Positions 1 through 64,000 of a stretch of 64,000 nucleotides of DNA are shown one piece after another. The DNA is from Octopus vulgaris (lineage: Eukaryota), in assembly GCA_951406725.2 (NCBI GenBank), contig OX597825.1, forward strand, positions 67,766,001-67,830,000, given 5' to 3'. Numbering within the stretch: position 1 is the stretch's first letter; every line of letters begins with the position of its first letter. The notes beneath the pieces were generated by a model. It saw only the letters and a list, made by a program, of their open reading frames with translations, ran no database searches and was not told where the DNA came from. Both the position numbers and the translations under genes were made by a program.

Positions 1-84
1 ATGTATATATATATATATATATATATACGTTGAACCTGAAAATGCATAAATTTGAGAAGAACCAGCCTGCGGGCGCTCCCTTCC

Positions 85-860
85 TGTTAACAAGTACATT
101 TAACATAAATTCTATCATCCTCACCTTTATAGTTCCCAGTCATGATTGTTGCCTCTAAGGCATGGGGTTGCATCGCTGTCACCATCAGTCTGGTGCCATT
201 GTTGTTTGTTCCTTCTCGAGCCACGCCTGGCTCATAAGGGCCGGTTTCCCGGTTTCTTGGAGTATAGGTTCCCCACCTGGACGGGACGCCGGTCCGTCGC
301 AGGTGAGCTGCAAGATGCAGGAGGAAAGAGTGAGAGAAAGTTGTGGCAAAAGAGTCCGGAGCCGCGTGGAGTCCATTACCTTCTGCCGGAGCCGCGTGGA
401 GCTTAGGTGTTTCGCTCATAAACACACACATCGCCCGGTCTGAGATTCGAACCCACGATCCCTTAACCGCGAGTCTGCTGCTCTAACCACTAGGCCATGT
501 GCCTCCACAGTCTGGTGTCATTGCTCCAGACAGGCCTCCTTTCTTAAGTGTTAAGTGGTGAGGTAGCTTCCCAGATTGCTGTAGAGAGTTCAGGAATTCA
601 GTTGGAAAAGCTACAGCCTGGTCCTGATCATCGTCTGTGTCGAGAGATTTGGAAGACTGTTCTTGTCCGTGCAACAACTGCAAGAGATCCCATATTAATT
701 TTGTTGACAGCATCATTACGTGGGGCCAAAATGGCCCACATACAGAGCCATTGACTGATGCTAAAGCTTTGTGCAATGTTTGGGAGCACATGCATTATGA
801 GATCATTGACCATTGGTACCATCTCACCACAAGCTTTCTGCACACCACCCCCAACAACTT
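85..860 (-). pseudogene. Helitron RepHel Pif1-type helicase fragment, frameshifted and interrupted by a SINE
   Basis: Minus-strand peptides VLPNIAQSFSISQWLCMWAILAPRNDAVNKIN, FPTEFLNSLQQSGKLPHHLTLKKG and NGTRLMVTAMQPHALEATIMTGNYKGE match, in order, the Helitron helicase motifs (AILAPxN..V..IN; PxEFLNSL..SG.PPH.L.LK.G; NGTRL.V...IEA.I.TG). Confidence 0.85.
202..507 (-). mobile_element. tRNA-derived SINE, family C, inserted in the Helitron helicase
   Basis: tRNA-like head GGAGGCACATGGCCTAGTGGTTAGAGC...GGTTCGAATC with A and B boxes; 16-bp TSD cagtctggtg(c/t)cattg at 186-201 and 508-523. Confidence 0.9.
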
Positions 861-1402
861 TGGATCATGATAACTTAAAGAAAAATTGATTTTTTAAATG
901 AAATTTTCTACAAATATGCGTTATATCATGTAGATTCAGAATATACAACTTTTAGGTGAAGAAAGTGTTTTAAGAGAAGATGGTGGAGGATTTTAGGAAA
1001 ATCACCGGAGTCCAATTCAGTTCGTCTTAACTTTCAGTAAAAGGGATATTTTTTAATGAAATTGTCTGAAAATATACCTCGGACTATGTAGATTCCATGC
1101 ATATAGGATTTGTGGGAAAAACGATCGGGGGTTATTTTTTGCGAACTGTTCCTCACTGGGGGAGAGGTTCGGAACAAGCCGTCCATGTTTGTTTCAGTTT
1201 CTCCGTTTTGTGCGTTTGTGCATCCGTATATAACCCTTAAAGCTACTCTTAAAATTTCAGGAAAAAAATTGAAAAGTTAAGGAGTGGGTGTATTAAAATG
1301 TCTAAAAGTAGATTTTTGCATATTCAGAACCTCCGTTGAAGACAAAGTCGGAATCTGTATAAAAAATAAAGCACAAAGGGGTGGTATGCGTATTCTCAGT
1401 GT

Positions 1403-1467
<65 letters not shown>

Positions 1468-2148
1468 GAAAAAAGGTTCAAACGGGGAATTATTCCATTC
1501 AATATCATGTTTATTGTAGAGATTATGTAACAAATTATACTTTACACTTCTATATTAAACTGTGCGGGTATATTCCTTATTTTTGCTTCTGGTGTCTTCT
1601 GCCTTTCTATTAGAACTGTGTACCTGGGAATTTACTTAAAGTGAAAAAAGAATCGAATGCAACAGATAAGTCGTCTTAATAATACACATCTGTGTACCAG
1701 ATATCTAGCTGTTATTTTTAGCATGAGTTTTCTGGTGAGGGCTTCATTTGCCTTCATTGCCTGTTGCTTCAGTAGAAATCTACGGATGCATAAACGCACA
1801 AAATAGAGAAAATGTAGCAAATATAGACGACTTGTTCCGAAACACCCCCAATTGGGGAAGAGTTCGCAAAAATGGTCCCCAGTTGTTTTCTCCCAAAATT
1901 CCAATATGCTGGGAATCTACATAGTCCGAGGTATATTTGTAGACAATTTCATTAAAAAATATCCATTTTCCTGAAAGTTAAGCAAATTGATGTGGACTCC
2001 GGTGTATTTTCCGAAAATCGTCCCACACCCCTTCTAAAACACTTTCCCCAAAAACAAATTTGTATATTCTGAATCTACATGATATAACACATATTTGTGG
2101 GAATCTTCATTAAAAAATATCCATTTTCCTGAAAGTTATCATCATCCA
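861..2148. repeat. ~370-bp diverged inverted repeat (arms ~861-1229 and ~1781-2148)
   Basis: Reverse complement of the left arm aligns along the right arm (e.g. aatatacctcggactatgtagattcc / ggaatctacatagtccgaggtatatt). Each arm also has an internal repeated subunit. Confidence 0.8.
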
Positions 2149-2212
2149 CATTCGGGGTGGAGAGAGAAATCTGTAGTTATTTCCTGTTGATAATTGATCA
2201 ATTAAATAAAAT

Positions 2213-2589
2213 CTCCGTATGAAATTGTTTCTTACACTCACATAGGTGTATATCTTAGACAAATAGAAAGCCGGAGAGAATTTAAAAAGATGAAAGTAAC
2301 TTTAGAAATTCTTTTTTATCTGAAATGGTCACAACTGTAATGATATATACATACGTGTGAGCGTATGTGTAAATAGCTGGTTACTTAATTACTACGTTGA
2401 CATTGGCAAAACAGTTAAGTGAAAGTGTTAATAAGTCGATGGGATTTAATTAATTGAGAAAAAGGCGTCTAGCTCCGTATGAAATTTTTTTTTTTACTGG
2501 TATTAAAATACCTTTAGAAATTCTTTTTTTATCAGAAATCGTCAAAACTGTAATAATGTATACATATGCACGTGTGTAAATAGCTGGTC
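2213..2589. repeat. Diverged direct repeat pair
   Basis: ctccgtatgaaatt...ctttagaaattctttttt...actgtaat...gtgtaaatagctggt occurs at ~2213-2381 and ~2473-2588. Confidence 0.7.
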
Positions 2590-2699
2590 AGGACGCCAAA
2601 GACAGGAGGTCCAGACACAGGAAGTTGAGAAAACGATTTGAAGAAGTGAACCTTTATATAGAGAGAAATATTATTTATTTTTAATAAAATAAATAAATA

Positions 2700-2823
2700 A
2701 ATCAAGACCGTATTATTCTTTCCAACGTCAAATTATTCATGTAACCAAAGTATGGTCCAGATTGATCCAGAAGTTAAACATGCATAGAGGACAGACACAG
2801 ATAGGGTATTTTATATATTAAGA
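2700..2823 (-). mobile_element. Probable 5' end of a non-autonomous Helitron
   Basis: Minus strand reads A|TCTTAATATATAAAATACCCTATCTGTGTCTGTC, the same 5' TC...TATATAAA...CTGT architecture as the complete element at 40137. Confidence 0.4.
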
Positions 2824-3174
2824 TATATATATTTGTATGGACGGTCACACTGAAGATCTGCGGATAATTGCGTAAGTAAAATTACGTAATCTGTTAATAG
2901 TAAAACATCATAATAATTTAGAAACCTCACAAATGTCGAAGCAAATGAAGGTATAAGAAATAGCGCGTAAATATAGGGTTTAAAATGTTTGGATAAAAAA
3001 TAAACCAGAAAGCTAATGTTAAAATTCCTGTCATTTTTAAAAGAGATGTGGATTCGTGCTGCACGAGTACTCATCGCCCCTTTCTATTCAAAGGGTTTTT
3101 AACCCAATAGTGGTACTCTATTATTTGTAGCTTTATTGGCTTCGAAATTCACCGTTGATAGCTAGCTAGGTAGT

Positions 3175-3229
<55 letters not shown>

Positions 3230-3365
3230 GGAAGGTAGGTAGACAGATAGATAGATTTGCATGAAAACACAAGTAAATATGTAAAGTATACAAGGATGAC
3301 ATTTATGCACATATACAGAGTATATATGAACTGCGTGTATTAATGTGTGTATATATGTGTATGTA

Positions 3366-3427
<62 letters not shown>

Positions 3428-4469
3428 TAAATTTCGAAACATCAAGAAATATGTGAGGATATATAATTCAGGGTGAACATATATATAAACGAGTGAATAT
3501 GCGTTTGTGAGTGTGTAAGTATATATAGTAGTTATTCTTGTATTAATTTACGTCTTCGCCTGCTCTGATCTTTCCCTTTCCGTCATTTTCTCCATTTTCT
3601 TTTTCATTTGTATTTTGTTTGTTTTTATTTAGTGCTTTTTGTTGTTTTTTTGTTTGTTTTTTTTGTTTTTTTGTTTTTTTGTTTGTTTTTTTGTTTTTTT
3701 CACTATGCCATGTGAATAATGAACCTATATCCACGTTAATCTTGCCTGCACTCCATATCTTCTGTTTATCTTATACTCTCTTCAAACCCGTTTACAACCG
3801 TCCAAAACATTATAAATATATTTCTTCTCCGCTCATACCTATCCAATTCCATTTTGTGAACGTTATTGAACATATTTTTGTCCTGACGCAGGAAATTGTT
3901 CCACCTCCTATCTTCTTTTTCTTTTCTTTTCCTTTATTTTTTCAGTATTAAAGATTACAACATCATAAGAACATAGATATTTCGATATTGCCAATAAAAC
4001 GACATTGCTTTATTCTTTTAAAATTGTGAAGAGGTGATGTTTGCAATAATGGAAGAATAAAGAATTTCTTGAGCATAACGGAGAAATAAAGAATTTCTTG
4101 TACAAAATCCTTATTGGAAATGCTTGGCTTTTATTGTTATTTCTTTCAGCTTTCACGCAAACCTGATAAAAATATCACAACGAAAACTATCATCCGGCGA
4201 AGTAACTATTTTTTCTTAAAGCCAAACCATTTCCTTCAATAAAATCGAAGGTGTAGCGAGATTTAAACATTTTATTCATTCGTAAAAGGTTTACAATAAT
4301 ATTAACTCATTTTTACGTTACGTAATTGCGAAGGTATCTGTATGCTTTAGGCCTGCAAAACACGTTTTCCGTTGGAAGAATAAAGTTGCTGGTTAGTTAA
4401 ATATCTGTTTTGATTTGTTAAATGTTTAGTTTTGCTGTTTACCCTTTAAATGCTTCACATCCTTGAACT

Positions 4470-4800
4470 GGGGTCATGTTGCGGAACCGCCTTGAACAAT
4501 TTAACCTTCTCAGTACTCACTTCGTCATTTTCGTACTTATTTAACAGGTATTTTTTTTTCGGAACTGCGAAGTTACAAGGACATACAGAAGCCAACACTG
4601 ATTGTCAAGCGGTGATCGGTGATGGGTAACAAACATAAGCACACACACACACACACACATATGACAGGCTCCTTTCAGTTTCCGTCCACCAGATCTATTC
4701 ACAAGGCTTTGGTCAGCCCGGAGCTATAGCAGAAAACACTTGCCTTAAAGTGGACTGAACCTGGAATCACATGGCTGAGACACAAACTTGTTACTACAGA
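4470..4800 (-). mobile_element. Degraded SINE family A copy
   Basis: acaggctcctttcagtttccgtccacc...cacaaggctttggtcagcccgg...acacttgcc aligns with the full copies at 6527 and 63287. Confidence 0.7.
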
Positions 4801-4993
4801 AGAGAGTGATGGAGAGAAGAGAGAGGGGAGAGAAGAGAGAGGGAGAGAAGAGAGAGGGTAGATGGGTAGGGAGATAGGTAGGTAGGTAGGTAGGTAGGTA
4901 GGTAGGTAGGTAGGTAGGTAGGTAGGTATGTAGGTAGGTAGGTAGGTAGGTAGGTAGGTGGGTATGTAGGTAGGTAGGTAGAGACAGAGATAA

Positions 4994-5024
<31 letters not shown>

Positions 5025-5355
5025 TAGTAAATAGAAATAAATTTTCCAAAACGTTTAGCATAGTAATTTTCATTTAGGCATAAATAAAAATTCTCTAATG
5101 GATGTTAAGTATTTGGGGTACCGCAACGTTTCATTTCTCCGTCGCCAAATTTATTCCGGAATTATTCGAATTTTGTTGAGTTTAGCAGGCCGGGAAATTT
5201 TTGAAACGTATGGTAATGGTCAGTGACTTTAAAGAATTATTGATTTGGTAAATTACGAATAACTGAGAGATTTATAATTTAACACAAGAATCGTAATGAT
5301 GCCAAATTGCCAAATTGGATTTTCATAAATGTTTATTCTCTTTTATTATATGCAA

Positions 5356-5410
<55 letters not shown>

Positions 5411-5441
5411 CATATATATATATACATACATATATATATAT

Positions 5442-5690
5442 TTTGGGTTGGTGCCTACTTATTGCGGCTTTTTTTTTTCAACAAATTTTATTCAACAAAG
5501 ACAATAACAACATGTAACAAAAACATTTTAAAATGATTATCCCGGAGTATATTCACCATCTACTTCAATTACTGTTTCCCATTTGCTTGGCAGACGGTCA
5601 GACCGTCATTTGAAGATGTTTTTGTTAAATATCATTATTGTTTTGTTGAATAAAATTTGTTGAAAAGAAACCCAATAATTATGCACCAAC

Positions 5691-5694
<4 letters not shown>
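5442..5694. mobile_element. Mariner-derived MITE inserted in (TA)n
   Basis: Termini ttgggttggtgcctacttattgcgg and ccaataattatgcaccaaccaaa resemble Hsmar1/MADE1-type TIRs. ~90-bp inverted arms. Internal minus-strand DRLPSKWETVIEVDGEYTPG* matches a mariner transposase C-terminus. TA flanks. Confidence 0.85.
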
Positions 5695-5778
<84 letters not shown>

Positions 5779-6320
5779 TATGTATGTTTGTATGACTGAG
5801 TGTCTGGGTCAGAGAGAGAAAGAGAGAGTGCGTGTGTGTATGTGTTTGCGTCTCTGTTCATGTCCCTGCTAGCAAAAATAGAGTAAACATCCCGAAGTGT
5901 ATCTAAAATATATTAAAAGCAAAAGTTAGGCAGGAAATTAACAATTCACACGAAAGACGTAACTGATTATGAAAGTTTGGCGGATATAGTATGTATGTGT
6001 GTGTGTATGTACGTGTAATGTATGTGTGTATGTACATGTGTATGTACGTATGTGTGTACATGGGTATCATGTATGTGTGTGTATGTGTGTGTGCGCATAT
6101 ATAGGTAGGTAAGTATGTTCATAAAAGTATATATGTACATATGTATATGAAACGAGAAAGAGAGAGAAGGGGTGATGTGTAAGGTGATAGAAGGTGCTAT
6201 ACAAATATATACTGAGAAAAATGGTAAATGTATAATGTATGCAGCAGCATGGCCGCAGTCACATGACTGAAACAAGTAGAAGAATAAAAGAATATATATA
6301 TATATATATATGTATATATT

Positions 6321-6370
<50 letters not shown>

Positions 6371-6392
6371 GATATATTTATATATATATGAT

Positions 6393-6426
<34 letters not shown>

Positions 6427-6439
6427 CATATATAAGTAT

Positions 6440-6526
<87 letters not shown>

Positions 6527-6527
<1 letters not shown>

Positions 6528-6701
6528 GCGCAGGAGTGGCTGTGTGGTAAGAAGCTTGCTTACCAACAACATGGTTTCGGGTTCAGTCCCACTGCGTGGC
6601 ACCTTGGGCAAGTGTCTTCTACTATAGCCTCGGGCCGACTACAGCCTTGTGAGTGTATTTGGTAGACGGAAACTGAAAGAAGCCTGTCGTATATATGTAT
6701 G

Positions 6702-6742
<41 letters not shown>

Positions 6743-6948
6743 TTGTGTCTGTGTATGTCCCCCCAACATCGCTTGATAACCGATGCTAGTGTGTTTACAA
6801 CCCCGTAGCTTAGCGATACGATAAGAGACCGATAGAATAAGTACTAGGCTTACAAAGAATAAGTTCTGGGGTCGATATGCTCGACTATAGGCGATGCTCC
6901 AGCATGGCCGCAGTCAAATGACTGAAACGAGTAAAAGAGTAAAAGAGT
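6527..6948 (+). mobile_element. SINE family A, full length (tRNA-like head, CORE-like motif, internal microsatellite)
   Basis: GGCGCAGGAGTGGCTGTGTGGTAAG...GGGTTCAGTCCC head; ACCTTGGGCAAGTG resembles the CORE-SINE motif; internal (TA)/(TG); tail ...GACTGAAAC(GAGTAAAA)n. More than ten copies or fragments in the window. Confidence 0.9.
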
Positions 6949-7104
6949 ATATATGTATATATATTACGGAGATGTACTCGCATAGCAAGTAATTTGATCT
7001 GAGATCGTGTGCTGAAACGAAAACAATTGCAGCGTAGAAGGTGTTTATAAGCCATTTAAGAAACACACAAAAGCCGTTCGATTCACTTCAACATTTAAGT
7101 TTAA

Positions 7105-7154
7105 TTTGTCAAAATATTTTCGTCGCTAAAATCCGCGACCTGTTCACTGACAAA
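7105..7154 (-). ncRNA. Minimal type I hammerhead-like motif, G3-C8 variant
   Basis: Minus strand TTTGTCA GTGAACA G GTCGC ggatttta GCGAC GAAA ATAT TT TGACAAA: 7-bp stem I, 5-bp stem II, palindromic stem III (AATATT), UUU at the cleavage site. Lies in a ~200-bp (TA)n-embedded element (~6962-7190). Confidence 0.6.
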
Positions 7155-7186
7155 AATATATATATATATCCGCGACCTGTTCACTG

Positions 7187-7270
<84 letters not shown>

Positions 7271-7734
7271 ATATTTCGGAATGGTCATTTATATATATGA
7301 TATATATATAGAGAGAGAGAGATAGGAGTCAAAACAACTCAATAGCCACAAAACAAAAACACTAGTTTAATGAGCTGTTACAGCTAGATCTCCGATGATT
7401 TCACATTCTAATGCTTAACTGATCTTCATGCTCATCATTATCTCTCACCGCGCCTAGGGTTAAACTCATCTCGCCTTATCAGCTTATAAGCTCTCTGTTG
7501 AAAACATATGCTGATTTCATAAACGGCAGTGTGAAAATTATAAATAATATCTGTGGCTAATTCGCAATTTTACAGCCAAGGGCATTAATTAGCATCAGTA
7601 TTGCAAGAAATGTCCTTGTTCACTTTAGTGACGTATATATTTCTGCCTTTGGGTTGTGAAATTGCGAATTAGCCACCCATGTTATGTGTGTCTGTGTCGT
7701 CATGCGCCATGATTGATCGCCAGCCAATAAATCC

Positions 7735-7890
7735 TTTTTCATTTTCTCTCTGTTTATTTCCATGTTCCGTTCAGTTGAACAGCGTAGGCTCGAAACTTTC
7801 TCACATCCCGAGCGTTAAACTAATACATCTGTTTGTTGTTTACACACCCGTCTTCGTCATTTGCTTTCTTTATGTTTTTTAATTCCAACT
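7735..7890 (+). mobile_element. PLE pLTR-like short element (GAGC-GTAG-GCTC-GAAAC family), degraded HHR
   Basis: cagttgaacagcgtaggctcgaaac...aactaatacatctgtttgttgtttacacacccgtcttcgtc is homologous to copies at 26550, 33625 and 56915; ends in (TA)n. Confidence 0.65.
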
Positions 7891-7987
7891 ATATATATAT
7901 ATATATAATATTCTTCAGACATATTGACTCAAATACATATATTTTTTAACCTTTAAGCCTTCTGTAGTTGTTTCACTTTTTACTATT

Positions 7988-8059
<72 letters not shown>

Positions 8060-8220
8060 ACAAGACATTGTAGATCTTTGGGTGGGCTAAAAAGTCACAT
8101 TCGATCACAGCACCAGGAAACAGTTAAGCTTCGTGCAATGGCCATACTCGATAACGAGGGGCGACCATAATAATAATAATATATAGATATATGCATATAT
8201 ATATAGATATGCATATATAT

Positions 8221-8642
8221 ATTCTTTTATTCCTTTAATTGTTCCAGTCATTTGACTGAGGCCATATCTGGAGCAGCGACATTAATCGAACACATCGACC
8301 CCAGGACTTATTTTTTGTGAGCCAAGTACTTATTCTACTCGTCTCTTTTGCCGAACCGCTACGTTACGGGGACATAAACACACCAAGACCGGTGTCAAGC
8401 AATATTGGGGGACAAGCACAGACACACGAACATACACACGCACACGCACATATATGTGTGTGTGTGTGTATTTATATACGACGGACTTCTTTCAGTTTCC
8501 GTCTACCAAATCTAACCACAAATCTTTGGTCGGCCCGTCACTATAATAGAAGACATTCATCCAAGGCGCCATGCAGTGAGGCTGAACCCGGAACCATGTT
8601 GTTGGGAAGCAAGCTACTTACCACACAATCACTCCTGCGCCT
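8221..8642 (-). mobile_element. SINE family A
   Basis: Full-length reverse-complement match to the copy at 6527. Confidence 0.85.
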
Positions 8643-9054
8643 GTATATATAGTTTACTTTTCCGTTAAGGTAAGATTAACGAAAATAATTACTCCATCAT
8701 CAGATGGGGAGATAAATATTGTTTAATGTAGACAGTAAATAGTTATGAGCTACTGATAGTTTCATGCTGTGAAGATATTACTTAGGCAGATTTTAAAGTA
8801 ATCTTCAGACACTAGTCGCATGGCTTCTGCAAGTTACTTGTGTAGGCCATGTACCCAGAGCCAGAAAACTACTGGGAGACACGAGGCGTGCTTTAAAACC
8901 TACCTAGATAATATATGGAACTAGTAGTAGCTCATAACTATATACTATGTACATTAAACTAGATATATGTGTTTGTATATGTGTATACATATATATATAT
9001 ATGAAAAAACAAGTCAGGATAGAAAATGCTAAAATAATTTTATAAAGAACATTT

Positions 9055-9090
9055 CAGTACCGGTTTCAGTCATTGAGACCTTTTCAACTG
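9055..9090 (-). ncRNA. Minimal type I hammerhead-like motif, U3-A8 variant
   Basis: Minus strand CAG TTGAAAA GGTC tcaat GACT GAAAC CG GTA CTG: stem I CAG/CTG, stem II, palindromic stem III ACCGGT, GUA cleavage triplet. Adjacent to (TA)n. Confidence 0.6.
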
Positions 9091-9639
9091 TAACAATTAA
9101 ATAATTAAATTTAGAAAAATTAAAAGAAAAGTTTTTTTAAAAGAATATTTCTATAGTGTTCAAATATAAATGGTATTTTCCTTGTTTCTGCCTGTCTCTG
9201 ACTCTCTTGTTTATTCTTGTGGGTTCGAGGTCGTTGTGAATTCTTGGTAGAGAAGAAGGAGGAGGAGGAGAAGGGGAGGAAGAGGACGAAGAATTTAGGA
9301 GTGCCATGGTTGTAGTATTTTGAATGATCAGTGGAGGCTAGCAGTTGCTGTTCAATTCATGAAAATATTTCTATTAAATGTTTTGTTTATATATATATAT
9401 ATATATACACACACATATAGATACATACATCCATACATACATGTACACACACTTTTACTTTCCAAAGTTTTACGTGAAATAAACTATCATATCGCATTAA
9501 TATCAGTGCCCCAGCATGGCCATATTACAGCCGCATACTGGGGTATCGCCATTACTGTTACTGGTAGCATATTTCATCTCACTTCCACCACCCTCTCTCC
9601 GGGTTTGGTACTAGTGAATCAATGAGTTGGAGAAAGCTG

Positions 9640-10430
9640 TTCTTATTTGCGTTTTTTTTTTTTTGCCGTGATGAGAGAGTTCGAGTGTATCTCATATAAA
9701 AGCTTGTCTGAATTTTCTGTGAACACGTCCACGTATACACCTCGTACATCTCTTAGGATTTTTTTGGCAAGGAATTGAAATTCACGGAGTGTCAAGTGAT
9801 TATTATCCTTGATCACAGGACTTAATTTTTCAATGTGATCGTCGTCCGTTGTCATGCAAGTTGGGTCTACACTTGAAGTCGCCATTTAGAGAATATTCTC
9901 ACCACTTCGAAACGCTGATGCATGCGACTGAGGGCATCTTCTCCTTAGGACTGTTGCAATATTAGAAACGTCTAATAGTGAATGCGGTGAGCTGGCAGAA
10001 ACGTTAGCACATCGGACGAAATGCTTAGCAGTATTTCGTCTGTCTTTACGTTTTGAGTTCAAATTCCGCCGAGGTCGACTTTGCCTTTCATCCTTTCGAG
10101 GTCGATAAATTAAGTAGCAGTTACGCACTGGGGTTGATGTAATCGACTCAATTCCTTTGTCTGTCCTTGTTTGTCTCATCTGTATTTAGCCCCTTGTGAA
10201 ATAAGAAACGTCTCCAAAAGGTTTTCTTTCTCGATTTGAAGAGGAATTTCAGATAATCACATTCTTCCAGAGCATCTTTCAGTTGTAAAGGTTAAGAAAC
10301 GTACGTTGATTCTAGCACGGGTAAATGAAATACAAATTGTGCGGGGCATTGTAACCATTATCAAGGACAACCACAATTTATTGGCGAACTATTTTAAAAG
10401 TTCGATTTGTTTTTGGAGAGATCTCTTATG
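9640..10430 (-). pseudogene. Mariner/Tc1 transposase N-terminal remnant interrupted by SINE B
   Basis: Minus-strand YLKFLFKSRKKTFW...AFRSGENIL...DDDHIEKLSPVIKDNNHLTLREF resembles the mariner HTH region (F..GR....D..RSGRP...V..D.R.T.RE). Confidence 0.6.
9983..10203 (+). mobile_element. SINE family B monomer
   Basis: GCGGTGAGCTGGCAGAAACGTTAGCAC head, GAGTTCAAATTCC B-box, GCCTTTCATCCTTTCGAGGTCGATAAATTAAGTA central block (resembles the Meta-SINE domain, from memory); flanking direct repeat agaaacgtct at 9964 and 10204. Confidence 0.9.
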
Positions 10431-10454
10431 TGATAGACATAGATATGTATGGGT

Positions 10455-10520
<66 letters not shown>

Positions 10521-10548
10521 AAGAAAGAAAGGTAGATAGGTAGATAGG

Positions 10549-10627
<79 letters not shown>

Positions 10628-10641
10628 GCAGGCAAAGAGGC

Positions 10642-10733
<92 letters not shown>

Positions 10734-10806
10734 GGACAGATAGATAGACAGACAGATAGACAGACAGATAGACAGACAGACGGATAGATAGACAGACAGA
10801 TAGATA
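10455..10806. repeat. Compound (GATA)n/(GACA)n microsatellite
   Basis: Direct reading. Similar tracts occur near 3175, 4875, 31812, 32525, 40685 and 41234. Confidence 0.95.
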
Positions 10807-11699
10807 AAGAAATATTTGGATTATGTATGTACGTGTGTGTATATGTATGTATGTGGTAGAAAAACAAACAAATATCAAGTTGTTAATGCAAAATACTTAA
10901 ATAACAGTATCTTTCGAGGATGTGATATTGCCTATATTCATGGTATATTCCTCAGAGAACAGAAGTGAAGCATGAATTCACAAAACACTAATAACAAAAC
11001 GCTATGTGCTTCCTTTTCATAACTACTTTCGTCTATGTTTGTTGTTTGTGTGTGTGTGTGTGAATCTTTCTCTGTTTCTTTGTTTGTTTGTCTGTGTGGG
11101 TGATGTGTAATTAGGTGAAATTAAATCCATATTAAATTACATCTCAACAAAATTCCTACTACTTCAGATGCCAAAATTGTCGGTTAATGCAATTAAACTT
11201 TTTTTTTTACTAGATATTATTTCAACAACCGAACGTTTATACAAGAGACGTTGACATAATATTTACGAATTGTGAAAGTTGAATATCTAACGGCTGTATT
11301 CTTTATTATTATATTTGTGATTTTTAAGTAAAATATTTTTTCCATCTTTATCTTTTTGTTGAACAGAACGTTATGCAAATACACAAAGTGAAAGTATCAA
11401 TGGATAAAAAGTGAAAAGACATCTCAAGTTTCAATTTGTAACGTTGTCTGCATCTAATTAACGCTACAACTAAAGTTCTCTGACAATGTTTACTTCCATG
11501 TCAAATACATTTTTTTATATATTTTAGCCGAGACAAAGGTGTGAGAGACCCTTTACAGTGCCTTTGTACCTGGTGAAAGAGATGGTAACTCCAAACTCAA
11601 GATTTGATGTGTATGCATGCACCAGAGTGGACTCTAATCAAAGCACCGAAGGGCCTCCCAATGGTGAAATTAAAAACAAGCCCATGTAGGACTTTTTTT

Positions 11700-12006
11700 C
11701 AGGGAAATTAACTAATTGGACGGATTTAAGAGAAATGTTTGAAGTTCTCTCTGTAAATTATGAACTTACTTTTATCTGTAATTCCGTCAGCAAAAAAACA
11801 CAAAACTTTGCACCCAGGAACGGGTGTTTTCTGCCCCCAGGCAGGCCGTTACGTATTATGTGAAAGCTTTTAAGAGTCTAAAACCATCCGTGGAACATAA
11901 GTAATGTATGTTTCCAGTTCGGAGAAAATCAGATGAAAAATACGACTGTTATAATCTTTTACACACATACACACACACAGACAGAACGGAATTTATATCA
12001 TAGATC
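11700..12006 (-). mobile_element. Probable non-autonomous Helitron, 5' portion
   Basis: Minus strand A|TCTATGATATAAATTCCGTTCTGTCTGTGTGTG...CTGATTTTCTCCGAACTGG parallels the 5' end of the 40137 element. No 3' CTAG end located. Confidence 0.4.
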
Positions 12007-12173
12007 AGGTATTCGTATTTTCGTATGTCTTTTAGATTAGGTCCCCTGTTTTCCTGTTGTTATGCGTAGATTGAAATTTGATCACGAAATCCTTCTCACG
12101 TTATTCTGTATACTGAAAGTAAGGTGCTACCACTAAGTTTAGCCTTTAGTTTAAAGAACTGCAATTTTAGACA

Positions 12174-12468
12174 CTTGTGTCTGGGGAGAGTCATTCTCTT
12201 TTAGTGTCTTATTATTTAACACACTCACCGGTAAAATTTCCACTTATTTCCTATTTTTATTTTCAAAAATTTTCGTTGCGTGTTGCAACCTTTTCAATAC
12301 TCTTGACCCTTTAGAAAATAAAAATAAGAAACAAGTGGAAATTTTACCGGTAAGTGTGTTAAATAATAAGACACTAAAAGAGAATGACTCTCCCCAGACA
12401 CAACAGAATATGCTTCAACACACGAACTCATATAAAGAATCTTGCAAACCAAATCCAAAAACGAAATA
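12174..12468. mobile_element. Fold-back PLE-type element with U3-A8 HHR-like motif, one-sided tail and TSD
   Basis: Near-perfect ~90-bp arms 12175-12263 and 12314-12403; minus-strand TTGAAAA G GTTGC aacac GCAAC GAAAATTT at ~12267-12297; ~65-bp tail on the right arm only; TSD caattttaga(c/t)a at 12162 and 12469. Confidence 0.75.
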
Positions 12469-13394
12469 CAATTTTAGATAGTTTTCTTACAAACTGATGA
12501 TGGGTAAACTAAGACTGTAAATAAATATATGTCTACATTCGCTTTTAAACAGAGCGTTGAACTGATATTTAAAACGCAAGTGAAATGTAAATATATTCTG
12601 AAGAGACGGTGTAAAAGAGTACACGAAATTATAAACCCAGATTGCATTGTTAGGGAAAATGGATAATAATTAAAACCGTTAATCGAAAACCATTTCCACT
12701 GAGAATATTGCCAGATCTTATATCTATTCTTTATAGTTAGTTGAAGTAAGTTCTCATTGAAAGGAAGTAATAAAATCTCTCCATCGCACATTGAACACAT
12801 GAACACTTTTGCTAGTCAATTACGTCATAGGGCAATAAACTAAAAACTCAACGGGCCCTGACCTTAGTCCTTTCAAATCTTCCGCATTCCTTTAAGTCGG
12901 TTATGTACATTTGATTTTATGCCGTGCGATAGGCTTTATTTGGAGATCGTGAACAGAGAGAGTTTGATGTCAATTATATTGTTACTATATGAATAAGAGT
13001 GCAGTACGTGCGGTTAATGGTCATATTGACCACTTCACAGCTAGTGATGCAGTTTTGACTGAAAAGAGGACAAGACAAATGCTGAGTCAAGAGCGATCAT
13101 ATTTTTAATTAAGTGAACATGGAAACGTACAGGGCAAGAATATGTGGAAACTAAAATATTGCCGCTGACGTCGTAATTTAATAAAAAATTGTTTTTAGTT
13201 TCCTTCAAATGTAAAAATATATTCCCTACTTTAGACCCTAACTCCTTCAATGAAGAAAATTCTCTATGGACCTTATTATATTTACTTTCTATAAAATAAA
13301 ATATGATGGTTGGTGGAAGAGGGCTGATGAAGATAGAGCCAGTCTTGCAAAATTTTGAAATTATAGCTTAGCGGGTATTTATTTTATTTTATGC

Positions 13395-13604
13395 GCGCGG
13401 TTTCAATGGCGTATGTGTTCCCCAGCTGGACGGCACGCTAGTCCATCGCAGCGTTATTCATATTTTTGCCAGCTGAGTGGACTGGAGCAACGTGAAATGA
13501 AGTGTTTTGCTCAAAAACACAACGCGTCGCCCAGTCCAGGTATCGAAACCACAATCTTACGATCATGGTGCTGACACCCTAACCACTAAGCCATGCGCCT
13601 CCAC
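13395..13604 (-). mobile_element. tRNA-derived SINE related to family C
   Basis: Minus strand GGAGGCGCATGGCTTAGTGGTTAGGGTG...GGTTTCGATACC head; shares the cgtcc...cagctggggaac block with family C. Confidence 0.75.
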
Positions 13605-13847
13605 TTAGCTGATATTTAGAATACAAAAAATATATGCTCATCTAGAGAGAAAGAGTGATTAAGATGCACGTTAAGTTGCCTGGTAAGAATCAAATTGGCA
13701 GGGGCATTTTGTCAGCTCAGAAATAATGAGATGAATAGCGTAATAGCCTTAGGATATCTACATTCGCCCACTAAAAAATGCAAATTTATATCCACTAGAG
13801 ACAAAGCTTACGAAGCCTGCACGATCTATAAGTCTAACACTCTTGAG

Positions 13848-14122
13848 TGGAGGCACATGGCCTAGTGGTTAGAGCAGCAGACTCTCGGTCAAGGGATCGC
13901 GGGTTCGAATCTTAGACCGGACTATTTGAGTGTTTATGAGCGAAACACCTAAGCTCCACGCGGCTCCGGACTCTTTCGCTACAACTTTCTCTCACTCTTT
14001 CCTCCTGCATCTTGCAGCTCACCTACGACGGACCGGCGTCCCGTCCAGCTGGAGAATCCTATACGCCAAAGAAACCGGGAAACCGGCCCTAATGAGCCAG
14101 ACGTGGCTCGAGAAGGAACAAA
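13848..14122 (+). mobile_element. SINE family C
   Basis: tRNA-like head; TSD aacactcttg at 13836 and 14123. Confidence 0.9.
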
Positions 14123-14619
14123 AACACTCTTGGACGCCTGATACTCAGAAACCCTTCCCCTTTTATAAAGCTTGACCAACAAATTTCTCTTTTGCTAATG
14201 GCACATTCAATTTATCTTTCTTAAACTAGGTATAAACCATTGGGCATGTTTTGAATCAAACACACATATGAGGGTGTGCTATTGGGGGAAAGGAAAAGGC
14301 TCTTCAGAATTAACCACAATACCATCAACTGCAGCCTAGTCTTCTCTTTAATTTTAGTTTCAATTGTTTTCTTTCGAAAAACCTGTTTAAAAGGCAAATT
14401 TCTTAACAACAAACTTCAGCTTCAGCTGCAATACTTTTACACTTTCACTTCTTGTCCTCTAGTTTTTCTAAGTTCAATTATGCGCTTGCATTTTCTTGCT
14501 AGCCCACTATTTTTGCAGACAAATCCATAATTGTTATTGAGACAAAACTCGAGAAATATAAAAGCTAAAAAATCTATTCTTTTCAAAGAGTTTTTACTGT
14601 AATCAAAACGTAAATTATG

Positions 14620-14972
14620 TTCTTTTCTACTTTAAGCACAAGGCCCGAAATTTCGGAGGAGGATAGACAGTCGATTAGATCGACCCCAGTACGCAACTGG
14701 TACTTAATTTATCGACCCCGAAAGGATGAAAGGCATAGTCGACCTCGGCGGAATTTGAACTCAGACCGTAACGGCAGACGAAATATCTGTTTCATTACTA
14801 CCCACAAGGGGCCAAACACAGAGAAGACAAACAAGGACAGACAAACGGATTAAGTCGATTATATCGACCCCAGTGCGTAACTGGTACTTAATTTTGAACT
14901 CAGAACGTAACGGCAGACGAAATACGGCTACGCATTTCGCCCGGCGTGCTAACGTTCTGCCAGCTCGCCGTC
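14620..14972 (-). mobile_element. SINE family B dimer with two different tails
   Basis: Head at 14970, unit with the ccccttgtggg tail, junction at ~14787, second unit with the alternative gggccttgtgc tail. Confidence 0.8.
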
Positions 14973-15619
14973 TTCTAAATTATATTAATTAACAAGTAGG
15001 TGAAGGGGGAAAATTGCAATAAAGCAGCAAGAAATTAATTAAATGGCGCCAGTCAGAAAGTTATACAGTAAATATGAGTCGACCTATTTGAGATAAATGG
15101 AGAATAATCACCTTCGCACGTGACATGCACGTGACACCACCATAACAAACCAAGCTTCAAATGGCCAGCTTAGTGATGCACTGAATATTATCCTGTGGAA
15201 CCTTCTGATGGTGCTTGTCGTCTCCTCTGCCCAATCCTTTGCTGACCTTACTGCTTCCAGAAATAATATTCAGTGTGATAGTACAAAAATGAAGACGAAA
15301 TAGCAGTTAACAGCCATGCAGAAAGAAAAAAAGTCCTAAAGTACAAATGGCCAAAACCAAAATCAATTTTTAAAAATAAATTTTTGATATTTTGTTTAAA
15401 AAAAGCATTTTGAAATTTTTTGTTCAACAAACATAAAAAAAAACAAGTAACCATTTTAAAACCTATTTTAATAAAAAATAAAGAAATACTTGCATTTGAT
15501 AAATTAGTCAACATTGTATTTTTATGTCGAGTTCCATTAATTTACCAAATTTTAACACATTTGATTAATTATTTCCTAATATAATTCGGTCTTAAATTTA
15601 GTGCTTAGCAATCAGATTT

Positions 15620-15869
15620 ATTTTATTCTTTTACTTGTTTCAGCCACTTGACTGCGGCCATGCTGGAGCATCACCTTCAAGGCTTTTGGTTGAACAAATC
15701 GATCCCCAGGACTTATTTCTTAAGCCTAGTACTTATTCTATCAATCACTTTTGCCGAACCGCTAAGTTACGGTTGGGTAAACACGCCAACACCGGTTTGC
15801 CAAGCGTTGATAGTGGGTGACAAACACAGACACAAAGACGCACACACATAGATGTATACACACACGCAT

Positions 15870-15918
<49 letters not shown>

Positions 15919-16205
15919 GGGGATATGATTCCAAACTTACATGGAAAATTTCAATTTAGTAATACTAAATCAAATTTCACAATATATAATATATGTATAT
16001 AAATTAGAGAAGAACCACCATATAGCAATTCAACAGTGATATAATTTATATACTATTTATATAATATATACTATTTATCTATTATTTTGTACTTTACTTA
16101 ATTATAGGTATATGTTTCATCGTATATTTATTTTTTTTCTATATGGTATGATTTAATTATATCATTTTTGAATTGCTACATGGTGGTTCTCCTCTAATTT
16201 ATATT

Positions 16206-16250
<45 letters not shown>

Positions 16251-16400
16251 GACTAGCGTCTTTCATTTTCTGTCTACTAAATCCATTAACAAAGCTTTGG
16301 TCGACTGGAGGCTATAGTAGAAGATACTTTCCCAAGGTGTCATGCAGTGGGACTGAAGCCCTGAACCATGTGGTTCGGAAGCAAGCTTCTTACCGCAGCC
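15620..16400 (-). mobile_element. SINE family A split by an insertion in its internal microsatellite
   Basis: 3' half at ~15620-15880, 5' half at ~16250-16400, separated by a fold-back element. Confidence 0.75.
15912..16212. mobile_element. Short fold-back element in (TA)n
   Basis: Inverted arms ~15991-16045 and ~16156-16212 (aaattagagaagaaccaccatatagcaattcaa / ttgaattgctacatggtggttctcctctaattt), with extra sequence outside the left arm only. Confidence 0.65.
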
Positions 16401-16944
16401 ATATTTTGTTTGGGTTATTTTATTACCGTTTTGACTTAAATATTTAGCGATATTTCTTCTGACTTTATGTTGTGAGTTCAAATTTTGTCGTTCATCCTTC
16501 CGGGGCCGATAAAATAAGAACTAGTTGAGCATGGAGTCGATGTAATCAACAATTCTTCTCCCCTAAAACTGCTGGCTTTGTGCCAAAAATTGAAACGATT
16601 ATTACTCATGTCGCCGAAGAATAAGTCTTGTAATTTCAATTTACCATAATCGTGACAGTAACTTCTGCCAACTCACTTTCAAATTTATTTTAAAATTCAT
16701 TTAAGCATTACTGTGTAAAAATAGATTTCATTGATTTGTGCGAGAGCAGGAAATCATTTTACATGATAAATGTGAACGCTTAGCATAAATATAATTTGCC
16801 AATATTTTAATGCAGACATAAATAATTTTAATAAAATCTTTACTTGGTAAAAACTGGAGGTCGCAGAATGCAAACCTGGTAATTTGTTACAGATTTCTGT
16901 GAAAGCCATCTGATATGTAATCAGACAAACAGACGAATTATATT

Positions 16945-17135
16945 GGCTTTAAATTTTGAGACAAGGTCAGCAATATTGGGAACGGGTAAGTCGATTACAA
17001 CTGGTACTTATTTTATCAATCTTGAAAGGATGAAAGGCATAGTCAGCATCGGCAGAATTTGAACTTAGAACATACAGTCGGACGAAATGCCGATAAGCAT
17101 TTTGCCCGGCGTGCTAACGACTCTACCAGTTCCCT
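16945..17135 (-). mobile_element. Older SINE family B copy
   Basis: ctggtacttattttatc...gaaaggatgaaaggca...gaatttgaact...cccggcgtgctaacg. Confidence 0.8.
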
Positions 17136-17176
17136 TTATTGTAGATGAATTATATTAACAAAGAGAAGTTTTAAAT

Positions 17177-17450
17177 ACATTATTTATATTTGACGGATAT
17201 TTGTCCTCATCTTGTTTGTTGTTAACACAACGTTTCGTCTGATATACCCTCCAGGCCTTCGAACTTTTTCGATGTTGTTGTTATTATTATTATCATTGTT
17301 GTTGTTGTTGTTCAAGTCACTGCCTTGAATCGAACTCGGAATCTTGGGGTTAGGAGCCCGAGCTCTTAACCACTACGCCATATGCCGTAGTGGTTAAGAG
17401 TGCGGGCTCCTAACCCCAAGATTGCGAGTTCGATTCCAGGCAGTGACCTG

Positions 17451-17483
<33 letters not shown>

Positions 17484-17654
17484 CGAAAATGCCTTAGGAA
17501 TGAGAACCCATATTCGAAATTTCCCCAAGACACTTGATGAAGGCTCGAGGGTATATCAACCGAAACGTTGTGTTAACAACAAACAAGACGAGGACAAATA
17601 TCCATCAAATATAAATAGTGTACATAATTCCTCATCTCTTAAATATAGAACTGT
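17177..17654. mobile_element. Head-to-head fold-back element: tRNA-like head + (AAT/AAC)n + HHR-bearing PLE-type tail, with 13-bp TSD
   Basis: Both arms read outward from CATATG (17379-17384): TGGCGTAGTGG A-box, GAGTTCGATTC B-box, (AAT)n, then the HHR-like tail. TSD agaagttttaaat at 17164-17176 and 17655-17667. Confidence 0.85.
17529..17574 (+). ncRNA. Minimal hammerhead-like motif
   Basis: GACAC TTGATGA A GGCTCGAGGGTATATCAACC GAAAC GTT GTGTT: stem I GACAC/GTGTT, palindromic stem III AACGTT. Position 3 is U rather than C, probably a mutation. The left-arm copy has lost the CUGAUGA box. Confidence 0.6.
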
Positions 17655-19028
17655 AGAAGTTTTAAATGTTGAATCTTGTAATTAGTAAACTTGGAGCGAC
17701 TGATAAACAGCCTTAGATTAAATTGATAGTGTATATATCATTTTTAATGCGTATACAAACGTAGCTGTAATATATTTTACTCAGATAAACCTCTTAGAGA
17801 GATTTATATGTTGAAAACTCAAGGCTTCACTCAGGACGCAGGAAGTGAATCGCTAGACACAGTGTGTCTTTCGAAACGAAAAATTGCGTGCAGGTACATA
17901 AAGCGAACATAAAATGTCTGAATTCGCTAAGATTCGATCGCATGCCTTATTTTCGCGCACTCTGCTCTAATTACTGCAGTAATATGACAACAATGTACTT
18001 TTCTACGTTTAACACTTACGCTCACAAAGCACAGACCGAAAATCGTAATTGTTTATACTCTTACTCAAAGATAGATTTCGTATATCATTTTTATTTTTCT
18101 CATTCAGTATGTTTATACTGTTGGGCCAGGATCAAGTTTCAATGATGAAATCTTTTAGTAGCGATCATCAACAAATTCTTTCGTATCATATTTAAAGAAC
18201 CAAAATCTGGAGGTTTTACCGTCTATACTTTTAACACTGAATGTTTAAATGCGATTTCTTAAGTAAATTGGGGCTGAATGTAAATATGTGTCTGGGCTAT
18301 TTGAAACGTTGATAACATAGAAGAGAGTCGCCAGGAAGCATTAGTGTTATCTTATCAGTTATCAACTTCAAGTAAAAAACATGTTAATCACTCTGAAAAA
18401 ATCAGTGTTTAACACTGCTTCAAACAAGCCAACTGTTTGGATTTTTTTTTGTCCGTTTTCCTTTTTAATCTTTGTATCCACCATTAAGAAATTAAGTGTT
18501 TAATGGGGGATGTTAGTAAATCTGTGTTAAGGTATAAAGTCTAAAGTAATAGTTATAATGTTCTAATTAGACATGTGTATACACAACGATACACGCCTGA
18601 AGTGGGTGTACATGGCTCTTTAGTACACAAAGTGTGTATGACACTTTTTTCGTAGATGTGGTTGTATGTATGTGTTCAACGTAGAAACCTCAAACGGAGA
18701 ATCCCTTAATTTTATAAATTTTCCCTTTATCCTTAATATGTGGAGAAAACGGATCAGTTTACTTTGTTATTTTTTGTGTGTATTAGAACCTCGGCGTTTC
18801 TATACTTTTATGCAAATATGCTATTACGTAGCCCGGTTTACCTTTGATAACAGGTACAAATGAAAATCTAAATGCTGGGTATAAGAGCTGTAAGATTCTC
18901 ATTCATTTTCCATAGATGCTCTCCATTTCCTCAAATTTTAACGGTAAAGTCACATTCGCAGGCAGTTCATCTCTACAACAAGGCATGTGATTTGTTCCTT
19001 GTACCATACAATGGTATGTAACAAAATA

Positions 19029-19260
19029 AGGTGGCGAGCTGGCAGAATCGTTAGCACGCCGGGCGAAATGCTTAGCGGTATTTCGTCTGCCGCTACGTTG
19101 TAAGTTCAAATTCCGCCGAGGTCGACTTTGCCTTTCATCCTTTCGGGGTAGATAAATTAAGTACCAGTTACGCACTGGGGGCAATGTAATCGACTTAATA
19201 CCTATATCTGTCTTTGTTTGTCTCCTCTATATTTAGCCCCTTGCTGGCAATAAAGAAATA
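19029..19260 (+). mobile_element. SINE family B monomer
   Basis: Full head and tail; 16-bp TSD ggtatgta(a/g)caaaata at 19013 and 19261. Confidence 0.92.
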
Positions 19261-19582
19261 GGTATGTAGCAAAATATGCGTATACAAGTTTTCTGTTTTT
19301 ACTGGAATGCTCCACCAGTATTCTTTATTTTTATGGGTGCGGATGCATTCTGGTGCTGGTGTACTTTTGGTATAGCTATTAGGACAATCTTTCCGGCGAA
19401 TGGCATTGTAGATAGTTTAGCCAACAATACCATGTCTCATGGGGAGGTAGTATTTTACGAACATTTTGGATAGCTACTGATAATCTATATGATGTCTGGC
19501 ACAATCGATGTTTTCTGTTACGATATAGAATTCTAGAGTCATCCATATCTCCCTCGTTGTCCAAATATTTAGTAGACATCTG

Positions 19583-20022
19583 GGATATTTTTGGTTTGAA
19601 CGGCAGTTTTTAACATAATTTCTGGGTAACTGAAAAATTTTAAACTTCGTATACTGGTAGAATGTGTTTATAAAACATCTTTTTCTCTTGGCTTTATTGA
19701 GAAAATTCTATAGTTTGTAAGATATTTGTTGTTTCTTTTTCTTCAATTTCTACAATTTCAACCAATCACTGACACTATTGAGGTAAAAAAAAACGTTCTG
19801 TGCCGTATGAATATGTCCCTCGTTTAAGAAACATATTGGGTTTATTTATATTTGTGAAGGAAAAAAGATACCCTTCCCCCTAACCCTAACTAGCCCTAAC
19901 CCTAACTAGCCCTAACCCTAAAATGGATTGGAATGCAATAGATCGATACTAGGGTCATAATTATGGGTGACAATTTCATATGACACCGCTAGAAAAAACA
20001 GCCGTTCAAACCGAAAAGATCC
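19583..20022. mobile_element. Non-autonomous DNA transposon (MITE) with 8-bp TSD and internal (CCCTAA)n
   Basis: ~29-bp TIRs GGATATTTTTGGTTTGAACGGCAGTTTTT / AAAAACAGCCGTTCAAACCGAAAAGATCC; TSD gacatctg at 19575-19582 and 20023-20030. GG ends plus an 8-bp TSD are compatible with Merlin (inference). Confidence 0.9.
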
Positions 20023-20233
20023 GACATCTGTTCTTGGATAACAATGGCACAGCCTTCCATGTGCAATGTGATATATTTATCGCAAATTCAAGACAGCTTA
20101 CTATTCCTGTCAATGATGTTGGTAATCTCTCACGTGTACTCATGCATAACTTTCTGCTGACAGGATGAGTAGACTGCAAATAATTTATCACAAACTCGCA
20201 TCCATCGTCCGTGAATCTATTATTCGCTTTGCG

Positions 20234-20625
20234 TGGAGGCGCAATGACCCAGTGGTTAGGGAAGCGGACTCGCGGTCATAGGATCGCGGTTTCGATTCCC
20301 AGACCGGGCGTTGTGAGTGTTTATTGAGCGAAAACACCTAAAAAGCTCCACGAGGCTCCGGCAGGGGATGGTGGTGATCCCTGCTGTACTCTTTCACCAC
20401 AACTTTCTCTCACTCTTACTTCCTGTTTCTGTTGTACCTGTATTTCAAAAGGCCGGCCTTGTCACTCTCTGTGTCACGCTGAATATCCCCGAGAACTACG
20501 TTAAAGGTGCACGTGTCTGTGGAGTGCTCAGCCACTTACACGTTAATTTCACGAGCAGGCTGTTCCGTTGATTCGGATCAACCGGAACCCTCATCGTCGT
20601 AACCGACGGAGTGCTTCCTATATCC
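20234..20625 (+). mobile_element. SINE family C, long-tail variant
   Basis: tRNA-like head; tail ...gtcgtaaccgacggagtgcttcc; TSD tattcgctttgc at 20221 and 20626. Confidence 0.92.
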
Positions 20626-20874
20626 TATTCGCTTTGCACTGGATTATATTATCTAACTGCCCAATATATTTTTTTTTCTGAGTCTACAGACATTTGTCTG
20701 GTGATCGATCATTTTGTTTGTGTCTTCTGCTTACGATTGATTTCTGCTGCTCTCGTTTGTTAACAGCACAGTATTGTAAGGCACTCGATATCCAAATAGT
20801 GGAATTTTTGACCAGTGGTAAGTGTTCCATACAGACGATAATAGATACTATCAATTGTTCATTCATGTAATTAT

Positions 20875-21247
20875 GAGTGGCTGTGTGGTAAGTAGTTTGC
20901 TTACCAACCACATGGTTCCGGGTTCAGTCCCACTGCGTGGCACCTTGGGCAAATGTCTTCTACTATAGCCTCGGGCCGACCAAAACCTTGTGAGTGGATT
21001 TAGTAGAAGGAAACTGGAAGAAGCCCGTCGTATATGTATATGTATTTGTGTGTGTGTATGTTTGTTCCTCCAGCATCGCTTGACAACCGATTCTGGTGTG
21101 TTTACGTCCGCGTAACTTAGCGGTTTGGCAAAAGAGGCCGATAGAATAAGTACTAGGCTTACAAAGAATATGCTCTGGGGTCGATTTGCTCCACTATAAA
21201 GGCGCTGCTCTAGCATGGCCGCAGTCAAATGACTGAAACAAGTAAAA
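20875..21247 (+). mobile_element. SINE family A
   Basis: Matches the copy at 6527 over its length. Confidence 0.9.
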
Positions 21248-21713
21248 TAGTATGCTTTGAATTGAATATATTGCAAATTGGTGACATGCACGTCTCTGTT
21301 TCTTTTTTTCTTTTGTTATTTTTGTTATTGCTAACCCACCAATCCTAGTTCGTGTTGTTTACGGTTTTCTGAGGAGAAAAAAAAACACTGGTTTCTTCTG
21401 ACTTTCATTGAATGGTCCATTTGAATGGTTTAAAACGAACAGGACATCACCTGGAGAGAACTGATAGTCTGTTATATACATATTATTCTTTCTATGTACA
21501 GACAGAATGCGTTGTGATATTTCTTCTACTTCGCTATGTCCTCAATTCATATCTCTCCGAAATTAACTCTGTATTTCGTCCTTCCAGGGTCAAAAAATAA
21601 AATACCATCTGAATACAGACGAAGACCCTCTCTCCCTCTAAATGTCACATATTTGGATCTTGTACTGGTTGAAGAAAAGGTTGTCTGTGTTGTTCACAAC
21701 TGTCTATACATAA

Positions 21714-21747
<34 letters not shown>

Positions 21748-21769
21748 ATGGACACGTATTTATATAAAC

Positions 21770-22172
21770 TTATTTCTTTATTGCCCTCAAGGGGCTAAAC
21801 ACAGAGGGGACGAACAATGACAGACATAGGTATTAAGTCGATTACATCGACTCCAGTGCGTAACTGGTACTTAATTTATCGACCCCGAAAGGATGAAAGG
21901 CAAAATTTGAACTCAGAACGTAACGGCAGACGAAATACCTATTTCTTTACTACCCATAAGGGGCTAAACACAGAGAGGACAAACAAGGACAGACAAACGG
22001 ATTAAGTTGATTATATCGACCCCAGTGCGTAACTGGTACTTATTTAATCGACCTCGAAAGGATGAAAGGCAAAGTCGACCTCGGCGGAATTTGAACTCAG
22101 GAATGTAAAGACAGACGAAATACCAGCTAAGCATTTCGCCCGGCGTACTAACGTTTCTGCCAGCTCGCCGCC
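21770..22172 (-). mobile_element. SINE family B dimer
   Basis: Head at 22172, junction gacgaaatacc|tatttc at ~21940; flanking repeat acacgtattta(t). Confidence 0.88.
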
Positions 22173-22199
22173 TTACACGTATTTATATAACGATCCATT

Positions 22200-22970
22200 C
22201 ACTGGACTGTGGACATCCCGGGGCATTGTGTTGAAGGATTTAGTCGAAAAAAATCAACATTAGAACCTATTTTCTTTTTAAAAGTCTGATATTTATTCTA
22301 TCACTCTGTCTTGTCGATCCGCTAGGTTACGGGGACATAAACAAGCCACTACCGGTTTTCAAGCGAAGGGTGGAAAACAAACACAAAGACACACATACAC
22401 ATACATACATACACAGACACACATACACGTGTGTATATATATTTGTGTGTGTGTGTGCGTGTGTGGAGAAGCAATGGCCCAGCGGACTCGTGATCGTAGA
22501 ATTGAGGTTTCGATTCCCAGACCGGGCGCTGTGAGTGTTTATTGAGCGAAAACACCTAAAAACTCCACGAGGCTCCGGCAGGGGGTGGTGGCGATCCCTG
22601 CTGTACTCTTTCGCCCCAACTTTCTCGCACCCTTCCTTCTGTTGGTCTGCTCGCTTAGCCAGTGGGGTGGCATCATTTAAGGGCTGAAACAATGCAAAGC
22701 GCATTGTGACCAACGATGTGTAACAACATCTGAGAGCCTCGTCGGTCACAGTGATCACGGTGAGATATATGTGATATGTGTGTGTGTGTGTGTGTGTGTA
22801 GCTATAGGTACAGGTTTAGAGATATCTTCATCAACTAAATTCACTGGCAAGGCTTTGGTCGGTCCGAAGCTATAACAGAAAACACTTGGCCAAGGTGTTG
22901 CGCATTTGAGCTGAACCCGAAATAATGTGGCTGAGTAGCAAGCACCCGACTACACTGTCATGCCTGCGCT
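22200..22970 (-). mobile_element. Old SINE family A with a nested family C copy (~22465-22762, + strand, third tail type)
   Basis: Family A halves flank a (TG)n tract that contains a family C head and a different tail (ttagccagtggggtggcatc...gtgatcacggtga). Confidence 0.75.
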
Positions 22971-23099
22971 TATAGCCAGAAAGAGGGAGAAGGGGGAGAG
23001 ATCGGGAAAGAGATACAGAGAGAAAGAGAAAGAGAGAGTACCACACAAGCATATATAAATGTTCTCTTCTTACGAGACCGTTGGCCGACTGCTAGCCCT

Positions 23100-23515
23100 T
23101 TTGCGTTGGACCACGGTCACGGTCACATCGATTTTTCCCTGTGCCATAAGGCTTAATTCCCAACACGCCAGCTAAATTCAATTTGTCTCCAGTCGAAAGA
23201 CGCCTATTGTTATGTCCTGTTATTATTATTGTTGGGTTTTTTTGTATTATTTATGTATTTATATTCGTCTAACGTCGTCCGTTTTTCCGTCCTTGTTTCG
23301 TATACATTCGATCCTTTTTCCAAGGAATCTAATGCTCTTAGCTTAGTTTTTCCTTGGGGCTGGCCAGATTGGCGCAATCTTAAGATTAATTAGCCGAAAT
23401 TGCGAGGATGATCCGGTCCTTGACTGGAGATTAAAGGATTCGAATGACCCGTCCGTGTTTTTTGTATCGTCTATCTGGATGTTTTGCGTTCTTGTCCCAT
23501 TTTGTATTTTTATTG
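23100..23515 (+). mobile_element. Unclassified dispersed repeat, family X
   Basis: ccaaggaatctaatgctcttagcttagtttttccttggggctggccagattgg...ttcgaatgacccgtc...gttcttgtcccattttgta is also at 31207-31490 (+) and 61838-62290 (-). Confidence 0.8.
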
Positions 23516-24262
23516 TATGTATGTTGGTACATATGCGCGTGTTTGTATAAAAGGTAGTCATCTGACAGAGTCGTTAGTGTCCAATAGAATACATTGCTAC
23601 GTTTGTTTCAGCTCTCTTCGTTCCGAGATCTAATCCCGTCGGCGTCAAACTATATTTTCTTCCTTTCGGAGTCAATATATAGAGTACTAGCCCAGTATTG
23701 GTGCAACCGTTTCTCAAGAATAATTTTAATGCTTGCTCATAGCAAGGCATATACCTTATTTTCTAATGAATAGAGAGAAATCGTAGAAATATAAGCTGCA
23801 AATCTAACATCCAATTTACCTGTTAATGCAAGAATACAAATTCAAATAGAATTAAGGTATCTAATATATTGGGTTTCCGTTATTCCGATACCCAGCAAAT
23901 TGGAGCATTTCAACAAAATGCTTTCTTTGAATTGAATTTGGCATTTCTGTATATCACAAAAGACGATGTTGTGCGTTGTGTTGTTTCCTTGAATATTACA
24001 CTAGACGAGGAAAGATATTTTACTATGGAACAATCGGCGAAGCCTCGTACTCAAAAATCGTTCGTTTGTTAATTAGCTTAATTAGATTTAATTAATGTTC
24101 CTTTATAGCAATTCTTTTGCTTTGATTATTCACCTAAAATCGAATATCACATGACATATACGTGGGTGTGTGTGTGTGTCTGTCTGGCTGTGTTTGTTTG
24201 TGCGGGGACGATTTCAATTACCTGACTTACAACCGATATTTAGAACTCTACGTGGATCCTTG

Positions 24263-24555
24263 TGGAGGCGCAAAGGCCCAGTGGTTCGGGCAGCGGACTC
24301 ACGGTCGGAGGATCGCGGTTTCGATTCTCAGACCGGGCGTTGTGTGTGTTTATTGAGCGAAAATACCTAAAGCTCCACAAGGATCCGGCAGGGGGTGGTG
24401 GCGACCCCTGCTGTACTCTTTCGCCCCAACTTTCTCAGTAACGCTGCGATGGACCTGCGTCCCGTCCAGCTGGAGTGGGGAAAACATACACCACAGAAAC
24501 CGGGAAACCGGTCCCATGAGCCTGGCTAGGCTTGAAAAGGGCTAAAGAAAAGAAG
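24263..24555 (+). mobile_element. SINE family C
   Basis: tRNA-like head plus ggaaaccgg...atgagcctggctaggcttgaaaaggg tail. Confidence 0.88.
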
Positions 24556-24933
24556 ACGTGCAACCTTATAGATCGAAAGGAATAACTGAAAAAAAAATTG
24601 GTGCATATTATAGCTCAAGTTTCCTTTCACTGGTTCCTACGATTTGAAAGATCTTAGAGCATATAAAAAAACCTGGAGAGTTGTTTTTTTAATTATTTAA
24701 TTACGTTATCTTACATTAAAGCTTACGACCGAATTGTGCAATCCAAGCCAAGTAACCTCTCTATGTCTCACTTCGTCAGAAATTCGTATTAATTTCTGAT
24801 TGAATGAAGTAAATCCATGTCATATGTCTTTGATACATGACAAAGATTTACCAATCATACGAATCTTACGCATAAGATAAACAAACTATCATAACATTGA
24901 CAATATTAAAATGCTAATGATAATCTTAGGATA

Positions 24934-25716
24934 GGCGGCGAGCTGGCAGAAACGTTAGCACGCCGGGCGAAATGCTTAGCGGTATTTCGTCTACCGTTAC
25001 GTTCTGGGTTCAAATTCCGCTGAGGTCGACTTTGCCTTTCATCCTTTCGGGGTCGATAAATTAAGTACCAGTTACGCACTGGGGTCGATATAATCGACTT
25101 AATCCGTTTGTCTGTCCTTGTTTGTCCTCTCTATGTTTAGCCCCTTGTGGGTAGTAAAGAAATAGGTATTTCGTCTGCCGCTACGTTCTGAGTTCAAATT
25201 CCGCCGAGGTCGACTTTGCCTTTCATCCTTTCGGGGTCGATAAATTAAGTACCAGTTATGCACTGGAGTCGATGTAATCGACTTAATCCCTTTGTCTGTC
25301 CTTGTTTGTCCCCTCTATGTTTAGCCCCTTGTGGGTAGTAAAGAAATAGGTATTTCGTCTGCCGCTAAGTTCTGAGTTCAAATTCCGCCGAGGTCGACTT
25401 TGTCTTTCATCCTTTCGGGGTCGATAAATTAAGTACCAGTTATGCACTGGGGTCGATGTAATCGACTTAATCCCTTTGTCTGTCCTTGTTTGTCCCCTCT
25501 ATGTTTAGCCCCTTGTGGGTAGTAAAGAAATAGGTATTTCGTCTGCCGCTACGTTCTGAGTTCAAATTCCTTCGAGGTCGACTTTGCCTTTCATCCTTTC
25601 GGGGTCGATAAATTAAGTACCAGTTATGCACTGGAGTCGATGTAATCGACTTAATCCCTTTGTCTGTCCTTGTTTGTCCCCTCTATGTTTAGCCCCTTGT
25701 GGGTAGCTAAAAATAA
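24934..25716 (+). mobile_element. SINE family B concatemer: one 47-bp head plus four 184-bp units, single TSD
   Basis: Units start at 24981, 25165, 25349 and 25533; TSD gataatcttagga at 24919-24931 and 25717-25729. Confidence 0.93.
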
Positions 25717-26383
25717 GATAATCTTAGGAATTCTGTAACGTAGACACAAGGTTTAGTTGCGATGGAAAGGTGTCGGCGACTGAACCTTCCTGAATATTGC
25801 AATATTACCGACTGCAAAATATATTTGACACCGGTTAGATTAGATCAGAAAATGTGGGAAACCGAGATTAACACTGAAAAGCATTTGATTTGGCGTTTAA
25901 ATTATGTTAAGCCTAATAGCATATGTACCAAGATTGGTGCATTCGTTTATTTTTTCTTTTAGCAGATTCAATTATTGAACTGCGACCATGCTCGGCACTT
26001 CCTTTGAAAATTTTACTCAATTATAACCAGTTCAGTATTTTATCTGAGTTATTTCATCGTTTTCTAGAGAAATAATGTAAATTAGGCTAAATATTTCTTA
26101 CGTTGTTTCATTTCATCGAAGAATCACTTTACAGAGTGAATTTTATCGTGACACTAACACGCTGGAGGATGCTTTGTCACCTGCAAGAACCCTCTCAAAG
26201 TTTTCTCCTTTCTTTCAAGCCAAACGTAACCGACAGTGTAAATAGAAGACAGTGATGAAGAAAGGCGTGAAGGAAGAGAATATATAAGGATGAATTCGAT
26301 AAGAAAATCAGAGTGACAGTGTGATAAGAGAGGGGATAATTAGACCTGTCAGTTGCTGGTAAGAAGATTCAATACGAAAGATC

Positions 26384-26753
<370 letters not shown>

Positions 26754-26831
26754 GTATGTCTGTGTTAAATAAAATGAGACAACAAAACCAAGGTTGTGTG
26801 GAATTTATGGGACATTTATAAAGAAAAGGTA

Positions 26832-26879
26832 GTCTTACAGCTGTTTCTGGGGTATTAGGGATATTCCTTCATCAGAGAC
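26832..26879 (-). ncRNA. Minimal type I hammerhead ribozyme motif with canonical core
   Basis: GTCT CTGATGA AGGAATATCCCTAATACCCCA GAAAC AGCT GTA AGAC: stem I GTCT/AGAC, CUGAUGA, GAAA, palindromic stem III ACAGCTGT, GUA site. Stem II is imperfect. Confidence 0.75.
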
Positions 26880-27315
26880 CATATGGAAGAGTTAACTAGA
26901 GGGAAATAGTAGAGTTCAATATAAGGAATTATTTTGGAAAACGGTGGATATGGGAAGTATAAAAGGAAATAAGAGCATAAAAATAAAAGTAAAAATATAA
27001 AAAGTACATGCTCAAAATTTCATTCACACCACAAAACCCCTTTGAATGACCAGCACTTGGAACTTATGTCTCCACACTATCTACTTGTAATAACAAAATA
27101 TGAACTATCGGAATCTACATACCATGGACAAGAAGCATTTCTTCCCATTCTACACAACACTTTCCTTGGATAATGGAACTGCAACTGTGACATCATACAT
27201 ATATTTTTATTTTTATATTTTTACTTTTATTTTTATTCTCTTATTTCCCTTTATTTTCCAAAATAACTTCTTATATTGAACTCTGCTACTTCCCTCTAGT
27301 TAACTTTCTCGTATC

Positions 27316-27364
27316 GTCTCTGATGAAGGAATATCCCTAATATCCCAGAAACAGTTGTAGTACT
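27316..27364 (+). ncRNA. Second-arm copy of the same hammerhead motif, mutated
   Basis: GTCT CTGATGA AGGAATATCCCTAATATCCCA GAAAC AGTT GTA GTACT; substitutions in stems I and III. Confidence 0.6.
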
Positions 27365-27914
27365 ACCTTTCTCTTTATAAATGTCCTAAAAATTCCAAAC
27401 AGCTTTGGTTTTGTAGTCTCATCTTATTTAACATATACACGCCCACACAAGACCCACATCGTATTATTGTCGAACCGAGAGTCTAACTACGGCCCTCTCG
27501 TAGCACTTACATAGCCTTACCTGCCATCTTGGGTCTTCTGGATACCAATATCTCTCATATATGTGTGTGTGTGTGTGCGTGTGTATGTATGTATGTATGT
27601 ATGTATGTATGTATGTATGTATGTATGTATGTATGTATGTATAGTCAAATCGAACATTAAAAATAACAAATAACAAAACAACAAGAGCATACATATGGAA
27701 TGTATTAGCGTGCGGCACGGTAAATGTGGGGGAAAGAGTGTGTTTTTTACGTTTCGTCAGAGAGAGGAGAAACGAAAGGTTTAGAGAAGGAAAAGTCCAA
27801 GATAAACACGCATCTGGTTACATGGTGGAAGTGAACTTAGCGTCGGTTTTGACAATGAGCATCATTTTGACAATGTTTTTATGATGGAATATTATATTAT
27901 GATGCTAGTTGCAA

Positions 27915-28340
27915 GGCGGCGAGCTGGCAGAAACATTAGCACATTGGGCGAAATGCTTAGCAGTATTTCGTCTGCCGTTACGTTCTGAGTTCAAATTCCG
28001 CTGAGGTCGTCCTTACTTTCGTCCTTTCGGGGTCTATAAATGAAGTACCAGTTACGCACCGGGGTCGATGTAATCGACTTAATCCCTTTGTCTGTCCTTA
28101 TTTGTCCCCTCTATGTTTAGCCCCTTGTGGGCAATAAAGAAATAAAAAAAACATTAGCATGTTGGGCGAAACGCTTAGTGGTATTTCTTTACGTTCTGAG
28201 TTCAAATTCTACCGAGGTCGACTTTGCCTTTCATCCTTTCGGTGACGCTAAATCAAGTACCAGTTGTGTACTGATTTCGATCTAATCGTCTAGCCTCCTG
28301 CCCCAAAATTCCGGCTCTTGTGCCTAGAATAGAAAAGATT
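27915..28340 (+). mobile_element. Young SINE B followed by (or nested in) an older B copy
   Basis: Full copy ends ...aaagaaata, then sequence resumes at aaacattagca within the head and ends with the alternative tail. Confidence 0.8.
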
Positions 28341-29544
28341 ATAATGTTTGTGGCGGAGTATTACGCATACAGCCGGGATGTGGCTGTGTTACAAAAGGGT
28401 TTTATCTTTAAATTACTTGTGCAAGCAACCGACGTTTCCATGCTGTTTTCGTTTATTAAATTTCCTTTACAAAACTTGAATTTGTCCAGAACTATGCCAG
28501 ATAGAACTTATACAAAATGCCAGGCGGTGGGATGGAACTTTGGACTTCAGGATTGCGATGCAAAAGTCTTAACAATTTATAACCATACATATATCCACAA
28601 GCAATTAAGAAATGTAGATATTTTTAGAGAATGTTTTTGTCATTTTAATCTTCTTTTTTTTTTTTTTGTTTTATTGAACACCATTATAGAATAATATTTG
28701 CTTCGATTTTCAATATCAAGCGTCTAATTTGTAGATTTTCCTTTTCTTGGAGGAGCGAATTATTATTTAAAATGCGATAGCTAATTACGTAATTATTAAT
28801 TATGTTATGTAATTACGCATTTCAAATCCTTTGAATATTATATAATTTTATTAAAATATAGTTAAGACTACAACTTATATTATCACGAATCTTTTGAATG
28901 AGAGTGTCTGTGTTTGTTTGTTTTTTTTCTGTATTTTTGCGGGGGTTTTTTTTATTCTCATCTCTGCCGAATGGAAATTAAATGTCATTCCCACATCAAA
29001 CAACATTTTGTCAGTCAGTCGATTTTTTTTTCTATTGCTTCAGCAAAAGAAAGAAATAAGAGTGTTTGTTTTGACCGATAATGGGTTTCGGTAGTGACAA
29101 TTCTAGAGAAATTTGTAACTAATAGCTTTACTCCTCAATCAACATTATTGCAGACATCGTAAATAGTCTTGTATAAAGCATTTCATTCTATTCAAAGACA
29201 GAAGAATCTATTAATCTTTATTTATTTAGTTTGGGTTGTTTCTTTAGTAGCATTATCGAATTCTATAGTCGAAGCGGCGAAATATGCAAGGGCTTCGCTG
29301 TCAAAGAACGATTTTCAATTTTAGATGTGCTGAATGAAAACATTCTCAATTATGCCATAAATCTATAGATTCAGAAAGCCAGTACTAAAGATGACAAACA
29401 AAGAAACCCACGGACTCAATCTACTGAATTATTCAATAAGGTGACTTTTGCTCGAGAATGTAATTAATAAGCTACTGCAGTTTATCGACGTCCTCCGGTA
29501 AATACTAACTACGAAACCTCTTTACTCGATAATATTATTTTCAG

Positions 29545-30312
29545 GTGTTGACATAAGGCCAGCATGTACGGAGAAGCGAGTAAGTCGATTACATCGACTC
29601 CAGTGTTCAACTGGTATTTATTTTATCGACACCGAAAGGATAAAAGGCAAAGTCGACCCATCTAGGCCGAATTTGAACTCAGAACTTAAAGACGGACAAA
29701 ATGCCACTAAGCATTTTATCCATGCTAACAATTTCTTATTTCTTTATTGCCCACAAGGGGCTAAACATAGAGGGGACAAACGAGGACAGACAAAGGGATT
29801 AAGTCGATTACATCGACTCCAGTCCGTACCCCGAAGGGATGAAAGGCAAAGTCGACCTCGGCGGAATTTGAACTCAGAACGTAACAGCAGACGAAATACC
29901 TATTTCTTTACTACCCACAAGGGGCTAAACACAGAGGGAGCAAACAAGGACAGACAAACGGATTAAGTCGATTACATAGACCCCAGTGCGTAACTGATAC
30001 TTATTTAATCGACCCCGAAAGGATGAAAAGCAACGTCGATCTCGGCGGAAATTGAACTCAGAACGTTGCGGCAGACGAAATACCTATTTCTTTACTACTC
30101 ACAAGGGGCCAAACACAGAGAGGACAAACAAGGACAGACAAACGGATTAAGTCGATTAAATCGACCCCAGTGGGTAACTGGTACTTAATTTATCGACCCC
30201 GAAAGGATGAAAGGCAAAGTCGACCTCGGCGGAATTTGAACTCAGAACGTAAAGACAGAAGAATCACCGCTAAGAATTTCGCCCGGCGTGCTAACGTTTC
30301 TGCCAGCTCGCC
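29545..30312 (-). mobile_element. SINE B trimer joined to an older B copy
   Basis: Head at 30312; gacgaaatacc|tatttc junctions at ~30084 and ~29900; older copy at 29545-29733. Confidence 0.85.
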
Positions 30313-30649
30313 ATATTTAATGTTATTAAATATTAGTTGGTGTTAAGGATTATGTTCCGTTGTATACTTTCTTGTTTTCTAGCCGAAACTTGCTTAACAT
30401 AATTTCATTTCCTTGTTGCCTATGTTACTGGTATCGTTTTCCTTGATATTTATTGTCTGCATTTTAGGTTTTTAATTTTTATGTCAATGATTTAATATAA
30501 CATGACTGTTTGCTTTCTTGACACATGCAAGTAATGACATCGAATCTGAACGTGAAGGATAAAATATCGTGTGCCAAAATAAACACAGAATTAGGTGTGC
30601 AACCTATACACGAGTAAACACAGACACACACACACACACAAACACACAA

Positions 30650-30717
<68 letters not shown>

Positions 30718-30718
<1 letters not shown>

Positions 30719-31184
30719 AATCAATATAGGGTAGCAAAAAATTCAATAGAAATTTATCGCCACCAGCGGTCTAGTGAGAAAGAGAAAATAGTCATAGACT
30801 ATATATATAAATTCAACAACAATTGAGGAATGGCCTTAATAGGCCATTCGACCCACTAGAAAGAGCAGCCAGGACTCAAACCGCCAAGTAGTAGTAATTC
30901 AGAAATTAGAGAAAATTTAAAACGTGTATATCCGTCCCTCCTGGCCTCTTTACCGACGAGGTGTAGCCTTTGGTGGATTGACTTAATTTAATTTAATTAA
31001 GCTGGTTTGCCATTAAAAACACCGAAACAATGCATTGTCTAAAGATGATTTAGGGTAAATGTTTTTAAATTTTCTCTAATTTCTGAATTACTACTACTTG
31101 GCGGTTTGAGTCCTGGCTGCTCTTTCTAGTGGGTCGAATGGCCTATTAAGGCCATTCCTCAATTGTTATTGAATTTATATATAT
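30718..31184. mobile_element. Fold-back PLE-type element in (TA)n with an HHR in the loop
   Basis: Near-perfect ~123-bp arms 30801-30923 and 31061-31184; ~80-bp extension outside the left arm. Confidence 0.85.
30947..31045 (+). ncRNA. Type I hammerhead motif with long stem II and GUC site
   Basis: TCTTTA CCGACGA GGTG...CACC GAAAC AATGCATT GTC TAAAGA: 6-bp stem I, GGTG/CACC closing stem II, 12-nt palindrome ACAATGCATTGT, GUC triplet. Only U4>C departs from the consensus core. Confidence 0.75.
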
Positions 31185-31206
31185 ATATATATAATATATA
31201 AATATA

Positions 31207-31490
31207 TTGTCCGTTTTTTTCCGTCCTTGTTTTTGTATACATTCGCTGCTTTCTTCCAAGAAATCTAATACTCTTAGCTTAGTTTTTCCTTGGGGCTGGC
31301 CAGATTGGAGCAATCTCATGAATAATCAACCGAAATTGCGAGGATAATCTGGTGCTTGACTGAAGAAAGGAAACTTCGAATGACCCGTCTTTGTTTTCTT
31401 TGTATCGTCTATCTGGATGTTTTGCTGTCCCTTTATGTATCACCTGGTTGTCCGGATGTTTTGCGTTCTTGTCCCATTTTGTACTTTATA
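31207..31490 (+). mobile_element. Family X repeat, partial
   Basis: Aligns with 23275-23510. Confidence 0.8.
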
Positions 31491-31527
31491 TATATAGTGA
31501 CGCACGTACACTTTGTTCTCTAATACC

Positions 31528-31577
<50 letters not shown>

Positions 31578-31811
31578 ATATTTATATGTGTGTATGTGTG
31601 TGTGCGTGTGTGCGTGTGTTTGCTTTTTCGAGTATAGAACAATAAGGATTGACCAGACTACTTTCAATTCTGTGTTGGCTCTTCTCCAACAACTGTTTAA
31701 ACATGCAGATGTGACTAAATATCTATAGATATACTCTGTCGCAATGTGTAGCATCGAAGGAAAGCAATGTTAGGGTACCCATAATTTAGACAGACACACA
31801 CACACACACAC

Positions 31812-31902
<91 letters not shown>

Positions 31903-32539
31903 GTATATATCTGGAATGCTGGTGCTATCAAATTTCACATTTAAATGTCACATCGAAATGTTAGCCCACGATCTCAAATAATACAGAAGATAAAAAGTAC
32001 TATATTCTTATAGACAGATAAGGATCTATATATATGTATATACACAAGCACACAAAGACACGCTGCGTAAAAGACATAATAGGCTACTATCTGTATTTAT
32101 ACAATCATCCAGACTTCTTCAGCCAGTACACTTTCGTTATGCATTCTCTAGAGTACGTTTCTGAGGCAACACCATAAAATAGAATACGCTAGGTTACAGT
32201 ATATATTTTCGTCTTGACACATGCAAAGACGAAACAACTTCATCGTGCTATTCCCCGCAGATCAACTCTGATATTTTAATCTGGTGAAAAACGCTGTTAC
32301 GTTGATAATGGAATGTGGGTTGGGTGTTCGATTGATAAATTGTCAAAACGAAACATTCTGCATAATAATGAAGATTTAAAAGGTTACAGCCACCACGATG
32401 ACACACACAAACACACAGGTCCACATATGCATTATGCATATGTGTGTGTATGTGTGGGTATGTGTGTGTACGCGTATATGTGTATGTGGTGAGGTGTATA
32501 CACTTTTATATAGGTATATAAAATAGATAGACAGATAGT

Positions 32540-32582
<43 letters not shown>

Positions 32583-32623
32583 TTATAGATAGATAGCTAG
32601 TTATAGATAGATAGACAGACAGG

Positions 32624-32712
<89 letters not shown>

Positions 32713-32964
32713 GCACATATATACAAATGGATTATAAAAATAAATCTATAATAACATCTTATGACTGCTTAAAAATATTGCAGAAAAATCGAAAAAGAAA
32801 TACAAGGTAGGTAGATAAGAGTTTAGAATAAAAAGAAATTCTATCAAAATAATTACATAACACGAATAGAATCATCATCTTAAAAGCGCTTACTTGTAAA
32901 ATGAAATTTTTTCCCAATAATAAAAAAAATGAAAAATAATAGTAAAATTATTTTTCTTTTTTTC

Positions 32965-33022
<58 letters not shown>

Positions 33023-33624
33023 ATGACCCATGGCCAAGGATGGCAAAGAAACTAACTGAATTTATCACGATTTAAGAGAAGACATAAATAAGAAAAAAAT
33101 AAATGCGTCATGCCAAAATATGATACATAAAAATCTCAGACTGAAGAATTGTGGCGTTTGCAGTTCTTTTAATATTTGTATACGGTTTATATATGTATGT
33201 ATGCTTTGACATCTTATGAAAATGGCTGTAGGCATTTATAAGTGCGTATCAAATATACATATATATATATATAGGATTGATGGGAAGAACGGCTTCTTTT
33301 TTAGACATGCATTAAATTACTACTGCACTGTATTTTCATCGTTTTTACCAAGATATTATTTTCGTACTTCGTAGAAGTTCCTTAGAGATTGTTTTGAAAC
33401 AATAAAGTTCGTAAATCAAACATCAATATTTTTAGTCCTTTCTCGTCCCATCTACAGAATGAAGTTTTGCTGGTGTATGCTGTTTCTTCTTTATATTAAG
33501 CAAAAGATAGTGCAAGTATGCCTATATATAAATATACATAATACACAATTATATAATATATATATATGTATATAATATATGTGCATATATCTAATAAATG
33601 TATACATATGAAAATACATATGCA

Positions 33625-33835
33625 TGTATAGTTCAAATTTACAGAAAACAAAAGACGAAAACAGGTGACGGAACAACATGCAGGTGTATTAGTTTGACGC
33701 TCAGGAAGAATAGAAAAGTGTTTGACGTTTCGAGCCAACGCTCTTCGATGAAAAAGATTCAGAGGGGAAAAATAAGAAAGAACGAAAAAAAACGGAGATA
33801 GAAAAAACATGAGTAGGGATTAATGGTTCAACATG
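33625..33835 (-). mobile_element. PLE pLTR-like short element with degenerate HHR
   Basis: Minus strand ...GAAGAGC gttg GCTC GAAAC GTC AAAC at ~33720-33755; homologous to 56915. Confidence 0.65.
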
Positions 33836-34039
33836 ATATATATATTCCTAGTGTATCTTTGTTGTGTTTCGTGGTTCCTTTTCTATGTTGATATTCTTGC
33901 TAAACGAATTTGTTTCAACTCAGTCATTGAAATGGTCAGGTCTAGTAAGATTTCTTCGTTATCGCAGGATTACTCCTCAGCTAGACACTACTGTCTGCTG
34001 AACTACCTTCTTTTCCACTGCATTACCACAAGTAATACT

Positions 34040-34470
34040 GATTTCTAATTTTGCCACAAGGCCAGCAATTTGGGGTGGGGGAGTGGGTAAGTCGGTTACA
34101 TCGGTCCCAGTGTTCAACTGGTACTTATTTTATCGACCTCGAAAGGATAAAAGACAAAGTCAACCTTATAATTTAAACTCAGAACGTGAAGACGGACAAA
34201 ATGCCGTTAAGCATTTGGCCCGGCGCGCTAACGATTCTACCAGATCACCCCTTTATAATATTGGTTTCATTTTTTTGACATAAGGCCAGCAAATTCTGGG
34301 GGAGGGGTAAGCCGATTACATCGATCCTGGTACTTGGCTTGTACTTATTTTATCGACTATGAAAGGATAAAATGCGAAGTCGACCTCGTCGGAATTTGAA
34401 CTCAGTCTTTAAGACGGACGAAAAGCTGTTAAGAATTTTGTCTGGCATGTTAGCGATTCTGTCAGCACGC
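34040..34470 (-). mobile_element. Two tandem older SINE B monomers
   Basis: Two diverged copies at ~34045-34250 and ~34275-34470, both with the alternative tail. Confidence 0.75.
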
Positions 34471-36607
34471 CTCATAATATCAAACTCGTTTGGGCATTAG
34501 ATAAATGCCACTTGATGAAGAAACCGTATTTCATCCGAAAAATCTCTGGAATAATGTTACTCAAAAGAGAGTAGTTCGCAGTTTTGAGTCTCTCCATATC
34601 AAGTCGCTTCTTCTCTGAACTGAGAAGTCACAGCTCTGGTGCTACGAATTAGAATGTCGCAAAAATGGGTTCTTCAAGCCGAGCCAATCTGCAGGAGACG
34701 AAGGATTAGACTAAGAACGAGATGTTTGGATAGTAACCATAGTTTCAATTGGTCGTGCTTGGGAGTCGAGTCGAGAAATCAAATGATGGTTGCTTGTGAA
34801 GAAGGTAACTGGGGCTCTACACTCACAACAACCCCAGGAGTAGTCGGAAGAGAAGATGGCTGGGTGGATATTCAATTTGGGTTCTTTTAAGTGTTACAAA
34901 ACATGTTTTGTTTTACAGGATGTTTTTATTCCTTTTCTCTAGCTAAGGAAAAACTAACTCAACAACAGTATTACTCATTCACACACATTCACACATTTTC
35001 ATCAATCCTGACAAATGATTCACGGAGTACTTTCACTTACCGAGCCTTTGTCACGTGCCATAATTTGTTGAAAATAATCAATGCGGCCAATATGATTCCG
35101 TATGACATCTTCGATTGACTTCGGAAATTTTATGGATTTTTTACTATAATATTTTTAGAACATGAAATCAAATTATTAAACTGGACTTTGATCTGTATTT
35201 ATCAACTTGAGTGTTTTTAAAGTTAACTACATCTCAGTGTATTTCATAAGCTTTAGTGTTTCAATCTGTATAATATATTTCATTTTAATTCTACAATATT
35301 ATAATTTTATTTGTGGGGTGAATGAATTTCCTATATTGTAATATTCGGGAACAATTATAAACTAGAAACCATGCATTTAAAAAGGAAAATGTATACCCGT
35401 TGAGAAACCTAAGGACTGGAGTAGCCAAAAATATCTGCGAGGGAACTGTTTTGAAAAAGAAAGGGAAGTAAAAAGAGACAAAGGTGGTTAATATATTATT
35501 GGGATCTGTTACTTATACACGTTACAAAGGCGGCGTGCTAACCGAATCGTGAGTACGCTAGACAAAATGCTTTATGGCACATTTTACAGGTTCAAATGCC
35601 ACGGTGGTCGACGTTTTCTTTTATCCTTCCGGTGTTGATAGAGTAAGTAGCGGTGAAGTTTATAGTAAAAAGGGTTAATCATTTTTCTTCCTGAATATAA
35701 CCATATTGATTTCAACATACAGCTTCAGATTATAGTTCTTGGAAAACAAATTGAAAATCGAATTTTTTTTCTTTTGACACTAAAATTTGAATGAGAATAG
35801 TTTGTCAATAACTTGCAAATTTTTTTTTAAAAAGCGGTTACTCTGAGATATTTTTGTCGAAAGAATTTTTGAAGTTCGTTTCAGGCGTTTTCTTGAACCT
35901 TGAACCATTGTTATTTTCTATGACTTGCTATTTTATTGAATTGTTTGGCATTCCTTTAGAGTGAATTTGTTATAACGAAAGTTCTTTGTGTATAGAAAAT
36001 AGACTTGGAATCGTAGTTAATGAAGTGAAGTCGTTGTCTGATGCTATTACTTTTATAACGTTCTTAGAAACATTTACGACACTTTAATATCTTTTTGCAG
36101 TTAGTCGATTATATTATAAAGATTATAGCTGCTTTGAAGTAGCATCGATTATTACGAGAATTTTTCTCTACTTTATAAAGGTCCCTTCAGATCTGTTTGA
36201 TATGTTATGCATAGAAAAAGCATTTTAGATACATTAAGCGGAAACGATTCAATGGGACCTAATATATATCAAGAAAAATACTTTGTGCAATGTGTAGTTT
36301 TGGTTATCACGTCTTTGTTCATGTTCGACCGTCAGACATTTCGCAAAAGTTGCTTTGTTTAATCAGTTCCGTATTGGCTCATTTATCCAATCTCTTCTCG
36401 GACAAATTTTTTACTTGTGTTTCGCTAATTCTTCACATTTACTGTTTTCATTACGACCTTCGAGAACACAGACATAGTAAAGGACCTTGATTCAGAAGTT
36501 ATTTCAAGTTGACAATATTCTAAGTCGAGTTATAATTTCAAAATGGTTGTAATGATAATGTTTATCAATTACGCTATTTAACATTCATTTAACATTGTAT
36601 TAGAATT

Positions 36608-36820
36608 GAAGGCGACATGACAGAATCGTTAGCACTCCACACAAAATGCTTAGCGGCATTTCGTCCGCCTTCAGATTCTCAGTTCAAATTCCGCCGAGGT
36701 CGACTTTGCCTTTCATCCCTTCGCGATCGGTAAAATAATATCAGTTGAATACCGGGGTCACTGTAACTGACTTACACATCCGCTGAAATTGCTGGCTCTG
36801 CACCAAAATTTAAAACCAAT
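36608..36820 (+). mobile_element. Older SINE B monomer
   Basis: cagaatcgttagcac...agttcaaattccgccgaggtcgactttgcctttcatcc. Confidence 0.8.
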
Positions 36821-38811
36821 ATTCTATTGAAATGGTTATCCCTTTCGAGAGCTATTTTTGCATTCAACTATGAAAGCCAAGCTCTACAATTCGATATATT
36901 TGTTGTTTCCTTTGTTTATTTGTTTACTTTTTTCTTGTCTCTTGTTTCAAGTTTTGTTAAATGTGTTAACGCAACTCTTAAATGTCTCTCTTTTTTTTCA
37001 ATGTTTATATTGGGGAATTGAAAGAGCTGAACATTAAATTTCTATCAGTCTTTTTTTTATATCAGTAAGAGATTCTACGGATTAGTTTACATTAAGAGAT
37101 TTCATGCCATAGATACCACAATTAGTTTCTTTGCGAATCCCTGCCAGCGCAAGATTCTCCGCTGATTAGGAAATATTAAGTTGTGTGCGACAACACAAAA
37201 GGTTTACCTTGGACATGAAGGAAACAATTAAAGTTTTTAATACCTAATTTAAATTAAAGAATAAACTTTCCTACCTTTCTTTACCAGAATTAATCATTAG
37301 GCTAATGATTTTTCTTCCTCAATAAGTGTCTAGTTTTCATTAATTGAAATTGTTAGATTTTCTACTTTCAGTGTGACAGAATTTTTTTAACTGCTTAAAA
37401 TGAATTCCTTGATTCGTTTCTTTACATTTGTTTACTTTGAAATTATTTTTCATTTCTTCGCTGTCAACATAATTGCAGTTCTGCATCCCATTAGTCGAAA
37501 TCTGCTGCTCCTTCTGAATACATCTCATGCTTCTGAAAGAATTCCATAAAAGATCAATGCCACATTAAGGCATGGGCGTATTGAGCAGATGCCCACGGGT
37601 CTCATGGGTCTAAGTGCCAAATTCTGATCTGTGTAGTTTGTGGTTTGTTGCCAACATAAATCGTACATGTCCCAGAGGGGCTTATAATGCTACTAGAGTG
37701 GCCCGGCTAAAGATGATAACGAAGTAAGGAATACATAGGACAATGATAGAATATCTACTTAAATCTTTATTAGCATTCCAATATTTGTGATCAGATTATG
37801 AAGAAATTAGGAAATTAACTAAAACGTCCAACTATGATCTAATTCGTACAACGAGAATTCTCGTCCCATGAAACGTCGGTGTTGTTTCTGTTTAAGGATA
37901 TAAAGAGAAAGGAACTACGTCTATCTGTTGTAATATGACTATATATATCGTCCATGATTATCGTCAGTTCAAATGATCTGTGAAATCATAATCAATAGTC
38001 TATATTCTATTCTGCTCAGAAAACTTTTCTGTGTATTACTAACATATTTCGCACTTTGTTCTCTATTTCACACAGTTCTGGCGCACTTCTCACTTTGTAG
38101 AGAACACACCACAGCTGACTGTACTTATAAAGATTATAACGTGTTATTTATAAATAAAAACTTAAACAGATTATTTACGTACGCGAGTTGCCGTTTGTAC
38201 TTTATTATTTTATGCATTATTTTATAGCGATTACACATCTGAAATACTGATTTTCTGTTGCAATACTTCTGGTTCTTATTTTAACTCTCTATTTTCTCTA
38301 CTACCACGGGGGATATTTCTTTTGAAAATAAAAAGTTAATACTCTAAACTATATTTTTGTAATAGATGGCTCTGAAGATAGCCAGGTATATTTCCGTGTA
38401 CATTTTTCCTCTTCGCTATTCACAGGTTCTTTATTACTCACGAGGTTATAAATTATCAGTACAACGCTTTATTGTTATATCCGCCATTAAGTTCAAACCA
38501 TTTATGGATTTTCATTTCCTTTTACTTCTGTTTATTAACATTATTTATATAACTTGCATATAATTCATAAGTATTTGACATGTGCAGTTTCATTCACACA
38601 CACACACACACACACACATATACATGCACACACACACACACACAAACGCACACACAGTTGTGTGAGTATAATTGCTCTACAGGCATCTGATGCATTTTCA
38701 TATATGCATACTCTCATAGACATATACACATATATACATATCTTTGCATATATTTCTGCGTTTATATATATATATATAATTCATGTCCATTGTCCGGAAA
38801 TCATGTATTAT

Positions 38812-39211
<400 letters not shown>

Positions 39212-40003
39212 GTGTGTGTGTGTGTGTCTGTGTATTTATGTGTGTATTATATTTGATTAAAAATGATAAACAAAAGCTAACGCTAGATTTAATAAATGCA
39301 TTGATTGCTTATGGTCACAACACCTGTGTTACTCTGCAAGAGAGAAAGAGGAAGGGAGGGAGAGAGAGAAAGAGAAGCTAACAGAGCGAGAGAAAGACAA
39401 ACAGACAGGCAGAAAGACAAACAGACAGGCAGAAAGACAGACTAACAGATAAATAGTTAGACAGAGAACAAGAAAGGGAAGGGGTGAGAGAGAGTTATTT
39501 AAACACTCCCAAGATACGCCAGAACACTGTAATTATTGAAGCCATATTTGGTAAAACAATTTCCAGAAGAATGAACTAAATTATTGATAATATGTCTATG
39601 AGGCTAATCAGAACAATACACTGCTTTTGTTCCTCGGCGGAATTTAGAGATACTATAACTCATAAATATTTTTAAATAATGCAAATAATTCATATCTTGA
39701 CGAAAATATATTCTAGAGGAAATAGTGATAAACTATCGTTAGCGACATTTACATTTTAATTGCATTTCAAAAGTTTATTAGACAATGTACTTTTGAAAAG
39801 ACGTCTAAAGCATGGTCAAATGTCCAAAGTTTCTGACTGACTATTCTCGAAGGTATACAGGACAGAGTCTAGCCAGCGATTGCGAAATAACAGAGCGACA
39901 TCTGTAACTGAGTTCATAAAAATTAAAATATTGACTTTCGGGCATAGATCTCAGAAACATCGATACTCGATTTGTTCAAGTAGGCAAAAAGAACAAAGGA
40001 ATA

Positions 40004-40034
<31 letters not shown>

Positions 40035-40136
40035 TGTATGTATGTATGTATGTATGTATGTATGTATGTATGTATGTATGTGTGTGTGTGTGTGCCTGTC
40101 TGTCTGTCTGTCTGTCTGTGTGTGTGTGTGTATATA

Positions 40137-40509
40137 TCTCTCTATATATAAACGGCAGTTTGTCTGTCTGCGTGTCTGTGTGTCTGTTAGGTTGTACCCT
40201 CACCCTGACCACGGCTTTCAACCGATTCTGATGAAACTTGACACACACATAGCCCAATGTCATAATTCAAAACTAACGCAGCGAAAATTTTGAAAAGTTC
40301 CCCCAGTTCTGAAAGAAATCGATAAATTCGACATGGGGTCGAGAATCAGAAACACAAACCACAGACTGTCTAGGGGACGCAACTCGACCTTTCTAACTCT
40401 CAAAAAAAATTTACCATCATTTTTTTTCCATTTTTTGGCTATAACTCTCTAAAAATGCTTTATAGTTATTTCCCTTACAAACCCGAGCAACGCCGGGCGA
40501 TACTGCTAG
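40137..40509 (+). mobile_element. Complete non-autonomous Helitron
   Basis: A|TCTCTCTATATATAAA 5' end, subterminal hairpin CCCGAGCAACGCCGGG (40482-40497), CTAG|T 3' end, inserted between A and T with no TSD. Confidence 0.88.
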
Positions 40510-40679
40510 TATATATATATAGGGTTATTTCAGTTTTAGTCTACTAAATCCACACACAAGGCTTCGGTCGGCTATAGTAGAAGACTCTTGCCAAAGATTC
40601 CACAGAGTGGGACCGAACTCGGAACCAACTGGGAAGCAAAGGAAACTTCTTCCAAAAGAGTCACGCTTATATGCGTGTG

Positions 40680-40770
<91 letters not shown>

Positions 40771-40799
40771 GTAGGTAGGTAGGTAGGTAGGTAGATAGA

Positions 40800-40867
<68 letters not shown>

Positions 40868-40900
40868 TAGATAGATAGATAGATAGATAGACTGATAGAC

Positions 40901-40952
<52 letters not shown>

Positions 40953-41057
40953 TTTTTAATTTAAAATAAGGATGAAAATTGGATATTAATTTGATTAACA
41001 TCAATTTAAAATTAGTGGTCTAGTATATAAAAATCTGTAGGTTCAGTAAATTGTATT

Positions 41058-41233
41058 ACATAAATATGAGAGAGATGACCACTATTTGGACAACCCTTAT
41101 GCTAGAAGTAGATCCGCTATGGTCTTACCATTAAGGAATTTTCTTGAGAACATTCCTTAGTGGTAAGACCATTGCGGATCTACTTCTAGCATAAGGGTTG
41201 TCCACATAGTGGTCATCCCTCTCATATGTATGT
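41058..41233. repeat. ~85-bp-stem near-perfect hairpin (fold-back element) between (GATA)n tracts
   Basis: atatgagagagatgaccactatttggacaacccttatgctagaagtagatccgc...taaggaat is followed directly by its reverse complement. Confidence 0.9.
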
Positions 41234-41303
<70 letters not shown>

Positions 41304-41309
41304 CTATGG

Positions 41310-41695
41310 ATGGAAGCACTCCGTCGGTTACGACGACGAGGGTTCCGGTTGATCCGAATCAACGGAACAGCCTGCTCGTGAAATTAACGTGTAAGTGGCT
41401 GAGTACTCCACAGACACGTGTACCCTAAACGTAGTTCTCGGGGATATTCAGCGTGACACAGAGAGTGACAAGGCCGGCCCTTTGAAATACAGGTACAACA
41501 GAAACAGGAAGTAAGATTGAGAGAAAGTTGTGGTGAAAGAGTACAGCAGGGATCACCACCATCCCCTGCCGGAGCCTCGTGGAACTTTTAGGTGTTTTCG
41601 CTCAATAAACACTCACAACAGCCGGTCTGGGAATCGAAACCGCGATCCTATGACCGCGAGTCCGCTGCCCTAACCACTGGGCCATTGCGCCTCCA
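41310..41695 (-). mobile_element. SINE family C, long-tail variant
   Basis: Near-identical reverse complement of 20234-20618; flanking repeat aga(t/c)agactat. Confidence 0.92.
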
Positions 41696-42044
41696 CAGAC
41701 AGACTATACCAGTGAAAGGAAACCCTGTTAACATAATAGTTATTTAAAGTACAATGTTTATTTAATATTTCTCGTGAAGGAAACAGGGATTATTACGTCC
41801 ATATACTTTTCTAAGGAGAGTGCAACGTAAATCCTAATATCAAGCTACGATTAACCTGCAATCGAAACCAGGCAGCCATTGTCCTTCGCTTACAACTTAT
41901 TTCATTCGCTACGATATTCGACATATTTAAATACGTTTCTTACTTACAGACCAATCAGGAAACCACCAAGTGATTTGTGGCATGCTAGTAAAAGTAGCTA
42001 AACCTGCCTCATATTATACCCTAGCATTTTATAGGACTTCATTA

Positions 42045-42630
42045 ATGCTTAGCGGTATTTCGTTTGCCGCTACGTTCTGAGTCCAAATTCCGCCGAGGTC
42101 GACTTTTCCTTTCATCCTTTCGGGGTCGATGAATTAAGTACCAGTTGCTTGCATACTGGGGTAGATCTAATTGTCTGGTCCCCTTCTCCAAAATTTTTGG
42201 GCCTTGGTTTCAAATTTCAGCACAAGGCTAGCAGTTACGGGGTGGGTGCTAGTCGATCAAATCGACCCCAATGTTCATCTGGTACTTATTTCATCGACTC
42301 CGATATGATGAAAGGTAAAGTCGGCCTCGGCGGAATTTGAACTCGGAACGTAACGGCAGACGGAATGCCTGTTTCTTTACTACCCACAAGGGGCTAAACA
42401 CAGAGAGGACAAACAAGGATAGACAAACGGATTAAGTCGATTATATCGACCCCAGTGCGTAATTGGTACTTATTTAATCGACCCCGAAAGGATGAAAGGT
42501 AAAGTTGACCTCGGTGGAATTTGAATTCAGAACGTAGCGACAGACGAAATACCGCTAAGCATTTCTCCTGGCGTGCTGACGTTTCTGCCAGCCCACCACC
42601 GTGCCAATGATTCTACCAGCTCGCCGCCTT
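42045..42630. mobile_element. SINE B cluster: + copy (42045-42210) tail-to-tail with a - dimer (42210-42630)
   Basis: Family B blocks in both orientations; junction cagacggaatgcc|tgtttc at ~42370. Confidence 0.8.
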
Positions 42631-43479
42631 TGCTTAGTCTAATATTTAAAAAATGGATTTAAAAACTTTGTTACACATAGTAAAAGAAGCTACTTCCAAT
42701 AGTGAGAAACTACTTCCAATAGTATTCTAAGGATAGAGGTACTCTTTCAGTGAAAGTAAGTGTAAGTATATCGATTAAGTTTAGGATGACTTCTTTTGCA
42801 CATCAAAGATTTCAAAATAGACAAGTAACAGACATTCATTGAATATAAGAGGAAGCCATGATGTAGAAAAATTACTCTTGATTAAATAGAGATTTCAGTT
42901 GTAGATGGAATTGCATTAAACGTAATATCACATCAATATACACCCATATATAATGATGGCTGATACACATTTATACAGCGACACACTGTAGAGACATATA
43001 CATACTTATGTATATACAGACATCTTGAAATTCATGGTTATTTAACGACATAAATACACCGACAGGAACAGAGGTAAACATACATACAAATACGGATGAA
43101 AAGCACACAAACACTAACATATACTAACATAGCTTCATACAGACGTACACTGACACAAATGCACATTCAAATATATAAGCATACGTGTGTATTAATATAC
43201 ATATACACGCACACATGTGTGTATGTGTGTGTGCGTGTGTACAAATCTGTGCGGGTGTGTTTGTAAAGGTCTGCATCGCGAAGTGTAAGAGTGACGAAAA
43301 TATACAGGACAGGGTTATGATCCACTCGCAAGGTTTTGGTTGGCCTGAGGCCAAAGCAGAAGACACTTGTCCAAGGTGTCACACACTGGGACCGAATCCT
43401 GAACGATGTGGTTGGGAAGCAAGCTTTTTACCACACAGCCACGCCTGCGCCTATTAATTCCTGCTTCAAATATAAAAGA

Positions 43480-45195
43480 ACTCATAAATATACATGGAGT
43501 TCACTTGATGGTAGGACTTCAAATGAAATAGAGTTTTTCTACATTAGCAAAAGATGAAAATCTGCAGTACATGATGTTCGAACATATAGTGGTACAGCTA
43601 TCTCCCACCTCAGTACATCAATTTATTATTGGCAACGTTAAGCTCAAACTTTAAACGGTAAAGAAATCCGAAAGACCAAAACCTTTTGACATTACAAGCT
43701 AAAATACAGAAACATCATGAATGTATTTAGATTAGAACTAAATAACAAGTTTGAAATTTTAAATGACACTGAGGACTTTGAATTACAAAGCAACAAGAAG
43801 AAGTTTGGAAATAATCTGATAGCTGGAAACTCATTGATGAAAAGATCGCTGAAAAGAAAAATGACAAAGCAAGAAATACTTATAATTACTTATATATCGC
43901 CAATATTACTCTAAAGATAAAGAAGTAAATCTTGGTTGCAAAATTAATTGGAGAAAATTACAAAAATCGCCCGAGAAGCAGCTGTGAAAAATGATAGCAA
44001 AGCATTGCTTAGATTAACAACGGAAGTTGCAGAATGTGCAAATAGGAATAACATACCAGTGAAAGACAAAAACAGAAAAACTCTCAATGGCATCGGAGAA
44101 ATTCAGAACCATCAGAAAGAACATTTTGAGCCTGCGTTAAATCTTCCAACCTAACCGAAGTCCTACAGTTTAATGATACAAAATGCAACAATCATGATCT
44201 CTTTCTGGTTAATACTAATCCCATTGAAGAGATTAATAGGATGATCATACAACTAAAGAACAATAAAGCGACTTGTGGAAATGAATTTAGTGCGAAGTTA
44301 TTGAAATATGCTCAATTCCTAAAGCTGTTTAATAATAAATGGGGGAATAATTGTGAACCTAATACTTGGAGACATGTAACTACGAAGGGAACTTCTCTCA
44401 GTATAATGATCAGAGAGGTATCGAAATACTTTCTTTCACAAGTAAAACAGATTGAAGTCTGACATAGCCATCTTAGGGAAAATCCAGCTGGCTCCAGAAA
44501 ACACACATCTTGTGCAAACCAAATTTTTGTCAGGGGGGTATATTATCGAGAAAAATATTCTCAGCCGACCAGTCTGATCCTTATCTTTGTAGATTATAAG
44601 AAGGCGTTTGACAGCATCTATAAAGAGATTTCATGGAATGTCTCACGATGATGTAATATTCCTGAGAAGCATGTTAATATCATTAAGAATTTCTGCTTAA
44701 ATTAGAAATGTATATGAAAAGAGACAGGTGACAGTGACTTCTTTTCAATGCAGTCTACCTCCAGCTTGATGCTGATTATATAATACAGAAGTCACTAGAT
44801 CCTTATATGGACTCGTGCGGAACAATATTAGACTTGAGCTCATATTAGACTTAGCGTATATTGCCTGAAGACGAAAATAGGAATGTAAACAAATTACCAA
44901 CATCTCACCTAGTATCAATAAATAAAAAAAGTAGGTCTAATTATTAGTATTGAATAAGCAAAGTAATGAGTGTGGACAATATTCTCTCTTTTACTCTTTT
45001 ACTTGTTTCAGTCATGTGACTGTGGCCATGCTGGTGCACCGCCTTTAGTCGAGTAAATCGACCACCAGGACTTATTCTTTATTAGCCTAGTACTTATTCT
45101 ATCGATCTCTTTTGCCGAACCGCTAAGTTACGGGGACGTAAACACACCAGCATCGGTTGTCAAGCAATGTTGGGGGGACAAACATACACACAGAA

Positions 45196-45264
<69 letters not shown>

Positions 45265-46010
45265 TACGACAGGTTTCTTTCAGTTTCCGTCTACCAAATC
45301 CACTCACACGTCTTTGGTCGACCGAGGCTATAGTAGAAGACACTTGCCCAAGTGCCACGCAGTGGGACTGAACCCAGAACCATGTGGTAGGTAAACAAGC
45401 TACTTACCACACAACCACAGAAAAAAATCTAGATCTATATAGAATACAAACATCTGGAAGAATGCAAAGACGTGCCTTGGTAATAGCATCAGTTGTAATT
45501 GAGATTAGAGAAAGAAGTTAACATCAGGATTAGTAAAGCTAATAGTCACTTTCTCGAATTAAGAATCCGGAAAATTTACATCAATATGAAGATGAAAATC
45601 CAGTTTTCGAGCTGTTGTCCAGCATCATTTTCTTTAATCTTCTCAAAATTAAAGTAAGCTATAGCCTCTGACTATGGTACTAGATAGGAAATTGAACATT
45701 TTCAAACTAATATGCTTGCGTATGATACGTCACACTGCGTAGAGACTGTGTCACCAGCCTGGAAGTATAACGAAGATCAAAGCTCTCATGCACTCTAAGT
45801 CAGTTGGGAGCCAACTGGAGAATCAAGTGTCTTGGGCATGTAATCAGGATTAATCCCTCCTATCTTCTACACTAGTCTTTCCTGTGGTTCCCCCACAGAG
45901 TCCCAAGTAAGGAAGGGCTTCTGAAGAAGATATAACTGACAGGAGTGGAAGAAGAGTTCGCGTGTGATGATAAGAGATGGAATTAGGTTTGGAAACTGGT
46001 AGTTAACTAG
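43480..46010 (+). pseudogene. Degraded RTE-clade LINE (reverse transcriptase region)
   Basis: FRLELNNKFEILND, AREAAVKNDSKALLRLT..IPVKDKN..KEHFEPALN, IIQLKNNKA..AKLLKY, LRENPAGSRKHTSCANQIF, IFVDYKKAFDSI (44583) and KCLGHVIR (~45825) occur in RTE order, with many stops and frameshifts. Confidence 0.85.
44985..45420 (-). mobile_element. SINE family A inserted in the RTE remnant
   Basis: Reverse-complement match to 6527 and 63287. Confidence 0.9.
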
Positions 46011-46148
46011 AAGGCCCTGGTATCCCGATTTTCTTTGAAGAGGTGGTCCTAACTAGCGAATTGTTTATCATAAGGTTAAATACATTGACTTAACAAGAAT
46101 CGAAATTCAGTAAACTAATATTGTATGCCTTAATATCTAACATACGTA

Positions 46149-46530
46149 AGGCAGCGAACTGGCAGAAACGATAGCACGCCGGGCGAAATGCGTAGCCGCA
46201 TTTCAAATTCCGCCGAGGTCGACTTTGCCTTTCGTCATTTCGGGGTCGATAAATTAAGTACCAGTTACGCGCTGGGGTCGATGTAATCGACTTAATCCGT
46301 TTGTCTGTCCTTGTTTGTCCTCTCTGTGTTTAGCCCCTTGTGGGTAGTAAAGAAATAGGTATTTCATCTCTCTTTATGTTCTGAGTTCAAATTCGGCCAA
46401 GGTCGACTTTGCCTTTCATCCTCATGAAGTCGGAGAAATAAGTACCAGTTACGCAATGAGGTCGATGTGATCGACTATCCCCCTCCCCACAAAGTCCAGG
46501 CCTTGTGCCTATCGTAGAAAGGATTATTTC
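46149..46530 (+). mobile_element. SINE B dimer with two different tails
   Basis: Head plus unit, junction aaagaaata|ggtatttc at ~46357, then a unit with the alternative tail. Confidence 0.85.
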
Positions 46531-47704
46531 AAATATAAGTTCTATATCTATGAAAAGAAGTTCCCACATGCCAGACAACGATAAACCGCAATGACAAAAG
46601 AAGGGGAAAGGAAAACATGGAGGAAATGTAATAATGAAACAGAAATTTACATGCGCACCCTGAAGAATCGAATTTATGAGATGTCAAAAGACAACCGACA
46701 ATTATGCAGCAGACCTATATGTCTGAAAATTCAGCAAAAACGGAAGGAAAGAAAGAAAGAAAGAAAGAAAGAAGAGGAAATTCTAAGGTCTTTAATAACC
46801 CATTAGGATTCAAATTTCCAAAATATGCGAGTAATTCCTTAGATCAGCGGTTCCCAGTCATCCAATCATGTCTTCTTTTTTTTTGTTTTGGTGGGGGAGG
46901 TTGCACCTTGGACCGATTTCATGCAAGACAATTTGACCAGCGAATCATACGCATGACAAAAGATAATGAAGTAGATAATATACAATTTAATTATTATAAA
47001 TATAATGCGTATATAATACATATATAATGCAACAATACTCTTCAGACTTCGATAGTCAATAAAATAGAAATACAGTTTTAGAACTTATTCTTTCTGCATG
47101 TCCAAGAGCGAATGATCTACAGCCCGGTACTAGTCTGCAGTCCAGGGTTAGGAAACCCCTGTTTTAATTGATCCAGATATTTCACGAATATTACGACGGC
47201 TTAAGTCGGTGAGCTGACAGAATCGTAAATACGACATGCAAATATGCTTAGCATAATTTCGTTCGTCTTTACATTCTGAGTTCAAATACCACAGAGGTTC
47301 ACTTGGCCTTTCATATCCTTTCATGGTCGATAAAATACGTACCAGTTAAGTACTGGGGTTGCTGTAATGGATTTACCACATTCTCTGAAGTTGCTGGTCT
47401 TGTGCTAAAATTTGAATCCAACAATACGACGGCTTCAGAAATAAACGAAGTGTGAATCTAATGGGTTTTTTTTCTCTGTGTACTAAAAGAATTTTCCGTG
47501 TTATAATTCTTTCAGTTCTATTACATGATTGCAAATTAAGTGATTTGGCAAATGAAGTATCACTCCGAAACGTATCGATTAAACTTTGCGACGAAAATTC
47601 GAAGTTACAGTCAATTCTTCTTTAAAACAAATGCATATCTAATTGTACACCATTGATGCAGTACTATTTACTTAATGTTTCTTGTTCTTAAATATATCAT
47701 GTTT

Positions 47705-47752
<48 letters not shown>

Positions 47753-47760
<8 letters not shown>

Positions 47761-48420
47761 AAAAAGGGACAGGCAACAGGTTGCTTGGCCGCATACCGAA
47801 AAATTAGAAATAGCAGTCAAGACTGTTTATTTCTATTTTCTACAAGTGGGGCTACTCCTATGGAACTATTTTTGTAATGCGCATGGCAAAACTTTGGAGG
47901 GAAGATTTACGAATTCAAATGTCTATTTAGGTTTAGCCTATGCTCGCTTTCTTCAACTATTTTGATGTCGCATGGTCAGAAAGTTCGAGGTACGTAGCAT
48001 TTGATAAATCTATTTCAATGGAAAGCTGCACTGAAGACGGATGTGAAATATATATGCAATATATATGAAATATATATTAAAAATATATATGAAATATATA
48101 TTCAATATGTTTATAATCCAGAAACATGATGTTCGCAGATAACCGCCAGATTTTGTATTCGTTATCTATTCCTTCTGTTTTGCATATGTGAATTACAGGG
48201 TATGTCGTGTGTGGAGCCCCACTTGTAGAAAATAGAAATAAACAGTCTTGACTGCTATTTCTAATTTTTCGGTATGCGGTCAAGCAACCTGTTGCCTGTC
48301 CCTTTTTCTTATATACAATATATATACTGAACTTTACAGAAGTTCCTACCGTTAATCGGCTATATTTACATACCGAATTCTACCAGTAAATAATTGTGGT
48401 CTTTTTAAAAACCATTATAG
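47753..48420. mobile_element. Young fold-back PLE-type element in (TA)n with an HHR-like motif
   Basis: ~100-bp arms 47753-47853 and 48215-48315 with one visible mismatch; ~100-bp extension outside the right arm. Confidence 0.85.
48026..48138 (+). ncRNA. Hammerhead-like motif with AT-rich expanded stem II
   Basis: CTGCA CTGAAGA C GGAT [~73 nt, TA-rich] ATCC A GAAAC ATGAT GTT CGCAG. Confidence 0.55.
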
Positions 48421-48542
48421 AAATTATTTACTCTTATTATTATATTATATATATATATATAATTGTTAAAGAGGACAACAGGCATTAAGGCAAGGCAAAC
48501 AGCTCAAGTTCTATGCAATAATATTATTGAAAAACATTCAAA

Positions 48543-48598
48543 GTCTTACAGCTGTTTCTGGGATATCCCCAAGTATGGGATATTCCGTCACCAGAGAC
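48543..48598 (-). ncRNA. Minimal hammerhead motif of the Naiad-type pLTR
   Basis: GTCT CTGGTGA C GGAATATCCC atacttg GGGATATCCC A GAAAC AGCT GTA AGAC; A6>G change in the core. Confidence 0.7.
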
Positions 48599-49484
48599 AA
48601 ATAGGGGAAAATAGAGAAAAGAAAATGATATATATTAATGAGATGACGACATAGAAGAAGGGAGTAAAGGAATAAAGAGATGGAGAGAGAGAAGGGAAAA
48701 TAAGCATAAAAGTTTATAGTTCAACTTTCCGAAGTTATAGACACCAGAGCATGAGTCCTTAGGTGCAATCCTGCGTAGATTCATCTGGGTTAAACTCCTG
48801 ATATAGTAAACATCCAGAGAAAAAAAGACACGAGCATATCAACGTTCAATAACAGAACGGTAGCGGAGATGGTTATTAAGTGGTAAAAGAAAGAAAAGGA
48901 AATAAATAGGAGGGATAGATAGAGTGAAGGGGATATTTAAGGATTAGCCAGAGGATAAACTAAGGTGTGTAGGCTTATGGTCTCTAAGAATTGTGTACAG
49001 GGTAGCCGAGAAGATGAGAGAATGAGGAGGTAGAGGAAAATAAGGTTTTAAAAATAGAGCAAAATGGAAGGATTTTAAAGAGAGTAATAGGTGCATGTGG
49101 TAGTCTTAAAGTCTATAGGTGTTGGGGAGGAAATCTAGTAGTAAATACCTGTGTCTGTTCTGGCTGGGGTCTGTGGCCGTAGAGTTATTTTTAGCAATGG
49201 GGGTTATGAGTGTATAGTCGAGAATGGAGGAGCTAGTTGAATGTTAAGTTATTATCTAATTAATATATCTACTTCTAACTCCCACTTAATTAATGTTAGC
49301 TAAGTGGGGGTTAGATATTATGGGATTTATTTGGTTAAGGTTTAAAAATAAAGGATAAATGATAAATTAAAGATTAATAATATTTATCTCATAAAGTGAT
49401 AACGTAAGGTAGACAGAAGAGATATAGGAGATACGGTAGAAATAAGAGATATAGATATAGGAGAGATAGAAAAGATATAGAGGG

Positions 49485-49980
49485 CTATGTGTTAATGGTC
49501 ATGGGGGCTTGTATGTGGGCGCTATTCGTGGGGGTGAGCTTACATTTAAATCTATGAAAGAATTTAAAAGTGCAGAAGAATTTGGGCTTACACGTTGTGA
49601 AGACTTCGTTGTGTTTGTAAAGCAATTATGGTGAGTTGTGAGTTAAAATTTTGAGGGCTTCTTGTAAGCAGAGTCCACAAATGGAGTGCTGGCCCTAATA
49701 TAGGATACCAGAGTCTATTATGGCCCAGGAAAGTCTATATTGTATTTTTCTATTATTTAGATGTTGTACGTGGCTGGCTAGTGATGTGAAATTCCTATTC
49801 TTCTTATATTAAAAGGAGGTTAGATGTGCATAGTACCTTCGTTTAAAATTGGTGCTAGGACCAATTTAGTAGTTACAGGAGTTATTTACCATATTGTGAA
49901 CGGTGCATCGGTATATCCCGTTGAATCTTCTGCATTGCGCTTGCAGCGGTCAGTCAGTCTCGGAACTGCAGTTGCAGTTA
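49485..49980 (-). pseudogene. GIY-YIG endonuclease of a Penelope-like element, with in-frame stops
   Basis: Single frame: CNCSSETD*PLQAQCRRFNGIYRCTVHNMVNNSCNY*IGPSTNFKRRYYAHLTSF*YKKNRNFTSLASHVQHLNNRKIQYRLSWAIIDSGILY*GQHSICGLCLQEALKILTHNSP*LLYKHNEVFTTCKPKF. It shows CxCx5Cx5C, GIY...(Y)IG, the catalytic R and E positions, and CxxC. Confidence 0.9.
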
Positions 49981-50117
49981 TCAGTTCTACGATGGTTAAT
50001 TGGAGAGAGAGATGAGTTAGTGCTGGTAGTGGCTAGGGTGATATTAGGTGAATCGATCGTGATACTGCTGTTATTATTGCTGTCGTTTCTAGTATCGATA
50101 TCAACGCCAGCGTTACC

Positions 50118-50153
50118 ATTATTATTATTATTATCATTATTATTATTATTATT

Positions 50154-50194
<41 letters not shown>

Positions 50195-50239
50195 CGTCAT
50201 TATCGTTATCGTAATCGCTATTGTAATTATTATTATCAT

Positions 50240-50303
<64 letters not shown>

Positions 50304-50335
50304 TGCAGCAGCAGCCAGCAGTAGTAGTAGTATCA
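50118..50335. repeat. Compound trinucleotide tracts (ATT)n, (GTT)n, (AGT)n, (GCA)n
   Basis: Direct reading; lies in the open frame upstream of the GIY-YIG domain. Confidence 0.95.
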
Positions 50336-50888
50336 TTGGTAGTAGTGCTAGTATTAGTAATCTTTACAGCATTTACCTGGAGTACCTAGTCTTTTAGATC
50401 ACCTGTGTACTATACCCCAAACTTTATATATATGTGTGTGTCTGTCTGTGTGTGTGCGTGTGTGTGAGTGTACGTATGTTTGTACATATATGTATATACA
50501 TATATATATATATATGTGTGTGTGTATGTATATATATATATATATTGAGAGAGAGAGAAGGAGGGAGAGATATACAGATACATAAGCATTAATTTTTATA
50601 TATGCTACATACATGACTGTATGCGTATGAGTACGTGTGTGTATGTATATATATGTATGCATGTGTATATAGCCTGATGGATATTGTGAGATTGATATTT
50701 ATTTGAAAGGAGAATAAGTCTTCACATCTTGTGATCTCTATATATCGCAGAGAACATACGGATTTAAATTAATAATGCATCAAAGTATACACGAGGAAGC
50801 ACTTAAAACATTATATATGTTATACATCTACATACATACACACTTACATATATATACATACATATAGTAATACATGTGTATATATATA

Positions 50889-50935
<47 letters not shown>

Positions 50936-51569
50936 GAAGCGCACACATGCGTACATATATATGGAAATATATAAGCGTGTAAATATGTATGTATATATAT
51001 ATATATGTGCGTATATATATATATGTTTGTGTGTATATATATGTATGTGTGTATGTTCATATATATATATATATATATGCATGTATGTATATATATGTGT
51101 GTATATATATGTATGTGTATATATATATGTGTGTATATATATGTATGTGTATATGAGCGTATATATATATATATGCATGTATGTATGTATGTATGTATTT
51201 ATGTATGTATGTATGTATGTATGTATGTATGTATGTATGTATGTATGTATGTATGTATGTATGTGTGTTTGTATATATGCACTATGAGATATACTTAAAA
51301 TGCCTAACCTATTTTCCCGGAAAATAGATAGATGAATATCTCATATTTAAGATGTGAGCTCATGAACTGCTTTCAATAATTCATTCATTTGAATTCTGTT
51401 ATATTCAGTATGGTAAACGTTATTTACCAGCCACTGTATCTTTTCACTGTTTTGTCCCCCATCTCAAAAGGTAAATAAGCAAAGCTATGATGAAAAGTAC
51501 CCCATTCGCCACTAGATCGAGATAAAAGAAAAAGTGTTAATTACCTATATTCTGCCAAGGCCGCGAAAG

Positions 51570-52975
51570 CATTTTTGTCTTCCAAAGAACAACTGGAATC
51601 ACCCATCACAGACATGCGAATATGAGCGAGATATGATACGCTATGAGTTGTTTAAAAGAACTAAAGAAAAGAGAGAGTATAGTATGAAACATGACTAGCA
51701 TTAAACAGGATCCCCAATATTTAGATGTAAAGATACAGGTTTTACAATCAAGGACCTCGAGGCTGAAGCTTATTTCTGAGCTTGAGGTAATTTTCTTGGT
51801 GCAACATCGACAGGTGGCCAACACCGGTGGGATTCTCAGTAACATATGGTCAGATGTGGATCCCCACAAGTATAGCAATCTTCATGACTCCTTGAGAACA
51901 CCAAACGATCTCACACTTGTATTGACTTTGATATCATAGAGAATTGCAAAGTCTATGATCTTGCACTGTTTGTTTCTTCTGTCCTCTATAATCATATCTT
52001 GCCTTATTGCTTCAATAGTATGTAGTATGGTCAGTTTTTATGGGGCAAGCCTCATAAGATCCTGTAATTATTCTCTGTCACGACTTCTAATTCCTACTCA
52101 TAGCACTTTCCTGTTATTTCAAAGCCACACACTCGGCTACAAGCCCAATACACTCTTTTACCTATGCAGAGTCATATATGTACTTATATTCTTTTTGTGC
52201 TGCTTATAGGATTCACTCAAGAGATCATTGATGCTTTCGTCTACTTTTCTGCAGATTTTTCATTTGCTGTCTGACTGAGTTTTGTTGATCTTTGCTTTAT
52301 CAGACGCATCCTAATGGCTTGTTCATGACCGGCTATAATCATCACTTCGGTCTCTCATTTTAGTTTTCCGTCTTTACTTCCAACGTTCTCAGTTTGTGTC
52401 ATGAATTGGCCATGTAATCTTATTTCATTCCATTTTGCTTGTTCTATTGTTCTCCCATCCGTACTTGAATTCTCTCACTGTTTCAGTGCCATTTTGGTCT
52501 TCCCTAGTTGCCTATCGTATTCTTTCTTCACTCCGCACAGCATAATTTTTAAACCCCAATATCACAATATTAGCGGTGTATTCTGCATATTCTAATCCTC
52601 TACCACCACCCTTATTTGATGGGTATAGTCTGTCAGCACTGCTTTTAGGGTGTTGTGAGTTGTACAATATGAGTAACAATATGTAGCGAGCAACTTCCTA
52701 ATTCTTCTCTTGTACTCCTTAAAGACTTTCTCTCTTATTTCTCATTCTATTATCCTATCGTCTTGCAGCAACCCTTGTTATTTTATATCCTTCATTATTC
52801 CGCAGCGATCTAAGGTCGTCTTGTGGTCATTTTATACCATCTGAGTCTATCTTCCACCCTTTTTTTCATAATTTCCACTGCACAATTATTTACCCCCAAA
52901 CTGTATTCCAATATCCTTGCTGAAAGCAACAAAAGTTTGGATGAGAGAATCCAGATCATTTTCATTTTTTGGGGG
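51570..52975 (-). pseudogene. Degraded R4/Dong-like RLE non-LTR retrotransposon, 5'-truncated
   Basis: Minus strand in order: LDSLIQTFVAFSKDIGIQFG, HPKSSADRLYPSNKGGGRGL, WNEIRLHGQF, LK*ETEVMIIAGHEQAIR, IEAIRQDMIIEDRRNKQCKIIDFAILYD, VIPVV. Confidence 0.88.
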
Positions 52976-52997
52976 TGATATTTTCATTTTCTTTCTT

Positions 52998-53270
52998 TAA
53001 TTATTATTATTACAATATCATTAGTTTTGTTCAACACAGCAATTCAACTGGGAGACGCAACAAAGTGCCGGTTGTCCACGGTCAATGGACTAAGGTAACA
53101 CTCTTCATTCATGTTCTGAAAATTTTGTGGAGGATTCATGCGATTCCGAGCAACACTATTTTACATAGATTCTCTATCTTCACGTTTATTCGTATCATTT
53201 CACTCCAGATCGTGAACTTAATTGTAGTTCCCACAAATGGTTTCTACAGCAACAGGCACAACACTCCTCT
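52998..53270 (-). pseudogene. 3' end of a second R4/Dong-like copy with (TAA)n tail
   Basis: VVPVAV...ENLCKIVLLGIA*ILHKIFRT* (matches the QKxxLLGTAxILRxxL terminus), short 3' UTR, then taataataataat. Confidence 0.75.
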
Positions 53271-53439
53271 TAATCAGTGAAAATATCTATAATTTGAGCG
53301 GAATTACTTTTATTGTACGCTTTCAATGCATCAAGTTTATGTGCTGAGAATACATACAATGCGTTATAATTAATTTTTGCAGTGTATTTTACTGATTTGA
53401 AAGCATACTTAAATGTTTCGATGGCCGTTGAAATACAGA

Positions 53440-56160
<2,721 letters not shown>

Positions 56161-56561
56161 CCAATGAAAAGATAAAGAAAATTCCTTAGCACATCTTTAA
56201 TTATAAATTACAAATGTTTCCTACCATCTCCATTTTCCACCCCAGTTTACACGAAAACATTACGTAATATTTGCGGTTTTAGACTTTGGATAGACACTTC
56301 TTCAGACTTGCATCAAAGTCATGCTATTACATTGTGTGTCTATAAGACATTGTTGTTTGGAAAGTACCGGGACGAAATACAAAAGAAAACATTAAAATTG
56401 TGTATGCGGAATGGATCCGTGAAGATATTATGGAGGTAGGGTAATCAAGTGGGTGAATGCATATAAGTCTAGGAGGAGAAAGGGAAGAAGGGGGGAAAAA
56501 AGAATGGACGAAGCGAAAGAGAAGTAGAAAGAGGGGAAGAGGAAGGAAGATAAGAAAAATT

Positions 56562-56692
56562 AAAAGAAGAAGAAGAAAAAGAAGAAGAAGTAGAAGAAGT
56601 AGAAGAAGAAGAAGAAGAAGAAGAAGAAGAAGAAGAAGAAGAAGAAGAAGAAGAAGAAGAAGAAGAAGAAGAAGAAGAAGAAGAAGAAGAAA
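56562..56692. repeat. (GAA)n polypurine microsatellite
   Basis: Direct reading. Confidence 0.95.
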
Positions 56693-56834
56693 AACATTTA
56701 CCATATTTTTTACCGGACCATAGTTTCGAACTTTTAATTAGGAAAAAAAATAATTTGCTAGGCGAAGTTTTCATCAGTGGGTACGCCAAAAATTTACGTA
56801 TAATTATGCGACAAAATCGCACATGTCCCATCTT

Positions 56835-56867
<33 letters not shown>

Positions 56868-56914
56868 CTGTGTATGTGTCTGTGTCAGTGTGTGTGTGTG
56901 TGTGTGTGTATGTA

Positions 56915-57100
56915 TATAGTTGAAATTTACAGAAAAACAAAAGACGAAGACGTGTATAAACAACAAGAAAGTGTATTAGTTTGACGCTCAGGAAGGTGAC
57001 AAGTCTTTTACGTTTCGAGCCTATGCTCTTCAACAGAAAGGATCACGAGGGAATAAACAGAAAATAAAACAAGTGTATGGATTTAGCGGTCAATCATGGC
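56915..57100 (-). mobile_element. PLE pLTR-like short element with HHR-like motif (57005-57040)
   Basis: Minus strand CTTT CTGTTGA A GAGC atag GCTC GAAAC GTA AAAG: stem I CTTT/AAAG, stem II GAGC/GCTC, palindromic ACGT, GUA site, A6>U core. Confidence 0.72.
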
Positions 57101-57104
57101 TATG

Positions 57105-57135
<31 letters not shown>

Positions 57136-57163
57136 ATACATGTACTTACACATACACACTCAG

Positions 57164-57202
<39 letters not shown>

Positions 57203-57469
57203 TACGCACACACATACAGACACACACACATATGTACACCCATATACATACCTGCATATATATTCGCACACACATTAGTGGTAATTTAATTGGAGATTGG
57301 ACAGGGGTATTCCGAACTATATAAAATTGTACAGGGAAGGCAAAATTAAATAAAAAATGTGAAAGTACGGGCGAATTACGTATAGCTCTATCCATACACA
57401 CCTATACCCTCGCACATGCATGTATACAAATATACACAAACACAAGTATACACACACAAAGACACACAC

Positions 57470-57505
<36 letters not shown>

Positions 57506-57606
57506 AAAACAACTGTTTATATTTTTATCTGTGTGTGCGCGCGCGTGTTTTGTGTGTGTATACATATGTTATATCTGTGTGTGTATGTATGTATACTGTA
57601 CATATA

Positions 57607-58008
57607 CTCTTTACTCTTTTACTTGTTTCAGTCATTTGACTGCGGCCATGCTGGAGCACCACCTTTAGTCGACCAAATCGACCCCGGGACTTATTCTTTG
57701 TAAGCCCAGTACTTATTCTATCGGGCTCTTTTGCCGAACCGCTATGTGACGGGGACGTAAACACACCAGCATCGGTGGTCAAGCAATGCTAGGGGGACAA
57801 ACACAAACACACACACACACACATACATATATATATACATATATACGACAGGCTTCTTTCAGTTTCCGTCTACCAAATCCACTCACAAGGCATTGGTCGG
57901 CCCGGGGCTATAGCAGAAGACACTTGCCCAAGATGCCACGCAGTGGGACTGAACCCGGAAGCATGTGGTTGGTTAGCAAGCTACTTACCACACAGCCACT
58001 CCTGCGCC
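57607..58008 (-). mobile_element. SINE family A (young)
   Basis: Nearly identical reverse complement of 63287-63690. Confidence 0.92.
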
Positions 58009-58212
58009 TATGCATATTGTATATATATGTATATTGTATATATGTATGTTGTATATTGTAATGTAGTGGTTGACGATTTAAAGTCTATTCTCTGCATATT
58101 TCCATAGAAATCTTTTTCTTTTGCCCTTGTTTATAATTTTCAACTTTAAAGGTATTTTAATATGCTGGCCACTTTGAATTTTGGAGGGAAAAAATTTATC
58201 CTATATTAAAAG

Positions 58213-58255
<43 letters not shown>

Positions 58256-59074
58256 TATATATAGATATATATAATAATATATATATACATATATATATAT
58301 AACATATATACCCATATATATGCATATTTATATGGGGTGCTGTGTGTGTTAGTATATATAAGTCTGTATATGCTCTATGAGTAAATATATTTGTGCATAT
58401 GTCTGTATGCAGCCGCGTGTATGCATATATATAAATACAATCAAATAAATATAAATACATTCAAAGATATATTTATATATTTCTGTTTTGGCTGTGTGCG
58501 TTTGTATGTGTGTTTGTGTGTATGAATATGTGTTTGTGTGTTTGTATGTGTGTTTGTGTGTGTGTAGACATGACAAATGGTAAACTGTATCAATAAATTT
58601 AGTGCATGGATGATTAAAACACTCTTTAAAAATCAATATGCATCAAGAGCAACTAATATTATTTAATGATAGATATCTTTTATTTTGCTGAGCAATAATA
58701 CAGATCTAAATTACTCTCATGTTTTAACGTTATTCTACCTTCTTCATTGATACGTATCTGTCTCCGTTCTTGCCAAATTAAAGAAGAATGACTCAAGAAC
58801 GAAGGTGTAATTATATTATTTTGATATAGCTTAGCACTAATCTGTCAAGGTTGCCGAATTGTTAGCGTGTCGGACAAAATGCTTTGCTGTATTTATTTCT
58901 TATGTTCAAACTATGATGAGGTTCAATTTTCGTTTTGTGGTTGATAACATAAGTACCAGTTGATCACTGGGATCGAAGTAGTCGACTATCTCATTCTCCC
59001 AAAATTTCATGCCTTTTGCATATATTACAAAGGTTAATTTTGACATTGCAATTTTGTTTAACAAAGTGCTTGCT

Positions 59075-59338
59075 GCCCACAGCCAGTGGACTAAGAGATA
59101 ACACCTTTCATTCATATTTTGAGAACTTTGCTGAAAATTTCCTGGCTTTAAGGGTCTCGCAAAAAGCCTGGTTGGAGGCCCAACTTTCAGAGTTCTTTTA
59201 CAGGGCTTAGAAAAACTGAAGGACCGTTGCAATAAGTGTGTGACTCTGAGATGGAAATATGTTCAATAAAATCATAAATAATGATCCTCCTGTATTTTCT
59301 TTCACCCAAAGCCAAGAACATTTCAGCACCCCCTTGTA
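59075..59338 (+). pseudogene. Mariner transposase C-terminal remnant with 3' TIR
   Basis: KAWLEAQLSEFF / GLEKLKDRCNKCVTLRWKYVQ* (one frameshift) followed by gccaagaacatttcagcacccccttgTA. Confidence 0.75.
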
Positions 59339-59629
59339 TGTGCCGCGAATACACGCAGTACAGTTTGATTAATTTATAACACATCATATACCCACAGACA
59401 TCTATAGAGAATTTAACCACAGGTTATATGACTGATTCTCATTCAGTCATTCACGGACAAACTTCAACCTCTGATTCACAGCCGCGCTGTTTTGTCTTTC
59501 TGCTTTTTCTGTTGTGACTATAATGGTCTGGTGATTAGTGTGTTGCACCTATGTGTGTCAGCAGAAGTTATTGTGAAAATGACGGCGAATTGAAATTCCA
59601 AAACTCATTCTTTGGCGCCACGAGTAATA

Positions 59630-60750
59630 ACGATTTCAAATTTTAGCACAAGATCTGAAATTTTAGAGGAAGGGTTGAAACGATTACATCGACTCCCTTG
59701 ATTAAGTGTACTTATTTCATCGACCCCCAAATAGATAAAAGGCAAAGTCAGCTTCGGTGGAATTTGAAAAGAAAGAGCCAGAAGATATACTCTGAGCATT
59801 TTATCCGACGCGCTAACGATTCTAAAACCTCGCCGCATTAGGCGAGATGACTGATAATGATAATAATTTCAAATTTTTCCCCAAGGGCAGCAATTGTAGG
59901 GGAGGAGATAACATCCACCCCAGTCTTCAACTAGTAATTATTTTATCGACCCCGAAAGAATGAAAGGCAAAGTCGACCTCGGCAGAATTTGAACTCAGAA
60001 CAGAGCGACAGACGAGATTGTTTGTTCCTTCTCAATCCCTGCCTGGCTCATAGGGCCGGTTTCCCGGTTTCCTTCGCGTATAGGTTCCCCACTTGGACAG
60101 AACGCCGGTCAGTCGCAGATGAGTTGCAAGATGCAGGAGAAAAGAGTGAGAGAAAGTTGTGGCGAAAGAGTCAGCAGAAGTTCGCCATTACCTTCTGCCG
60201 GAGCCGCGTGGAGCTTAGGTGTTTCGCTCATAAACACACACATCGCCCGGTCTGAGATTCGATCCCACGATCCCTCGACTGCGAGTCAACTGCTCTAACC
60301 ACAAGGCCATGTGCCTCCACGACGGGCGAAATACCTATTTCTTTATTGCCCACAAGGGGCTAAACACAGAAGGGACAAACAAGGACAGACAAAGAGATTA
60401 AGTCGATTAGATCGACCCCAGTGCGTAACTGGTACTTATTTAATCGACCCCGAAAGGCTGAAAGGCAAAGACGACTTCGGCGGAATTTGAACTCAGAACG
60501 TAACGGCAGATGAAATACCTATTTCTTTACCACCCACAAGGGGCTAAACACAGAGAGGACAAACAAGAACAGACAAAAGGATTAAGTCGATTATATCGAC
60601 CCCAGTGCGTAACTGGTACTTATCTAATCGACCCCGAAAGGATGATAGGCAAAGTCGACCTCGGCGGAATTTGAACTCAGAGCGTAACGGCTGACGAAAT
60701 ACCACTAAGCATTTCTCCCGGCGTGCTAACGAATCTGCCAGCTCGCCACC
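59630..60750 (-). mobile_element. SINE B multimer and older copies, with a nested SINE C (60018-60320)
   Basis: Head at ~60748; gaaatacc|tatttc junctions at ~60520 and ~60335; family C copy inserted next to a junction; older monomer at 59630-59837. Confidence 0.85.
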
Positions 60751-61837
60751 TTAAGAGTAATAATAATAATAATGTACAACTGTATATACACAAAGAATAC
60801 ACAACACTCACACACAATCACACATATACACACATACCCACACACACACACACCCACACATACAGAAATACGCAGACACATAGAGAGGGAGAGGAAGAGA
60901 ATGATAGCGATTCGTGTCTATGCAAGCGGTTTTTTTTTTTATCATACGTATTGAAAACACAACACTGTCCTAGTTTCGCCTGTTAATATTTTTTATCGTT
61001 TTCTTCTTTTTTTTTCTATAATTTCGAGTTCCTTTTCCATTCGTTTGGAAAAGTAAAATCCCCTAAATCTACCGTCAATATTTCAGACTTTCACACACTC
61101 ACTATCAGAGTATGAAAAGTTATTGGCGTGTATAACTGCCGCTTTCACGGTTGACTAATACGAATTTGTGTAGACTTTTCTGTCTGTTTTATGGCAACGT
61201 TATCTCCAGAAATAGATTATTATTGACAGTTAGATTTATACACTATCAGTTATATGTCTGTTTAGTTTATGACGTTAGTTCTTTGTCTCTGCCATTATTT
61301 AGCACTGCTCTGCGTTATGAGTAACGCTTGCATCATTCCTCACATTTTAGTAAGGAATTATTTTATAGTATACATGTGTTGTCCACAATTTTCTTCTTAA
61401 GACTTGCGTCGTTAAGCATACTTTAGTATGGAATTATAATACACATGTGATGTCGCCTAATGTTTTCTTAATGTTTGTATCATTAATCATATTTTAGTAG
61501 GGACTTGTTTAATAGTGTATATGCGTTGTACGCTAGTACTTTCTTCTCTTGCTTACTATTGGATGAATAATGTTTCTCTGTAGATAGTTAAAGAGGGTGC
61601 TAAGACACCAGTGAAATCTCAACAGAGGGGAAAATTATCCAGTTGATATCTACTTTTCTCCTCACAAATGTGTTGACTATGAATCAAAATATCTAGTCTA
61701 GATTAAAATTAATAGCTTTATGCCGGAGTATGTAATAGCACTGAAACTAAACATGGTTAATGCACTAGTACTATATATATGTGTGTAAGTGTGTCTGTGC
61801 ATTTGTATGTATGTGTGTGTATATATATATATTTATA

Positions 61838-62290
61838 TATAAAATACAAAATGGGACAAGAACGCAAAACATCCGGAAAAATAGGTGATACAAAAAGAGA
61901 CAATAAAACATCATATAGACGATACAAAGAAAACAAGGACGGGTCATTCGAAGTTTTCTACCTTCAGTCAAGAACCAGATTATCCTCGCAATTTCGGCTG
62001 ATTATTTTTGAGATTGCTCCAATCTGGCCAGCCCCAAGGGAAAACTAAGCTATGAGCATTAGATTCCTTAGAAGAAATCAGCGAATGTATACAAAAACAA
62101 GAACGGAAAATACGGACAATATTACACAAATATAAATACAATAAAAATAATAACAGGAGATGACAACAGGTGTCTTTCGACTAAGGACGAATTGAATTAA
62201 GCTGGCGCGTGTGGAAATGAAGCCTAACGGCAGAGATACAAAGATTTCACAAACACAGGGAAGTAGTATCAAAGCATGAGAATTGCTTCC
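61838..62290 (-). mobile_element. Family X repeat, longest copy
   Basis: Reverse complement of 23140-23510; ends in (TA)n. Confidence 0.8.
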
Positions 62291-62375
62291 CTTCTATAGC
62301 TCCTTTCATCAACTTCTGGATATGTGCAGGCTGTTTGTGTATGTGTGTGTGCGTGTATTTGCATGTACGCACACA

Positions 62376-62425
<50 letters not shown>

Positions 62426-62958
62426 TTATATAAACATATATTTACGTGCACTGAGTGTGTGTTTATATGACACAATGTTACACATTTGCAGTTTACCAAA
62501 TTCTACTCACAAAGCATTTATCAACCTGCCTGAAGCTATGGTAGAAGACCATTTCCAAAATGTCCCACGCAGCGAATTTAAATCTGTAGCTGGAATATTT
62601 GGCAAACACTAACTTACTCCCGAGAAATTGAACTCGGATTCAATTCAAAATCAACTAAATAACGCGAACGCGATTCACTTAATAATTAATGACATCATTA
62701 AGAAGCTGACCACTCAGGCACCTAGTAAAGCAAGATCTCATTAACAATTCCATCTTTTGGCAACGTTTTCTGTTTGAAATAAATAACTATAAACAGGACA
62801 TTCTCTTCCCACTGAAAAGTAGTTGTGGCGTACGCTTAAAAACAGCATCAAAAGCAATGGAAGACGACAACTACGCAGCTAAACCAGCTACTTGCTAAAT
62901 TCATAGTGACGGTTACAACAAAATCTTGTAGTAATTTTGAATAATCTAACTTCGTGAA

Positions 62959-63262
62959 GGAGGCGCAATGGCCCAGTGGTTAGAGCAGTGGACTAGCGGT
63001 CGGAGAATTGCGGTTTCGATTCCCAGACCGAGCGTTGTGTGTGTTTATTGAGCGAAAACACCTTAAGCTCCACGAGGCTCCGGCGGGGGAGTGGCGACCC
63101 CTGTTGTACTCTTTCGCCCTAACTTTCTCTCACTCTCTCTTCCTGTTTCTTGAGTAACGCTGCGATGGACTGGCGTCCCGTCCAACTGGCGTCCAACACA
63201 TACGTCACTGTAACTGGGAAACCGGGCCTATGAGCCTGGCTAGGCTTGAAAAGGGCGCATAA
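62959..63262 (+). mobile_element. SINE family C
   Basis: tRNA-like head and the same tail as 24263. Confidence 0.9.
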
Positions 63263-63286
63263 ATAAAATAAAATAACATCGTAATA

Positions 63287-63690
63287 GGCGCAGGAGTGGC
63301 TGTGTGGTAAGTAGCTTGCTAACCAACCACATGGTTCCGGGTTCAGTCCCACTGCGTGGCACCTTGGCCAAGTGTCTTCTGCTATAGCCCCGGGCCGACC
63401 AATGCCTTGTGAGTGGATTTGGTAGACGGAAACTGAAAGAAGCCTGTCGTATATATATATATATATATATGTGTATGTGTGTTTGTGTGTGTGTGTTTGT
63501 CCCCCTAGCATTGCTTGACAACCGATGCTGGTGTGTTTACGTCCCCGTCACTTAGCGGTTCGGCAAAAGAGATCGATAGAATAAGTACTGGGCTTACAAA
63601 GAATAAGTCCCGGGGTCGATTTGCTCGACTAAAGGCGGTGCTCCAGCATGGCCGCAGTCAAATGACTGAAACAAGTAAAAGAGAGAAAAG
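63287..63690 (+). mobile_element. SINE family A (young)
   Basis: Full head, CORE-like motif, internal microsatellite and tail. Confidence 0.92.
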
Positions 63691-64000
63691 AGTATCGTGT
63701 AAGCAGCTTTTCTCTGTTGTTAGTTGTAGGTAGAGTTAATGCAGTTTTTTAACGGAAAAAGATCAATATCTTGGTATTTAAAATTCCAACAGAAGTTGTG
63801 CTCTTTTCATTGATATTGAACCAATCGAACTCATCACAATGGTGACACACATACAAAAACATTCCTTATCCTTACAATCACTAACGCCGAATGAACTCTA
63901 CGCAGTGTTCGTGACCCCAATACATTCTACTTCCAATACACTGACAAGGTGTCAGCCGAACAAACACGTGATTGAGTAGTAAACTTCTTAACCAGACTGC

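What the first reader, a model, noticed from the sequence alone, without database searches (positions are those of the whole stretch)
24919..25729. SINE concatemer with exact 184-bp period, self-complementary junction and a single TSD
Seen: one head is followed by four units. Each junction reads GAAATA-GG-TATTTC, so the 3' tail is the reverse complement of the sequence at the unit start (about position 50). The same junction recurs at independent loci (~21940, 29900, 30084, 46357, 60335, 60520; variants at 14787 and 42370). Inference: tail pairing brings the RNA 3' end to position 48, allowing circularisation and rolling-circle reverse transcription, or a fixed template jump. Random DNA slippage would not reuse one breakpoint unless a multimeric master copy exists.
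Basis: partly seen in the sequence, partly recalled or inferred. Interest (0 to 1): 0.72.

Follow-up and report, generated by a model that had tools for sequence, protein, structure and literature searches.

The report
SINE that homes into older copies
This four-unit repeat belongs to an abundant jumping-gene family whose new copies land at one exact spot inside older copies, likely steered by their own RNA, and are then likely duplicated as DNA, rather than being made by rolling-circle copying.

Summary
In detail: one head, four 184-bp units and a perfect 13-bp TSD. The junction 22-mer has 30,336 exact matches genome-wide. Rolling-circle RT is not supported. The tail does not pair with position 50 in monomer RNA, there is no ribozyme, and many 'arrays' end in a different, older subfamily.

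The data point instead to insertion into existing copies at head position 50. There are 127 genome-wide matches of an old copy cut at about 65 followed by a new head (control site: 11), and 16 of 20 examined resume at 50. Ordinary insertions also pick targets starting GGT (11 of 31; background 1%). The unit after a junction is older than the one before (28 of 32 pairs) and carries private mutations. A second subfamily uses position 17.

Likely mechanism: read-through RNA pairs with the target, a probable L1/Tx1 LINE supplies RT, and the old head is usually replaced. Longer arrays, including this one (units 2-4 differ by 2-5 bases, unit 1 by 9-11), grew by in-register DNA duplication. How two heads become one, and RNA versus endonuclease targeting, are inferred. 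I found no such description in ten literature searches or two look-ups of earlier scan notes.

The parts
24919..24931 (+). 5' target-site duplication (13 bp), followed by one extra T at 24932
   Evidence: identical to 25717-25729
24933..24980 (+). SINE head, Q2-49, with an A-box-like motif at about 24944-24955
   Evidence: shared by subfamilies A, B1, B2, C; box assigned by eye against the recalled Pol III consensus; ARAGORN finds no tRNA
24966..24991 (+). 11-bp head hairpin; Q50 (24981) lies at the 3' foot of its loop and is the family's preferred insertion site
   Evidence: centroid fold; compensatory 45G/50C variant in 23 of 150 first units and 17 of 92 monomers; nested insertions
24981..25164 (+). 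unit 1 (Q50-233), GTAG-type haplotype, B-box-like motif at 25008-25017; likely the later invader
   Evidence: 9-11 differences from units 2-4; haplotype TATAGTATG
25121..25162 (+). LINE-related 3' segment (also present in units 2-4)
   Evidence: 76-83% like the 3' end of a repeat seen at 10 loci that carries a zf-RVT domain upstream at L266, E=1.9e-8
25159..25172 (+). first junction: tail end plus Q50-57; repeated at 25343-25356 and 25527-25540
25165..25348 (+). unit 2, local duplicate
   Evidence: 2-3 differences from units 3 and 4; unrelated units of the same haplotype differ by a median of 12, 0 of 15 pairs by 5 or fewer
25349..25532 (+). unit 3, local duplicate
25533..25716 (+). unit 4, likely the original resident body; its last 12 bases are altered, so its end type is unclear
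   Evidence: contigs of organisms B and C run from about 25690 into the 3' flank (table 8)
25717..25729 (+). 3' target-site duplication
19029..19276 (+). monomer of the same family whose 16-bp TSD itself starts GGTAT
42200..42630 (-). A element nested in an old C-type copy: old head Q2-30 upstream, C body resumes at Q50 (outer ends approximate)
46149..46525 (+). heterodimer A-[50]B2 (3' end approximate)
14620..14973 (-). heterodimer A-[50]B1 (3' end approximate)

Best explanation
New copies of this SINE insert at head position 50 of older family copies, likely because read-through RNA pairs with that DNA site and primes reverse transcription by a probable L1/Tx1-type LINE; the old head is likely replaced by the new one, and longer arrays such as this one likely grow afterwards by in-register DNA duplication. 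Steps: (1) SHOWN: A elements sit nested at Q50 of A, B1, B2 and C copies with 14-19-bp TSDs starting at Q50. (2) SHOWN: insertions in unique DNA also favour targets starting GGT. (3) INFERRED: a source copy nested at Q50 is transcribed past its tail (no run of 4 T on the + strand of this array), so its RNA carries GGUAUUUCGUC... as a guide just behind the LINE-type tail; each hit creates another such source. (4) INFERRED: in most hits the cDNA end anneals to the homologous old head and replaces it, leaving one head, one extra 184-bp unit and the old TSD. (5) SHOWN for several arrays, inferred here: duplications starting anywhere in a unit add more units and copy the junction passively.
For: Old-copy fragment then new head: 127 matches at Q50-65 against 11 at control Q92. 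16 of 20 such loci, picked on the 5' side only, resume at Q50, with private variants duplicated at L293, L300, L302, L303; 0 of 10 control loci resume at Q92 and 6 of them resume at Q50. An old head lies upstream in 9 of 149 arrays, 8 ending at Q56-69 (the set is enriched for C-type targets). The upstream TSD copy, which the RNA cannot template, starts GGT in 11 of 31 (9 of 21 T-type, p=3e-13; background 1.0%). The 3' unit is older: B1 28 of 32 pairs (3 younger; p=3.5e-5), B2/C 7 of 8; against own consensus 0.056 versus 0.034, 35 versus 8 of 45. Last-unit divergence follows its family: B1 0.076, B2 0.107, C 0.147, monomers 0.084, 0.139, 0.164. 3' units are star-like, nearest neighbour at least 8% (46 B1) and 15% (21 C). 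C-type head alleles are enriched in front of C arrays: 38A 7 of 21 versus 9 of 91, p=0.012. TSD mismatch is 0.079 in 27 heterotypic arrays, 0.054 in 50 A-type, 0.089 in 26 B/C monomers (p=0.03). For RNA guidance: Q50 junctions follow T-type tails in 90 of 100, Q17 junctions follow C-type tails in 9 of 11 (p=8e-7) and in 86 of the first 100 listed genome-wide (counted by eye). Q52 is C in the upstream copy and T in the junction at L294 and L300. Precedent for RNA-target pairing at 3' junctions: PMC6007223 section 18.
Against: Two-headed intermediates are rare (127 exact matches against 30,336 junction matches), so the route to the single-headed majority is inferred. Heads in front of B1 look wholly new (divergence 0.059, as in A monomers), which needs near-complete replacement. 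B1 is hit far more than other families: in the random 1 Mb, 9 units after Q50 and 2 after Q17 versus 6 with their own head, against A 6 versus 45 and C 1 versus 34; a dimer subfamily would also give this. TSDs were found in only about a third of elements, and those of C (0.061, n=7) and B2 (0.067, n=5) arrays are not clearly old. No age gradient in A-A pairs (36 versus 29 of 79, p=0.24). In unique DNA the subfamily contrast in target is not significant (p=0.077) and TATAT targets are common. TSD variants do not match at L294, L298, L307. No ortholog showing the pre-insertion state was obtained.
Confidence: 0.55

Rival explanations
1. The same nested insertion, but the site is chosen by the LINE endonuclease or by local DNA structure (hairpin foot, Pol III-bound chromatin), with no RNA guide.
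For: Unique-DNA targets share a loose GGTAT/TATAT motif in both subfamilies. The partner has an L1/Tx1-type zf-RVT domain, and many Tx1 elements are target-specific (recalled). Q50 sits at the foot of an 11-bp inverted repeat.
Against: Two subfamilies with the same LINE-type tail prefer different sites, Q50 and Q17. Only 52 of 1,514 GGTAT sites in the random 1 Mb are at Q50, yet 18 of 59 tails there resume at Q50; an 11-nt match would be nearly unique to the family (25 of 26 sites). Q52 C is replaced by T at L294 and L300.
Confidence: 0.15
2. RT jumps from position 50 of one SINE RNA to the tail of another during a single insertion (the first reader's fixed template jump, through direct GGUAUUU homology rather than self-complementarity).
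For: Single head and single TSD in most arrays; units in dimers mostly independent (52 of 72 share no rare allele); heads mostly new.
Against: Cannot give TSDs that start at Q50, GGT in upstream TSD copies, old heads before C arrays or older TSDs. It needs RT to start on 15%-diverged RNAs with a different tail.
Confidence: 0.12
3. One or a few dimeric masters (head-A-B1) retrotransposed as whole dimers; other forms arose by internal priming, recombination and unequal crossover.
For: A-B1 is the commonest multimer (8 of 15 in the random 1 Mb); B1 excess; units before a junction are T-type in 139 of 149. Nested copies transcribed as dimers must sometimes move whole.
Against: The two halves differ in age and B1/C halves form no clusters; at least four partner subfamilies and two junction sites occur; nested intermediates exist.
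Confidence: 0.12
4. The tail pairs with Q50-57, a 184-nt circle forms, and rolling-circle RT writes the array.
For: Exact period; units 2-4 of this array are nearly identical; a headless linear unit can pair its ends (probability 0.50). This locus alone cannot exclude repeated copying of one template.
Against: Pairing probability 0.000 in head-bearing RNA and no ribozyme; heterotypic and older last units; staggered sharing of private mutations; all units share a rare allele in 2 of 19 long arrays.
Confidence: 0.03

Closest known systems
Bivalve tandem SINEs of form TSD-(SINE)n-TSD in Scapharca broughtonii (PMC11481361; section 15 and passages read)
   Same: First unit with a full tRNA head, later units truncated at one head position, one TSD around the array.
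   Different: There the inner units are also 3'-truncated, 64 long arrays were found, and unequal recombination was proposed. No nested targeting, age asymmetry or guide was described in what I read.
SINE-derived satellites of squamates, sSat (PMC10702118; parts 1, 3, 4 of 5 read)
   Same: Tandem units shorter than the parent SINE, fixed boundaries within a lineage, DNA-level growth, unit number varying between orthologs.
   Different: sSats reach hundreds of units and are subtelomeric. These are dispersed, mostly 2-3 units, often heterotypic, with a retrotransposition origin for the junction.
RNA-target base pairing in TPRT: I factor, R1Bm, R2Ol; 3' microhomology of L1, L2, CR1, RTE; elephant SINEs whose 3' repeat sets the TSD start (PMC6007223 section 18 read)
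   Same: The RNA 3' sequence matches the start of the TSD, and subfamilies with different ends differ in target.
   Different: There the animal microhomology is 1-2 bases or the target is rDNA. Here the preferred target is the SINE family itself and the guide would be inherited from the host copy.
Non-LTR retrozymes (bioRxiv 10.64898/2026.07.22.740005; abstract only)
   Same: Short tandem arrays of a non-autonomous retroelement.
   Different: Retrozymes carry hammerhead ribozymes and are proposed to roll; neither was found here.
Octopus tRNA-derived SINEs OK, OR1, OR2 (Ohshima and Okada 1994; seen only as citations) and 'Twintail' (name recalled from the 2015 octopus genome paper, which is not held; not found)
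   Same: Likely the same or overlapping families: shared head and core with alternative tails.
   Different: The family is probably known. The targeting mechanism was not found in print.

Membership tests
SINE (SINEBase definition) | short, interspersed, at least 100 copies | tested here: met
   233-bp monomer; 105,503 matches to a tail pattern
SINE (SINEBase definition) | tRNA-related head with Pol III boxes | tested here: inconclusive
   A- and B-box-like motifs by eye; no ARAGORN or Rfam tRNA hit; identity to a tRNA not measured
SINE (SINEBase definition) | TSDs and a LINE-related 3' end | tested here: met
   TSDs mostly 15-17 bp; tail shared with a zf-RVT-bearing repeat
SINE (SINEBase definition) | Pol III transcription | not testable with these tools
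   no stranded raw RNA run offered
Non-LTR retrozyme / rolling-circle element | self-cleaving ribozyme in each unit | tested here: not met
   no CTGANGA core on either strand; no Rfam ribozyme
Non-LTR retrozyme / rolling-circle element | all units of an array copied from one template | tested here: not met
   76 of 115 adjacent pairs share no rare allele; heterotypic last units
Non-LTR retrozyme / rolling-circle element | circular monomer RNA | not testable with these tools
   the junction exists in DNA, so contigs cannot show a circle
True dimeric SINE (Alu type) | both halves amplified together from a master: same age, shared diagnostic mutations | tested here: not met
   age asymmetry and star-like 3' halves
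SINE-derived satellite (sSat) | at least four middle monomers, homogenised long arrays | tested here: not met
   two middle units here; longest run seen is 5 A units among 87 runs; sample about 2 Mb, so long arrays elsewhere are not excluded
Octopus OK/OR1/OR2; CORE- or Meta-domain SINE superfamily | sequence match to the published consensus or domain | not tested
   SINEBase supplement unreadable; figures are not held; other papers' supplements not opened
L1/Tx1-mobilised SINE | 3' end shared with an L1/Tx1 LINE | tested here: inconclusive
   zf-RVT (PF13966) in one 205-aa stretch upstream of the shared end; RT and endonuclease not seen; clade assignment from recalled knowledge

The most novel reading that the evidence does not exclude
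A self-perpetuating, RNA-guided homing SINE. Each copy nested at position 50 (or 17) transcribes its host's sequence as a guide that sends the next copy to the same base in any relative, and the cDNA overwrites the old head by homology, a natural analogue of prime editing. This would account for tens of thousands of events, a third to a half of the family's tails.
Probability: 0.5. Interest if true: 0.82.

Novelty: new variant of a known kind. Interest (0 to 1): 0.68.

Why it matters
It would be a genome-scale natural case in which a passenger RNA, not the LINE protein, sets the insertion site, with two subfamilies acting as a built-in guide swap. That makes the long-standing question of how much RNA-DNA pairing directs target-primed reverse transcription testable. 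It offers an origin for dimeric SINEs and SINE-derived tandem repeats with fixed boundaries, and a way for young SINEs to multiply on neutral landing pads while overwriting rivals' promoters. In practice, these composites will be mis-dated and over-split by repeat annotation, and their TSDs date the host copy, not the visible head.

Tried and rejected
A genome-wide count of triple junctions could not be run, so unit numbers come from samples: 28 monomers, 14 dimers and 1 trimer among 43 headed A elements in the random 1 Mb. Laying contigs of four related organisms on 23100-26350 was swamped by paralogues: it shows orthologous flanks about 2% diverged and the element's 3' end in organisms B and C, but not unit number; no heterodimer locus could be laid. 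RNA rows were contigs with small shares and were not used. My first idea, a single 'Twintail' dimer master (note 1), was dropped. A version in which the old head and Q50-65 are always kept was dropped: first units before C carry A-type alleles at Q61-65 in most of 21 arrays. Monomers have 50A in 24 of 92 against 19 of 150 first units; I could not tie this to either model. Rfam gave one chance hit. PMC9795677 was irrelevant ('sine' matched sinensis). The earlier-findings look-ups gave one unrelated phage note and nothing.

Full report
Observation. The array is as described: TSD 24919-24931 and 25717-25729, one head, four 184-bp units. The junction is far above chance in the window and has 30,336 exact 22-mer matches in the 2.80-Gb genome G000. 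The animal is likely an octopus; this is inferred from recalled repeat families and genome size, not tested. Positions below use Q1 = window 24932.

Data. I fetched 100 evenly placed 10-kb stretches (1 Mb), 60 stretches around listed tails and junctions on contig 1, 130 pattern-picked loci and 20 short loci. Pattern-picked loci are biased and are flagged where this matters.

Anatomy. The family shares a head (Q2-49) and core (Q50-168) and has alternative tails: A (this array), B1, B2 and C. Tail A comes in a T-type (GTAG or GTAA) and a C-type (GCAA or GCAG). Its last 42-47 bases are 76-83% like the 3' end of another repeat seen at 10 loci, which has a zf-RVT domain upstream at L266 (E=1.9e-8), so an L1/Tx1-type LINE is the likely partner. 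In the random 1 Mb, 33 of 59 A tails end the element, 18 resume at Q50, 4 at Q17 and 4 elsewhere. Of the first 100 of 105,503 genome-wide tail matches, 49 resume at Q50 (counted by eye). The commonest multimer is a heterodimer, A followed by B1.

In head-bearing RNA, Q52-57 pairs with the head hairpin (0.68-1.00) and not with the tail (0.000). There is no hammerhead core and no Rfam family. 76 of 115 adjacent A-unit pairs share no rare allele; 17 share two or more, against 0.3% of random pairs. Where sharing exists it is often staggered: in L012 units 1-2 share 3' alleles and units 2-3 a 5' allele, and L180 and L003 are similar. That is what an in-register DNA duplication starting mid-unit leaves, and it copies the junction for free. 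All units share a rare allele in only 2 of 19 arrays with three or more A units.

What makes the junction. First, the unit behind a Q50 junction is older than the unit in front: 28 of 32 B1 pairs and 7 of 8 B2/C pairs, but not A-A pairs (36 versus 29 of 79). The result holds against each group's own consensus. Its divergence tracks its own family and its mutations are private: no two of 46 B1 halves are closer than 8%, nor of 21 C halves than 15%. Second, ordinary nested insertions exist at exactly this base. An old head lies directly upstream in 9 of 149 arrays. Genome-wide, an old Q50-60 fragment followed within 10 bases by a new head occurs 127 times (a few in tandem), against 11 for a control at Q92. 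Of 20 such loci chosen on the 5' side only, 16 resume at Q50, one is divergent, one resumes at Q17 and two gave no tail; private variants are duplicated at four and disagree at three. None of 10 control loci resumes at Q92. Third, in unique DNA the GGTA often seen after the tail lies inside the TSD. Using only the upstream copy, 11 of 31 targets start GGT against 1.0% background. So the element selects DNA targets that look like Q50.

RNA guide or enzyme. T-type tails precede 90 of 100 Q50 junctions; C-type tails precede 9 of 11 Q17 junctions (p=8e-7) and 86 of the first 100 of 2,436 genome-wide Q17 matches (by eye). Two-headed Q17 forms also exist (12 matches). C-type targets usually have C at Q52 (23 of 34 monomers) but junctions rarely do (5 of 100 listed), and L294 and L300 show C upstream and T at the junction. 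Only 52 of 1,514 GGTAT sites lie at Q50, whereas 25 of 26 11-mers do, so the preference needs a longer match than a loose endonuclease motif. The consensus has seven internal TTT runs and the array's + strand has no TTTT, so read-through is plausible. RNA-target pairing is established or proposed for several LINE clades (PMC6007223 section 18). Against: the subfamily contrast in unique DNA is not significant (p=0.077) and TATAT targets are common.

The weak step. Most arrays have one head and a TSD around the whole. I infer that the cDNA anneals to the old head and replaces it. In support, about a third of heads before C units carry C-type alleles, and TSDs of heterotypic arrays are more diverged than A-type TSDs and like those of B/C monomers (0.079, 0.054, 0.089; p=0.03). 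Against, heads before B1 look wholly new, the TSD signal comes mainly from B1 arrays, and B1 is hit far more than other families. A long B1-type extension in the main source RNA could explain the last point, but so could a dimer subfamily.

This locus. Unit 1 differs from units 2-4 at 9-11 of 174 sites; units 2-4 differ at 2-5, while unrelated units of that haplotype differ by a median of 12 (15 pairs). Most likely history: a resident copy with the 13-bp TSD, whose 3' end is also present in organisms B and C; a T-type invader at Q50; then two in-register duplications. The altered end of unit 4 leaves its original type open, and this locus alone cannot exclude repeated copying of one template.

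Known and new. Tandem SINEs with a fixed head truncation and one TSD are known in a bivalve (PMC11481361), and SINE-derived satellites in squamates (PMC10702118); both were put down to recombination. A recent repeat annotation of Octopus vulgaris lists 893 unclassified active SINE families and 13 L1-Tx1 families and does not use the words nested or dimer in its main text (PMC13282606, part 1 of 3 and passages). Passages of PMC4758252, PMC4824008 and PMC3531059 only cite the 1994 octopus SINEs. Ten searches found no account of a SINE targeting a fixed base in its own family. The library lacks most subscription papers, including the 1994 and 2015 octopus papers, whose text or supplements may bear on novelty.

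Verdict. A real feature with a different mechanism from the one proposed: self-targeted nested retrotransposition plus DNA duplication. New variant of a known kind; interest 0.68.

Noticed in passing
window 27914-28340 (+) and 29540-29736 (-): Second junction class: C-type tail joined to Q17-19 of a B1 or C copy; 2,436 exact matches genome-wide.
   Followed up: yes
L121, L062, L056: B-type tails are also joined to Q17 or Q52-53 of other copies with short microhomology, so older subfamilies may have used the same route.
   Followed up: no
G000:C10:17996023-17996501 and G000:C1:194001252-194001347: The head plus Q50-65 itself forms a 64-65-bp tandem repeat (8 copies on C10), apparently from a two-headed intermediate.
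   Followed up: no
L298, L299, L301, L303, L306, L307, L309: A new head follows an existing tail-Q50 junction fragment, so junctions inside arrays are themselves hit again (7 of 20 loci).
   Followed up: partly
L282, L283, L286, L287, L288, L289: Old copy runs to about Q105-110 before the new head, yet the 3' side resumes at Q50: unusually long target duplications or chimeric 5' ends.
   Followed up: no
family position Q45/Q50: A compensatory 45G/50C variant (about one copy in six) keeps the hairpin but alters the target site; monomers also have more 50A (24 of 92 against 19 of 150 first units).
   Followed up: partly
L266:2-1018, L032, L098, L103, L120, L128, L163, L174, L179, L042: 3' ends of an L1/Tx1-like LINE ending in (CTAT)n; L103 has two in tandem, about 540 bases apart.
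   Followed up: partly
window 60270-60335 (-): After the last junction only about 16 bases of the old copy remain, followed by what looks like the 5' end of a different tRNA-like repeat.
   Followed up: no
window 23100-23535 and 24081-24625: Other high-copy repeats beside the array (very high contig depth).
   Followed up: no
G000:C1:2477512-2477686, 3313614-3313788, 3763194-3763543: Some arrays have a 174-175-bp period, i.e. a unit variant about 10 bases shorter.
   Followed up: no
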